Source: Peribolospora baueri
Lineage: Eukaryota
Assembly: GCA_029717555.1 (NCBI GenBank)
Contig: JAMDHS010000045.1
Span: 62,001 to 126,000, forward strand
Direction of reading: 5' to 3'
Length of the DNA stretch: 64,000 bases
Part shown: positions 1 through 64,000 of the stretch, one piece after another
Layout: every line of letters starts with the position of its first letter
Numbering within the stretch: position 1 is the stretch's first letter
Position numbers and translations under genes: made by a program
The notes under the pieces: generated by a model
Told to the model about the DNA's origin: nothing
The model's input: the letters and a program-made list of their open reading frames with translations, nothing else
Database searches by the model: none

Positions 1-556
1 TGGAACGCTCGGCTGGAGAAAAAGTCAATGTCCGGTGTTGCGTCCGCCCGTCGACGTTGTTAACGTAGTACAAGAACGAGGAGGAGCGTCGTCGCTTCGC
101 TTCACGTCCCTTCCCATCGGCCACCAACCCGCCGGCCGCAGTCTCCGAATGCGCACCCCGCTGATCTCCCACGAGCCGTTTTCATTACCTGCACAGGGAA
201 CCAGAGAGATTTTGATACCGCCTGGATAGCATACATTTCAGAAGGGGAGAAAAGAAGAAAACGAGTCGGGGAAATAAAGACGACGGTGGAACACGCAGGA
301 ATCCGTAATTCGTCCGAAAACGGGGACAAAGGCAAATGGGAATAGAACACGGTTAACCGTGTGGAGCCGGCGGCGCGGGGGCGAGGGAGGGTAGGTCAGA
401 ACGGTCACAGAAGAGGAGGGCGATGAAATGCGGTGAGAGCGGCAGAGAAGGGTGCCTCCGCTGAAAGCGAACTATCAGCGGTTGAGACGCTAGGAAAGAG
501 TGAAAAAGAAAGAGAGGCTGAGGGAGAAGGACGTGAAGGTTACGTGCTCCGGGGCC

Positions 557-3500
557 TCAGTTACCCCTGCCTTGCAAGAACCTCGACGGCCGTCGGGGGG
601 AATCCCGCTGGGAGGCCATAGAGGGCGCAGGTGACAGGTTCGAGGGGGGGCTCCACTCCAAGCGGAGGTGTACCTGCCCGCTTCCGTGGCCGGAAAGTTC
701 AATCCAGACGTCGGTCTTGGTGACAGGGTGAGGAGCGAGCGGCATGACGTGCTGCCAGACGTTGACGTCCGCATCGCCAAGGTTCTATGATCGCGAGCAG
801 GCATGAGAAGAAGACGAAAAGACGAATTAGAACAACAAAAAGCGCGGTTGAGAGAGGTCGCGCAGAAAGGAGCGGGTACGTCTTCTTCTCTCTCTCACCT
901 TGTCGCTGCCGAACGTGTGATGATCGAAAACGCCAAGTTTGATGACGAGTGGCTCCCTGGCCGTCTTGATGGAGAACGTGTCGTTGAACTCTGGTGCGAC
1001 CGTCTTCTTGACCACCTTCGTCTTCGCCACTTCCTTCTTGCCGACGTGCGCCTCGATGTAGACGTCGTGTTCCTCCCCTCCGCCGACGTCCTTGGCGCCA
1101 AGGATGGTACACATGAGACTGCCCTCCGCACCCAGTGCCGACGCAGCGGTGGGGTCCATGGGGAGGGCCTTTTCGGTGCTGGACGCGCCGGCCGGCATGG
1201 CACTGTTGACAGAAGTGACGGGCTCGCCGCCGACGGCGGCGGAGGACACCTGCGTGGCCGACATGTTCTCCGGCACGTTTTCCAAGTGGGAGGACGAATG
1301 ATTGGACCTGATCCGACCAAAGACGCCTCCGACGCCGCGTCCCACCGTGCCGACGCCCTTGACCACGCCCTTGCCCGCACCGCCCACGAGACCGGCACCG
1401 GCACCCACGCTTTGTCCGACAAAACCGGCGCCAGCACCGATCCCCTGCGTGAACGTCCGACCGAGGCTGGTGCCTTTGCGAACGGAACGGACAAACTCTG
1501 GGCGGAAGACGTACCGCAGGCGCACCTCGCCGGCCTCCCTGTCCTTGTAAATCACCGTGGCCGTTTGCTCGAACGGCTCGAACGGTTCGAGCTCGGCCAG
1601 GCTGAGCTTGACATGACCGAGCTTGTCGGGCTGGCCCACCTGATCCCAGTCGAAGAGCTCGATCTCAAAGTCCGCTTTGACCCGGTTCGGCTGCGCGCGT
1701 TTGTTCGATGTCAGCGAGGACGTAAAGGAGGCCAAAAAAACCCACGAACAGACTCACCACATCGGTCTCAAAGTTCTCGTTCCAAGTCGGGTTGAGAGTC
1801 TTCTTGACCACCTGCGATTTGAAGACCTTGCGACCGTTGAGGACGAAGACGGCGTACGGGTCAGACTTGCCCGACCGGTCGGCAGCGCGGAGGCCCTTGG
1901 CGTCGAGGAGATCGACGCGAAGGATGCCCTGGTTGTTGACGCTCTCGATGGGCTCGATGTAGACTTCGCAAGGGATGTACTTGCACGCAATGGTCACCGT
2001 ACTGGCGTTCGTCCCCGTGTCGGAGGCAAGCTTAAACTCGGTCGGGCCATCGAGGGCGCGCTCGAGGAATTGCTTGGTGTCGCCCATGAACTGGGCGAAC
2101 ACGTCGTCCGATTCGCCCGGTTGACCGGTGTTCAAACGCAGGAAGACGCGCGAAAACTCGAGCTCGCGCACCACCGCCTCGCCCACCTCGTCCCACGTGC
2201 AGTTGTGGCCCCTGCCCTTCTCGGTCGAATAGGCAGGCCAGTAGCCGTCGTCGAAGAGCACCTCGAGACGGGCGTTCTTGTGCGCGATGATGCCGGAGAG
2301 GACGTTGAAGACGATGATGCCCGACTGTTGCTTGAGCAGTTCTTCCTTGCTCATCAAAACTCCGTGAGAGCTGTCTGCGGCGGCGCTAGTGCTCTCGGCG
2401 GCCGTCTTGGCACTATCGATCGTGTCCATCGACTTGGACTTTTCCGGCTTGGGGCGGTCGGGCCCGGCCTTCTCCTTGACCTCGCCATCGACGCTCGTCT
2501 GGACGGTGGGCTGACTCGTACGACCGTTCGCCTTGGCCTTCTCCTCGTCGCTCCCGTCGGAGGGGCTGCTGTGGTTTCCGTTCTGGTCAACGTCCTCGCC
2601 GGCGCCGCCGTCGTCCACCTTCTCCATCTTGGCCTCGGACTCGTTCGTGTCCTGGTCGAACGAGACGTCCTTGAGAGCGACGGCGGGGAGGAACTGGCAG
2701 CCGTACACGAGTTCGCCCTTGTAACCGGCCTTGCCGAGGCTGATCTTGACGCGTTTCTCCTGCTTGCCCGTAGACTCGAACGGCACGCGCACGTCGCCTT
2801 CCTGGCGGGCGAGGTCGCTAACGTGTTCTTCGACGGTGCCGAGGGAGCGGTCCTTGGTGAGGTTCTGGAAGTCCATCACCTCGAGAGTGATCGACTCCTT
2901 GAGCGAGTGAACGGGGCAGTAGATGATCTCATCCCATTCCGGGTTCAAGTCTGAGAGAGCGATGACGGACGGACGGACGGGAGCGAAGCCGTAAGGGCAT
3001 ATGCCTAAGGAGACGATGAAGGAACGTCACCGTCGAACTCACTGTTGTTCTGAATCGTCGTACGGTCGATGGTCTGGCCGCCGAGCTTCACCTGTACGTA
3101 AGGATCACTCTGAGGTAGAGAAGGAAAAGGATCAGCGTCGAGCCACCACCGCCAGCTCTCACATCAACTCACCTTGCCGCCCGTCATGGCCTCGACGTTC
3201 TTGACGTCGACAGCCCTCTTTATCCAAAACTTGACGACGCCGATGGCAGGCGTGTAAGCGGACGAGCTGTTGATGGAGCCGGACATGAGGACAGGTTTCC
3301 ACTCTGCGCTCATGCGCACACGACCCTCCTTGCTGCCGCTGAGGGGGAACCAGTCATGTTGCTTTTCCTTGGCCTTGAGCAGGTCGTCGAGTCCGATGGA
3401 GACGTAGCCGATCACGGGGTCCTTGGCGAGGTCTCGGTCGTCGTACAATTCGATTCCAATCACGGCCTTCTGGCGGTCCGTGACCAAGAACTCGGTGTTG

Positions 3501-5584
3501 GATTCAAAGACGGGGTTGTTCGTGCGCTTCATCATCTTCGTCTTATGCACCTGTTTGCCGCGCAGAAGAACCTTTGCGTACGGGTTGAGCTCGCCGACAA
3601 AGCCCTGGCGCTTGTCGAGGTCCTTGGCCTGGTGCACGACGAGACGACAAATGCCGGTCTTGGTCTCCGGCAACGGTTCCTCCGTGCCGTCTTCGAGCTT
3701 CTTTGGGAGGAGGACGGGGTAATAGGACATGGAATAAAAGAGATCGCCTCGCTCCTTGCCTTCATGCAACACCTGGCTCTCGACCATGTCCTGCTCCGGC
3801 TCCTCCTCGAGCTTCTTGAGCTCGAAGCTGGCTTCGCCAAGGCGCGTGTCGGGACGGTGGTCGTTGTGATCCTTAACGGAGAGGACGAGCATATCGTTGA
3901 GATTGTCGAGCAGCACGAACTTGGTCTCCTTCCATTGCGGGTTATTACTATACGAGAGGGAGAGACGAGGGGAGGCAAAGCGGGGAGGGCGATATCGGGA
4001 GAGGATGAGCGAGCGTTCGTTCGTGGGAAACGATGATGGGGGACCGTGCCCGTGCCCATGCCCGAGATCCATAAACGAGCGGAAACGGACTCACGTGCTC
4101 CGCTTAGTCTTGGTGACGCCGAGAGAGGCCCTGTTGTTGACCGAGATATCGACGTAAGGATCTGGGGAGCCGCCGCCAAACTTCTGACCCTTGAGATCCT
4201 GGGCGTGGTGGATGGTGATCTTCAAGACGCCGCAGGCGGTGTCGAGGGGCGTGCCGGCGAGGAGCTGTTCGAGGTCGAGGGTGAAGACGTTGGGGTCGTA
4301 CATCATTGGGCCCAAGTTGGCGTGGACCTGTTCGCGAATGAAGGCGCTGAGGCCGGGAACGTTGGCGATGTCTAAGCCAAACGTCTCTCCTCCGACGGGC
4401 TTGAGAACATAGTCGAAGAGGGGCTTCTCCATGAACGAGACGTCGACGGTCTGGACGTGCGGAAAGTTGGTCATGAGCTTGAGCTTGATGCGGATGAGGC
4501 CGACGAAGCTCATGTCTTCGACGAGGATGGGCATGCCGGCGCCGACCATGCCACGGCCGACGCGGATGGTGAGGACGACCTTGGGGTTGATCTTCTTGTC
4601 GGCATCGCGCTGGGTCATGTCGGCGATGTCGTTGGGCGTGAAGGAAAACTTCCAGTCCATCTGGACGATGTCGTCCTCGGTTTTGGGGAACGTACGCACG
4701 TGCTCGATCCTGGGCGCCTTGTTTCCGAGAGTGAAAGTGGAGAGCCGGATGGAGTCGAGGAAGGCTGGCGTGGAGGTAGCGAGGACCTGGTCGACGGAGG
4801 CGATGACGGTAGCGGAGAGGACGGGCTCGTAGATGGGCCAGAAGCGGTTCATAAAGTTGTTGATCCAGTCCGCCGTCTCGGACTCGGTCTCGAGGCTCCG
4901 CTTGGTGAGTTCTCTGCGAATGTCGTCGCGGGCACGCTGTCGCACCCTGCGCAAGGAGGTGTTGTAGTACGTCGAGCACGTGGCGAGGATGACGAGGAGC
5001 CAGCCCCAACCTCCGCCGAAGCGGGTGACAAAGTGGGAGGCGATGACGGCAAAGAAGATGACCGCCGCGTTATACCACCAGTAGCCGTAGTAGCTGTCGG
5101 AGATGAACTCGGAGAGCAGGTAATGCTGCCTGACGGTCTCCTCGGTGGCATCTTTGGGAAGGCCGTCGCGCGCGATGCCGGTCCAGCCCACGCGATACCA
5201 GTCGGGAAGGGCGGGAGCGCCGGCGGTGGGCATCGCCCCAGGCGGGCCGGCCTCGCCGGTCTGTCCCTCTTTCCTGCTCGTGACTGTCACCTCATCGAGG
5301 CCGACGGTGGTGGGTACGTCCTTGCCGCCGATGTCCGTGGCGACCTCCTTTTCCTTGGGGCCCTTGTCCTCGTCCTTCTTTCTCTTGACCGGCGCGAGCT
5401 TTCCGGCATCCTTCATGGCCAACGCGGCCTTCTCCTGCGGACTCATGTGCTCGTCAAACTCGACGATGCGCGCGCCCTTTTCCTGCTCCTTGGCCAGCTC
5501 CCGGCTGAGCTCGCCCTTGACCTGAGCATGGGGGTCGCCGTTGGGGGAGGGGGCAGCGTGGTCCTTGCTCTTGATGTCGGCCAT
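557..5584 (-). CDS. Tricalbin / extended-synaptotagmin (TM + SMP + multiple C2 domains), ER-plasma membrane tether
   Basis: Six exons with GT-AG junctions: 5584-4095, 3947-3173, 3109-3043, 2950-1758, 1690-899, 784-557. TM hairpin (YWWYNAAVIFFAV...GWGWLLVIL), SMP domain (ETADWINNFMNRFWPIYEP...FTLGNKAPRIEHV), C2 motifs (GSPDPYV, GKSDPYV, AADRSGKSDPYAVF). Last exon and stop are less certain. Confidence 0.93.
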
Positions 5585-7591
5585 CGTCGATCGACCGGCG
5601 GATGCGACGGCAGTGGGTGACTAGCGCAGCAGCTCCGTGCGGACGGTGGGGGCGGGGAGAGATGGGAGCGTAGAGGCTAGACGCACGCCGTCGCTGATCG
5701 TTGTCGTCGTCGCTGTTGCTGTCGCTGTCGTCGCTGTCGCCGTCGTCAAATTCCCTGACGCCGCCGTCGCTGGCGATCGTGTATCGGGACGGATGGGGGG
5801 ATCGATTGTGGGCGGGCGACGACGGCGAAGATGGGGAGGCGAAGGAGAAAAGGGAAGAGAGCGGAGATGGGGGGGTGGAGACGGGATTGGGGGTCGGAAG
5901 TCGGGAGTCGGGGGATGGAGAAGGGGTTATGATGGAAGGGAGCGGGGGCCAGGAGGAGGATCGGATCGGTGGGCGGGAGGATCAGTCAAGTCAGGATGGG
6001 TCGACCTAAGGAGGCATGACGCGCGCAGTGATGTGATCGGGCCCGGCGCGCTAAGGCAGCTTCAGCGACAGCGACGGAAGGCTAATAATGTAAAAGCGCT
6101 TCTAGCCGGGCCACGCTCAGCTCCGTCGACGTCAGCGACCGGCCTTCTTCGCCCGGCTCCAACAATTCATCCATCATCCGTCCATCCCGCCCTCGTCCAC
6201 CGCACAGCCCCTCCCTGGCGCGGGCAAGGCCAACGCAAGCAAGCAAGCGGGCAGCAAGCAGCCGTCCGCCTAGGCCCAGGGAAGGAGGAAGGAATACAGA
6301 CGGACTGCTCCTCACGAACTAATCGCGCACTAGACGCCCCGCTCGGGATCATCCTTCATCGGAGGCACGTCGAAAGCCAGCAGCAGCAGCAGGACCAGCT
6401 CTGATACAGCCGGTGAGAGCCGACTTTGTGTCTCTCCCGGTATACACTACGCAGCCACCGTTCTTAACGAACGAACGACCGAACGAACGATCGGCGACCG
6501 CCGGACGGCCAAGCAAATCCCCACAGTGTCGCCCTCTGAGCACGACCCGGCTCGCTCTACACAGAATACGTAGGACACTCGAGTGATCCGTAGTACACCA
6601 GACCAGATCAGATTTGACTTGGATGAAATGAGATGAGCGCTCGTTCCATGCTACGCAACCAACCTCGGAGAACGTTCGCCTGAACGACGCCCGCAGCTGC
6701 CCCCTCCCCCTTCGATCGGGGACAAGAACCCAGACGAGACGGACACGAGACGACGTGCGGCATGAGAGAGGACGAATGACATCGAGTATATGCCGAGGCG
6801 AGGACGACAATGACAGCATATCACGACGCTCTCCTCGTCCCGACATGTATGTATGTATACACGCGCACGGCGACGCGCATGCGCACACTCCTGTCATCCA
6901 ACACCACATATGTATGTATGTACGTATCTTTATTTATCGCTTCAGCCGCGGGCGGCCAAGCAGCACCGCACCCTTTCCGACTCGCCCGTCCTCGCTCATC
7001 CTCAACGCCAAACGAAACGAAACGAAACGAAGAGACGGCTCGCTGCAGCTCTCAGGACAGCCTCCGGCACCCGATCCTTTCTACCCAGCTTTGTCATTTG
7101 GATGAGGACAGACAGACAGACAAGACAGACAGACAGACAGACGGGGGGACAATCAAGAGAGCGTCGACGCAGGCCAACTCTCTCGACGCTCAATCGCTGC
7201 CGATGCGGCGGCCGGCGATCCACACCCACACCCACACCTCCGTCAGTCGCTTGTATCACTCGCATCTCCTCAGCTCCTCTCATTCCGCGGCTCCGCTGCC
7301 ACTCTCCCACTGCACCCCTGTCCACACGTCATTCGAGTTGAGCCGAGGAGCATGGGATTTTGAGGAGAATGCTTTCGTGCGTTAAGTACACATGGACGCT
7401 CCGGAGAGGCTCGGGCCCAAAGAGGAGACGATGGAGGAAGGATGGCATAGCGGCATGCGTTGCGCCCTTGGACCCGGCCAATGACTGCAGCAGCGACCAA
7501 AGCGTATGACAGCTGCTGCTTGACCGAGTACGAGTGCGGCAAAAGTCCGGAAACAAGGAAGAAAAGACTCCTGGCAACGAAACGCCATCGC

Positions 7592-8300
7592 TTACTGGGC
7601 GGCCTCGACCTTCTTGGTGGCAGTGCCGGACCTGCAAGATGATACCCGCAGAAGCCATCGTTCGAACATGTCAGTCATCGACGCCTTCCAAACCGCCACC
7701 CCCAACCATAAATATTTCTGCAAACGCCTTCAGATGCCCGTAAAAGGAGACTGCCTCGACTTCAGTCCACGTCGCCAACGCACCTGAAGCCATTCTTGAA
7801 CCTCCGCGAGACGTCGCCGAGATAGCGCATGCGGCCGGTGCCCGTCGTCTTTCTCCTCTTAGCCTTCTGGCCCCAGTTGTCTGCAGATATAGTATGCGTG
7901 CAGAAGGGCCAAATGAGAAGGATGGTGAGGACAAATGGAGATGAAAATTGCCTCGATCAGTATCTTTCCACCGTCGCCCACCTAGCACTGAATGCGACCC
8001 CAACACTCTCGAAGCCTCTATACAGCCAGCAACCCTGACGCGACACTCACAGGAGCGGATCTTGGCAGCAGGGTAGCCGCACGAGGCGCATCGCTTGTGC
8101 TGCTTGTGGAAAGAGCGCGAGTTGCAGCGGCGGCACAGGGTGTGCGTCTTGGTGCTGAAGGTGGGAGACGATGACGATAGGGTAGAGAAGGGCCGGGGAT
8201 TCAGAACGATGTCCTTCGTGCATGTCGAATCACCGCGTCCGCCACGACATGCTCGCGATACTCACTGGCGCTTACCGAAGCTGGTGGTACCCTTCGTCAT
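7592..8300 (-). CDS. RPL37: 60S ribosomal protein L37 (eL37)
   Basis: Four exons splice to [91 protein letters not shown], with the CxxC...CxxC zinc ribbon. Absent from the ORF track because the exons are short. Confidence 0.97.
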
Positions 8301-8463
8301 GGCGTCGGCGTCGTCGTCTTGAGGATATCGATGGCGACCAGATGGTGTAAACTCCTCGACCTTCCTCTCCTCGCTACTCCCCGCCCGCTCGTCCCGTGCC
8401 CGCCGCAGTCGCTCTTCGGCTCACGGTAGGGGCATCGCCCGAATGGCCTTATACAGCTGCTGC

Positions 8464-8513
8464 AACCCTAACCCTACGTGGTGACCAGATCGGTCTTGAC
8501 CACCTTAGGGTTA
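8464..8513. promoter_or_regulatory. Inverted telo-box (AACCCTA / TAGGGTT) pair in the RPL37-RPL30 bidirectional promoter
   Basis: AACCCTAACCCTA at 8464-8476 and TTAGGGTTA at 8505-8513 flank an imperfect palindrome inside the 325-bp head-to-head gap. Confidence 0.6.
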
Positions 8514-8625
8514 CATGTTCCTCGTCCCATTGCTCGGCAATCGTGAAAGGCGAACATCGCTTCGAAGCCATCAATCCCGTCAACCCAGCCCAACCCTTTG
8601 CGCCGCCTGTCCTACAGCGTTAAAA

Positions 8626-9306
8626 ATGGCGCCCCAGAAGAGCAAGAAGTCCGCCCAGGAGAACATCAACTCCAAGCTCCAGGTGAGATTGGTTCTCCGT
8701 TTCCAAGTCAAGCTTTGGCGGAGGGGGCGTCGTTGACCTCGATCTTCCTTTCTTCTTCTCGCCCGCGTTTCGTCGTCGCAGCTCGTCATGAAGTCGGGCA
8801 AGGTGTCCCTTGGCTTGAAGAGCGCTCTTAAGACGATGAGGAGCGGCAAGGGTGAGCGAGAGGAGCTGACACGCTCTTCCGCCGTGCCGATACTCATTGT
8901 GCCATGCCTTGTCATTTCACCTTCACCTCTCTGCCACGCCCGCGCCGTTCGTTTCTACATCTGTCCCGATGGCTTTTTCGCTCTTCCAGCCAAGCTCGTC
9001 CTCATCTCTGCCAACACTCCCCCGCTCCGCAAGTCGGAGCTCGAGTACTACGCCATGCTCTCCAAGACCAACGTCCACCACTACCAGGGCTCCAACGTTG
9101 CTCTCGGCACGGCCGCTGGAAAGCTCTTCCGGGTCGGCGTCATGACCATCCTCGAGGTAAGTCTTCGTTTTGCTGCACCGCAGTGCCCATGCCTGTGACG
9201 TGTGTCTAATCGCAGCAGCACCGATCGACCGAGTCTCACTCCTGATCCCTACCCTATTTTATGATCATTTTAGGCTGGTGACTCTGACATCCTCACCTCC
9301 GTCTAA
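8626..9306 (+). CDS. RPL30: 60S ribosomal protein L30 (eL30)
   Basis: Four exons: [108 protein letters not shown]. Canonical splice sites. Confidence 0.97.
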
Positions 9307-9665
9307 AAATGTTCGGCTTGGCCCAACTGTGGATCGGCGAGTCGGCGCGAGGAGCGATGGTGTGGCTGCCTGTACACTACCTCGAGTACTAGGCATGGGG
9401 ACTAGTACTCCTCTATCTGACCCCATTCCCCATGCATGCCCTTTACGCAATATGCACACTGTCCGGGTTTTGTCGTTCGACAGCTCCTACATGCCAGTGC
9501 TTGATTCGATGATCAGCCGCTGCCTTTGGAAGCCAGTCCGTCCCAGAGGCGCTTGCCATTGCTTTCGCGGGCGATTTTGTCAGGACGCCATTGACCTATG
9601 TTAACTAGAGCTAGATGACGAGGTGCGCTGGACACCGGACAGGGTAGCCATTGAACTTTTGCTCC

Positions 9666-9958
9666 GGCGGGGGTTATGTGAGTTTGAATACCCACAGAGG
9701 TGAATGAGTTCTTTGTGCGAGTGCTTCGCGCCATGATCGAGTGATTGAAAGACCGGGGTCGAGTAGCGCGCCCATGCGCGTGCTTGTCCTCCTCACTCGA
9801 TGCCGCTGCACTGTCCCACCGAAGTAGATCTACGCTTCCATAACCCTCGCCTTGCTCTCTAGCCTTGTACGAGACAAGCACAAGACTTATCTGGCGAGGG
9901 AGACGGTACGAAAGTGACCGTGAGGCGAACTGGTAAATATCTTTTGGTCGTCCCTTGC
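9666..9958 (+). ncRNA. Candidate structured RNA element, family not recognised
   Basis: Nested stems found by eye: 9666-9678/9839-9851 (13 bp, one G-U), 9693-9700/9710-9717, 9720-9724/9808-9812, 9736-9744/9793-9801 (perfect 9 bp), 9755-9771/9776-9791, plus a second domain 9894-9901/9951-9958 with a GAAA tetraloop hairpin at 9903-9921. No evidence of transcription. Confidence 0.3.
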
Positions 9959-10401
9959 GCGTCTATCCTTCCCTTTCTCTGTTATCCGCCGCTGAAATGC
10001 CGCCAGTGCCGAATCCCCTCTTAGAGGCATATGTGGCACGCCTCCCCAAGGTGAGGACGGCTTCGGGGTGGTGGGAGAGCTGCGGGTGTCTGGAGAGAGA
10101 AGGGAAGAGAGGGACTGTGGGGACGGCGATCGATCGCCCGAGTGAGCTTGCCCCACTTTATCATTGCGAAGTGTAGACGCTAGAAAGAGAGTCAGATGAG
10201 CAGATACGAGTGAGATCTGCAGTCGTAGGCTGACGGCCTCCAATGGAGATGCGAATGCGCGTTAGGAATGCGAGGATAGGCGACGGTATAATAATACAGT
10301 GCTCGATACGCGGCGAAGCTGTCTCAAGCGGTGGCAGAACAAAGAGAGGGGAGAAATGCGGGGGAGGCGAGGGATAAGGGCGGCCGTTTGATTGACGCTT
10401 G

Positions 10402-10769
10402 TCATACTCGCTTTCCCAGTCGCGCCAGGTGATAATTAATTGTCGGCCTGCCCTTCTTCCCGGCCGCTCGCTAAAGGCGGTACGTCCGATAGAACCCAAA
10501 AGAGGAGAGGAAACGATACAACGTAAGCTATCACCTTCGCCCACCAACAAATTGATAGCGATGTCTTCCTCAGGACGATGAAACTGGACGAAGATACTGA
10601 CCGAGTTTTGCATACACTCTTTCAAAGAGCGCGCGCTCTCAGCGCAAGGCCCGACGGAGTTGAGATCGTTCGAAGAGGCCCAGCAGGCGAGCATGGTGGC
10701 GAGCTCGGCCGCGCATGGACCGATGTGGGCGTCCTTGCGCGGTCGTACCTTTAGCTTGTCGATCTTCAT
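10402..10769 (-). CDS. MRP10: Mitochondrial small-subunit ribosomal protein mS37 (Mrp10, twin CX9C/CHCH)
   Basis: Two exons (10769-10602, 10470-10402): MKIDKLKVRPRK...PCAAELATMLACWAS...PCAESARSLKECM...|RAAGKKGRPTINYHLARLGKRV*. Twin CX9C and C-terminal INYHLARL. Confidence 0.88.
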
Positions 10770-10858
10770 CTTTGACGCTGTTCGAGGTGTTCTTGTTGGC
10801 GAGAAGGGGGAATGCCGGCAATAGAGAGAGATTAAGAAGAGACAAGCGGTGATCATAA

Positions 10859-10870
10859 TAGGGTTAGGGT
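10859..10870. promoter_or_regulatory. Tandem telo-box in the MRP10/Sec61-beta divergent promoter
   Basis: TAGGGTTAGGGT within the 222-bp head-to-head gap; same motif as in the RPL37/RPL30 promoter. Confidence 0.45.
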
Positions 10871-10991
10871 CGGAAATGCGAAGAACCGGCTCACGTGGCA
10901 ACCGTCGCAGGACCCCGCGCCGAGTTAGGAGCGGTGCGCTGGCTCGGTTCTTCTCAGCATCATCCAAACGAAAGAGCGCTATTCCTCCAAA

Positions 10992-11775
10992 ATGGTGAGC
11001 GAATGATACTTTCTAATGAGACATTTCCTGCTCTGAGAGCATGAGCAGGGCTAGTACTGTACAGAGAAGCGATTTCAGCCGACGTTTAGCGTAACTGATG
11101 AACGTACCCTTTCGCTTTATCGTCCAGGCTGACGCACCACCGCGCGCCGCTTCGCCCAATCTCGCTGCCCTCGCAGCTCGTCCTTCCGGCACCGTTCGGT
11201 GAGTCATGATTGCCTGATTGGTGCTTCTTCTCTGGTTTTGCAGGGAGGTGCCAGAGCTGGCTGTGCCAGTATTGGCGATGGAGGTGGAAGTTGAAGTCAT
11301 CGGCTCTGTCCGTCTGCTGCTCTGATTGTCCGATGGGATGCTCTCTATAGGCTCTACCTTTCCCACAACAGTCCGCTGACGCTGACCAATTTCGTTTACA
11401 ATTGCGTTCACCCTTCCGATTGAACTCACGAAACTTCAGCCGTCGCGCCGCCGCAGCGAACAAGGACCGTCCCAACAGCACTCGTGCTGCCGGTGCCGGT
11501 GGTAGCTCCAACACCATGATGCGGCTGTACACCGACGACAACCAGGGCCTGCGAGTGTGAGTGCCGAGTGGTGCTAATGTCTTTGATTGGGGCGTCATGC
11601 GACAGTCAGATCTGGGTTCTTACCGAGTCTCGTTTCGTCGCTTCTTCACCGCCGTCCCTGGATTGGACTGGCCGACAGCGATCCCGTCGTCGTGCTCGTC
11701 CTTGCTTTGGCCTTCGTTTTCAGCGTCGTCTCCCTGCACATCATTGGCAAGCTCGCTCGGGCCTTCGCCAAGTAA
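10992..11775 (+). CDS. SBH1: Sec61 translocon beta subunit
   Basis: ATG-only first coding exon (10992-10994, then GTGAGC), followed by exons giving MADAPPRAASPNLAALAARPSGTVRRRAAAANKDRPNSTRAAGAGGSSNTMMRLYTDDNQGLRVDPVVVLVLALAFVFSVVSLHIIGKLARAFAK*. RLYTD...GLRVDP plus tail anchor is diagnostic. Confidence 0.93.
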
Positions 11776-12106
11776 GGCGCCATCCCTCCAAGCGTGCTTC
11801 CCGTGGCCAGGCGCTTCACTATTTTGGGACGTTGGCTTTATTCTCTTTCCTTTCGACTGAGGAGCTCCTTGTACATCTACATGCGGTATTTCCCTAGTTC
11901 AGCGCTCCCAACAAGATATAACCCTGGTTCAGAATGGACCGATGTGATGAGAGTAGGAGCGAAGAAATCCCAGTCACACGTGTCCGGCACGGGCGAGTGC
12001 GGTCCGGTCCGAGTGATCGACAGGCCGCCGTGAATGATCACTTGACGTCGACTCCTAAAACCGGCTACTCCACCCGCCCTCGAACAAAATTACCTTGGTT
12101 GCCGTC

Positions 12107-15100
12107 ATGACCTCGGAGTTGGACGTCGCAGCATGCTTGGACATGCAGAAAGATGAGATGACAGCTTTGGAGGTAAGCATGCCACCTCAGTTCGTGTCAA
12201 AAGCGGTGCGAGTGCGACTATACGGAAGGAGGACTATCTGACGAGCGGCCGAGATCCGTGTGGCCACGCTTCCAGTCCATCTATCCTCCCGGCGTCTTCT
12301 CCTACTGCACTGGATCCGAAGGGCTTTTACAAGCGAGGATAGCGGTCCCCGTCCGCTTTCAATTTGAGCGATCGGTGGTCATCGCCACACGGAGGACGAC
12401 GCCTTCCCAACCTCCACCTGATCCGATCGCCTTTGCCACTTCCTCTTCCTCGGATGGGACTACCGGTTCTCTTTCCGCTCCTCATATGGCTGTGGCTCGG
12501 GGAGGCTTGGAAGCAGAGAGCGCTAATGGAAAACGAAAAGAAAAAGCTGTTGAAATGCTACCGGCGGCCACGAGTGGACTCCATCTTCGGCCTCAATCGC
12601 AGAACCGGACAGTGCAACACAGCCAGGATGGCGACAACGGCCGCCGAGGCGGAAGGCGTCGCAGGAATCGCGGTCGAAAGGGAACCCAGCAAGGAGGTAG
12701 CCAGTATGAAAACGACACTCGGAATCTTGGGCAGCCAAATCGAGAAGCGCGGCACGATCGAGACGTACCTCGACAGGAGGCGGGGCCTTGGCACCATGCG
12801 AACGGCACCGCGTCTGAGCGGAAAGCGGGAGCTCAACTATCCCTAAAGATGAACAAGGGCGCTCTTCGAGACGAGATCGGGCCTATGTCGTCGCGCCCGC
12901 CTATGCCGTCTGAACCGCCTTCATCTGTTATCGCGCCTTCGTCCTCGTCATCCTCACCCCCAATCCCGCCGACCCCGATCGAGTCGGAGACCAGACTCTC
13001 TCTCCTCCATCTGCCCCCGGTCATGTTGGAGGTGACTCTGCCTTCTTCCTACCCCCTGCACTCAGCTCCGACGATCACGTCACTCCGGTCGCCCTGGCTC
13101 ACCAACACTTTCTCGTCGAGGGAAGGCCGACGCTCAAAATTGAAGGCCAGATTGACTGAGATTTGGGATGAAGTACGGGCCGAGTCGCTATTCATGTGGA
13201 CCGAGTGGCTGTCGGAGGTCATGTGGGAGGAAGGAGAGGAGCTCAGGCTCGTAGACGGAGACGGGAGCATACGAGTTTGGGAAGAGGGTGAGTCGAGCTG
13301 CTGCGATCGTCTGGGCGCGTAGGATGGTGGGTTTGGACACTCATATCTCTTGCGTACATCATACTCCTCTCCTCCTGGCGCAGTAGACTCTCTTCCCGAC
13401 GTCGCTACCCCGTCTCGGTTAGCGCTGGAACTAGAGCGTTTTGATAAGGCTTCCCGTCAAGAACAGTTCGAAGGCGATAACTTCACTTGCGGCGTCTGCC
13501 TTGAGCACAAGAAAGGAGCTCAATGCGACAAGCTCAAGGCGTGTGGGCACGTGTGAGTTTATGTGCTTTCATACCTCTATTCCGCGTTTGCATGGATTGA
13601 TTCTTTTTAAGCCCCTTGTCGTCATGTGTAGCTTCTGTCGTGAGTGCTTGCGTGACTATTTCACGATGTGCATTCGCGAGGGATGGCCGAACCAGGTCGC
13701 TTGTCCGGATCCCGGCTGCACCAAGGCGCGCGCGAAAAGCGAGTGCACAGCGTCCGAGGATGGGGCCGTGCATCTCAATGGTACAGAAGCAGGTCGCGGC
13801 GGAACAATGAAGGGAAACGTCGATGAGGAGGAGCTGACGGGGATCGTCGGAAAAGAGCTGGTGAAAAGGTATCGGTGGCTCGTGGAGAAGGCGAGACTAG
13901 ATAGCGGTGAGTGAGCGTTGACCACAGAAACGCCTTTCGTTGCTTGCCCGTAGTAACTTACGGTCTACTCGTGCGTGACCTTCAGACCCTACCGTAAACT
14001 ATTGCCCGCGGGATGCCTGCCAAGCTGCCGTGATAAAACCTCCGGATGTGTCAGGCAAAGGCGATGGCGGAATGTACGAGCGTCTTCGGGAATGTCCCAA
14101 GTGTGGTTACGTCTTCTGCGTCTACTGCCGTGAGTTGCGGGGTCACCCTCTTTCTTGACCTTCTCGTCACCCTCACGCTCACTCTCGCGCTGTTCCATTT
14201 CCGCTCCATTTGACTCTCGGTCTGGCTGCAAAGGCAAAACTTGGTGCGATCTCTCTTTCTCGAGACTTGGTCGAGCCGTTCATTTCGCTCACGTTCCGAC
14301 GGCCTTCGCCTCGTCCCGGATGTCGATCATTTTCAGGCACGGCAAGGCCTTTTGCTCCCTTAGCTCGGCGAGCTCGTTGGTATCCGAATATTTGTCTCAC
14401 CCCGCCGGTTCTTCTCAGCGTAAGGCAATGGAGGCCAAGTAGTGAGTGCTTTCTGGCGGTCGCCCTACTTTGCGCCTCGGTCTCTCACCGCTTCCACTGC
14501 GCGCACCCAACAGCGGACGCGTCAACATCGAGCGCCTGGTTCGCCAATACGAGGAGACAAAGGCAAACGACGACTGGCTTAAAGGAAATACGACCGCTTG
14601 TCCCACTTGCGACACGCAAATCGAGAAGAGCTGTGAGTTAGCCATGCCTTCTGCATCGCGCACATGGCTCTCATCCTTTTCGTCTCCTCGGTGGTCTGAC
14701 GGATCCATTTTATCTCCTCTCCTTCCCGTTTCTGATTGCCAGCCGGATGCAATCATATGGAGTGCGGTCGATGTCACACGCACTTCTGTTACATGTGCGC
14801 TGCGAGGATAAAGGCCAGCGAACCTGTGAGGCCTTTCGTCTCTTACCCGTCCGGCTCGATCGATCTCAGTTCATCTCGATCCTATTTGATACTCACCTCA
14901 CGTCCTTTGTTTGCGTTCGCGTTGCGTCAAGTACAAACACTTCAACACGCCCGGCACGAGGTGCTTCCAGCGTCTCTTCGACGGCGCCCTTCCGCCCGGA
15001 GAAGTTGGGTATGGGGAGATCATGTTCGACGACTGGAACGGGCTCGGAGGAGCGGGGATTGTGTTCGACGACTGGAGGAACGAGCCCTTTCTGGCCGACT

Positions 15101-15129
15101 ACGTGGAGGATTATGAGTATTATGTATGA
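12107..15129 (+). CDS. RWD + RING-IBR-RING (RBR) E3 ubiquitin ligase, RNF14/Itt1-like
   Basis: N-terminal QKDEMTALE|SIYP and LPPVMLEVTLPSSYP (RWD); RING1 CGVC...CGHVFCRECLRDY...CPDPGC; IBR CPRDAC...CPKCGYVFCVYCRKTWHG; RING2 CPTC...IEKSSGCNHMECGRCHTHFCYMC. Multi-exon, including a 10-nt exon at 14234-14243. Confidence 0.9.
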
Positions 15130-15959
15130 TCGAGCAGAGCAGCTGTGGCCGCCGTGGGCGAGTCTAATGGGTGCCGCGGTTCATAGTCGCCCGAGCACGC
15201 GTATGAGATGAACACCGCCTTCTACCACTAGTGAGTTATGTACCGAGGTGCGATATCCTCGATTTCAGGAAGAATTTCATGACCTTGGAGGAGCGCGGGT
15301 GCCGGACGGACACTGGACAGAATGCACGGCCTCATCGCTCGCACGTTGCACAGGAGTTGGAAGCAAATGGGAAACCAGGTCCTTAGCCACGACCCGCTCG
15401 CTCCTGGTTGAGAAAGGTAAAGGATCTCAGTGGTCGCACCGACTGTTCTTCGCCAGCGTGTAGCGAGCTTGCTTACACCTCGTTTACATACATGTAAACA
15501 TCGCTAGAGATGTCTCGAGCATGCTGTTCGTGAGCGCACTCTCTCATCGGCCGTCCCCTCGGTAAGGCTAACGTCAGCAAATCGAGCTGGTCCGTGCTTC
15601 GCTGCGGCAAGCGACGGCTTTTCCACGTGGTCGCGCAAGAGTAGATTAGACTTCTTGTGATCGGTGCGCAAGTTGCCGGCGCTAACCATCTTTCATCCCC
15701 TCTAACCCCTCTTCGTCCACCCACCCTCGCCTTTCTCTCACCACCGTACCACCCCACGTTTGCTGGCTGTAAAGTTTTAAGGAGCAGCACGTCTTCGAAT
15801 GCGCGGACGGCCGTCTTGCTCCTGATCTCCTGGAAGCTCTGCTCTTGCTCTCGCCTCAGACCGCATTCATTCTCCTTTCCCGCCCACCTTCAGCGAGAAA
15901 CCGCCTGCCCTCGCTCGGTCGTCTAGTTGTCAATAGCGAAAAGCAAGACAGGACCCGAT

Positions 15960-17031
15960 ATGGCCGACGCGCGAAGGCGCAACGCGTCGGCAGCGATGCT
16001 CCAGACGTCTGCACCCGCCGCGAGCACGCTGGGCGTCCCTCGTACTAGCAGCAGCGAGAGGCAGGTGCGACACCCGCCGGGAGGGGTGTCTGAGGAGGGC
16101 GAGCTGGCGAGGAGGGCACCGCGGGCGGTGAAGAACGGTGAGCGCGACGGATCGGAAGAATGCGCCGGCGACGGTGCTCATTACCGTTTGTTGTATTGGG
16201 CTGGCCTGACCCCGACTCGCTCGAACAGTGATGAAGCAACTCAAATACGTCGTCGGAGGTGCGCTCGTCGTATGGTGGTTCGATGTGTGAGCACGCCTTT
16301 TGTCCTTTCCTCTCTTCCCGTTATTGTGTGTCTGAACCTTTCGTTTTTCCCTTCTCGTCGCGCGCCGCTCAGTGCGACTCAGATTCGCAACGTATACGAA
16401 TCGGACGGCTGGGCGTCGTGAGTGGGTCCTGTTCTCCGGAACACAGAGAAGGAGCGAGGCGCTCTTTGTATCACCAGATAGAATTGACCTAGTCCGCCCC
16501 ATCTCACACCGACCCCGTTCGGTTTGCCTCCTTTCCCCTTCCACACTGCAGGAGGTTATTGGTCATCTCTCTCGCCTTCGGCGCCGCTACTGTCGGCCTT
16601 TTCCTCTACCTCCTCATGCTACCTTACCGAGGGATTACCCCAGATGTGAGTGTCTTTTTCTTTCTCTTCGTTAGCTCAAACGGTCTCTTGCTTTTTTTCT
16701 GTAAATTTCTGTGCTTGTGCATCGCGACCGAACGTCGAACGTGTGAAGTGTGATATTGCTGACGGTGGTACGTCGCTCCCCCTTTCCTTCACCCCACCTT
16801 CCATTCCACCCCGGGCAGTACCCCAACTGGCGCATCTCCCCGCCCCTCTCTTATACTATCCCCCTCCTCACCTTCACCATCCTTTGCGGCCTGCTCTCCC
16901 TCTTCGTCACCCTTTCCGTCGGCGACGCCTCCCGCCTCGGCTGGGCCGGCGCGGCGCTGGGCAGCTTGGCGTCGTACGCGCTCGCCTTCGGGATCATCGG
17001 GCTTTTGCCCGCCAAGACGAGGGCAGATTGA
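15960..17031 (+). CDS. Small multi-pass membrane protein (TMEM128-like, tentative)
   Basis: About five exons; hydrophobic segments LKYVVGGALVVWWF, LLVISLAFGAATVGLFLYLLMLP, YPNWR...IPLLTFTILCGLLSLFVTLS, GWAGAALGSLASYALAFGIIGLLP. Family label rests on recalled resemblance only. Confidence 0.6.
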
Positions 17032-18088
17032 CAGGTCGTCTTGGGCCGATGCGGGGTGCGAAACGGGGTCGGCCCGAGGTTTGCGTTCACGAAAGGTGCG
17101 GGTCGCGGGGGAAGGGTATGCCTGATGGATTCATAATTTCTCGGTGGGAGCGCTAGAGAGGGGGAGAGGGGGATGTGTGAGGGAGGGAGGAGGAAGGGTG
17201 TGACGGCGAGTGGGCGCGGAAGGGCTCGCATGTGGTCTCCTTCCGTATTTCTTGCATCTCGCGTACATGGGGGGCCGCCATTCGGTCGAGACGAGGCTGC
17301 CTGGACCGTGCTCTTGTATTCGACCCGAACGCGACTTCTGGTCGATCAGACGACCGCATCTTTCCTCCCTCCCACTCCCTCATCGCCATCCATCCGTCCA
17401 TGCTTCCATCATCGAGCGGCGGGCGCGGTCTCTGGCCCGTAGCCCAACCCAGCCCCGCCCAGCCCCGCCCAGCCCCGCCCAGCCCAGATCAACTGCAGCG
17501 GACTTGTTTCTGCCTCTACCGCTGCCTCTGCTTCGTCCCCTCCGTTCGCGCTTCTTTGGACCATCGGAATATAGAAAGCGCGCTCTTGACACGACATGTT
17601 CGTTAGATGAGGACGGGATCGGGATCGGGATCGGCTCCTTTTGATCCCTGGCGTTCGAAACGGAGCGAAGAAGCGGCCGGGCCAAACGAACATCTTTCGT
17701 CACGCGTGCCCATGCGTGTCTGTCTGTCTGTCCACGGCGTACCTGCCCCTCCCTCCCGCGGACTCGCCTGGGTGCACTGCGCTCCAAGCTGAGTAAGCCA
17801 CGTCGAACAGGCTCAAAGGGATCGAGTCAGACGTACAAGCAGTGCTCGAGTGATCTACTCCACGGCATGTGCGAACGGCACTTCGTCCTCTATACGGCGA
17901 TGATGATGTGCGGACAAGGAAAGAAGGGCGACCTGTCTTCGCGGTTTCGCACGTGTCGGTGTAACGACGGGCGCGACTCGGTGCGGGTCCACGCAAAACG
18001 CAGGGTGGTTGGGGAGGTCTATATCGGTGAATTGCGGCCCGTGCCGCGAGCCATCCTACATATGATACACGTCCCTGCGTTAAGGTCA

Positions 18089-19465
18089 TCAGGACTGGAA
18101 CTTGCGAAGCGTGCTGATCTCATTCAGGAGCGCCGCCAAGGTATCCTCGTCGATGCGTGTCAGACTGGAAGACGAGCCGGGGACGACGGTAGATCACGAC
18201 GAACGGTAGGATAACGGAACGAGAGGGTAGAAGGAGCGCGAAAGAGGGATGGAAAAGTCGTCAGTCCAGGCGTACGTCTTACCACCTTGGGGCCCAGATG
18301 GCTGTTCGCTCCAACCACGTCCGCAGCAAAGAACTTCCTGCCAGACGCTCCTCCACTAGGATCTTTATCTAGTCGCGCGAAACGAGGAGAACAGCTCACC
18401 TTGGAATAAGCGTTGTGGCCTCTTCGACGGTCTCACAAGCGAGATTACCAAGCTGTGCCTGCTCGAACGAAGTCAGTTGAGGCTCCTTCCGAAGCGTTCT
18501 AGATGCCCAAGAAGGGAAGGGAACGGAAGAGGCAGGACGGAGGGCAGGGAAGGACAGGAAGGTTCACTTAAGCCCAGTCGGCATCCCACGTTGTTCCCGT
18601 AAAAGGCGAGGACGAGCTGAGGTAGTACGCACTCTCGCACGGCCTCCGCCGTCTCCGCGTTGTGGTAGAGCGAGAATTTGTTGACAAACTCGAGCGTCTT
18701 CTGATAGACGCTACAATGGAAAAAAGAGGGCGTAGATGACGTGTAATGGAATGGAAAACATGTCAGAAAGGAGACGTCCGTCCATCCATCATAAGTCCAC
18801 GTGAGTCGAGGGTGCCACCGCTCATATCATGTATTTGACAGGCATCCCTCGTTCAGGGTGAGGGCGTCCTCTCTATAGGAACACTCACGGCGAGTTGACA
18901 GGAACCTGTGCGCCGTGTCTCTCCGACGTGGCGTCGAGGAGCAGCTTGACCTCGGAGATCATGAGGCATGACGAATCTTTGAAATCTGGGGAGCATACGA
19001 ACCGAAATACGAGCTATGCGTCAGAGCCGTCATTCTTGGGGAGTCTCACCCGCTCATACTGCCAACCGTACGCCGACGCCCGATTCCTTCTGTGTTCGGG
19101 TGCATGGTGTACGCAAAAGCCCGTCAGAGGCGCTCTGCCTCCCACACGTCTCCAGGACGGTGGCGAGGACGGAGGCGACAAACGCGCCGAGCACCCTGGT
19201 CCGATATCAACCTTGGCTAAGCCGCCCGTCCGCTGCCTCCCATCGACCAGGTCTATCCAACCCAACGGGCGTCCATCCATCCATTCATCCATCCATCGTC
19301 CGTGCGTCCGTCATCCGTTCCATCCACCCGTCCCCTCGGCCCGGGACCGTCGCATCGCCCCCCGATCGCCCTGGAGCTGCGTCGCGCTGACTCACCAGGC
19401 CCGAGCTTGAGCGAGCCCGCGTCCTCATCATCCTGCACATGCCTCCTATGACGGTGAGAGGACAT
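18089..19465 (-). CDS. RPB4: RNA polymerase II subunit RPB4
   Basis: Five exons: MSSHRHRRHVQDDEDAGSLKLGP|DFKDSSCLMISEVKLLL...|VYQKTLEFVNKFS...AVRE|TLRKEPQLTSFEQAQLGNLACETVEEATTLIP|SLTRIDEDTLAALLNEISTLRKFQS*. Confidence 0.95.
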
Positions 19466-20890
19466 GGCGAGTGGCGGTTCTCGAAAGAGAGTGGGAGAGG
19501 TCAAAGGCGCGTGGATGGGGGACGATATCGAGGGCAAGGGTTTTTACCGCGTATAGCCGCTTACATGCGGGGCCGGCCCGCAGTCTTCCCTTCGCTCCCT
19601 TCGGACGCCCCCTCTCGGCTGGTTCAGGCATCCAAACGCAGCCCCACAGGGGTGCTGTATGTGCACGCACGGGTCATTGAAGCCTCTCGGAGCTCGCTCA
19701 GGATAGCCAGAGGCTGGAAGGGGCGGGTCTGGGTGCTGAATGGGGGGGCGTTGGAGCTCACACATGGACGTCTGATTTCGAAGCAGAGATACGGAGCTTC
19801 GTGGGGCGTCTGGTTCGCAGAGGATCGGTCTTGTTCGCCTCTTCGCCCCCCCCACCCCCCCCCCCGCGGCGAGCACTACGTCGGTTACGAGGCGATCGAC
19901 GAGAATACGTCGGCAAATCAACGGTCGTCCGTTCTCGTTGACCTACTGGTCGGAGCGCCTGGCTTTACTTTACTTGGTCGAGCGGACGGAGTGCGCCACA
20001 CTCGTGTCGCCCAAGATCTGTTTCTGTCTCAGGCCGAACGACGTCCTCGCACGCAGGGGTTGGGGAGGCTCAGGACGTCGGACGTGAAGAGGATACCAAA
20101 GGAGGAACGGCTGACGGAGTTCACATGCTCAGCGACCTGCACGATGGTCTAGGGCACCCCCCCTTTGCCCCCAGTTGCATCTAAGCTTCACGCCGGCCTG
20201 GCACGCGTGAGGCGCGCTTGATCGACGTGCTGGGGAAGACTGTGTCTTCGCGCAAACTAGCGAGTGCTGGCCGGCGTCGAGCTCGGACGGTCGGGTCAGC
20301 CATGCATCCTCCTCGAACGCCGCTCACGCCTGGTCGAACGCGAGCGGTCGGACGTCGCCGCGTGACCGTCTGTGGACGCCGTACGAGCACGGCAGGAAAG
20401 TCTGCCCGCAGGACGCAGTGAACCAAACGACTGTTCCATAGCAGACCTCGATCGGCGCCGTTCGCCTCCGACCCCGTCCGACCGCGTCGCGCATGCAACG
20501 GCCGGTGTGGGCGGCGTTCGCGTGTGCAAGGCGGACTTCAAAGGTGGAGATAAAATGTGATCTCGTCAAGATGGCACGAGGAGGAGCGCGACGACGACGG
20601 ACAACGTGAGCAAGCCCCTGCTTTCTTTTTCTTTTTTTGACAGAACAAGGTAGGACGCAAGTGTTGCTTGCCGCACGGGTCGCTTTGCCGACGTCAGAAT
20701 GTTCATTGGAGGAAGGGGCAGGATGGATGCAAAGGAAGTAAAGGATGACATCGTCTAACTCGTCTGGCAGACGAGTCCCGTCCGGCCCCTTAGCATGTGT
20801 ATGTCCGTTCGATCGCACCGAACGTGGGCATCCCCAGTGACGTGCGCGACCGGCTCGCCCTTCTCTCTCCGTCCGTCCATCCCTCCTTCC

Positions 20891-20960
20891 GTCCGCTTGT
20901 CCGCCCGTCCGCTTGTCCGCCCGTCCGCTTGTCCGCCCGTCCGCTTGTCCGCCCGTCCGC
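20891..20960. repeat. 16-bp tandem repeat (GTCCGCTTGTCCGCCC) x4 plus a partial copy
   Basis: Directly visible, in the intergenic region between RPB4 and the 1925-aa ORF. Confidence 0.9.
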
Positions 20961-22264
20961 TCGCCCGCTTGCCCAGCCGCCTGCGGGCGCAAGAGGAAGA
21001 GCAGAGCGTCGTCGCGCTGGAGACGGGATCTAGGTCGACGTGGAGAGCGCAATGGCGCGGTGGTGAAGAGAAGAGAAGAGAAGAGAAGAGAAGAGCGAGT
21101 GTCGGCGCCGACGGCCGCCCAAGTCAAGTCAAGTCGAGTCGAGTGCGTCGGCCGGTCCGGTCAGTCGTGCGAGGTTGCAAGGTGCAAGGTGCGAGGAACG
21201 TCGAGCTGCAGGGCGAAGGCCAAATTCGGGCGCTTGTGCGACGCTCGGCGGCTGCGGTTCCTCGTCTTGACCAAAATCACGCCCTCACTCGTCCCTGAGT
21301 CGAACTCGACCGCCGTCCCCATCTCCTTCCTTGCTCCCTCTCTCTTCTCTCTTCCCTTCTTCTCGCCCTCTCGACCCCCTCTCTTCGCGCCTCGGCCGTC
21401 GCCCAAGGCCGTCGCACGCTTCCCCCCGTCTCCTCGTCTTTTCTTCCACCCTCCTTCGCGACACGCACACACCCCACGTTCCTCCAACGACCCATCCTGT
21501 CCGCCCTCGGCGGCGAGCAACTGCAAGAAAGGAAGGCGCCTCGCCTCCTTGGCCGCTCTAGCTCCTCCTGCCCTCCCTCCTCTCTCTTCCTCCACATCGC
21601 GTCCGCCGGCGCCGGCCACGTCCATTTGTCCTGCCAAGGTTCGAGCGCGGCCGACCCCCTGAAACCGGACAGCGGACACCGGACAAGCGCTGCGTACAAG
21701 GACCGATATATCACCGTGCCCGCTCTCCAGGGCAGATCCATACACCCGCCCTCTGCACTTTGCCCTTCCTTCCAAAGACGCCGTCGAACCGACCCGCATG
21801 CTATAAGATTACCCCCCCAGCATATCGTCGCTCGTCCCGACACAAGTACGCGACGCGGACACGGACACGGACCAACCCCGAGCGAAAGGAGAAATCGTCG
21901 ACAGGGGACGAGACGGCAAACGGAGGGAGCGAACGAGCGGCTCGGTGACCGACGCTCCCCATCTCTGCTCACTCCTCTCCAGTCCACCGCGTCCTCCGTC
22001 TTCCTTCTCCTTCCCCTTCCTCTGCCCGTGAGAGCCGGTCGGCGATCGCGCTGTCCCGTCCAGTTCGACCCGGTGCATCGGTACATCGCACTGACCCGTT
22101 AAAGGGGGCCCAGCCGTGGCGGTCGTCAAACCGCACGTCCCGAATAGCTGCCGGCCAGCCCGGCGCCATCCGTCCCTTCTCTCAGGCAGCAAGCCAGGTC
22201 GGACGAGGCCAGGCAAGGACAAGCCGCGACCGCCGTCGCTGCCGGTCGTCCCGCCTTGTCCGAC

Positions 22265-25200
22265 ATGGCCCCAGCGGCGACGGCTGCACCACCACTGACA
22301 GGGAAGGCAGCCTTCGGAGAGCAACCGCTCGCCATACTTGCACTCTCGCCCCGGCCCGTCTTCTACCGGCCTCCGCACTCCACCGGCCCGCACTCCGCTG
22401 CCTCGTCTCGCCCTTCGTCTTCCAACGGCGAACCCTCCTTCCCTTCCTCCGTCGACGACTTCTCTTCCATCCCCTCCTCACCCTCCCTCCCCGCGCCACC
22501 CGCTCTGCAGACGGCCACTCTCCAGCCCAACGGCTCTCAATCGCGCCCTCGCCCATCCGCACTCTCCCCAGCGCCTACGCCTTTATCTGGCGGCGTCGTC
22601 GCAGGTGGAGGGGCCTCTAACGGCCCATCGCCTTCCGCCGCTTCTCCCTCTCCAGTCATGGCCACCACGTCACCTCCGATCCCCTCCGCCTCTCGCTCGG
22701 CAACAGGCCGAAGCCAAAGCCAAAGCCAAAGCCAAAGCCAAAGCCAAAGCCAGAGCCAGAGCCAGAGCCAGAGCTCTGCGGCCGTGACCCCTTTGCAGTC
22801 TTCCTCGCGCTCTTCCGGTGGCAGCTACTTTTCCGAAGACTTTCGTCGGAGTGCAAGTGACATTCGGAGGTTGCATTCTCTTTTGGACTCGGACGTCGTC
22901 GCCGCAGGAGGTCGGCCTCATGAGAGAGGGAGAGGGAGGGGGAGAGGGAGAGAGACCCGTGACGACCCCGGAGAGTTGCCGTCGGAGAGGACACCGTCTA
23001 CGCCAAACACGGAGACGGATGAGGAACTCTGGAGGAGGGTGAGCGCTGGCAGGGCTGGCGCCTCGCGCCGGTCGTCGGCGCGCCATTCGCCCGCTCAGAG
23101 CGTCGAGTTGAACGCGTCCACCACGACGGCCCCGGCGAGTGCGGCGGCCGGCCCGAGCAGGCATGCAGGATCGAGCGGCGGTGTCGGTGTCGGTGTCGGC
23201 AGCGGAGCGAGTCCGTTGGCCGTTCTTGCCGCGGCCAATTCTGCTCTTTCGACATCGGTCGTGCGCCCCGCCGCTCTTTCTCCGATCTCCCCCACCTCAC
23301 CGTCTTCGGTCGCCCACACGGTCCAAAGCCAAGCAGAGGTGGAGCGGGGGCGAGGGTATAGGCACGGGCACGGGCATGGGTATGACGCTTCTCCAGAAAG
23401 ACCCCCCAAGGGCGTCGCAGGCTGGGGTCTCCGGTTGGCGCGACGGTTCAGCGTGTCAACGATCAAGAGGGGTGCTGAGAAGGAGAAAGAGAGGATATCG
23501 GAGATGGGCAAGGGCAAGGAGAGGGGAGAAACAACCAAGGCGGGAGGCGAGACGAAACGAGCGACCGGCGAGCCCGGCTCGCGTCGGAGAGTGCTTAGCG
23601 CGCTCGACGACCACCACCGTCCCGCTCCCATCTCTTACCTCGATCTCGAATTGCTCCTGGGCCCGTCTTCGGGGTCGAGCCTCGACATTGGCATCGCCTC
23701 GGCGCGCGCTCGCCCTCGGCCTCGCACCGCTTCGCATGTCATGACGGCTAGAGAGCGAGCTGCACTCGTCCAAGCGGCCGACGCACGCGAGAAGCGGCGG
23801 CCAAGGCCGAAGACTTCCAAGGGCCCCGGTGAGTTTTCGGCGTGGGCGTCAGCGACGACGTCGTCGTCGTCTGGCACAGAAACCCCGCCTGGCGCCGCCG
23901 CCGACGTTGTCGGCGAGTTGCGAGCAACATCGAAGGGGTTCGACCCGCCATTAGGCAAGCAAGCTCGCCGCCGCCCCGATCCGGGCGCGGTGGTGGCAAT
24001 GGAGACCACTTCGCCGGGGCAGAAACCGACTCTGCAGCCCGGTGGTGCTTTTGTCACTTCTGCCGAGGCAATGCCCAGCGTGCGGAAACTCGGTGGCGGC
24101 GCCGCGCCCGCGCGCAACTCGACCCCAATGCCTCCACTAACCCGACCTAGCGCGGCGGGCCCTAGCACGAGCTCGGCGTTTGTGTGGAACGCGTTTCCGG
24201 GAACCGTCGGCCCCAAGGCTTCCAGCCCGACGATGCGCATCTCGACGACGGATCGTACGACGACGACCACCGTGATGGAACCGGATGACGGCCTTGGGAT
24301 GACGGGGACGAACTTCAGGTCTGTCATGCCGTCTTCGGCGGAGCATGATGCCAAGGCGGCGTCGGCTGCGTCGGCGTCGCCTTCGGGTGGCGGCCTAAAG
24401 AGCGGGATGGGTTCGTCGTCGGCCGGACTCGGTAGGAGGGCTTCAGTGCGTCGCGCTGGCGCTGGCGCTGCACCCCTTGAAGCGCTGGCGGAGAGCGATG
24501 GGAAGACGGCGGAGGAGGAGCGCGGCAAAGGTCCGTGGACGGCTCAGGACCTGGCGCGGCAGAAAATGCGCTCGCCCGGAGGAGGTGCCGCCGTCACCGG
24601 TCCCAAGGGGCACGCTGATGAGGAACCGGCACCAGGACGGGCGGCGCCGGTTCTCCCAGCCGCCTCGAGCGTAGAGGGGCAGGGAACCGGAGCAGCTCCC
24701 GTCGTCGGCCCGCCCACGGGATTCGTGGCGTCGGCCGTTCCGGAAGAGCGCGAGAGGGGACAGATGCGACCTGTTCTCACGACCGCCAGCGTCCTCTTGC
24801 CTACGTCGCCGACCTCGTCGGTATCGGCATCAGCATCGGCATCGGCACCAGTGTCGCCCCTGCAGACGTCGCCTACGTCTTCCAAACTCCGTCAAGGCTC
24901 GGGCTTCAAAAAGCCGGGATGGAGACAACGTCTGTCCCTCCTCCACTTTGGCCTCGGCGACGGTAGCGGCGGCGGCGGCGGTCGTGTGGAGACGGAAGAG
25001 GCCGGTTCGAAAGCCCTTTCTCCTTCGTCTCCGTCCGCTTCGACACCAGCAAAGTCCTCGTCGGACACAAAGACCAAGTCAGTCGCGCCTTCGATTGCGA
25101 CCGTCGCTCCTTCCGTCATCTCCCCTCCCGTTGCCACCAAGAGCGGCCCAACCCCTTCTTCGCCGAAAACACCGAGGAAGACGGCTCCGCCTGCCGTCGT

Positions 25201-28039
25201 CTCGAGCCTCTCGTCTTCGCCTCCCCTTCTGCCGTTGGCCGCCGCACAGCTCGCTCTGTCGCGAGCCACCGCCACAGGTTCCACGGCCGTCGGCGGTCTG
25301 ACCTCGGCCTCGTCGAAACCACCGACGGATGCGCCTCTCTCTTCTCACCTCGCCTTTCCTTCTACCGACGACGCTTCGTCTCCCGCATCCCCCACCCAAC
25401 GGCTCCCTCCCTCTACAGGCGCGGGCGGAGACAAGTCGACAGGCGCTCACGGTACGGCTAGGAGCGCCCTGTCGTGGCTGTTGCGTCCACGCGACCGAGC
25501 ACGCACGCTGAGCGGCAAGAGCGCCGCCACCGCCGCCGTCGCTTCTTCCGCTGGGTTGGCACCGCTGACACCTACGACTGGCGGTGTGCCTCCCGGGACG
25601 GGGACGGGGACGGGTGCGCAGGCTAGCGACACGCTCGCTAGAAGGGGCTCTCGAAAGCTTCAGAAGAAGCGCGGCGACGACGTCAAGGGGGCCGGCGCCG
25701 GCCGAGAGGGCGACAGACAGAAGGTATTTCCTCGCGTACGGCGTCCTGAGGACGGGGCGGGGAACGGCCAGGCGGAGTGGAGCGCAGAGGAAGGGGGAGA
25801 AGAAGAGGACTGGGTACGCGTCCGCGAGCCATCTGGCTCGTTCTCTCGTGTCATGGGCGCCATGTCGCTCCAGGCCGTGCGTCAGGACGAAAGCGCCGGC
25901 ACATGGGGCAGGGTCGGAGTCGGAGTCGTGGGAGCGCGCAGGGCGAGGGTGAAGAGTCTCGAGTCGGACGATCTCAAGCGGCAGCGCGAGCGAGAGGCGG
26001 AGATTGCGCGCGATCGGAAGAGATTGACTGTCGCCGACCTTCTTCGCGCTAGTGCCTCCGAGTTCACTCAGCCAGAGCGGCGCGCTGGCGGTAGTGGTGG
26101 TGGTGGTGACGGCGGTCAACAAGAGTCTTTAGTTGAACTGGGGCCGAGACCCAGCTTGCCTCGCGGCCTTTCTGGCGTGGGAGTAGAGCACCGGCAGGGA
26201 AGACTAGGACCAGGGCCAGGCGGAGCAAAGTCTGGCAAGGGAGCGAGCGGATTGAAACTGACGTCCATCAGCCAGCCGGTCGTGGGACGGCCGACGGCAG
26301 GGTTGGAATCCTGCTCGTCCAGTCGCACTTCCATCTCCACCGCTCCCTCCTTTCCAGGAGGCGTCATGACCTCTCCGAGCGCGAGCGGCAACGTCGCCGG
26401 GCCGCCTTCCTCATCCTCTTCGCAGGTGCGCACGGGAAGCCAGGCTGGCCCGCCTTCCCTTCCTCCTCATCTCAGTTCTGGAAACGCGGCGCTCTCGACC
26501 GTCTCCGCCAGCTCGAGTGTCTCGTGCGCGTCCAGTCTGGAGCGTAGTGGTCTGCTAGGTAGCATCGTCGAGAACGACGAGGCGATGCGCAGTGTGTCCA
26601 GTCTCGTTGCCGCCGCTGTGCCTCAGGCCGATCAAGCTCAAGGCCGTGTCCAGCTCCCTGGTCCTACGGGCGCGGGGGATGCCTTTGCCCGCGCGCCCGG
26701 GACGAAACTGAGTAGACATTCGTCGCTGCGCTCGAACAGAGCCGTCGAGGACGGCGGTTCCCCAGCTGCCCCGCCAGCACCGCCCAGCGCTTTCACTCGT
26801 CATCACTCGCCTCTGCTCCGAACGTCTGTGCCCCTCTCGGACGATGACGAAGGCGAGGTCGGCCACGCCCACGCTCCGGTGCGCAGGCGATCCTCACGGC
26901 GCAGGAAGGACTCACAGAGCAGCAGCCTGCTCGCCCCCGAGGCGGCAACGGGAGGGACCAAGGCGTCGAGCGAGCTTGGCGTGGAGCCGTCTCAGGCCGT
27001 TGCCACCAGAGTTCAGAGCCAGAGACGCTCGCGTCGTAGGGTCATGAGTGAGCCGGACCAGCCATTGGTTTTCCAGAAGCAGCCGATCCGGCCTTTGGCC
27101 AGTGTGGGCGTCGTTGGTTCTCCACCGCCTTCCCCCGTCGTGCTTTCTGCCATGGGCGTATCTGCCCTCGCTTCCCCACCCTTGATCACCTTGGATGGGG
27201 AAGAGGGTGCGGGAGGCGCTAGCACGGGGACGGTGAGCGCAGGGATACACGTGAGCTCCAGCGAGACGGACACCATCAAAGCCGCCGCGACCTCCAGCGG
27301 CAGGGGAGGGATGCGCTGGGGAGCCGGCTTATCAAGCAGGCGGACCTCCGAGCCGAGCTCCGAGTTTGCTCCAGCAGAGTTCGTGTCGGGCACGGTCGGT
27401 GCACCTTGGTACCGCCATCCTCCGTCGGCACACAACAGGACGTCCACCTCGAAGCTCAGCGGGCTCGCCCATCGACGCTCATCATCCTCTCTACAGACTC
27501 CATACGGCATGATGTCGCCCCTCTCCCAACTGCACATGCCTGCACCCTCTCGCATGCTCGAGCATTCCGCCTCGTCCTCAGCCATGTACTCTGCCTATAC
27601 CCCATCGTCCGAAGCTGCCCTGCCCACGACGCCAACTGGAACGTCTGTCACGGGCGCCACGTCCGTCGAGGCTCTGTCGACCAGCAGCAGCCCTGACTTC
27701 CCTGGGGCCGCCCAGAGACGGCCTCGTGCAATGTCTTTGCTTTCCCTCTCTCGGCCAGCTACGCTCGTCCTCACCCCGCCTCCCGTGCCGACTCCCGAGA
27801 TGGCAGTTTCCGAACAACATAGCAGCGGAGGAGGGGCCCGAGATCGCGGTGCAAGCGGCTACTTTGACCTCGACCGTCGAGCGGCTGAGAAGCTGGAGGG
27901 CGAGGACGACGGAGAGGAAGGCGATCTCCGGAGATCCGGTGGGGCCGGAGCGGGGCCAAGCGATGAGGGGGCGGTGGTGGTGGAAGAGGATATCATCCTT
28001 ATCCGACCTGAGGGGGATGAGGACCGGAGCGACGAATGA
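22265..28039 (+). CDS. Large intronless Ser/Ala/Pro/Gly-rich, probably disordered protein of unknown function
   Basis: 5.8-kb stop-free frame from ATG 22265, with no overlapping known gene on the other strand. No recognisable domain; (SQ)n repeat and many RxRxxS/RRxS motifs. Confidence 0.75.
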   Translation: MAPAATAAPPLTGKAAFGEQPLAILALSPRPVFYRPPHSTGPHSAASSRPSSSNGEPSFPSSVDDFSSIPSSPSLPAPPALQTATLQPNGSQSRPRPSALSPAPTPLSGGVVAGGGASNGPSPSAASPSPVMATTSPPIPSASRSATGRSQSQSQSQSQSQSQSQSQSQSSAAVTPLQSSSRSSGGSYFSEDFRRSASDIRRLHSLLDSDVVAAGGRPHERGRGRGRGRETRDDPGELPSERTPSTPNTETDEELWRRVSAGRAGASRRSSARHSPAQSVELNASTTTAPASAAAGPSRHAGSSGGVGVGVGSGASPLAVLAAANSALSTSVVRPAALSPISPTSPSSVAHTVQSQAEVERGRGYRHGHGHGYDASPERPPKGVAGWGLRLARRFSVSTIKRGAEKEKERISEMGKGKERGETTKAGGETKRATGEPGSRRRVLSALDDHHRPAPISYLDLELLLGPSSGSSLDIGIASARARPRPRTASHVMTARERAALVQAADAREKRRPRPKTSKGPGEFSAWASATTSSSSGTETPPGAAADVVGELRATSKGFDPPLGKQARRRPDPGAVVAMETTSPGQKPTLQPGGAFVTSAEAMPSVRKLGGGAAPARNSTPMPPLTRPSAAGPSTSSAFVWNAFPGTVGPKASSPTMRISTTDRTTTTTVMEPDDGLGMTGTNFRSVMPSSAEHDAKAASAASASPSGGGLKSGMGSSSAGLGRRASVRRAGAGAAPLEALAESDGKTAEEERGKGPWTAQDLARQKMRSPGGGAAVTGPKGHADEEPAPGRAAPVLPAASSVEGQGTGAAPVVGPPTGFVASAVPEERERGQMRPVLTTASVLLPTSPTSSVSASASASAPVSPLQTSPTSSKLRQGSGFKKPGWRQRLSLLHFGLGDGSGGGGGRVETEEAGSKALSPSSPSASTPAKSSSDTKTKSVAPSIATVAPSVISPPVATKSGPTPSSPKTPRKTAPPAVVSSLSSSPPLLPLAAAQLALSRATATGSTAVGGLTSASSKPPTDAPLSSHLAFPSTDDASSPASPTQRLPPSTGAGGDKSTGAHGTARSALSWLLRPRDRARTLSGKSAATAAVASSAGLAPLTPTTGGVPPGTGTGTGAQASDTLARRGSRKLQKKRGDDVKGAGAGREGDRQKVFPRVRRPEDGAGNGQAEWSAEEGGEEEDWVRVREPSGSFSRVMGAMSLQAVRQDESAGTWGRVGVGVVGARRARVKSLESDDLKRQREREAEIARDRKRLTVADLLRASASEFTQPERRAGGSGGGGDGGQQESLVELGPRPSLPRGLSGVGVEHRQGRLGPGPGGAKSGKGASGLKLTSISQPVVGRPTAGLESCSSSRTSISTAPSFPGGVMTSPSASGNVAGPPSSSSSQVRTGSQAGPPSLPPHLSSGNAALSTVSASSSVSCASSLERSGLLGSIVENDEAMRSVSSLVAAAVPQADQAQGRVQLPGPTGAGDAFARAPGTKLSRHSSLRSNRAVEDGGSPAAPPAPPSAFTRHHSPLLRTSVPLSDDDEGEVGHAHAPVRRRSSRRRKDSQSSSLLAPEAATGGTKASSELGVEPSQAVATRVQSQRRSRRRVMSEPDQPLVFQKQPIRPLASVGVVGSPPPSPVVLSAMGVSALASPPLITLDGEEGAGGASTGTVSAGIHVSSSETDTIKAAATSSGRGGMRWGAGLSSRRTSEPSSEFAPAEFVSGTVGAPWYRHPPSAHNRTSTSKLSGLAHRRSSSSLQTPYGMMSPLSQLHMPAPSRMLEHSASSSAMYSAYTPSSEAALPTTPTGTSVTGATSVEALSTSSSPDFPGAAQRRPRAMSLLSLSRPATLVLTPPPVPTPEMAVSEQHSSGGGARDRGASGYFDLDRRAAEKLEGEDDGEEGDLRRSGGAGAGPSDEGAVVVEEDIILIRPEGDEDRSDE
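22712..22774 (+). repeat. Coding hexamer repeat (AGCCAA/AGCCAG)n encoding (SQ)n
   Basis: Directly visible within the large ORF. Confidence 0.9.
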
Positions 28040-28823
28040 AGGAACACTACTCGTCGCATTTACCCTATCGGCAATCGGAGCCCAGCTATGAACTTCAAAA
28101 ATGTCCCGAGCCCGGACTTAGAGAGCAGCACTCTCTTTAGGCGCAAGCCCTTTCGCGGCACATCGCTCGCCGCCTCATCCTCCATCCAGATGCGCTCCAC
28201 GTGCACGCGTCCTTTCTCTCATCGACCGCTGCTTGGTCCTGCTTTATTTTTGTTTGCTACAGATCCAGACACACTGCTTGCTTCGCTTTCTTGTACGGAA
28301 TCTTTCTTTCCTTGCCTATCCCCACGGCCGCTCACCTTCATACCCAGGGGGTCGCTTCGGTTTCCCGGTCATCCACGTCGTCACCTTCGCGTTCTCGCCT
28401 TCCGTTTGTCTAGCATAGTGATACCTTCGCCTTCGGTTACCGTTCTTCACCCCTTTTGCTGGTCTTTTCAATATGCGTTCGAGTGCATCGCACCCCATCT
28501 TTCCTTCCCCTCGTCCCGCATGCCATTTTCGTATGACTTTGTGGTATCGCGCGCCACGAACGGTGCCCATGGTCATAGCCGACCACTTGCGTCTCGTTCA
28601 GACCATACCTTACCACTAGCGCCTGTAGCTTTTGCCTTTTTCAGCACTGTATTTTCGTCGTGGCGCCTTAAGGCATTTTGGTCCCCTCATGGGGATTACG
28701 ACGATCTCTCGCGTGCGTTCGTGATCGAGTACTTTACGCGATCGATCCCCGTAGCTTGTTTCTGGCGACGGCACACCGCTCTGAACGTCCATCAACGACG
28801 CTTCGCCACTCTAGTCTTCGACC

Positions 28824-31800
28824 ATGTCGTCACCCCAAAGACCGGCACAAGGCACCACCAGCGTTGGTCCCCCTCCAAGGATGGAAGGGAAGGAGAAAGA
28901 GCGCGAAAGGACGCCACCGTTCGGTCGGAGGGGAGAGGGAGCAGGCAGTGAGCCTACGGTGACGTATCGGCATGTCCTCAGCCCTCAGACGTTGAACCCC
29001 CAGTGAGTTCGTCAAAGTCGGACGGGCACACGGATTCTTGCTGGGCGCCCCTCCGTTCCCATAAACCGTTCCCGCCTCAGCCCCGCGGCCCTCTCATCCT
29101 CTCTTCGTTGCATCGCACGCCTCACCTCACGATTCTGAAGCAATCCTCTCCGCGTCGTCTCGGTCTGTGACGTGGACGCCGCCTACGCTCTCTTCGAAGC
29201 GGCTCGGCTAGGTATCGACGGACAGAAGGTGCCGCTGGCGGTTCAGCAATGGCAAGGCCTCGTGAGTGAGACGCATCCGTATGGCCGTCTTGTGCCCATC
29301 CATACGCCTCTGCGCCGTCGTCCCCTCCCCCGGGGCGTCACGCCCGGGGAGTGATGGAGGCAAGGTTCTGATCGGCAGTCACCTTCACCCTTCTATGGAC
29401 AGATCGCCGTCAACTACCCCGCTCGGAAATTTGGAATCACCAGACACGAGACGGCGACAGAGGCTAAGAGGAAGTGTCCCGAACTGATCTGCGTTCACGT
29501 AGCGACGTACAAGGAGGGCGAGGTGAGCTTTCTGCGTCATCCGCGAGAACCTGCCCAAGCAGGCGGGGTTAACATTGTTTTCGCTTTCATCATACGCAAT
29601 CGCAGGAGCAGGCGGGGTACTGGGAAAACCCCCGTCCGGAAACGCACAAGGTCTCCCTGGATCCTTACAGGAGGGAGAGCAAGAAGATCGTCGCCATCTT
29701 CCGGGAAATGTGCCCGACAGCTCTCATAGGTGGGTGGACAGTCACCCCTGCAGTGGTCTCATTTGCTCTCACTGTCTTCCTCAACCATCCTCTTGACGTC
29801 GCTCTGCAGAGAAAGCGTCGATCGACGAAAGCTATTTCGATCTGACCGCTCCCGTAAGGGACTTGCTGCTGGAGAGGTACCCACATCTTCGCGACCTGCC
29901 TCCGGAGGGCTTGGACACCCCGCTACCGCCTCCGCCCAAGGTGCCTTGGAAAGGCCTCGGTAACCTCATTCCCATGGATGGTGAGGGGCCAGCTTCGATA
30001 TCAGTGCCCAAACGAGAAAGTAGGCACGATGTGAAAGGGTCGGCTGTGGCAGCTGGAGAGGCATCGACATCCCGTTCTCCGTCGCCTGTGCCTGCGGTTG
30101 AGTCAGATCTATCTTCAGGGCCTCAGGGTGACGCGTCAGCTGCTCCCGGCGACGAGCAGTTCGACGCCGGAGCGGAGGATTCGATGGAACAGGGCGAGTT
30201 CACGAGAACGTGGTCCGACGTGGCTCTTGCCTTCGGAGCTGAGATCATGGCAAAAGTCCGTCGGGCGGTGCGCGACAGGCTGACCTATACCACTTCGGCG
30301 GGGATAGCGCGTAACAAGTCGTTGGCCAAGCTCTGTTCGTCTTGGAAGAAGCCGGACGCTCAGACTGTCCTGCGAAACGGAGCGATCGGCGGCTTTCTCG
30401 AAGAGCTGCCCTTTCAAAAGATTCGCTTCTTGGGCGGAAAACTGGGGGAGGCTGTGGCCAAGGAGTGGGACTCGAACACCGTGGGCGACCTGTGGTGAGT
30501 ACTGTCTGATATCGGCGGGAGGAACGTCAAGACGATCTGACTCTTGGTCCTTGTGACTCGCGGTGCATGCATCGAAAGGTCCGTAAGTTTGGAGGAAATG
30601 CAGAGACGCTTAGGAGAAGAGAGCGTGTGGGTGTACGATGTTTTGAGAGTGAGTCGGGCCGGCATCAAAGCTTGCTATCTCCTGAATGCCGGAGCTGACT
30701 AGATTTACATGTTTGGCCGCCAGGGAGTCGACTATAGCGAAGTGACAGAGCGAGAAGCCAACAAGTCGATGCTGGCAGCGAAGAACGTGCAGCCGGCGAT
30801 CACCCGGACGGAAGAGGCACTCAGATGGCTCAAGATCCTCTCGGCGGAGCTGGTCATCCGGCTACGAGAACAACGGGAAGAGCGTCCAAGTCTATGGCCG
30901 AAGACGCTCGTACTTCACTACCGAAAGCCGAGCGAGAGCGCACGGTCTCGACAATGTACCTTCCCTTACACTCGCAACTTGAACGCCGAAGTTGTGCTCA
31001 AGCTGGCAGAGAAGCTCTGGAAGGAGAGCTTGGGTGAGCAGATCGCTAGGGGGAGTATGGGTAAGGTCAGCAACATCTCGCTCGGCTTCCATGGGCTCGA
31101 AGAAGGAGAGACGGGTCAGAAGAATATCGAGGGTTTTTTCGGGAAGGCCCCCTCGGTGCGCCCGAAGCGTCCGATGGAGGAGGCTGTCGAGAGTACGGAT
31201 GGAGGAGCGGCCAGTTCGATTCCGCAATTCGGGCCATCGGCTCGGTCATCGCTAGCGCCGCCATCCAAGAAGCGCAAACCACCACGAGGGCTGGACGTCT
31301 TTTTCGCTTCTCAAGCTGTTCAGCAACCTACCGTGGGATCGTCGTCCGCGGGCGCACGACCAAAGTCGCCAACTCCACGATCCGGCTCGGAATCGTCGGC
31401 CGACAGCTTGTCAACCTGGGTTTGCCCGCAATGCTCCAAGGTCATTACTGTCTCTGCGGAAAAGGACCAGGAAGCGGAGGGGGCCCTGCACAACGCTCGA
31501 CAAGGGCATGAGGTGAGCTTTCCGATTTCGCTTGCTCCTCTTCGGGACAATCGGACGGCGCGATTGACCTCGCCACGGCGTGCTCCTATCTCACATAAAC
31601 CAGGACTGGCATTTCGCGGAAAGCCTCGCGGAAGCCGATCGCGCGATAAATGGAGCGGCTGCGAAGCCGCCAGGTTCGCCTCGCTCTGCCACCCGAAGAG
31701 ACGCCACTCGTGTTGGAACAAGTCATCGAGGTGCGACGACGGCTCCGAGCCAAGCCAGCGGATGCCAAGAGAAGAAGCACTCGAGAGACAAAGGGCAGAC

Positions 31801-31840
31801 GGCTTTGAGCTCGTTCTTCGGCCCCAGCCGGCACCGATGA
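28824..31840 (+). CDS. RAD30: Y-family DNA polymerase eta (translesion synthesis)
   Basis: Spliced motifs NPLRVVSVCDVDAAYA, AVQQWQGL|IAVNYPARKFGITR, HKVSLDPYRRES, EKASIDESYFDL, TTSAGIARNKSLAKL, IRFLGGKLG; C-terminal UBZ-type CPQC...HE|DWHFA and PIP-like LSSFF. Confidence 0.93.
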
Positions 31841-34560
31841 CAGAGGGGGTCACCGCAGGTTCAGATTCATGAGATTTTGGCTGCCTCCTCGTGGCTCGTG
31901 GGCAGCTCTTCGTTGTTTGGAGACAACCCCTCGCGCCCATCGCTTCCCCTGTGACCGTGAAGGATGGCATGCGGCCGAATAAGGCTACCTTTTCGCGCAC
32001 GTCGCACACGCCAAGGGGAAAGCGCGAAAGGGGTGACGAGAAAGTCGTCAGCGTGTCAATGCAGGCAAACCCTGAGTTCTCCACCGTTCATAATGTCGAG
32101 CTAAGGTTAAGATCTCTTTTTCCACTTTTCGTTCCCATCCTATGACGGCGGCGATGTCGAAGCTGCTGCCGCCCAAGGCATACCAGTTCATGCTCTTTTT
32201 TTTTTACTTCAGGTACGCGCCGTGAAACGATGTGACGACGTGCTACCTACATGCTCGCGAACGAGCGACCTGGCCTGATACCGATCTCAGCGCGTGGCAT
32301 GCAAAGAAGAGAAATTGCTATGCACCATGCGTCCGGGTCCTGTCATCCGTGTGCGTGTGCGGGTGGGGAGTGCTCAGAGTTTCACTTTCTCGTTGCGTTG
32401 CGACACCTTCCTATCCCCTTTCCCCGCCAACCACCCGTTCTCGACCACCCACCTCGTGATCGTCTCAAGCCAGGTGAACTTTGCTTGCTCTGGCCCTTGG
32501 CGGACGAACGTGAGCAGGCTGCAGAACCGAAAAGGATCTGGCCAAAGTGGCTGTCAAGACGAGAGAGAACTGGACGCAGCAGATCAACCCCTGAGCGATC
32601 GACGACGTAGCCCTTCCGATCCTTTCTTCCTTTCTCATTGAGCGGCTCTTGAACTCTATTTTTATTTTTGCTTTTGCTTTTCCCCTTCCCCGCCCCGACT
32701 CTTCCCTCCTTCGCCGGCAGGTCTGCGAGAGCATGTTCCATACATAGAGCTATCTTTGCAGCAAGGGACTCCACTTCGAGCCTCGAGAAGGTGCTCGCAC
32801 ACCCCCCCGCTCCCCCTCAATTCTAGGCAGGGTCTCAAAACAGGCTCCAATTGCACCCTGTTCGCAAGCCAGCCAGCCAGCCAGCGTGAGCCATCGAATC
32901 GCATCGACGAGCGAGCGTGGTGACGTCCGGGCTCGGTCCTGTTTCTCGATCTGCTCTGCCCTGTGTACTGTACAGGACAGCAGACGGAGTGGGGCGGCGA
33001 AAGGAAGGAGACGTCGAAAAAGGTCGAAAAAGGAGAAGAAAAATTGCGTATGGGCGAGGGCGACGTACGTCCGTCCGTCCGTCCGTCCGTCCGTCAGCCT
33101 GTCAGCCTGTCAGACCTGGACGTCCGCTCAGAAGGAGACAAGAAGTCAGTTGGTGGTTTCCAAGATCGAGGCCGATCAGCGCGGCGTGCCTGTTGGACGT
33201 GGTCGTGATCTGATCGATGATGGATGCGACGGGCGGACGGGCAAGTCATCGATCGAGTCAAGACAAGGATCGGCTGGTCGGACGTGGCCATCCAATTGTC
33301 CGCTTGACGGTTCGGTTCGGTTAGGTTTGGCTTGGTCCAGTTCGAGGTCGGGAGCTTGTCTCAGCCCCGTTCCGTGCATCGTCAGCGGCCGTTGGAATAG
33401 GCAGACGAAGAAAGAAGCTCGGGTTCGCGAATGACAGCAGACGGAACGGGCCGCGCCTCGCCTGAGCCTTACGAGAGCGTGTGATATGGATGCACATCGT
33501 TCCGACGCGACACCCGCCATGCCCTCGTTGGCGGCGCTAGGTGCCTTGACAGATAGGGTGACGCTTGCGGGCGGACACACCGCCATCTCGGACGACGTCC
33601 GAAGAGGCGAGCTGAGCGTAGGAGAGAAAGGATCGAAGCAAGAAGGGCTATGGATGGATGGATGGATGGATGATTCGATCGAACCGACGCCATCGCCGTG
33701 CGCCGACGGCCGATCGACGTCGGTGCAAACGAGAAAATGTGAGAAAAAAAGGAAAACGGCGGGTGAGTTAGCTGAGAAAGAAAGCGGATTGCGAACCGAA
33801 AAGGGAAAAAGTGAGAGAAGGAAGAGCTTGTTCGGTGAGCGCCCAAGCGGCCTCGGTCGGTCGGTCGGTCGGTCGGTCGGTCGTGATGAAGGTGGTTGAT
33901 GCTTTCTTTCGTGTTGCTGCGGCTGATGATGACAGTGATGATCATAACCATCATCCGTCCCTTGTCTGTCCGCCGCACGTGCAACCAAGTTCATCCGATC
34001 GCTTTGTTGCGTTAGATAGATATCCAGCGCCGCCAGGAGCGGCCATCGGCGGAGATGAGGTGACGTGCATGTCATGTCGGGCGGGCGACGAGCCATTGGC
34101 GATGTGCGTCGTGTCGTCGGTCAGCTCCGTGGCCCCATCGCCAGTGCCAGTTCCAGTTCCAGTGCCAGTGCCCGAGTCCGAGCCCGTGCCCGTGGACGTG
34201 GCCGTCGTCCGTCCCGCGCGCACCAAGCGAGCGACCCACGTCAGCGCACAACTAAACGAAGATTAAGATCCCTTGCCGTTGTTCCCTGCAGCAGCCGGTA
34301 TGTAACATGTCCCGGCGAACGGAAAAAGAGTAGGGTTTGCAAAAGAACTCCAATCGGCCCAGTCGGCCTCGTCGTCGGTCATCGATCATCGATCGAGGAG
34401 GGGCCACCACCGGCCACAGGACAAGACAGACCCAGACCAGACGGACTGGACCGACGGCTCTTCTTCTTACACGATGCGATACCAACAACAGTAACATAGC
34501 CAGCCAACCACTGATGCAGCGACGGACGGACGGACGTTTTGCGTCCATATCTCATCTCTC

Positions 34561-34630
34561 ATCTCATCTCATCTCATCTCATCTCATCTCATCTCAGGGC
34601 AGGGCAGGGCAGGGCAGGGCAGGGCAGGGC
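34561..34630. repeat. Compound microsatellite (ATCTC)7(AGGGC)7
   Basis: Two abutting perfect pentamer arrays, 34561-34595 and 34596-34630. Confidence 0.9.
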
Positions 34631-36070
34631 GACGGATGGGAGGGGCCATTGTGCTGCGTGGTGCCCAGTACCCTTCGGCCTCGAGGCAAGGGCTGGCATG
34701 CGTCGACTTCGACCACGATCACTCGCAGCGGACGGAGGGGAGGTGGGACGGGAGTGTGTCGTGGTTGGTTCATCTCCCGTTATCGAGCCCGCGTCGTCCC
34801 CCATTTTTCCAGTTCCAGGTTTTCTTTATTTCACCTCGGCCTAGTTTAGTTTAGTGGCCACGGGCGGGCCATCGGGAGTACATGAGGCTGTATGTATGTA
34901 GGGGCGGAGCCGGTGGAACGAACGAATGGAGAGCCGCCGGCGGCGTCTGGCTGCATGCAGGTGGCGGGTCTTCACGGGCGAGACTAAGCTTTGATTCCTT
35001 GTCCAAGCTGGGAGCTGGAGCTGGAGCTGGAGCTGGGGGTGCGGCGCCCGTGGAAGTAGCTTGCCATGGGATTTGATTGATTTCTTCGAACGCATCCATC
35101 GTCGACACGCACGCACGCACGCCAGCGCATCGGTTGTCGGCTATCGGCCGTCCGTCGGGACGGTAGCAGGACGTACGTATGGAAAGAACGAGGTCCGGCG
35201 TCGGCCGTCTCGTCTCGGCGTGGAAGCAAAGCGAAAGCGGGAACGAAGAGTCCCTCCGTCGCTCTCTGTCCCCCTTCCTCCCTCCCTCCAACCCGCCTTC
35301 CGAGCCAGCCCCTTCGCTCGTCGTCCGGGCCGGGGCCCTCGGAGCGCGCTGATGACGACGACGTCTCTGTCATGACGGCAGTATGCTTATGGGGTGTGCA
35401 TGTTGTGTGGTGTGCTCGCCTTCCGGCTGGCTGGCGCGTTTCTCGGCAACATCGGCAGGAAGCATATGGGGGATGGGGGGAAGGGCTGGTGGAGGGAACC
35501 AAGGAGGTGGAAATGAAGGAGGGGCCTGGGTGCAGTCTGCACTGCACGCACAAGGGGCCAGGAAGAGGAAGAAGAAAGCGCAACGCAACGTGAGCGTAGG
35601 TAGGGAGGGAGGCGAAGGTAGGGACGCTGCAGAGGGGCGGAACGAGTGGGGCCGGTGAGCGGTGGCTACTCGAGCGTCGCTTATACCCGTCGCGGAGCAT
35701 AATAACTACGCAACTACGTGTACCGATGGATACTTGGATATGCGCCGGTCGCTCGCTCTCCCACGTGCGCCCTTTTCTCTCCTTTCATTCCTCCTCTTCT
35801 TGTCTCGTCTGGTCTCGTCTCGTCTCTTCGCCGCGCTTGGCAACGAACGAGCGAACGAGCAAACGAAGAAACGAACGAACGATCGATCGAATGATCAAAC
35901 GTCAGCCGGCCGAGCATCGCGCGTGCCCAGGTCAAGCTTGGCCGGCGCTCGACGGATCCGCCCAACGCGGATGAATGAATGAAATGATCGTTGTTGCACC
36001 TCGGGTCGGCTCGGCCCCTGCGAGCGATCGATCGAGGCGTCTGGGCCTGGCGCCGGGTCCAGCGCGACGG

Positions 36071-36071
36071 A

Positions 36072-36112
<41 letters not shown>
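36071..36112. repeat. (AAAG)n microsatellite
   Basis: About ten units, directly visible. Confidence 0.9.
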
Positions 36113-36114
<2 letters not shown>

Positions 36115-39100
36115 GGGATCGATCGTCGGCCGGCCTACGTCTACGTGTGTGAGCCGGTGCGCGGTGTGCATTGTGCGAGCGAAAGGAGAATACGCGCGTG
36201 ATGCGACCCGACTCGACTCGGGGAGCGGAGAAAGGTGCGAGGCCCCCGTTTTCCGGAACCAGATAGACGTCGACGGTCGATGGGCGTTAAGTAACTAAGT
36301 ACAGCGTGCTAAGGAGGTGATCGATGCCATCGTTTCCCCCTTTTTCCTTCCCCTTCGTACAGCATCTACGTACACCCACGTACTGTACATGCCTGCTTAC
36401 CACGCCCCTCTTCCCGCTCTCCTTACTCGTCGACGCCATCGGCGTGATCATGGTCTTCTTTTTCCCCCGTTCGCGCGGCAAGCCCCCGTTCGTGGGCCTC
36501 ACGCCCTGTCGTCTGTCCGTCTGTCTGTCTGTCTGCCCTCCATCGACGCCGGGGAGAACTCGGATCACGTAAGCGCCGACGGCGGGCTCGGTGGCCGGGC
36601 GATTTTTGTGGCCGATGGGTCGAGGGGACTAGCGCCGTCCGTCGGTTGTTTCGCGGTTCAGTTCAGTTCGGCTCGGTTCGGTCCGGTTCATCTTTTTCGA
36701 TGGCCCTCCCTCCCCGTCGTCGTCGTCGTCGTCGTCGTCGATCAGAGGGACGCTTCGCTTCGTCTCTTCGACGGGCACGCTGGCACGCGCGCGAACACAG
36801 CTCCCGTGTGCCATGCGGCTATATCATCTATTGTACCTAAAGTTTACACGACCTCGACACGACCTCGACTCGAGTCACGTGTCGAGGCGACTAGAAGTGT
36901 GGGCGTGCAAAAATGGATTTGGTCGAGGTCGAGCTCTCGTTGAACAGTTCGCTGCGGTCGGTGTTTGTGTCGTGTCGTGTCATCGTCGTCAGATGCCGTT
37001 CGCCGACAGACATGGTTCAGGAGGCGCGTGAGTCCCACGTCGTCGGTCGAATCGACGACGCACTTGGGGGTTAGGCTTTTCGCTGGTCGGGCTCGGGCGG
37101 GGCGGGGTCGAAGGATAGCCGCGAGGGCGAGATGCACTTGCGTTGCACTTGCACTTGCACTTGCACGAATGGAGAAGGAGAAAGGAGGGATTAGAGTTAG
37201 AGTGTTGCTCACGACGTCGTCGTCGTCGAGTCTCCCTGGCTCGCGCGGTTCGGTTCGGCTAAGCTCGGCTTTGGGTTCGAGTAGAAGGAACGAGCGAAAG
37301 AGGAAGGCGCAAGCCGAGCTGCGTTGCGTTCGGAGCCTCGTTCGCGTTTTGGAGCCTCGTCTGCGTTCGCGTTCGGAGTCCCTTTCGCTTACCGCCCGCG
37401 TCGGACTGACGGACCGACCGATTGACCGACCGACGCGCGACGCAACGGTGCTGCACATTCTTTGCTTACGCGGCCTCGGTCTCCCACGGTGTCCGCACTC
37501 ATAGCGACGCGCACCACCCTCTTTTCTGAGGCGAACGAAGAAGGGGGGCGGGGCGGGGTGTGAAAAGAGAGGGTGGTACGGTACGAATGTTCACAAGGGG
37601 GATGCGACGGAACCAACAGGCTTTCGACGCCAGCTCCAGCCCAGCGAATGTGAATGCGAATGGCTGGTTAGCAGGTGTCGAGGAGAGACAGACAGGGGCG
37701 AAGGAGCGGCTGGCTGGCGTGACTGGCTGGCTGGTTGCCGCCGTTGACGCCGCCGCACGCATTGCATCGCATCGCACCACAGCTGTGACCGATCAGGAGC
37801 CGACGGGAGCAGGCAACGATGCGATGCGATGCAATGCGGCCGACCGCCGGTGTCCGCTCACTCCGCCGTTGTTCCCTTCCTTTGTCTGTTCCGCTCACTG
37901 GCCGCGGCCGGCCGACGGACGGAAGAGGGTGGTTGTGCGAATTGGATTGGATGGATTAGACGGTGGATGGATGGAGATTGGACGTGTTTGCAGTGTCCTC
38001 CTCGAGCTCGACCCTTTCTGTCTGTCCGTCCTCCTCGTTGGCTCGGCTCGCATATCCATCCACCGCCGTCGATTTCACGCGGAGCCGACCGACTCTCACT
38101 CCACTCCACTCCACTCGCTCGCTCGTTCGTTCGTTCCACTCCACTCCACTCCTCTTTCTTCCCTTGCTTTCTTCTCGCCAACGTCGCTTCGATCGCGCCG
38201 GAGATTTCATTTCTCTTCATTTTACCTCGCTACCAATGCGCCCAGCCCAACCGAGCCCAGCCCCGTCCGTCCCTTCTTCTCTTCCGACGGACGACCGCGA
38301 CGGCGTCTCCGGCGGGGTCGTCTAACGTTTATCCGAGACCATCCGTCCATCCATCCATCCATTGTCCGTCCACCCGTCTATCCATCCTTTCGTCCCTCCA
38401 TCCGCCGATTCATTTCGCTTCGCTTCCCGCATCCGACGCCGTGTACGCCCTCTCCTGCCCTTGGCTGCCCCGCCCCGCCCGCCCGTTTGTCCTTTCATGA
38501 CGCCGGCTGCCCTCGCTCGAGGCTGGCTTGGACTAGACTCAGCCAGTAGCAGCCAGTAGCAGTAGCAAACAGACAAACGGACCGATCAACAGACAGACCG
38601 ACAAGACAGACAGTGGGAGGCGAGGAGGAGTACAACGAAAGCAAGACAGAAAGAAAAGAAAAAGGCAAGCCACCGACCGACCGGGGCCATGCAAGGACTG
38701 CCTGCCCCCGGGCGACCGACGACAGCGCACGCTATACTATACTGTACCAATCGGGACCGCCCTGCCTGCTTCCCCGTCCGTCCGTCCGACCGACCGACCG
38801 ACCGACGTCAAGCCGGCGCGCAACCGACTGACTGTCTCTGTCTGTTTTGTCTGTCTTGTCTGATCATAGATTCTATTCACACCGTTCTCAGGCTACCTAT
38901 GTATCGACTCCGACCGTACCAAGTCTCACCTTAGGGCGGGGCAGATAGGACAGTGGATAATACTACGAACTGAGCCTAGCTGGTGCTGGTGCCGCTGCCG
39001 CCTGCCTTTGATCGCGACCCCGTCTTCGTCTCCGCCTCCGTCGCCGTCGCCGTCGTCCTTTATTCCTTCCATCGTCATTCGTCTCATCCCTTCCTTCCTT

Positions 39101-39967
39101 TCTTCCTCCATCCGTCCTTCCTCCTTCTCCTTCTTCTTCCTCCGTCCCCTCCACCCGCCTCCCCGCCCGCTCCTCTGCTCCTTTTCGTCCGCTTCGTCCG
39201 CTTCGCCGCGCGCCCGTTCCTGTCTGGCGTCTGCTCCCCTGCTTCGCGCCTGCCCTGCCTGCCTTCCTTCTTTCCCGTCTTCCTTTTCTTCTCCCTTCGC
39301 CCGCTCTCTCTCCGTCGTCGCTCCCGCCCTCCCTATTATTATTCACCGACAGTTGCCAACGCGGTCTGGCCTGCGCTGCGATATATGGACGGCGACGGCG
39401 ACAGCGACGGACCATCGGCAACGGCACCGGCTCCGACACCACCACCACAACCAGTGCGAGGAGCTTAACCACGAGCCGGATCATAACCATCAACACCATA
39501 ACCAACACCACCACCATCACCGCTTCCACCACCACCAACAACACCTCCGCCACCACCACCTTCGTCACCTCCACCACCGTCGTCGTCATCATCACCGCCA
39601 GCAATCCTCCGCTTCCTCCAGCTCCGTATCCCCCTCCCATCCTTCCAACCCCTCCTCCCCTACCCTCCCTCCCCCTCCTTCCGCTCCCTCTCCTCCCGCC
39701 TCTTCCGTCCCGCTTCCGAACCTTTGTTCCTCCCCACATCGGTGCCGCCGTGCCCGCCCTGGCGACGACCACCACCACCACCACAACCACGGCCTTGCCT
39801 CTTGCCATCGCTCTGCCCATCTCCTTCACCCGCACCCCCCCTTCGCAGACACCCTGGCTAACCGTCGGCCATCCCTCCACTCCCGGCCCTCTCTTTCTCT
39901 TTCTTCTCCCTACCACCCCCAACCGTCCCCCTCACGCTCGCCCTCTAATAGCGCCGCCGACCAGGCC

Positions 39968-40137
39968 ATGGCCATGGCCACCGTTGCCGCCGCCAGTCCT
40001 TCCGCCGTCGACATTCCCCGTCCCTTCTCCGGACATCCCCCCGGGCGCCGTCTCGAGCACGGTGCCCACTACTCGTCTCCTTCTTCTTACGAACCCCCGA
40101 GACACGCACACGCACACGCCGCCGCCGCTGCTGCTGC

Positions 40138-40170
<33 letters not shown>

Positions 40171-43100
40171 ACATAATATGCGCAGTAACGAGCCCCGTTA
40201 TCGGCTTCCCTCGCTGTCTGCCCAAATACCCCTCCCATCCTCGTCCGTCCCTCCGCCGCCGCCCCCGCCGCTGCCCTCCTCGAGCTTACCCCCGATTCAT
40301 ACGCCCTCCGACAAGCAAGACACCCTCCCTCCAACCTTGCACTCTCCTTCGCCCTCCGCCGCTCATGCTCTCCCTTCACACGCCGGCCACGAACCCGTCC
40401 GAGATCCGGTCGCCGCTAAGAAGGAGCCGTTGCCGTCCCCGAGGGACCTCGCTCGACCTTACTACCCCCATCCACATCCTGCCCATGAACGGCCCGCGTC
40501 GCCCTCGCCCTCGTCCGCCGACCCGCCGGTCCAGCCCGCGCTCTTCCACCCTCACCTGCCCCCGCCGCCCATGCAGCATTACTACCAACAGCAACAACAG
40601 CAGCAGCAGCAACAGGCGCAGCCCGTCGACAATCGGCCCGGCATGAAGTCACCTTCAGGCCCGTGGCACCACGACCCTCAAGCTCAGCCGCCTCGTGGCC
40701 ATCCTCACGGCGCTGATGACGGCCGTCTCCCGGCCGACGCACTGCCTCCCTCGGCCTCTTACGAGCCCTATCGACACCACCCGCCATCCTCCATCGTGCA
40801 CTATTATCCCGACGCCCACGCCCAGCAGCAGCAAGGTTTGTCAGCCGGCGCCCAAGCTCCGCAGCAGCAGCGGCACCAGCATGCGCTTCCCCAGCCGCCG
40901 CCGCCGCCGCCACCGTCTACACTCGCTTCCGGCCCCTTGCCCTCCCCTTCGTCCGACCAGCCCGCGTCGATCGTGCCCGCACCGACCACCGGTCCCGTCC
41001 GATTGTACGCCAGCTCGCACAGGGTCAGCGCGGCCAGGTACGCCACAAGTGCGGATCCGAGAGGTCACATACCGGGTGAGTCCGACCTACCATTCGTTCG
41101 CCCTCACCTTGTCCACTTATATCCCCTTTCACGCGCATACAAACAGTCTACGAATACTGCGTCAACGGCCAGTACATCATGATCGACTCGGAGACCAACT
41201 ATATCCATTTCACCGGCATTTGGAAGGCCCTTGGTCACACGAAAGGTGAGCAGAGCTCTTACGTCCGTCCCGAGCAAGCGAGTCGCAGTCAGTTCAAACA
41301 AAACCCTCACCCGGCTCGCCTCGCCCGCCGACCGACCGTAGCCGACATCGTGCGCCTGCTCGACGCTTCTCCCGAGCTCGAACGGGTGATTCGCAAGGTC
41401 CGCGGCGGCTTCCTCAAGATCCAGGGCACTTGGATGCCCTACGAGATCGCCCTGTCGCTCGCCAGGAGGTAAGCTGAAATCGCTCTTTCTTCTCCGCCGA
41501 CTTGGCTTTCGTTCGCTGACCGTCGCTTCACTTTCCTCCTCCCCCACGCCTTCGCTAGGACGGCATGGAACATTCGTCACGACTTGGTGCCCCTCTTTGG
41601 GCCCACTTTTCCCTCCACTTGCTTGTCTCCTGAGCAGCCTGGCTTCGGTCAGCTTATGCTCGCGTCCAGCAACAAAAAGCCTCGTCGTCGCCCGCCGAAC
41701 CCGACGGCACAGCAGACCAGCTGCTTCGGCCCTCCCAAACCCGTCGATTTCAGCCTTCTCGAGCATGGTGGACCTCCCACCGGACCCCGTCCGTCCCCCG
41801 TCTCCCCCTACGAGCACGGCCACCATCCGCCGGCCAGCGCCCCTTATGCCCCTCAACATCAATATGCCACCTACCCTCCTCATCCCCACGTCCCCTATCC
41901 CGGTCCTGCCCCGCCTTTCTCTGCGCCCGCCGACATCTCGTCCCGTCCGCCATCGCCCCGTAGCGGCTCCATGCCTGCCATGCACGAGCCTCCTTATTAT
42001 CCGTCCCCCCACGACCGGCACGCAGCCCCCTACCCGCCGTCTCGTTTCCCACCGCCACCACCGGGCGCCCATTCGCCCGCAGAGCCATCATCGCTACATC
42101 GCTCTGCCAGCCTGACCGACATACGTCGCAACCGGTCCAACTCGACGACCGCCGCGCCCGTCGCTTCTCATTCCCGTCCACCGTCCCCGTCGTCGGCTGG
42201 GCCTGATACGCACGCCTTTCACCGTCCTCATCAGCCCGATCAGCGTTCTTCTCACGACTTTGACATCGAGTCTCGCCGATACTCGGGCTACTTTGGTTCG
42301 GATACGCGTCGCAGCAGTGTTCTGCCGCCACTGTCTCGTCTTGAGTCGCCTCGGGCGACGGCCAGCCGTCGGGAACCGCCCGGTCCTCCTCTTCCGCCCC
42401 TGCACGCCGCCATGTCGCCGTTCGCCAAGCGCAGGGCAGACGACTCGGAGGGCGATTACCGGTCTCGGGCTGGCAGCTGGTCCACCGCCCCTAGTGGCTT
42501 TCGGCCAGACGGTGATGGCATGATCCCCGTCGGCTCGCACCAAACCGAGTCTACCAGCTTCGCCCCCCGCCTTCCTCCCATTTCGACTATGCGTTCCCGT
42601 AGCCCTTCGGACAAGGCCGGCGCTGCGACCACTCCTCTGCACACGCCCACGAGCGAGACCGCTGGCGGGCTCAAGAGGCTTCGCTTGGACCCTGCTGCCG
42701 ATCACGGCCAAGATGGAGGAGGAACGAGTTTGACGCTTCCTCCGATGATGAAATTGGACGACAGGTTAGCCGCGGAAGGCCGCCGGCGGATGAGCGCCGA
42801 AGACCGGCTGCACTACGCCAGGGACCGCTTCCCTTACTACTACCCGCCCGGCTCCGTTGGCTTTGGCGCCCAGGAGCCGCCGCGTCGACACTCTGGACCC
42901 AATGCGGGTCACGGCCGTCATTCGTTGGGCCTCAGGGGCGCCAGTGACGGTCCGTCCTATCCTCCGTCTGCGTCCACGCCCACCTCGCTCTCTTCCATCG
43001 TCTCCTACTACTACTCGCGAGGCGGCCCGCCCGGCTCGGTCCGCCGCCCAAGCAGCGTGCTCTCCTCCACCGTGGACACCCGCCGCGACAGCGACCAGAC

Positions 43101-43320
43101 GCGCACGGCGAGCGAGACGGACGAGCTCGTGAGCCCGGTAGACGAAGACGCAGCGACGGGAGCGGCCGGAGGGGCGCTCAAGCCTCCACCTTCTCATCCT
43201 CACGAGGAGCAGCACCACCTGCACCCGCATCTCGGCCCCACCGTCGTCGTCGGCGCCGACGACGCTGAGCGGGGCGAGGGCAGGGAGGGCGAAAGGGGGA
43301 GGATCGTGAGGCCGTGGTGA
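39968..43320 (+). CDS. APSES (KilA-N) domain transcription factor with Pro/His/Gln-rich flanks
   Basis: Exons splice to TSADPRGHIP|VYEYCVNGQYIMIDSETNYIHFTGIWKALGHTK|ADIVRLLDASPELERVIRKVRGGFLKIQGTWMPYEIALSLARR|TAWNIRHDLVPLFGPTFP. RKVRGGFLKIQGTW is the APSES signature. Start uncertain: ATG 39968, or an upstream exon from ATG 39385. Confidence 0.88.
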
Positions 43321-45366
43321 TCGGGCGTGGACCGACGTCGGTTCAACGGTATACCTCTGCACTGTCGACGCCGGACAGCACCAGTCGTGATGCCGTCTTG
43401 TGACCACTCTCTCTCGACATCGCTTCCATCGTCTCGCAGCTCATCTCATCTCCGCCAGGACGCTTCCTGAAACCTTTTTTTTTTTTTTTTCTTTTGCGGC
43501 CACCCCTCGTTCTTCGTTGGCACGCCCGTGTCCCCGTCGCTCGCTGGATCGCTCGTCGTCCGTTTGTCATCCTCCTTTCCGTCGTTCATGCATATATCCT
43601 TCGCCGCACGCCGCTCCACTTTTCTCCACTCGCCTCGCCTCGCCGCTCTTTGATCCTTGCGTTGTGGTTCGATTGTACGTTTGCTCTCCGTCTCTTTCTG
43701 TTTCGTCCACCTGGCTCGCCGTCGCGTCGTCGCGCCTTGACATCCACGATCGAGGCGTCGTCGTTGGCTTGCCCTCCCTCCATCTTTGCCCGCCCCTCTT
43801 TCTTGGCCTCTTCTCTCTCGTCCGCCTTTTTCGCTTTCTTGGTCGACTCCACGTCGGTGGTAGTCAGAATGACGACTTTGCCCACTCCATAGTTTATCCA
43901 TCCATCCATCCGTCCGTCCGTCCGTTCATCCATCGTCTATGCCCTGTTCCGCCCGTGTCATTTTCTTTCTCGGCCTCCCTCTGCCCTGCCTGCGTGTATG
44001 GCAGCCGTATCGTACGAACCGAAGCGAAGCGAATCGGAGAAATAAAAACGAACTTGGCTTTTATGATCTGTCTCTCGGCTTGGCGACTGTCTCGCTTCCG
44101 ACTGGGGCCATCTCATCTCGTTTCATCTTGTTTTTGAGGGCTGTCGGCGGAGAGACGATGTGATGTGCTTATGTGCGTCCGTGTGTACGTCCGTGTGCGT
44201 CGTCTCCTGTTCCGCTTTCTTTACCTTTGTGGTGCGGAGTTGGGGTGTCCGCTCGCGCAGACGGGTGTTGGATGTCGCGTCCGGTCGATTCGTTCGATGC
44301 CGTTCGATGATGGTTCGACGGTGAGAACAGATGGGTCGGCGAACGACGGTGAGAAGGGGGAAAAAGTGGTAGAGCCATTCTACTAAAATCACACCACACC
44401 CAAGCCTCAGCCCCGGGTTGAATAGTATATGGTAACGGCAGGAAACACTTTTTTGGGTGATCAGGTAACATGGGCTATGCGACTGCACTGACTGACTGGC
44501 CGCCACTGCAAGAGATGGGGATCGCGTCGGCGGTGGCGGTGGCGTTCCGGTATGGGCGTCGTCGTCGTCGGCGTCGTTATTGTTTGCCCGCCCCACACCA
44601 AGAAAGAAAGTCAGTCCGTCGTCGCCTTGTCCTTAAACTCAGCTCAGTGACGGAACTGGACTTGGACTTGGGGCGGGACGGAAACGGAAGGAAGGGAAGG
44701 GAAGTAAGTGGGCGGCAAAGCAAACGAACGCCAGCCGAGCCCACCGTCGGTCCGTATCGTACGCCGGCGTCTTAAATAGGGCCGGTACGGGGACCTACCT
44801 TGTCTCGCCTCGCCTCGCCTTGGCTTGCCGCAGCCCCCGCGTGGGGTAGGGAGGGATGGAGGGACGGTGCCGGCACAGGACCGACCGACCGCGCGACCGA
44901 CCTACCTACCGGGCGGGCGGGGCGGCGATTGGGAGCCGCGATTTTTTTTGTTGTTCTTGTTCTTGTTTTTTTTTATTTTTTATTTTTTTGTCCTTGGCGG
45001 CGGGTGGTAGGAATGAATGAATGAATGGATGGATGGGCGAATGGATGGATGGGTTGGTGGGGAGCAAGGTTCGATGGAGGGCCGCATCCGCCGCATCCGT
45101 CGGCGAAGCATGCGTGCTTGGCGGCGAAGAGAAGCGTGCTTGGCGAACGTGAACGTGGGGTGGGTAGGATAAAAGGAAGGAAGGAAATAGTAGAAAAGGC
45201 CCAGACAAAGACAGACACAGCCAGACAGACAGTCAGTCCTCCGTTCGTGTTCGTGTCTCAGCCACGACTCAGCTTGCCATCGTCATCCCCTCTCCTTCCT
45301 CCATCGCCATCGCCATCGCCATCGCCATCGCCATCGCCTCCTTCCTTCCCCCCATCACCTCCTCCG

Positions 45367-47946
45367 ATGGCCACCATCGCTTCCCTCCCTCCCGAGATAC
45401 AGCGAGAGATATGCAACCTCATCTACCTCGACGCCATCCCCGCCCCGTCCTCTCTCGACCCGCCCGGCCTCCCCTCCGTCTCCGTCTCCGCCACCGCCCT
45501 CACGATCGGCGCATCAGAGACCGACGCCAGAAGGACGCTCGCCAGCCTCTGCCTCGTCTCCCGCTCCTTCTACTTGCAGGCCCGCCCCCTCCTCTTCCGC
45601 CGCGTTCACATCCGCTTGCCACACTCCTTCGATCAGATCTTGGCTACCTTGGGCGTCGATAAGCCCGCCCACGTGCACGCCCATGGTGGCTCGCACCGGC
45701 ACGACCAGCCCGGGCCCGTGGGTGGTAGTGGCCAAGGCGACGGCGACGGCAACGGCAGCGACACACCCGGTGGCGCCCGCTCCGGCTTTCCTCTCGTCGT
45801 TGCAAAGGCAGGCTTTGCGGCCATGGGAGAGAAAAAGGTGGTCGTCACCATGACGCCCTCCGGCCTCCTCACCCCACCTCCCTCCCGCGGCGTCAGCCCC
45901 GACTGTCCCTTGTCCCGGAGGAGCGCCGCGGCGGCGGCGGCGGCAGCGGCAACAACGACGACGTGCGACGACAGCGGCGGACAGGTCGTCGTACGATGGC
46001 CTGGTGAGAGCCACCGCGCCGCTTGACCGGCACGCCATTCTCGCGTCATCTCATCTCCTTCTCACCCCTCTTCTTCCACTCGTTCAGATCACGAAGGCGC
46101 TTCTAAGAGGACGGTCGCCTTCGAGCCCCTCCCCTTGGACGGCGTCCCCAACCCCGGTCGCTGGATCCGCGTCATCGACTTTTCTCGCTTTCGCACCTCC
46201 GGCATGCGTCGCACCGTCGGCGACGGCATCAACGCCCGCTTCATCACCTCGGACAAGTTGCTCGCCCTCATCAACGCCGCCGAGGGCTTGGTCGCCTTTT
46301 CCGCCACCGAATTCATGGACTCGGCCCTCTCCCTCGACGTTCTCGAGGCCCTCCTCTTCCGCCACGGCGAGCTTCGCCCTCGGACCGCCGTCCGCGGCGT
46401 CAGCATAGACAGGCGCGCCCCCAAGGCGCTCAACAGACTCGAGGCCCTCGATCTCTGCTCGTGCGTCTCTGCTCATTTCGTCGACGCGCTCACCCAGTTC
46501 GTCCAGACGCGCCTCACCGGGTCGTCGTCCGATGCCGCAGAGCACGACGACGACGCCGATGATGATGACGACGACGACGATGATGATGATGACGATGACG
46601 ACGACGACCGGCGCCAAGTACGCCGCGGTCGCGGCAGGACGGCAGAAACCGACCTAGCTCGTCCTCTTCTCCACCCCCGCACCGCCTCCATCGCTCGTCC
46701 CGATCCCGACGACCTCTTCGCCCAACCTCCCACCAAGCGACCCGGAGAGCCGGCCCAGTTCCCAGCCCTTCGACGTCTCGGTCTCGCCAACGTCACCAAC
46801 GTCCCCGCCTCCGTTCTCCAGCCCTTCGTCCTCGCCTTCCCTAACCTTACCCATCTCGACCTCACCGGAACGAGAGTGAGCCCGGCCCTGCTCGACGCCC
46901 TCTCCCGCCCCGATACCACTGTCCGCCTCGAGTGCCTCTCAATCGCCCGTTGCCGCGGTCTGACGAGCGAGAGCATCACCGACTTGCTCATGTACTCGCC
47001 CGCGACCCGCGACCTCCGACACCTCTCCCTCCAAGGCACCCTCCTCTTTCCCTCCGCCATCTCCCCCCTCGACCTGTCCCTCGTCATCACCAGCTCACCC
47101 GCTTTCCTCTCCGGCCAACTCAGTTACCTCGACCTGTCCGGTTGTCCTCTCTCCGACGTGCACCTCACTCATTTCCCTCCCCAGGCCAGCCTCGTCGACC
47201 TCGGCCTCGCCGCCGCGCCGGACATCTCTCTGCGCGCGGTGAGCGAGTTCCTGCGCGAGCGCGCGCCCAACGTCGAGGTGCTCGACCTTACCGATAGCTG
47301 CACCAACGGAGGAGGCACGACGCAGGGAGCGCGGGGCCACATCGGCGTCATGGCCCTCCAGGGCCTCTTGCTCGGCCCTTGCACCAGCGTGCCATCTCCG
47401 CCTCTGTCGGCGCAGCTCGCCGCCATGGGTCTCAACCGTTCGTCTGCGGAGGATGGGAACGGGAACGGGAACGAAAACGGCGATTCGCCGCCGCCGCCGC
47501 CACCGCCGCCGCGTCCGCCGACAAACCTCCGCGTCGTCGGCATGGGCGCGTCGAGCCTCCGCTCCCTCCGCGGTCCTTTGGGCACTTGGAGGGTGATCCA
47601 GGGTAAGGGGAGGCGCGGATGGGTCGTCGACACGGCCGCCGGTCCTCGTGAGACGTTGGAGGGGCGCCTGTCATGCGGATGCGGCGACGAACGGACCGGT
47701 GGCGCCGACAGCCACCACCACCACCACAACAACAACAACAACAACGTCACTGTCTCCGCTCGTGACGACGTCGTCCGCGACCTCCCCCGCTCTCACCCTC
47801 GCCGCCTCGCCCTGGAGCGACTGGCCGACGCGAACGGCAACGTGCCGAGCACGGTCGGCTGGCACTCGAGGAAGATGGAGATTGTCTTTGGCTTGGGATT
47901 CTTGGGGAGGGAGGAGGGACTGCATGCTTTTGCCGCCTATGCTTGA
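45367..47946 (+). CDS. F-box-like / leucine-rich-repeat protein
   Basis: N-terminal IASLPPEIQREI...LASLCLVSRSFYLQARPLLFRRV (F-box-like); intron 46004-46087; LRRs (FPALRRLGL, FPNLTHLDLTGT, LECLSIARC, LSYLDLSGC, VEVLDL); poly-Asp tract. Confidence 0.82.
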
Positions 47947-48558
47947 GCGGCACGCCGTGCGTCGGTCGCAGTCCGCGTCTCTTTGAAAGGGGCTAGTCGT
48001 GTGCCCCCTTCGTCAACCCGTTAACAATCGGGTTTGTCTCATCTCGGCGTTCGGTTCGGTTCGGTTCGGTTCGGTTCGCGTCTCGATTCGCGTCGGTGGA
48101 GGATGGGGATGGACGAAGGGTCGCCGAGCGAGGTCGTGGTCGTGGTCGTCAGCAGTTGGTAATCTTTTCGTTCGTTCGTTCGTCCTAATGGCGATCCGCT
48201 TCTCCTCCTTCTTCTACCGGGTAAAACAGGAGTCGCTGCCCTGTGTGTATGTTTATGTATGTACATTATGATCAGTGATATGGGAGCGTTTTGACACAAT
48301 TCGGCGTCATGCCTGCCTGTCTCGCTCTTTCACCGCGACGCCGTCATTCGTCGTTATCTTCTCCCCCTCGACAGCGACAACGGACAGCGATGACTCGGAA
48401 ATTGGTTCTACATTCGACCTTTGGGCAAACAGACACGTCCCCTCCCGTCCCCCGCGGCTCCGTCGGTCCTTTCACCACCCGGTCAAGCGCCGTCCCCCTT
48501 TCCTCTGCTTTGCTAACCCTTTTCTTCTTTTCCCATTTCGATTTCGATTTCCCGCCTT

Positions 48559-49942
48559 TCAAGGTTCCGGCACCCGCGCAATCTCTTCCAGGTTGGGGTG
48601 TTCGAACTTGAGCGGCACGTGCTCGCGCGCTTTGTCGATTGCTGCGTCTACTGGTTTTTCTGAGAGTACGCGTATGGGTATGGGTATGCATATGCGTATT
48701 AGTAGGCGTAGGCGTAAGCGTATTATGCGTGTGCGTAGGCGTAATATGCGTGGCGTGGGGAGATAGGCGAGGACACGGCGACGTCGTCAAGGTCTCGACG
48801 AGCACCTCGCCCTCTCGGCCGCACGCTCGCTCTGGGTGGGCGCGACTCACCTGCGATGATGGCGCTCATTTGCGCAGCGCCTCCCGTGTTGGGCTCCTTT
48901 GGGTGTGGTCTGCAACGACGCGGCGGCAAGGGACGGGATGGATAATGATGTGAGAGGGACGGAGGAGGAGGAGCCGACGACCTACCTGGGCGGAGCCAGT
49001 TCCCTCGCCTCGAGAAAGTCGATGGCGGCCATGTGTCTCTGCTCCTCGGTGAGCTCCCTTTCCACGTACGGCAGCTGGTCCTTCTCCTCTTCCTACAGAC
49101 GCCCCAAAGCGAGATGCGACAGATGAGCCTCACCCGTCCGTTTGACTCGGACACAAAAAAAAAAAAAAAAAAAACGACGGGCGAAGCGCACATCGGCGTG
49201 GGTGACAAAGAGCGCGACGGCCTCGGAGACCATGTCGTCGTAGTCCTTCATGCCTCCGGGAAGGTTCTTGGGAGAGTGCTTGTCCGCTTCGTGAAGCGCC
49301 TCCTTCATCGCCTTGTGCTCCGTCCGGTCTTTCTCCACGTCCCTCACGCGCCCGCGCGCCTCGAGGAGTTTGTAAAAGGTGAGCTCCTGAGAAAGCAAGA
49401 AAGAGAGTCAGCGGTTCGGCGGCGCGCTCCTTCTACCCCGCCGCCTCGTCACCGACTCCAGTCTCACCTCCGCATCGGCATGCTTGGACGCCTCGCGGAT
49501 GATGGTGTTGGCGATGGCCACTTTGCCTTCCACCTCCTCGGCTTTGGCATTTTCATATCTTACCCAAAGGTCGCGCACCTGCTCTCGACGCAAGGTTAGA
49601 ATGAGCGGCGCATGGCATGCGGTCACGCTGAGGTGCATCCCTGTGCGCACGGGTCGCTCACGTTGTCATGGTCGACCTGTACGTCGATGGCGGTCATCCA
49701 CATTCCATGAGCATCCTGTACGATTCCCCCCCACGTCCTTTCTCATCGGGCCAGAGACTCACCCGAATCTCCTTGACAAGGTCCAGCTTGGGCGAGTACA
49801 CATGCGTCGCCAAAGCTCGCACCGCGAGGCCCACCAGCTGGGGACGAGCGAAAGCGAGGTTGAGCGAGGCGGACGGCGCAGCGGGCCCGGACGTCGTCAG
49901 GCGTACCGCGAGAGGTCGGGCGATGCGTGCGAAACAAGTCAT
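48559..49942 (-). CDS. Hemerythrin-like (HHE cation-binding) protein with a mitochondrial-presequence-like N-terminus
   Basis: Seven exons give ...KEIR|VDHDN|VRDLWVRY...IANTIIREASKHADAE|ELTFY...TEHKAMK...FVTHAD|EEEKDQLP...APP|RPHPKEPNTGG...|EKPVDAAIDKAREHVPLKFEHP...*. H, HxxxE, H, HxxxE ligand pattern; Arg/Ala-rich acid-free N-terminus. Confidence 0.82.
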
Positions 49943-50332
49943 GTCTGTCAATACCTTCAACTGGTAGAACCGGGGGCAGACGGTGGAGGACAGGTTGCGA
50001 GGGCCATCGCACCGCCCGTCGCATCGGTCCAACGCGCAGTCAAGCAGCTGAGTCAGATACGTTATTCGGCGGCGGGTCAGTCAGAGAGAGTGTAATGTGC
50101 GCGCGCGCACTGGCGATGTCGTGGGAGCGAGTAGTTGTTACAGCGGAAGCGAAAGAGAGACAGAGAGAAAGACAGACGAGAGTAAAGAGACGAAGAGAAC
50201 TGGATCAATTGGTTTGGTAAGAATAAGGTCAAGGGCGTCCTCTAGGGATGCCCTGAGTCCCTGTTCTTATATGCATGGGGTCAGGCTCAGGGAACGAGTT
50301 AACGAAGGAGGAGTAAGGGGGAATGAGTGAAT

Positions 50333-50665
50333 CACGTGCGCCTGCGCGGCGTATGAGGAATGCACGTGAGGCGTATTATATGCAATGAAGGACGACAGAT
50401 GACGAATGCACGCGCGCACGACTCGACCCGGATGTCAGCGAGTCGGCCTCCAACAGAGGACGGGCATGGGAGCTCGACCTGGTCGTTCCCGGCAAGTGCG
50501 CGTATCTTCGTAAGTTCTCCGTATGGCAATCTGTGTCCCAGTGCAGTTGCTCTTGTCGGCTACATGACTGCATATAAGAATCGCCTCAGCTCTCCATCCA
50601 CCATCTTCCTCACGTACGCGTTCGTTGCGCCGCACGTGATGCCTGCCACGCCGGTCGAGCACGTG
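50333..50665. promoter_or_regulatory. Cluster of four CACGTG E-boxes in the HHE/PMM divergent promoter
   Basis: CACGTG at 50333, 50363, 50633 and 50660. Confidence 0.45.
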
Positions 50666-50895
50666 ACGAAGTGATCTGCGCGTGCTCGTCCGGCCTGCAG
50701 GGGGCGTCCGGTTGGCACGGCGTGGGAGAAGAAGAACGACGACGAGGGTCGAGGGGGCTTCTCGAGTTGGCCTCCTCCACCAAGCCACCAAGCCAAGTCT
50801 CCCCACAGCGCCGCCCTTTTTTTCTTTTTCGTCTTCCTTATACGAACGCCCGTCCCGTACGCCTCAGCTGTCCCCGCAGAGCCGATCGACGAACC

Positions 50896-52454
50896 ATGCC
50901 TTCCGCGTTCAGCGACCGCAAGTTTCCCAAGACGCTCTGTCTCTTCGACGTCGATGGCACCCTCTCGCCCGCTAGGCAGGTGAGTCCCCGAGCCGCTCCG
51001 AACTAGGTCAGCGTGGATGGGCGTATCCATCAGCGAAGAGTCGTGGTGAGAAGAGTTGGACGGGCACGCGGCGCCAGGTGGCCGTTCATCGCCATGCCGT
51101 TTACGCGCGTGCATGAGATCGAACGCCGGCGGAGCCACCTTCTCCCGGACGGGACCTTGGCTGAACGAGCTCCGCCGCCCGTCCGCTCCTTCCCTTCATG
51201 CGCTCGTGCCCTTCCACAGACCGCCTCGCCGCAGATGATTGAGCTGCTCAAGGAGCTCCGAACAAAGTGCGCCACCGGCTTCGTAGGCGGCTCCAATCTG
51301 TCCAAGATCAGGGAGCAACTCGAGGTCAAGGGTCAGGACGGTGAGTTGGGTTCGAAGAGAAAGGAACTCGCGAATGGGCTGTGCGACTAGGTTGGAAAGT
51401 CACGTTGAGGTGGGAGCGAGTGAGGAGGACGCTATCCGCTCCAGCTGACCACTTGCCATCTCTTCCCCTTTTCTATTCTCCTTCGCCTTATGCGTTGTTC
51501 TCCAGTCGTCCAAGAGTTTGACTACTGCTTCGCAGAGAACGGTTTGACGGCGTACAAACTCGGCAAGGAGGTCGCCTCACAGTCTTTCATCAACCACGTA
51601 GGGGAGGAAAAGTACAAGGCACTGGTCAACTTTATCCTGCACTACGTCGCCGATATGGACATCCCCATCAAGAGGTGCGTCCATCTTTGTCCACGGTCAG
51701 CAGTGGTCGGGTTGGAACCCGCGCTCACGATTTCCCTCCTCGTCTTCTCTTTCGTCACTTATAGAGGCACTTTCGTCGAGTTCCGCAATGGCATGATCAA
51801 CGTCAGCCCGCTCGGCCGCAATGCCTCGAAGCAGGAGCGCGACGAATTTGAGCGGTATGACAAGGTTAGCTCTCTTCCCCGTCTCAGGGCGGTTTTTTCA
51901 TGAGGAGTGTAGGCGAGTCTTTCTCTGCGATGGACGGATGATCTGACCGTACGAACGTTCTTTTTCGTCGTTTCCCTCCTCCCACCAGCAACATCAAGTC
52001 CGCGCAGCCTTTGTCAAAGTCCTGCAAGAGAAATTCGCTTCGTACGGCCTGACATTCAGCATCGGAGGCCAAATCTCCTTCGACGTCTTCCCCACGGGCT
52101 GGGACAAGACGTATGCGCTTCGCCATGTCGAGAAGGAGGGTTTCGAGCAGATCCATTTCTTCGGTGACAAGACTTACAAGGTGGGCGAACGGACGATGTT
52201 GGACGCGGAATGGGGAAGGCATCAGAACGACTCCTCGACGAGTCATATTCCTCGCATTCTCACGGTCATGAGTTGTTGCAGAGCGGTGGATATGGAAGCT
52301 GAGACCGTGCTTGCCTTTATCTTTGCTTCCTATCCCCCTCTGGCCGCTTTAGGGCGGCAACGACTACGAGATCTTCACCGACCCTCGCACCATCGGCCAT
52401 GCCGTTTCCAGCCCGGACGACACGGCGGCAGAGCTGAAGAAGCTCTTCTGGTAA
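50896..52454 (+). CDS. SEC53: Phosphomannomutase (HAD family)
   Basis: Spliced motifs [99 protein letters not shown]. Confidence 0.96.
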
Positions 52455-53227
52455 ACGGTTATCGGTTTGGATCCCCCTCACCTTCTACTTCCCTTCACCA
52501 TCGAGACTTCCCAATTCACTCGGACGTGGACGAGCTAGACCGGGTGGTCGAAAGACGGGCTTTCAGCGGACTTTTTTGGATTTCGGTCGTCGGACATTGG
52601 CGACGGGACTCACCACTCCTCTCTTATTCCTTTCTTTCCTGTTTACCTCTACTGGACGCGGCTAACCCACATCTAGATATCACTGCACGAACTCGGTACT
52701 GTGGAAGTTCCGTCTACTCTCTGATATGATCAAAAGTTCTTCAGCTTCGTCGCTCGCGCCTAAGCAAGACGGATGGTACCGTGAAAATGACTGGATTCAT
52801 CGCCGTCTGGAGCCGACCTATGACGAACGACATCGTGAAAGGGTGTTCGTAAACATAAAAGAACAGAGAAGCCAAAAGGGTATGGCGCGACACGTGCGTC
52901 GCATGAAGGATATCAAGTACAGGGTGAAGTACAACGACCGAGCTGACTAGTCTATGAGCGCGATTGGGGAGGTGAGGAGCGGTATAGTTGAGGTGAACGG
53001 TGACGATTGGAACCAGAGGGTGGCAAAAGAAGAAGGGCCGGTGGTGGTAGTGGATTCGGATGTGCGAACCGGACTTTATGGCGGCCGCGAACTGACCATT
53101 GGCGAAGGGCTGATGTGCGGAGAGCGGTTGCCCACCTCGCTCGGAACCGGCGGTATCAAGCGCGGTCGAGACGGAGTGGAGTTTGACGATGCGGTCTCCT
53201 CCTTGGACAAAAAGGTCGACGGCGCAG

Positions 53228-54761
53228 TCAACCCATGTATCCCTCGCCCTTCTCCAACAGACCGACGGCAAGACCGAGGCCCCAAGCCACACGAGGGCCC
53301 AGCAAGCCGTCCTTCTGCGTCATGCCGGGCCGAGCGTCCACCTCGTCGTCTTCGTCCTCATCCACCCATCCCTCGACTTCATCTCCGTCGTGTCCGGCCT
53401 CTAAACCCCTCGTCTCTCCGCGACTTCTCGCCTCCTCTTCCTCGCTGTCCTCCTGTCGCATGACCTGATCGATAGCCATGGGTATGCTCAGCGTCACTCG
53501 GGCGAGCTGCATCGTAAGGCGAAGCCGCCCAAAGACGTCGAAATACGAAAGCTGTCGTAAGGAGTGTTGGATCTCGTACAGGCGAATTAGCTCGAACTTG
53601 ACCACTCTTAGGTACAACTTTTGACCGGCTAAGGGAAGGAGAGCGCAGTGTGGATATGAGATGCCGATTCGGATGGTGAGAGAACAAGAACGCCGTTGCA
53701 GAAGCGACTCACTCAGAAGCACTTCTCGCATCTTGCGAAACACGCTTTCCAAATTCTCCACAGCGCTCTCGCCCAAATTGAGGCCGGGATTGCCTTCATT
53801 TGCGGCGTCTGCGTATGAGGACAAGGACAAGGCGTTTGCTTAAGTCTATACTCATCCACGAGCGCGGTCATCATATTTTCTATACTCACTGACAAACACC
53901 CGGACCATCTCAAAATCGCCCTCCATGAACTCGCAAAACACCTGATATAGCACGCTGTTCAGCGTATCTTCCCCCGCCATGCCGCGTCCGTACGACCCTA
54001 TCCCTTCGCCGTCCGCCATCGCCGACGCATAGTCCGTACGCCCGCTGAGATCGTAGATTCTGCGAGAGGATGGCTTGGAGAGCGTCTCGTATGCGAAGGA
54101 GAGCTTCTGGAAAGCCGACGTCGACGGCGGGTAATTTGGAAATTTGCTGCAAAGTCAAAGACGAATCGACGAGAATGAGAGATAGGCAATCCTCATTCGC
54201 CAACGCGGCTCTCCTCGACGGCTGTTTCCATTACTCACTCAGGATGGCACACCCTGCTTCTACTCAGAAATGCCCGCCTGATCTCCTCCGTCTTGCACTT
54301 GCGGTTCGATATGCCCAGCACGACGTAAAGATCCTCAGCGGCTAGAACAGAATCCACCATGGCATACTTTGCCTCGTTACCGGCACGATCTGCTGCCACC
54401 TTCGACGATTCTGCTTCGTATTCTCCGGCAAGTGGAACTCGGTTGGAGCTGGCGCCATTGGTTGAGGAATGGAGGTCGCGACTAGACGGGAAGGTCGCGC
54501 CGCCGCCCGCTGAGCGGCGGGAACGCCGAGCGGCTGCATTGGCACCAGGCGACGATGGTAGTTCCTTAGATCCAAAGGCGTAGCTCGACGCTGTGAGCAA
54601 AGCAAGAGCGGTTCAAAGTGAGCAGCTTCGCACTTGCACAGCGCCATACCTTGTGCGAAGTCCCCAGAGGCAGACGCCTTGCCTTCTTGTCATTGCTCGG
54701 CGCACAGAGTGAGTGGTGTCTACTCACCGGTGTTGTACAAGTAGTCAAATACAAGGACCAT
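53228..54761 (-). CDS. J-domain (DnaJ/Hsp40) protein
   Basis: DLYVVLGI...EEIRRAFLSRSRVCHP|DKFPNYPPSTSAFQKLSFAYETLSKPSSRRIYD (HPD split by an intron), followed by a helical region FELIRLYEIQHSLRQLSYFDVFGRLRL. First exon (ATG 54761) is tentative. Confidence 0.82.
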
Positions 54762-55224
54762 GTTTTCCGTCTATGACGAGCCTTCCTCCGACAGAGCAGA
54801 AGGGTAAGGAGGGGTCTGACCAAACTAGCGTCCGTCTTCGAGTTGCAAGCGATCAAAATGCGGGAGGACGTTTGGGGCCGCTGATAGTGACGCTCGTAAC
54901 AGCATCAAAGGTGCGGCTGTAGAGACAGACGCAAGCGAACCAGCGTCCGTCCAGATGGAGGAGCCGCTCACACGAAGGTGGAAAGAAGCTAGGAGGAGTG
55001 AAGGCAATCATGGTCTTTGTCCTGTCCGTCGTGGACAAGCAGACGCGGCAAGCACGTGAAGGGGGATAAGGAGTAGGGTTATCACAGCCCCCGCTCATGT
55101 CCGGCTTCGAGCGAGGACTATGATCAGGCACGACGGCCACGTGGACCGCAGGCCACGTCCTCGACAACAACCTGACGGCGCTATACCTTCGGCCATATCC
55201 TCCTCCTCCACGTTTGGCGCTCCG

Positions 55225-56721
55225 ATGGCAGAGAACAAGAAGTCGCTTGCCCTCGCGGTGATTGAGTGGCTTAAGGACTCTCTCAATGACGGTACGATCC
55301 GCCAGGACGACCAGGAGAGCATCGACGTGGCGACGCAATGCATCTCTGAGGCGTTCGGCATCGACCCAGAGGACGAGCAGCAGAAGAACAAATACTCCAT
55401 TCGGCCAGCCAAGTTGCAGCAAATTTTCGATGTTGCTCTTAAGGCTCAGCAGAGGCAGAGGGCGGTGAGCATGCTTAGGTGGCGCCAGGTAGGCTGTCTG
55501 GTAAGTTGGAGACGGCGTGCTGACTTTAGCCACCGGCCGTCGTCCACAGGACCAACCCGCCGCGTCCACCTCCTCCACGCAAGCTCCATCTTCCGGCGCT
55601 AATCCGGCGGCCACCACGCCTGATCCGGAGTCACTTACCAAGGCAGAGGCGCTCAAAGCAGAAGGCAATAAGTTGATGTCGGACAAGTCGTACGAAGGCG
55701 CGGTGGTCAAGTACACCGAGGCGATCAACCTCGCACCGAATCAGGCCGTCTACTTCTCCAACAGAGCGGCCGCTTACTCCCAACTGGGCCGATATGACGA
55801 GGCGATTGAGGATGCCAGGCAGGCGGCCAGGGTGGACCCCAAGTTCAGCAAGGCGTACTCGCGTCTGGGGTGAGTTATCGAGCGCTCTTCCGTCGCCTCC
55901 CGTCTTTCACATCTCGCCAATACTGACAAGCTTGTCGACGCCCTGGTTCCGCTACAGCCACGCTCTGTACTCTTCCGGTCGCTTCTCGGAAGCGGCAACG
56001 GCGTACCAGCAAGGTCTCGATCTCGACCCGACCTCGACTCTCATGAAGACTGGCCTGGAAACCGCCCAAGCGCGAGCGCGAGAAGCCGAAGGGTCTTCTG
56101 ACGTGTCTCAAAATGCTGGTGCCGATGGTCCAGATGCAGGCGCCGGTGCCGGAGGAAGTGGATTCGGCGGTTTCCCAGGTATGGGCGGTGCGGGTGGCAT
56201 GCCGGATCTGTCAAGCATCATGAACAACCCCATGTTCTCCCAGATGGCGCAGAACTTGTGAGCTTTGTACGTCTTTCGCTCCTCAGGAAATACGTCTCCG
56301 GGCTGATTTGCGACTGCCAATGTCGGCATCGTTATCCTTTGCCTTGTCTTCCAGGATGGCGAACGGCGGACTGGACAGGCTCTTGCAGAACCCACAGCTC
56401 CGTCAGATGGCCGAGGGCTTCGGCCAGGGTGGGGGTATGCCGGACATGAGCCAGCTGGGCCAGCTCATGAACGACCCCTCCATGCGAGAAATGTGAGTGC
56501 CGCTTTCGTTTCGTTTGTACTTCAAGCCGTCGCCTAGTGGTAGCTCCTCGCCTCCGTGATACCGTTAGACTTTCGTTAGGGTGCGCATCAAGGTTTGCTT
56601 ACCGATATCGGGTTTTCCGGCTCGTAGGGCGCGCAACATGATGGGTGGCTTCGGTGGTGGAGCGCGCGGGGAGGAGGACGAAAATGCTGGATCAGGCCCG
56701 AACAGCGGCGCCTACTCTTGA
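55225..56721 (+). CDS. SGT2: Small glutamine-rich TPR co-chaperone Sgt2 (GET pathway)
   Basis: N-terminal dimerisation domain (KKSLALAVIEWL...ESIDVATQCISEAFGID), TPRs (AEALKAEGNKLM...AVYFSNRAAAYSQ...SKAYSRLG), Met/Gly-rich STI1-like C-terminus (MPDLSSIMNNPMFSQMAQ). Confidence 0.94.
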
Positions 56722-57104
56722 CGCTCCGGGTGACTGGGGGCTCAAACAAACGTTTCGTTCGTCGCGAGTCGCTGTTATTCTTACCCATTCTTTTCGGCAT
56801 ACACGTCGCCTGAAGACTGGTCAATCTAGTAGTGCCCAGAAGATGTTCCCACGTCCGACCAAATGAAGACGGGACTTCGTGGCGATGACGCGACTCGGAG
56901 CATTGACAAATCTGTATATGCGTCAATGACGCTCGCTAAGACACCCTGGGCATTTCCTATTGCTGGCCTTTTTCTGAATTTGCTTCAACGGATCGGTGAC
57001 GCTATTAAAAAAGCGTGCTTGATAAGCCCCCTCGATGATCTACCGACGTCGAAGAAACCGTCCCCTTCTGATCCTTCTGGCTACGATACTCAAACCTCTC
57101 AACC

Positions 57105-57736
57105 ATGTCGAACTCCATCCCACCCCGCGAAGTGGATGAGCCGGTGCAGAACCGGTTCGTCAAAGGCCTCAAAACAATCAATAGGTTTGCCAAGAGGGAT
57201 CCCGCGCTGTACCCTTTGTTGGCGATCGTAGGTGTTTGCTCCTATCTTGCGTGATCCATAGCTTTTCGAGAGGACTGCTTGACAGCAGTCAAGGTGAAGG
57301 CGGCACGGCTACGGCTTGGGGAGGAAGTCTTGGCTGAGCAGGAGAGAGCTAGGAGAGGAGAGGAAAGCAGATTGATTGATGTTCTGTGAAAGAAGACTGA
57401 GGCCAGTAATTCTTACCAACTTGACCTCAACTTCTTTCCATCTCCACCGTGAACGGGAAGGGTGAGCTTTTTTTGCAAAAAGGGTAGCCTTGGCATTCTC
57501 ATCTCGCCCCGAGTCTCGTTCTCAAATATAGGAAGATATAGTAGATGACATCGTCACGCCCCTTCTTTCTTCCATTTCCTTCTTCGCTCCCTCGTTTCCC
57601 CCCCGTCTCCCGTTCGCACACGCACAAAGCATGCACAATGTATGGAGTGGCCGGGTATATGTATGGCACAAAGGCGCTCGCCAAGCCGATCTGGGAAGGA
57701 CCGCCGAGGCCTGCCCAGGAAAAGTCACATATGTGA
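57105..57736 (+). CDS. Small (~76 aa) single-TM protein, NDUFA4/COXFA4(B12D)-like, tentative; model uses a 1-nt exon
   Basis: Exon 57105-57227 (MSNSIPPREVDEPVQNRFVKGLKTINRFAKRDPALYPLLAI) + G57461 + exon 57630-57736 (ACTMYGVAGYMYGTKALAKPIWEGPPRPAQEKSHM*) gives one continuous hydrophobic helix. A further intron at the 3' end is possible. Confidence 0.55.
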
Positions 57737-58268
57737 GCACGTTCAAGTAGCCCCATTCCCCGCTTTTTTTTTTTTGTCATTCCTGTGCGACTAAAAGGTC
57801 GTTTCCATTTTAACCTTCTTGGTCCTCCGTCTCTCCACTGAACTTAACCGCCCGTCACCATCACTTTGTACCGCCCTGGGATTTTTTTCCCATAGGCCCT
57901 CTCCGGACACCCGAGCAGGGCGTAAACGCAGCCTTCCAGGTACGGGGGAGGACGTGTTAGAGGCGAGGCAGCGCGCCAGGGAGCCTGGGAACGGCAGGGG
58001 CACTCTTTCGGAACATCAGGAGGGTGGTGTCAGGAAGTCGAGCGCTGCGTAGCCATCGCACGAGTGAGGCTGGGAAGAGGGTTCTAACGACGATGCGTTG
58101 TTGGGTTCGCTTACACACATTTTCATCTAGTGCGGTCACACGTCTCGCCTGATGACTTTTTTTTCGCATTTGCCCTGCGTTTGCGTCTACATCCTGCCTG
58201 TTGCCAAGTCGATGAATACAGTTTCGAGCGAAATTGGCCTCTCCCGTCTACTCCATCTCCTTCAGCGT

Positions 58269-60242
58269 TTAATGTAAATGTCCGAGCATGCGCCCAGGAC
58301 GCTCGACTAGATCTTTCCAATCTTGCACGAACCTGTAAGATGCGAAATCAACGAATCCCATCAGAACAGGGGAAAAGGACTCGTCAGAGGCGGTCGCTAC
58401 GGAGAGGAGAAAAGCGGTAATGGGATCGTAAACTCGCCTAGCAAGCTCTGCGCCTTCGACGACACGGTGGTCCCCCGTAAAGCTGACGGCCATGAGTTTG
58501 CGCCTCACTACCCTGTCTGGATCGTCTCCGAGCGACGACGAAACCTCACCCTCTCTCCATCCGGGACATTCGCTCGCAAACCTGGGCAAACTCCTCGTCC
58601 TACCCAGTGCGCCAATGATCAACTGTCCCGTGGGCGGGATGAGAGGATGACAGTAAGTGCCCCCTCCGACGGCGCCGATGTTACTCAGCGTCACCGTGCC
58701 TGTCCTCCCGCCAGGGTTCAGGTCTGAGGGGGAAAGACCGCGGGACGTCATGGAGCGGGACTGAAGGCGCGTGATGCGGCTCGCGAGCGCGTAGGACGAG
58801 GAGTCCTGCACGGAGGGGAGCGTCGGAGTGAGGAGACCGTTCGGGCTGGAGAGAGCTATGGAGATGTCGTGCGTCGTTCGACGGACTAGATGCGCTTGTT
58901 CAGTAGGGGCCGATCCTGGCGTAGGAGAGCTGAGGGTGCAGAGAAATAGCGGATGGCGATGAAGGGCGATGGAGAGCGCCTTGACAAGGAGTGGGAGCAG
59001 CGTCATCCTGTCGTACTTCCCGTCTTCTTCGACCGTTTCTTCTTCCGCCATCATCGTCGCCCTCAATTCATCCCTGACGACGGTGCTTTCGCCCGCAGTC
59101 CCTTTGTCTAAGCCACTGGTCTTTCGGTACGATTGCGGAATGCCCGTAGAGAGCAGCTTGCGCAAAGCATCGAGCTCGGTCACGTCTATTTCGTCCGAGT
59201 AGCCGAAGTGCGGCACCGAGAGCGTCGAAGTCATGGCGCGGAACATTGCGCGGCGGACAGGCGAAAGGGCGATCTTCCGAGTCTCTGTGGTGCTTTCCAA
59301 TGCAGATTGCGCGGATGGACGGTCCGTATCTGTGCCAGCCTGGCCGGAAGAAGAGACGAAGCGTATCACGTCCTCCTTGGTGACACGGCCAGACTTGCCG
59401 GTACCTTGAACTTGCCTAAGATCGACAGACTGTTCGCGGGCCACGCGCCGCACGGCCGGTGTGGCCAAAAGATAGTCGTCTGAACCCTGAATACCATTTG
59501 AAGAGGCTTGCAGAGAGGGGTCTGGGTGACCGTACGGTGCTTTTGCGAGCTCGGGTGCTGTCGTCGGCGGCGCCTCGTGAACCTCCTTGGAAGCCTCGGG
59601 AGCAGCTTCAGAGCTCGCTTGTGCGACGTCTGACGTACCCGTCTCCGCCTCAACTTCTTCCTCAATCTCGCAAAGCGGCTCGCCCACCCTGGCGACGTCG
59701 CCAACCTTGTATTTGAGGCTGACGACGCGGCCGGCGTATCGAGAGGTGATCTCGACGGAGGCCTTGTCCGACTGCACTTCGGCAATGGGATCGAACTCTT
59801 GTACCACGTCGCCGGGAGAAACGTTCCTGGACGTAGAATAAATCCATCATAGAAAAATGAAAATGCATTACTTTAATAGGTCTGGCCGGTGGGGTGGTCT
59901 TATCCTCTTGCCTCCTCGCCGATGCGACTCGGCACTCGTGGCTGGACCTCACCACTTGATAATCTCGCATTCTGTGATTCCCTCGCCCACGTCGGCAAGC
60001 AAGAACGGCTTAATGACCTTTCCGGGGTTGAGAGAGATGTAAGATGAATGGAATGTCCTTTGTGAAACAGAGGTCGAAGTCAGTTGCGACGCAGCATGGT
60101 CGAAGTCGAAGGGCCTAAGTCGGAAGGAGGAGGGGGATGCGAGTTGGATGTAAGAGCGGCGCTGGAGAGCGAGAGCTCTCGGAGCGAGGTGTCTTTGGAG
60201 CAGGGAACGTGCGAAGGGAGAGAAAGAGATGGAGAGACGCAT
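58269..60242 (-). CDS. DBT: Dihydrolipoamide branched-chain transacylase (BCKDH E2), mitochondrial
   Basis: Presequence; lipoyl domain (FLLADVGEGITECEIIKW...EVQSDKASVEIT); E3-binding domain (LATPAVRRVARE...VQGTGKSGRVTKEDV); catalytic domain (GTVTLSNIG...DHRVVEGAELA). Last intron is GC-AG, 58437-58333. Confidence 0.93.
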
Positions 60243-60326
60243 AGCGAAGATGGTGGTGTCGAGCGAAAACCCATTCAAATTTCCCTCACTTGGTCGCCGT
60301 CCACCTCACGTACCCCACACACCAAA

Positions 60327-60357
60327 GCACGTGGTCGTCGCGCGCTGGCACGTGGTC
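60327..60357. promoter_or_regulatory. Direct repeat GCACGTGGTC x2 (E-box pair) upstream of BCKDH E2
   Basis: Copies at 60327-60336 and 60348-60357, 21-bp period, about 85-115 bp upstream of the ATG. Confidence 0.45.
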
Positions 60358-60572
60358 ACGTTTCTGCGCGCGTTCTACGACTACTGCGGCTGGCGGCCAT
60401 CATCAGCACCAGCACATCGACATCTTCTCGGAACGAACGCCCGCTCATGTACAGGTTCCTATCTCTTTCACCCGTCCTCTATCCGTCTACAGTGGGCCGC
60501 CCATCGTGACCAGAAGCTGAACGTGTAATGCAAGCACATATGCACGACAGACGGAGAAACAACGGCTGACGC

Positions 60573-62836
60573 CTACCAACTGTTCCCGCCTTCATCGCCC
60601 AATCCATCTTCCCCACCTTCATCCCCATCATCCCACATATCTCGCCGCCCCACGTCTCCCCATCTCCTGAACGCCGAATCCTCCCATTCCCCGCCAATCC
60701 TCCCGGCATCAGGGCCCCACGGATCCTCCCCGCGCTCGTCCCACACTTCGTCTTGTCCCCCGGAACCGTACTGGGGCGGACGGGGCGTGGTTTGTGGCGA
60801 AGAAGGATCGGCGGAGGGAAACGGAGGTGCAGCATCTGCAGAGGCACGCGGATCGGGCTCCTGACCTTGAAGCGCGTCCCGTCCGCCTCCAAATAACCCC
60901 CCAGCGATCCCAGCCGCACCGCCCACCATTCCGGGTCCGAACTCTCCGCCGCTCCAAGGGCTCGCTCCGCCGTACTGACCCGCGTCTCCGGAGGGAACTT
61001 GCACGCTGCCAGGCGCGGACGAAGGTGGCTCGGACGAGGAAGGTGACTGTTGCTGCTCCTGTCCTTGTCGATCCCCATCTTCGCGGTACTCCTGACCTCC
61101 TCCGCCCATCCAGAAGAATGGGAAGAAGCCTCCTGAACCGGAGTGCCGGGAGAAGTAATCGACTGGAAGGACATAACCGGCGGTGAAGCGGAGATGATAT
61201 CAAAACGAAAGGGGAGTGAGCAAACAGAGCTCCAAACAGGTTGATGGCGTATGGGTAGGGTATGCCATGCAGCCAGCGAATCACTCACAGTCGATCGAGA
61301 CGGCCGTGGCCAGCGTGACGGCGCGCTCATCGAGCGTGAGCGGCCTGACCGCACGCTCTTCCACCGCCTTACCGCCCACTACGCCTGGCGTCGTGAGACT
61401 GGGAGCAAACATATCTTCTTGAGCGACGGCTTCGAACCGGATGACTGGCGATGGAGGAGGCAACAGGAAGAGAAAAAGAAAGGTTCGGACGTGAGCAAGG
61501 CGCGCGGCGGTACGGAAGGAGCGCTGTCGGTGAATTAACCAGTATATAGACCACCTACCATATTGGCCTGTGTCGGTGAACAGTTCCCTCCCGAATCCTC
61601 TAAAATTCCGATTGATAGCACCAACCGGGTTCCCATCCGCGTCTTGCAAATAGAAGTCCCAGCTCAGCAAGGGTGCATCGATGTAGGCGAACTGATCCAA
61701 GTGTTCCTTCTCAGGCTCGGAGGAGGGGGGCCGGTTGAGGAAAAGATCAAACTTGCGCCTCCACGGGTGCCAGACTTGTTGTGCCTCGCCTATCAACATC
61801 GGCTTTTCTAGTGACGCCGGCGGATATGGAGAGTTGGGATACGAAGAAGTGGAGTAAACAAAGGCGCGAGAGTTGATGAGTTTGTACGGCCGGCGAATCT
61901 GGACGAGAGGATTGCGAGAAAGAGCAAGGCGATTGCAAGTTAATACTCTGCTCCAGCTAGGGCGGCGCAAGTTTGAAGAAGTGCTGGCTCACGATAAGCA
62001 CGATCCGGCCCGTGGCATCCATCACGAAGGATCGAAACGGTCGATGAGTCCGAAAGACTTGTCGTTGAAACGCCCCTCCAAAAATGCCGGTTTCCTCCTC
62101 GGCCATGTAGCCTACGTGAGCACCGTTCGGTGCTAGGATGGCATATCGATTGGCCTACGAGGTCGGTTCAACAAGAGTCATGCGCGCAACGAGAAAGTCA
62201 GTCTGATGGCAGCGAAAGAGAGCACACCTGAGCAGCGCCCTGGCCTCACCTGCTCAAACCCCATGAACACGTTCATCATTTCCAGTTCCCTCGTGACGAC
62301 CAGCGCACTATTCCCCAACAGCCGCGACACGCCACCTCCGTCGTCGGACACATCATCGCGTTGCAAGACGCCATCGGGATCATACGGTACAACGACGGGC
62401 GTGAGCAATGCGGCGTTGACGGGCGGATCCTGCCGCGAGTCTTGCGACGGATAATAGAAAGGTCGGTCGTGGGAGGCCTGGGCGCCAGAGGCGGAGGAAG
62501 ACGGACCAGGTCGACCGGCACCACGAGCTGAGCGCGGGCCTGCACACCCCAATTGCCGGCAAGAACATTCGCCAAGTCAGCCTTGAATCGTAGATCGGAA
62601 AGATGCTGTTTGCGGCAGTAAGCTGGGCATTCCCGACAACCAAAAGCCGTCTACCCACCGGTATGTCGTGGGAACCTGGACAAGGCATACGATCTCTGGA
62701 GACCCAAACTGAGAGCGGCCGATGAAGGCGGTGGTGGTGCGATGGCAGCCGTCGAACCAGGCGACAGTTGGTGCCCGATGCTTCGCAAGACGGACCCGCT
62801 GTGCCGCCCTGCTAGCATCATTCGTGTCGAGAGCAT
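60573..62836 (-). CDS. AIM25: Phospholipid scramblase-family protein, Aim25-like (mitochondrial)
   Basis: Presequence MLSTRMMLAGRH..., then NSALVVTRELEMMNVFMGFEQ|ANRYAI...RQVFRTHRPF...IRRPYKLINSR...WHPWRRKFDLF...IDAPLLSWDF...FGRELFTDTGQY...LTLDERAVTLATAVSID|FDYFSRHS. Confidence 0.9.
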
Positions 62837-63194
62837 TTCTACACTGCGATTGGCGTCTGCCGAATCGTGCTGACGCCAAACGGGCGCTGGTAAGAAATGG
62901 AACACCGACGAAACGCAGCGCCGACCGACCGATCACCATTTTTGGCTGCGCATCTTGACCGCTGACTAAGCTTCCCTGGAATCTTCTCGCCGCAGTCATT
63001 GCAAACCCTAGCCATTGCCTGCAGTGGACGTCAGACGTTTGGGAGGCAGCTCCAGATAGATGCCTGGCGACGCACCACGACTGCCGGCTTTGTTCGCACG
63101 TACGCTCAAGCGGCCTTGTCCCACTTGGACTCAACTCACTCCCCCCCGGGTACCTCCTGTTGCGCCGTCGCCTGCCTCTAGACTTGCCCAAGCG

Positions 63195-64000
63195 ATGCCC
63201 AAGGCCACCGCGCCGTCCAGGCCCCTCAACGGGCTCTTCGCCATCGACAAACCCTCGGGCCCGACATCCATGTCTTTACTCGACCGGCTTAAACCTCTTT
63301 TCTCCGAGTCTCCCCTCTTTCATGACCCCAATGGCGATGCGGGAGGAGGGAGAGGGGGCAAGGGGGGAAGGAGACGCAGGGGCAAGCAGAGGTTCAGGAT
63401 AGGCAACACGCAGCTCAAAATGGGCCAGGGCGGGACGTTGGACCCGTTGGCCAGCGGCGTACTGGGTGAGCTTCGGATATCGAGCGTGTATTTATCTGTT
63501 CTGCTCAGAAGGCCGCGATCCGAGTCTTGTCTACATCTCCCTTTTCGTTCCCCTGTCCCTACAGTCATTGGCGTTGGCGCTGGCACCAAGCAACTCTCCC
63601 GCTTTCTTGACTGTACGAAGGTGAGAGCTCGGAGGTGGGCGGACAAAGAGGGTGCATATCAATCCTATGTACGTATATCTCCTTTTCATTCTAATCACAT
63701 GTCTCATTCTCGCCGCCAGGAATACGTCACCACAGGCCTGTTGGGCTGCTCGACCGATTCCTACGACTCTGAAGGCGCCATAGTCTCTCGCGCCCCCTAC
63801 TCCCACTTGACTCCCGAACCTTCGGGTTCATCACGCCTCCTCTCAGCCCTCCCCTCCTTCCGAGGCCCCATCTCTCAGCTCCCTCCCCTCTACTCCGCCC
63901 TCAAGATGGACGGCAAACCGCTTTTCGAGTACGCGCGAGAGGGAAAGGAGCTTCCGAGGCCGATCGAGAGGAGGAACGTGAGGGTGGACGAACTGGAGTT
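63195..64000 (+). CDS. PUS4: tRNA pseudouridine-55 synthase (TruB family), 3' end outside the window
   Basis: LNGLFAIDKPSGPTS, KMGQGGTLDPLASGVL|VIGVG, K|EYVTTGLLGCSTDSYD, QLPPLYSALKMDGKPLFEYAREG. Confidence 0.94.
   Translation, partial: MPKATAPSRPLNGLFAIDKPSGPTSMSLLDRLKPLFSESPLFHDPNGDAGGGRGGKGGRRRRGKQRFRIGNTQLKMGQGGTLDPLASGVLGELRISSVYLSVLLRRPRSESCLHLPFRSPVPTVIGVGAGTKQLSRFLDCTKVRARRWADKEGAYQSYVRISPFHSNHMSHSRRQEYVTTGLLGCSTDSYDSEGAIVSRAPYSHLTPEPSGSSRLLSALPSFRGPISQLPPLYSALKMDGKPLFEYAREGKELPRPIERRNVRVDELE

Follow-up and report, generated by a model that had tools for sequence, protein, structure and literature searches.

Exons of a single nucleotide have been documented in Arabidopsis, Fusarium and Coprinopsis. 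According to the parts of the reports cited here, the single-nucleotide exon A333 of Arabidopsis APC11 was proven by base substitution and cDNA reading, and the authors argue for the sequential removal of two introns (PMC4674806). The Fusarium CYP621A P450 genes carry a one-nucleotide exon in the context AG/G/GT, for which support comes from SRA reads, from 20-24 orthologues and from a relative that lacks introns (PMC12940212). In Coprinopsis cinerea, a long-read annotation contains 13 one-nucleotide exons in 13 genes, about one gene in 1000 (PMC12230235). Here, we describe a locus in a genomic window of Peribolospora baueri that is best modelled, at about even confidence, as containing a predicted exon of this type, the single base G57461. 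Because such exons are already documented in the three organisms above, the locus would add an example of an established kind, and it opens no new kind of mechanism. If confirmed, it would document a one-base exon for a genome of fungal type, and the respiratory-chain micro-gene carrying it would be one that is absent from the protein collections searched.

The window comprises 64,000 nucleotides (positions 62,001 to 126,000 of contig JAMDHS010000045.1), and all positions given below refer to it. A Pfam scan of its 287 stop-to-stop ORFs of at least 100 codons revealed eukaryotic genes split by short introns, including those for tricalbin, L37e, L30e, DNA polymerase eta (Pol eta), phosphomannomutase, SGTA, 2-oxoacid dehydrogenase E2, scramblase and TruB. 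The locus lies between SGTA (+) and 2-oxoacid dehydrogenase E2 (-), in a gap of approximately 1.8 kb within this gene-dense window. A first-pass annotation, made from the sequence alone, had read 57105-57736 (+) as a micro-gene whose best model requires an exon consisting of G57461 only, and all of its coordinates and sequences across this interval are correct base for base.

Read directly from the window sequence, the ORF starts at ATG 57105 (+). Coding exon 1 (57105-57227, +) has 41 codons, contains a P-A-L-Y-P-L motif that opens a hydrophobic helix, and ends in phase 0 with the codon ATC (57225-57227), immediately followed by a GTAGGT donor from 57228, in which a further GT is nested at 57232 (G/GTGTTT, phase 1). 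Proposed intron 1 (57228-57460, +, 233 nt) runs from this GTAGGT donor through a branch-like TTGAC (57421-57425, with A57424 as the branch A) to AAG 57458-57460, which is the first AG downstream of TTGAC and is preceded by 52 AG-free nucleotides. G57461 sits in AAG/G/GTGAGC, a single base with an acceptor AG directly 5' and a donor GT directly 3' of it. The donor GTGAGC (57462-57467) opens proposed intron 2 (57462-57629, +, 168 nt), in which a long AG-free pyrimidine tract (83 AG-free nucleotides, the last 40 being 78% pyrimidine) leads to AAG 57627-57629. The frame is then open from 57630 to the stop codon TGA at 57734-57736, and this last coding exon (57630-57736, +) encodes the remainder of the helix, K-P-I-W and a short tail. 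The proposed one-base exon (57461, +) would make up an Ala codon together with C57630 and A57631, standing in its first position.

Translations joined by coordinates give 76 residues with the single G, 77 residues with an extra Val when the GTGTTT donor is used, and 49 residues when the ORF is left unspliced. Inclusion of G57461 restores the frame and yields a coherent protein with a single hydrophobic helix, which is continuous across ATC/G/CA TGC as had been claimed, while its omission gives a frameshifted product from which the helix is lost.

Two other arrangements resemble the locus in that a long interval is removed stepwise through an internal AG/GT site. At a zero-nucleotide ratchet point, AG directly abuts GT, so that stepwise removal via the internal AG/GT leaves no base, and in a stwintron one intron is inserted into a splice motif of another, so that the outer intron can be spliced only once the inner one has been excised. 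Neither fits the present case: a zero-nucleotide recursive splice site was rejected because one base, G57461, lies between AG and GT, and a stwintron because none of the four splice sites is interrupted in the genomic DNA. The CYP621A genes are closer, since in the parts of the report cited here they share with our locus the AG/G/GT core, flanking exons whose phases differ by one base, an enclosing intron exceeding the usual (median) length more than twofold, and gene models that miss the exon; they belong to a different gene family, and both acceptors are AAG at our locus (PMC12940212). APC11 likewise has one base between AG and GT, there inside an annotated 422-nt intron and with a branch point 44 nt upstream as against 36 nt here, but it is a plant gene and its base is A, not G (PMC4674806). 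Whereas the plant exon is proven, orthologues and reads back the Fusarium one, and long reads back those of Coprinopsis (PMC12230235), the exon described here is predicted from the DNA sequence alone. The earlier statement that one-base exons are very rare and missed by annotation pipelines agrees with what is cited here from Arabidopsis APC11, Fusarium CYP621A and Coprinopsis, and with 13 such exons in 13 genes of the latter the prior for our model is low, yet not negligible. Three features of the locus would serve as warning signs for annotation pipelines: the apparent intron is 2.3 times as long as the local maximum, the phases of its donor and acceptor differ by one base, and only 1 nt separates an AG from the consensus donor that follows it.

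If the model is correct, 57105-57736 (+) would be a micro-gene whose product, a membrane protein of 76 residues with a single pass, is of the B12D/NDUFA4 type. This family is a small subunit of the respiratory chain in the inner mitochondrial membrane, and the predicted function is taken from it. Two ordinary GT-AG introns, 57228-57460 and 57462-57629, would be removed and G57461 left behind as an exon, with which a mid-helix Ala codon would begin (Ile followed by Ala-Cys). Since splice sites 1 nt apart imply that the two introns are not recognisable simultaneously, removal would be sequential, by intron definition combined with re-splicing, a route also proposed for Arabidopsis APC11. We infer from the sequence that the gene is expressed and that both introns are used, one after the other. 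G57228, G57461 and G57629 are all G, and three splicing routes would consequently produce an identical mRNA; junction reads alone therefore cannot prove the one-base exon, and proof would have to come from half-spliced intermediates or from replacing G57461.

As a yardstick for these sites, we used 28 introns assembled from genes of the same window. Seven of them are placed with single-residue accuracy, as the Pfam profile coordinates of their exons run on from one to the next (four in PMM and one each in L30e, the C2 domain and scramblase), the successive exons covering profile positions 1-30, 35-89, 91-123, 124-187 and 188-219 in PMM, 10-31 then 33-86 in L30e, 22-43 then 47-92 in C2, and 14-41 then 42-89 in scramblase. 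The 21 others were placed from frame, signals and recognisable protein sequence. The tricalbin gene (-) illustrates how short the exons can be, with one of 67 nt (3109-3043, C2 profile positions 22-43) between introns of 63 and 92 nt (3172-2951); the second of these, 3042-2951, is canonical, and a simple gene finder read through it in frame. A gene finder based on coding potential only was rejected because several known introns were mis-called, and the script's calls for SGTA intron 2, tricalbin intron 3 and the L37e exons were corrected by eye. The catalogue introns measure 63-172 nt and are all GT-AG. Because part of the catalogue was proposed by a script that rewards G at +5, pyrimidine tracts and branch motifs, the presence of G at +5 in 28/28 donors and the position matrices built on the 28 introns are somewhat circular, and their uniformity is somewhat inflated. 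GTGAGT and GTGAGC together account for 15 of the first 26 donors; position -3 of the acceptor is C in 21 introns, T in 6 and A in 1; and AG-free stretches of 18-140 nt precede the acceptors, a range that includes the 83 nt before AAG 57629.

Scored with these matrices, the donor GTGAGC at 57462 reaches 7.8, where real donors range from 2.8 to 9.4 (leave-one-out). With a matrix from 26 introns it scores 7.7, corresponding to the 99.7th percentile of 7071 GT sites and exceeding 21 of the 26 real donors. GTAGGT at 57228 scores 3.2, low but inside the real range, and the scramblase intron 61558-61445 has an identical donor hexamer. Both acceptors score low with respect to the real median of about 4.5, at 2.3 for AAG 57460 and 1.6 for AAG 57629 (real range -3.5 to 8.9), and AAG acceptors make up only 1/28 of the catalogue. 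The use of AAG elsewhere in the window, which the first-pass annotation had claimed for Pol eta, gains indirect support from the protein: the match to the HhH profile PF21704 breaks off at position 29 of 56 where the preceding exon ends, so that a 70-nt mini-exon (30579-30648, +) is needed, flanked by an 84-nt intron with a purine-rich AAG end (30495-30578) and a 75-nt intron (to 30723). PDB searches with the 23-residue mini-exon piece and with the C-terminal ORF returned no Pol eta match.

The branch A of TTGAC lies 36 nt from AAG 57460, with no AG between them. TTGAC is also the only strict branch candidate of L30e intron 1 (at 45 nt) and a candidate in a Pol eta intron (at 36 nt), and is likely the branch site of both. 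For intron 2, a second branch-like site had been reported together with a long AG-free pyrimidine tract; the tract is there, but the strict motif yT[GC]Ay is absent within 110 nt of AAG 57629, where the non-strict candidates are ATGAC, 81 nt upstream, and GTCAC, 73 nt upstream. Intron 1, at 233 nt, exceeds every one of the 28 catalogue introns (maximum 172). The two low-scoring AAG acceptors, the over-long intron 1 and the lack of a strict branch motif in intron 2 all speak against the one-base model. In SGTA intron 2 (55924-55932, +) and a Pol eta intron (30696-30702, +), an AG located 3-5 nt after a consensus CTGAC branch motif is skipped for the next AG, indicating that too short a distance from the branch site prevents use of the first AG.

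How often such an internal site would arise by chance was estimated in two ways. The window contains 374 AG-N-GT sites on both strands (128 kb), and three of them, including 57461, combine a donor score of at least 4.2 with an acceptor score of at least 0.1, cut-offs much laxer than the scores at 57461; this corresponds to 0.0066 expected sites per 280 nt. The AG-N-GT at 30646 is the ordinary donor of a Pol eta intron. Among 20,000 dinucleotide-preserving shuffles of 57232-57629 (398 nt), the observed donor and acceptor scores were reached in three, and in none when the branch motif was required as well, although these strict figures are optimistic because shuffling destroys pyrimidine tracts. 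With lax cut-offs (donor 4.8, acceptor -0.3), 198 of the 20,000 shuffles pass, 30 of these with the branch motif, and 1037 pass at the laxest cut-offs. It thus appears very unlikely that AG-G-GTGAGC with its own TTGAC branch site occurs here by chance. Among all GT-AG models with an open frame, inclusion of G57461 is the sole solution that continues the helix with both donors inside the range of the window's real donors. Ranked by weakest site it comes 25th of 4152, and none of the best 12 models listed above it continues the helix.

The coding signal of the two exons is uneven. Exon 1 has a codon score of +3.2, the best of its six frames, and a GC3 of 0.76 compared with 0.70 in the genes of the window, while exon 2 has a GC3 of 0.65 and a codon score of +1.1, below that of one reverse frame. 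Nevertheless, the frame from 57630 onward is the only hydrophobic continuation among the three downstream frames. In the 76-residue product, the best 19-residue window (residues 34-52) has a Kyte-Doolittle (KD) value of 1.40, and one transmembrane-type helix is predicted to start at a P-x-x-[YI]-P-L motif, as expected for the family. The locus is probably a small, unannotated gene of fungal type for a one-helix mitochondrial membrane protein.

The resemblance to NDUFA4/B12D respiratory subunits that the first-pass annotation had suggested finds weak support. PF06522 (B12D) matches residues 30-44 of the read-through ORF at profile positions 1-15 of 54, with E 0.018 and 14.8 bits for the 49-residue ORF and E 0.0045 and 16.8 bits for a 25-residue piece, both below the gathering cut-off of 21.5 bits. 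In Pfam, neither exon 1 alone nor exon 2 alone gives a match to PF06522, and the lack of one for exon 1 implies that the three read-through residues V-G-V contribute to the similarity. V-G-V is the in-frame translation of the donor GTAGGT and the next codon, GTT, and would be intronic if G57461 is an exon; its contribution could be a coincidence or a hint that exon 1 runs further. A B12D match that stays below the cut-off and is lost without V-G-V, and a second exon without family signal, weigh against the one-base model. Like B12D/NDUFA4 (MLRQ) proteins, the predicted product is small, has an N-terminal P-x-x-Y-P-L leading into a single helix and a Pro motif after it; it differs by a 30-residue N-terminal extension and by a second half that has no detectable similarity on its own. 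The spacing from the first Pro of P-x-x-x-P-L to the Pro of K-P-I-W is 28 residues with the single G and 29 with the extra Val; in animal and plant members of the family, the corresponding distance is probably 28. The assignment to B12D/NDUFA4 is weakly supported, and a role as an inner-membrane respiratory-chain subunit would follow from that family.

Database searches returned little else. The ESM Atlas ranked a B12D cluster first for the 49-residue ORF (score 0.75), which we take as a lead only, and gave nothing usable for exon 2. A search for homologous proteins with the 49-residue ORF, at near and at longer lengths, and with the ORF region of exon 2 yielded no candidate, and no annotated protein containing exon 1 was found in the protein collections searched. 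Two matches among protein representatives were rejected. One is a 2537-residue bacterial Big_7 Ig-repeat protein, which we judge not to be a relative: the N-terminal 33 residues of the ORF weakly and repeatedly match one repeat unit, and the sum over repeats produces an E of 2e-8. The other is an unrelated long protein with summed weak matches to the same 33 residues. The PDB sequence search gave only a sigma factor at E 1.6. In a scan of metagenome proteins, 593 stretches matched the pattern and none was a relative, and a degenerate 24-nt pattern from exon 2 hit three metagenome loci, all within unrelated ORFs.

Three other readings of the locus have to be weighed. The first would need one intron only and no exotic exon: a single 398-nt intron (57232-57629) spliced from the weak donor G/GTGTTT (57232-57237, +, phase 1) to AAG 57629 would give 77 residues with Ile-Val-Ala-Cys across the junction, the internal AAG-G-GTGAGC being an idle decoy. 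A priori, weak donors occur far more often than one-base exons do, the product is in frame, its helix is equally hydrophobic (KD 1.53 versus 1.40), and it retains one of the read-through residues that aid the B12D match. The compatible frame is no evidence either way, since a nested GT is automatic for any GTNNGT donor. Nonetheless, with a score of -0.8 GTGTTT falls short of all 28 real donors, and it has no G at +5, the base that 28/28 of them carry there (a uniformity somewhat inflated by selection); it would also have to compete with a stronger donor 4 nt upstream and with a top-class donor inside the intron. That intron would be 2.3 times as long as the longest of the 28, the extra Val would be encoded by GTA, the rarest Val codon (20/325), and the helix spacing would be 29 instead of the probable family value of 28. 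Moreover, the internal site with its branch motif would have to be fortuitous, which happened, according to the cut-off chosen, in 0 to 30 of the 20,000 shuffles. We therefore regard this reading as rather unlikely. It would be recognised by an mRNA junction reading ...GCGATCGTAG-CATGC..., as opposed to ...GCGATC-G-CATGC... for the one-base exon. The latter mRNA could, in turn, come from one non-canonical intron, either GT..AA (57228-57628), with G57629 retained, or TA..AG (57229-57629), with G57228 retained; given the three identical Gs, the message would be the same, and an aligner would report a single non-canonical junction. Such intron ends are extremely rare in general, 28/28 catalogue introns are GT-AG, and a consensus donor and a branch site inside the intron would be left unexplained, which makes this explanation scarcely credible.

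More room must be left for the doubtful but possible case that the modelled B12D gene does not exist as a functional, spliced unit, the locus being a decayed gene, the 49-residue read-through ORF alone, or a gene of different structure, such as splicing from 57228 to TAG 57531, continuation of exon 1 into I-V-G-V-C-S-Y-L-A, or a 3' intron at 57733-57895. The B12D match stays under the threshold and draws on read-through residues, exon 2 combines a weak codon score with the lack of any family signal, and no relative came out of the searches run (proteins, PDB, metagenome). In addition, the acceptor at 57531 scores 5.1, above either AAG, and a GTGAGC overlaps the stop codon with a strong acceptor at 57895. 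However, the coding statistics of exon 1 are clear, the SGTA-E2 gap of about 1.8 kb would otherwise be empty in a gene-dense window, and only the sequence from 57630 onward continues the helix. Splicing to 57531 would lead into a non-membrane peptide encoded by the pyrimidine tract, and the 3' extension shows no codon periodicity.

Returning to G57461 as an exon, the first-pass annotation had further suggested that its skipping could act as a frame switch. Omission of the G does shift the frame on translation, but a regulatory role finds no support. For such a regulated switch, GTAGGT would pair either with AAG 57460, so that the G stays in and the subunit is functional, or with AAG 57629, so that the G is lost and a frameshifted, probably unstable message results; we consider this very improbable. 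If true, it would set the output of a respiratory-chain subunit at a splicing step.

Some further features of the locus and the window were noted. The GTGAGC at 57733, which overlaps the stop TGA 57734-57736, has a donor score of 3.9, and a CATAG acceptor 163 nt downstream scores 6.0; the interval 57733-57895 (+) could be a 3' intron or mark an alternative C-terminus, but as a further intron it is uncertain and may be due to chance or belong to the 3' UTR. The frame opened by its splicing has a GC of 0.69/0.65/0.67 at the three codon positions, that is no periodicity. The first half of proposed intron 1 is strikingly purine-rich at 57320-57370 (+; GGAGAGAGCTAGGAGAGGAGAGGAAAG). In the predicted fold, this segment pairs with the pyrimidine tract ending intron 2, with an energy no better than that of shuffles (z -0.17). 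No Rfam match was found within 56900-58300, so that an intron-hosted snoRNA does not explain the long interval, and no introner-like copies of the proposed introns occur elsewhere within the 64-kb window. Finally, the AG-N-GT site at 54706 looks like an ordinary donor, and another, TTCAG/G/GTGAGG at about 18855 (acceptor 3.9, donor 4.9; 18800-18900, +), has GTGAGT and TTGACAG motifs close by; the latter site may be an ordinary donor or a marker of very short exons in some gene.
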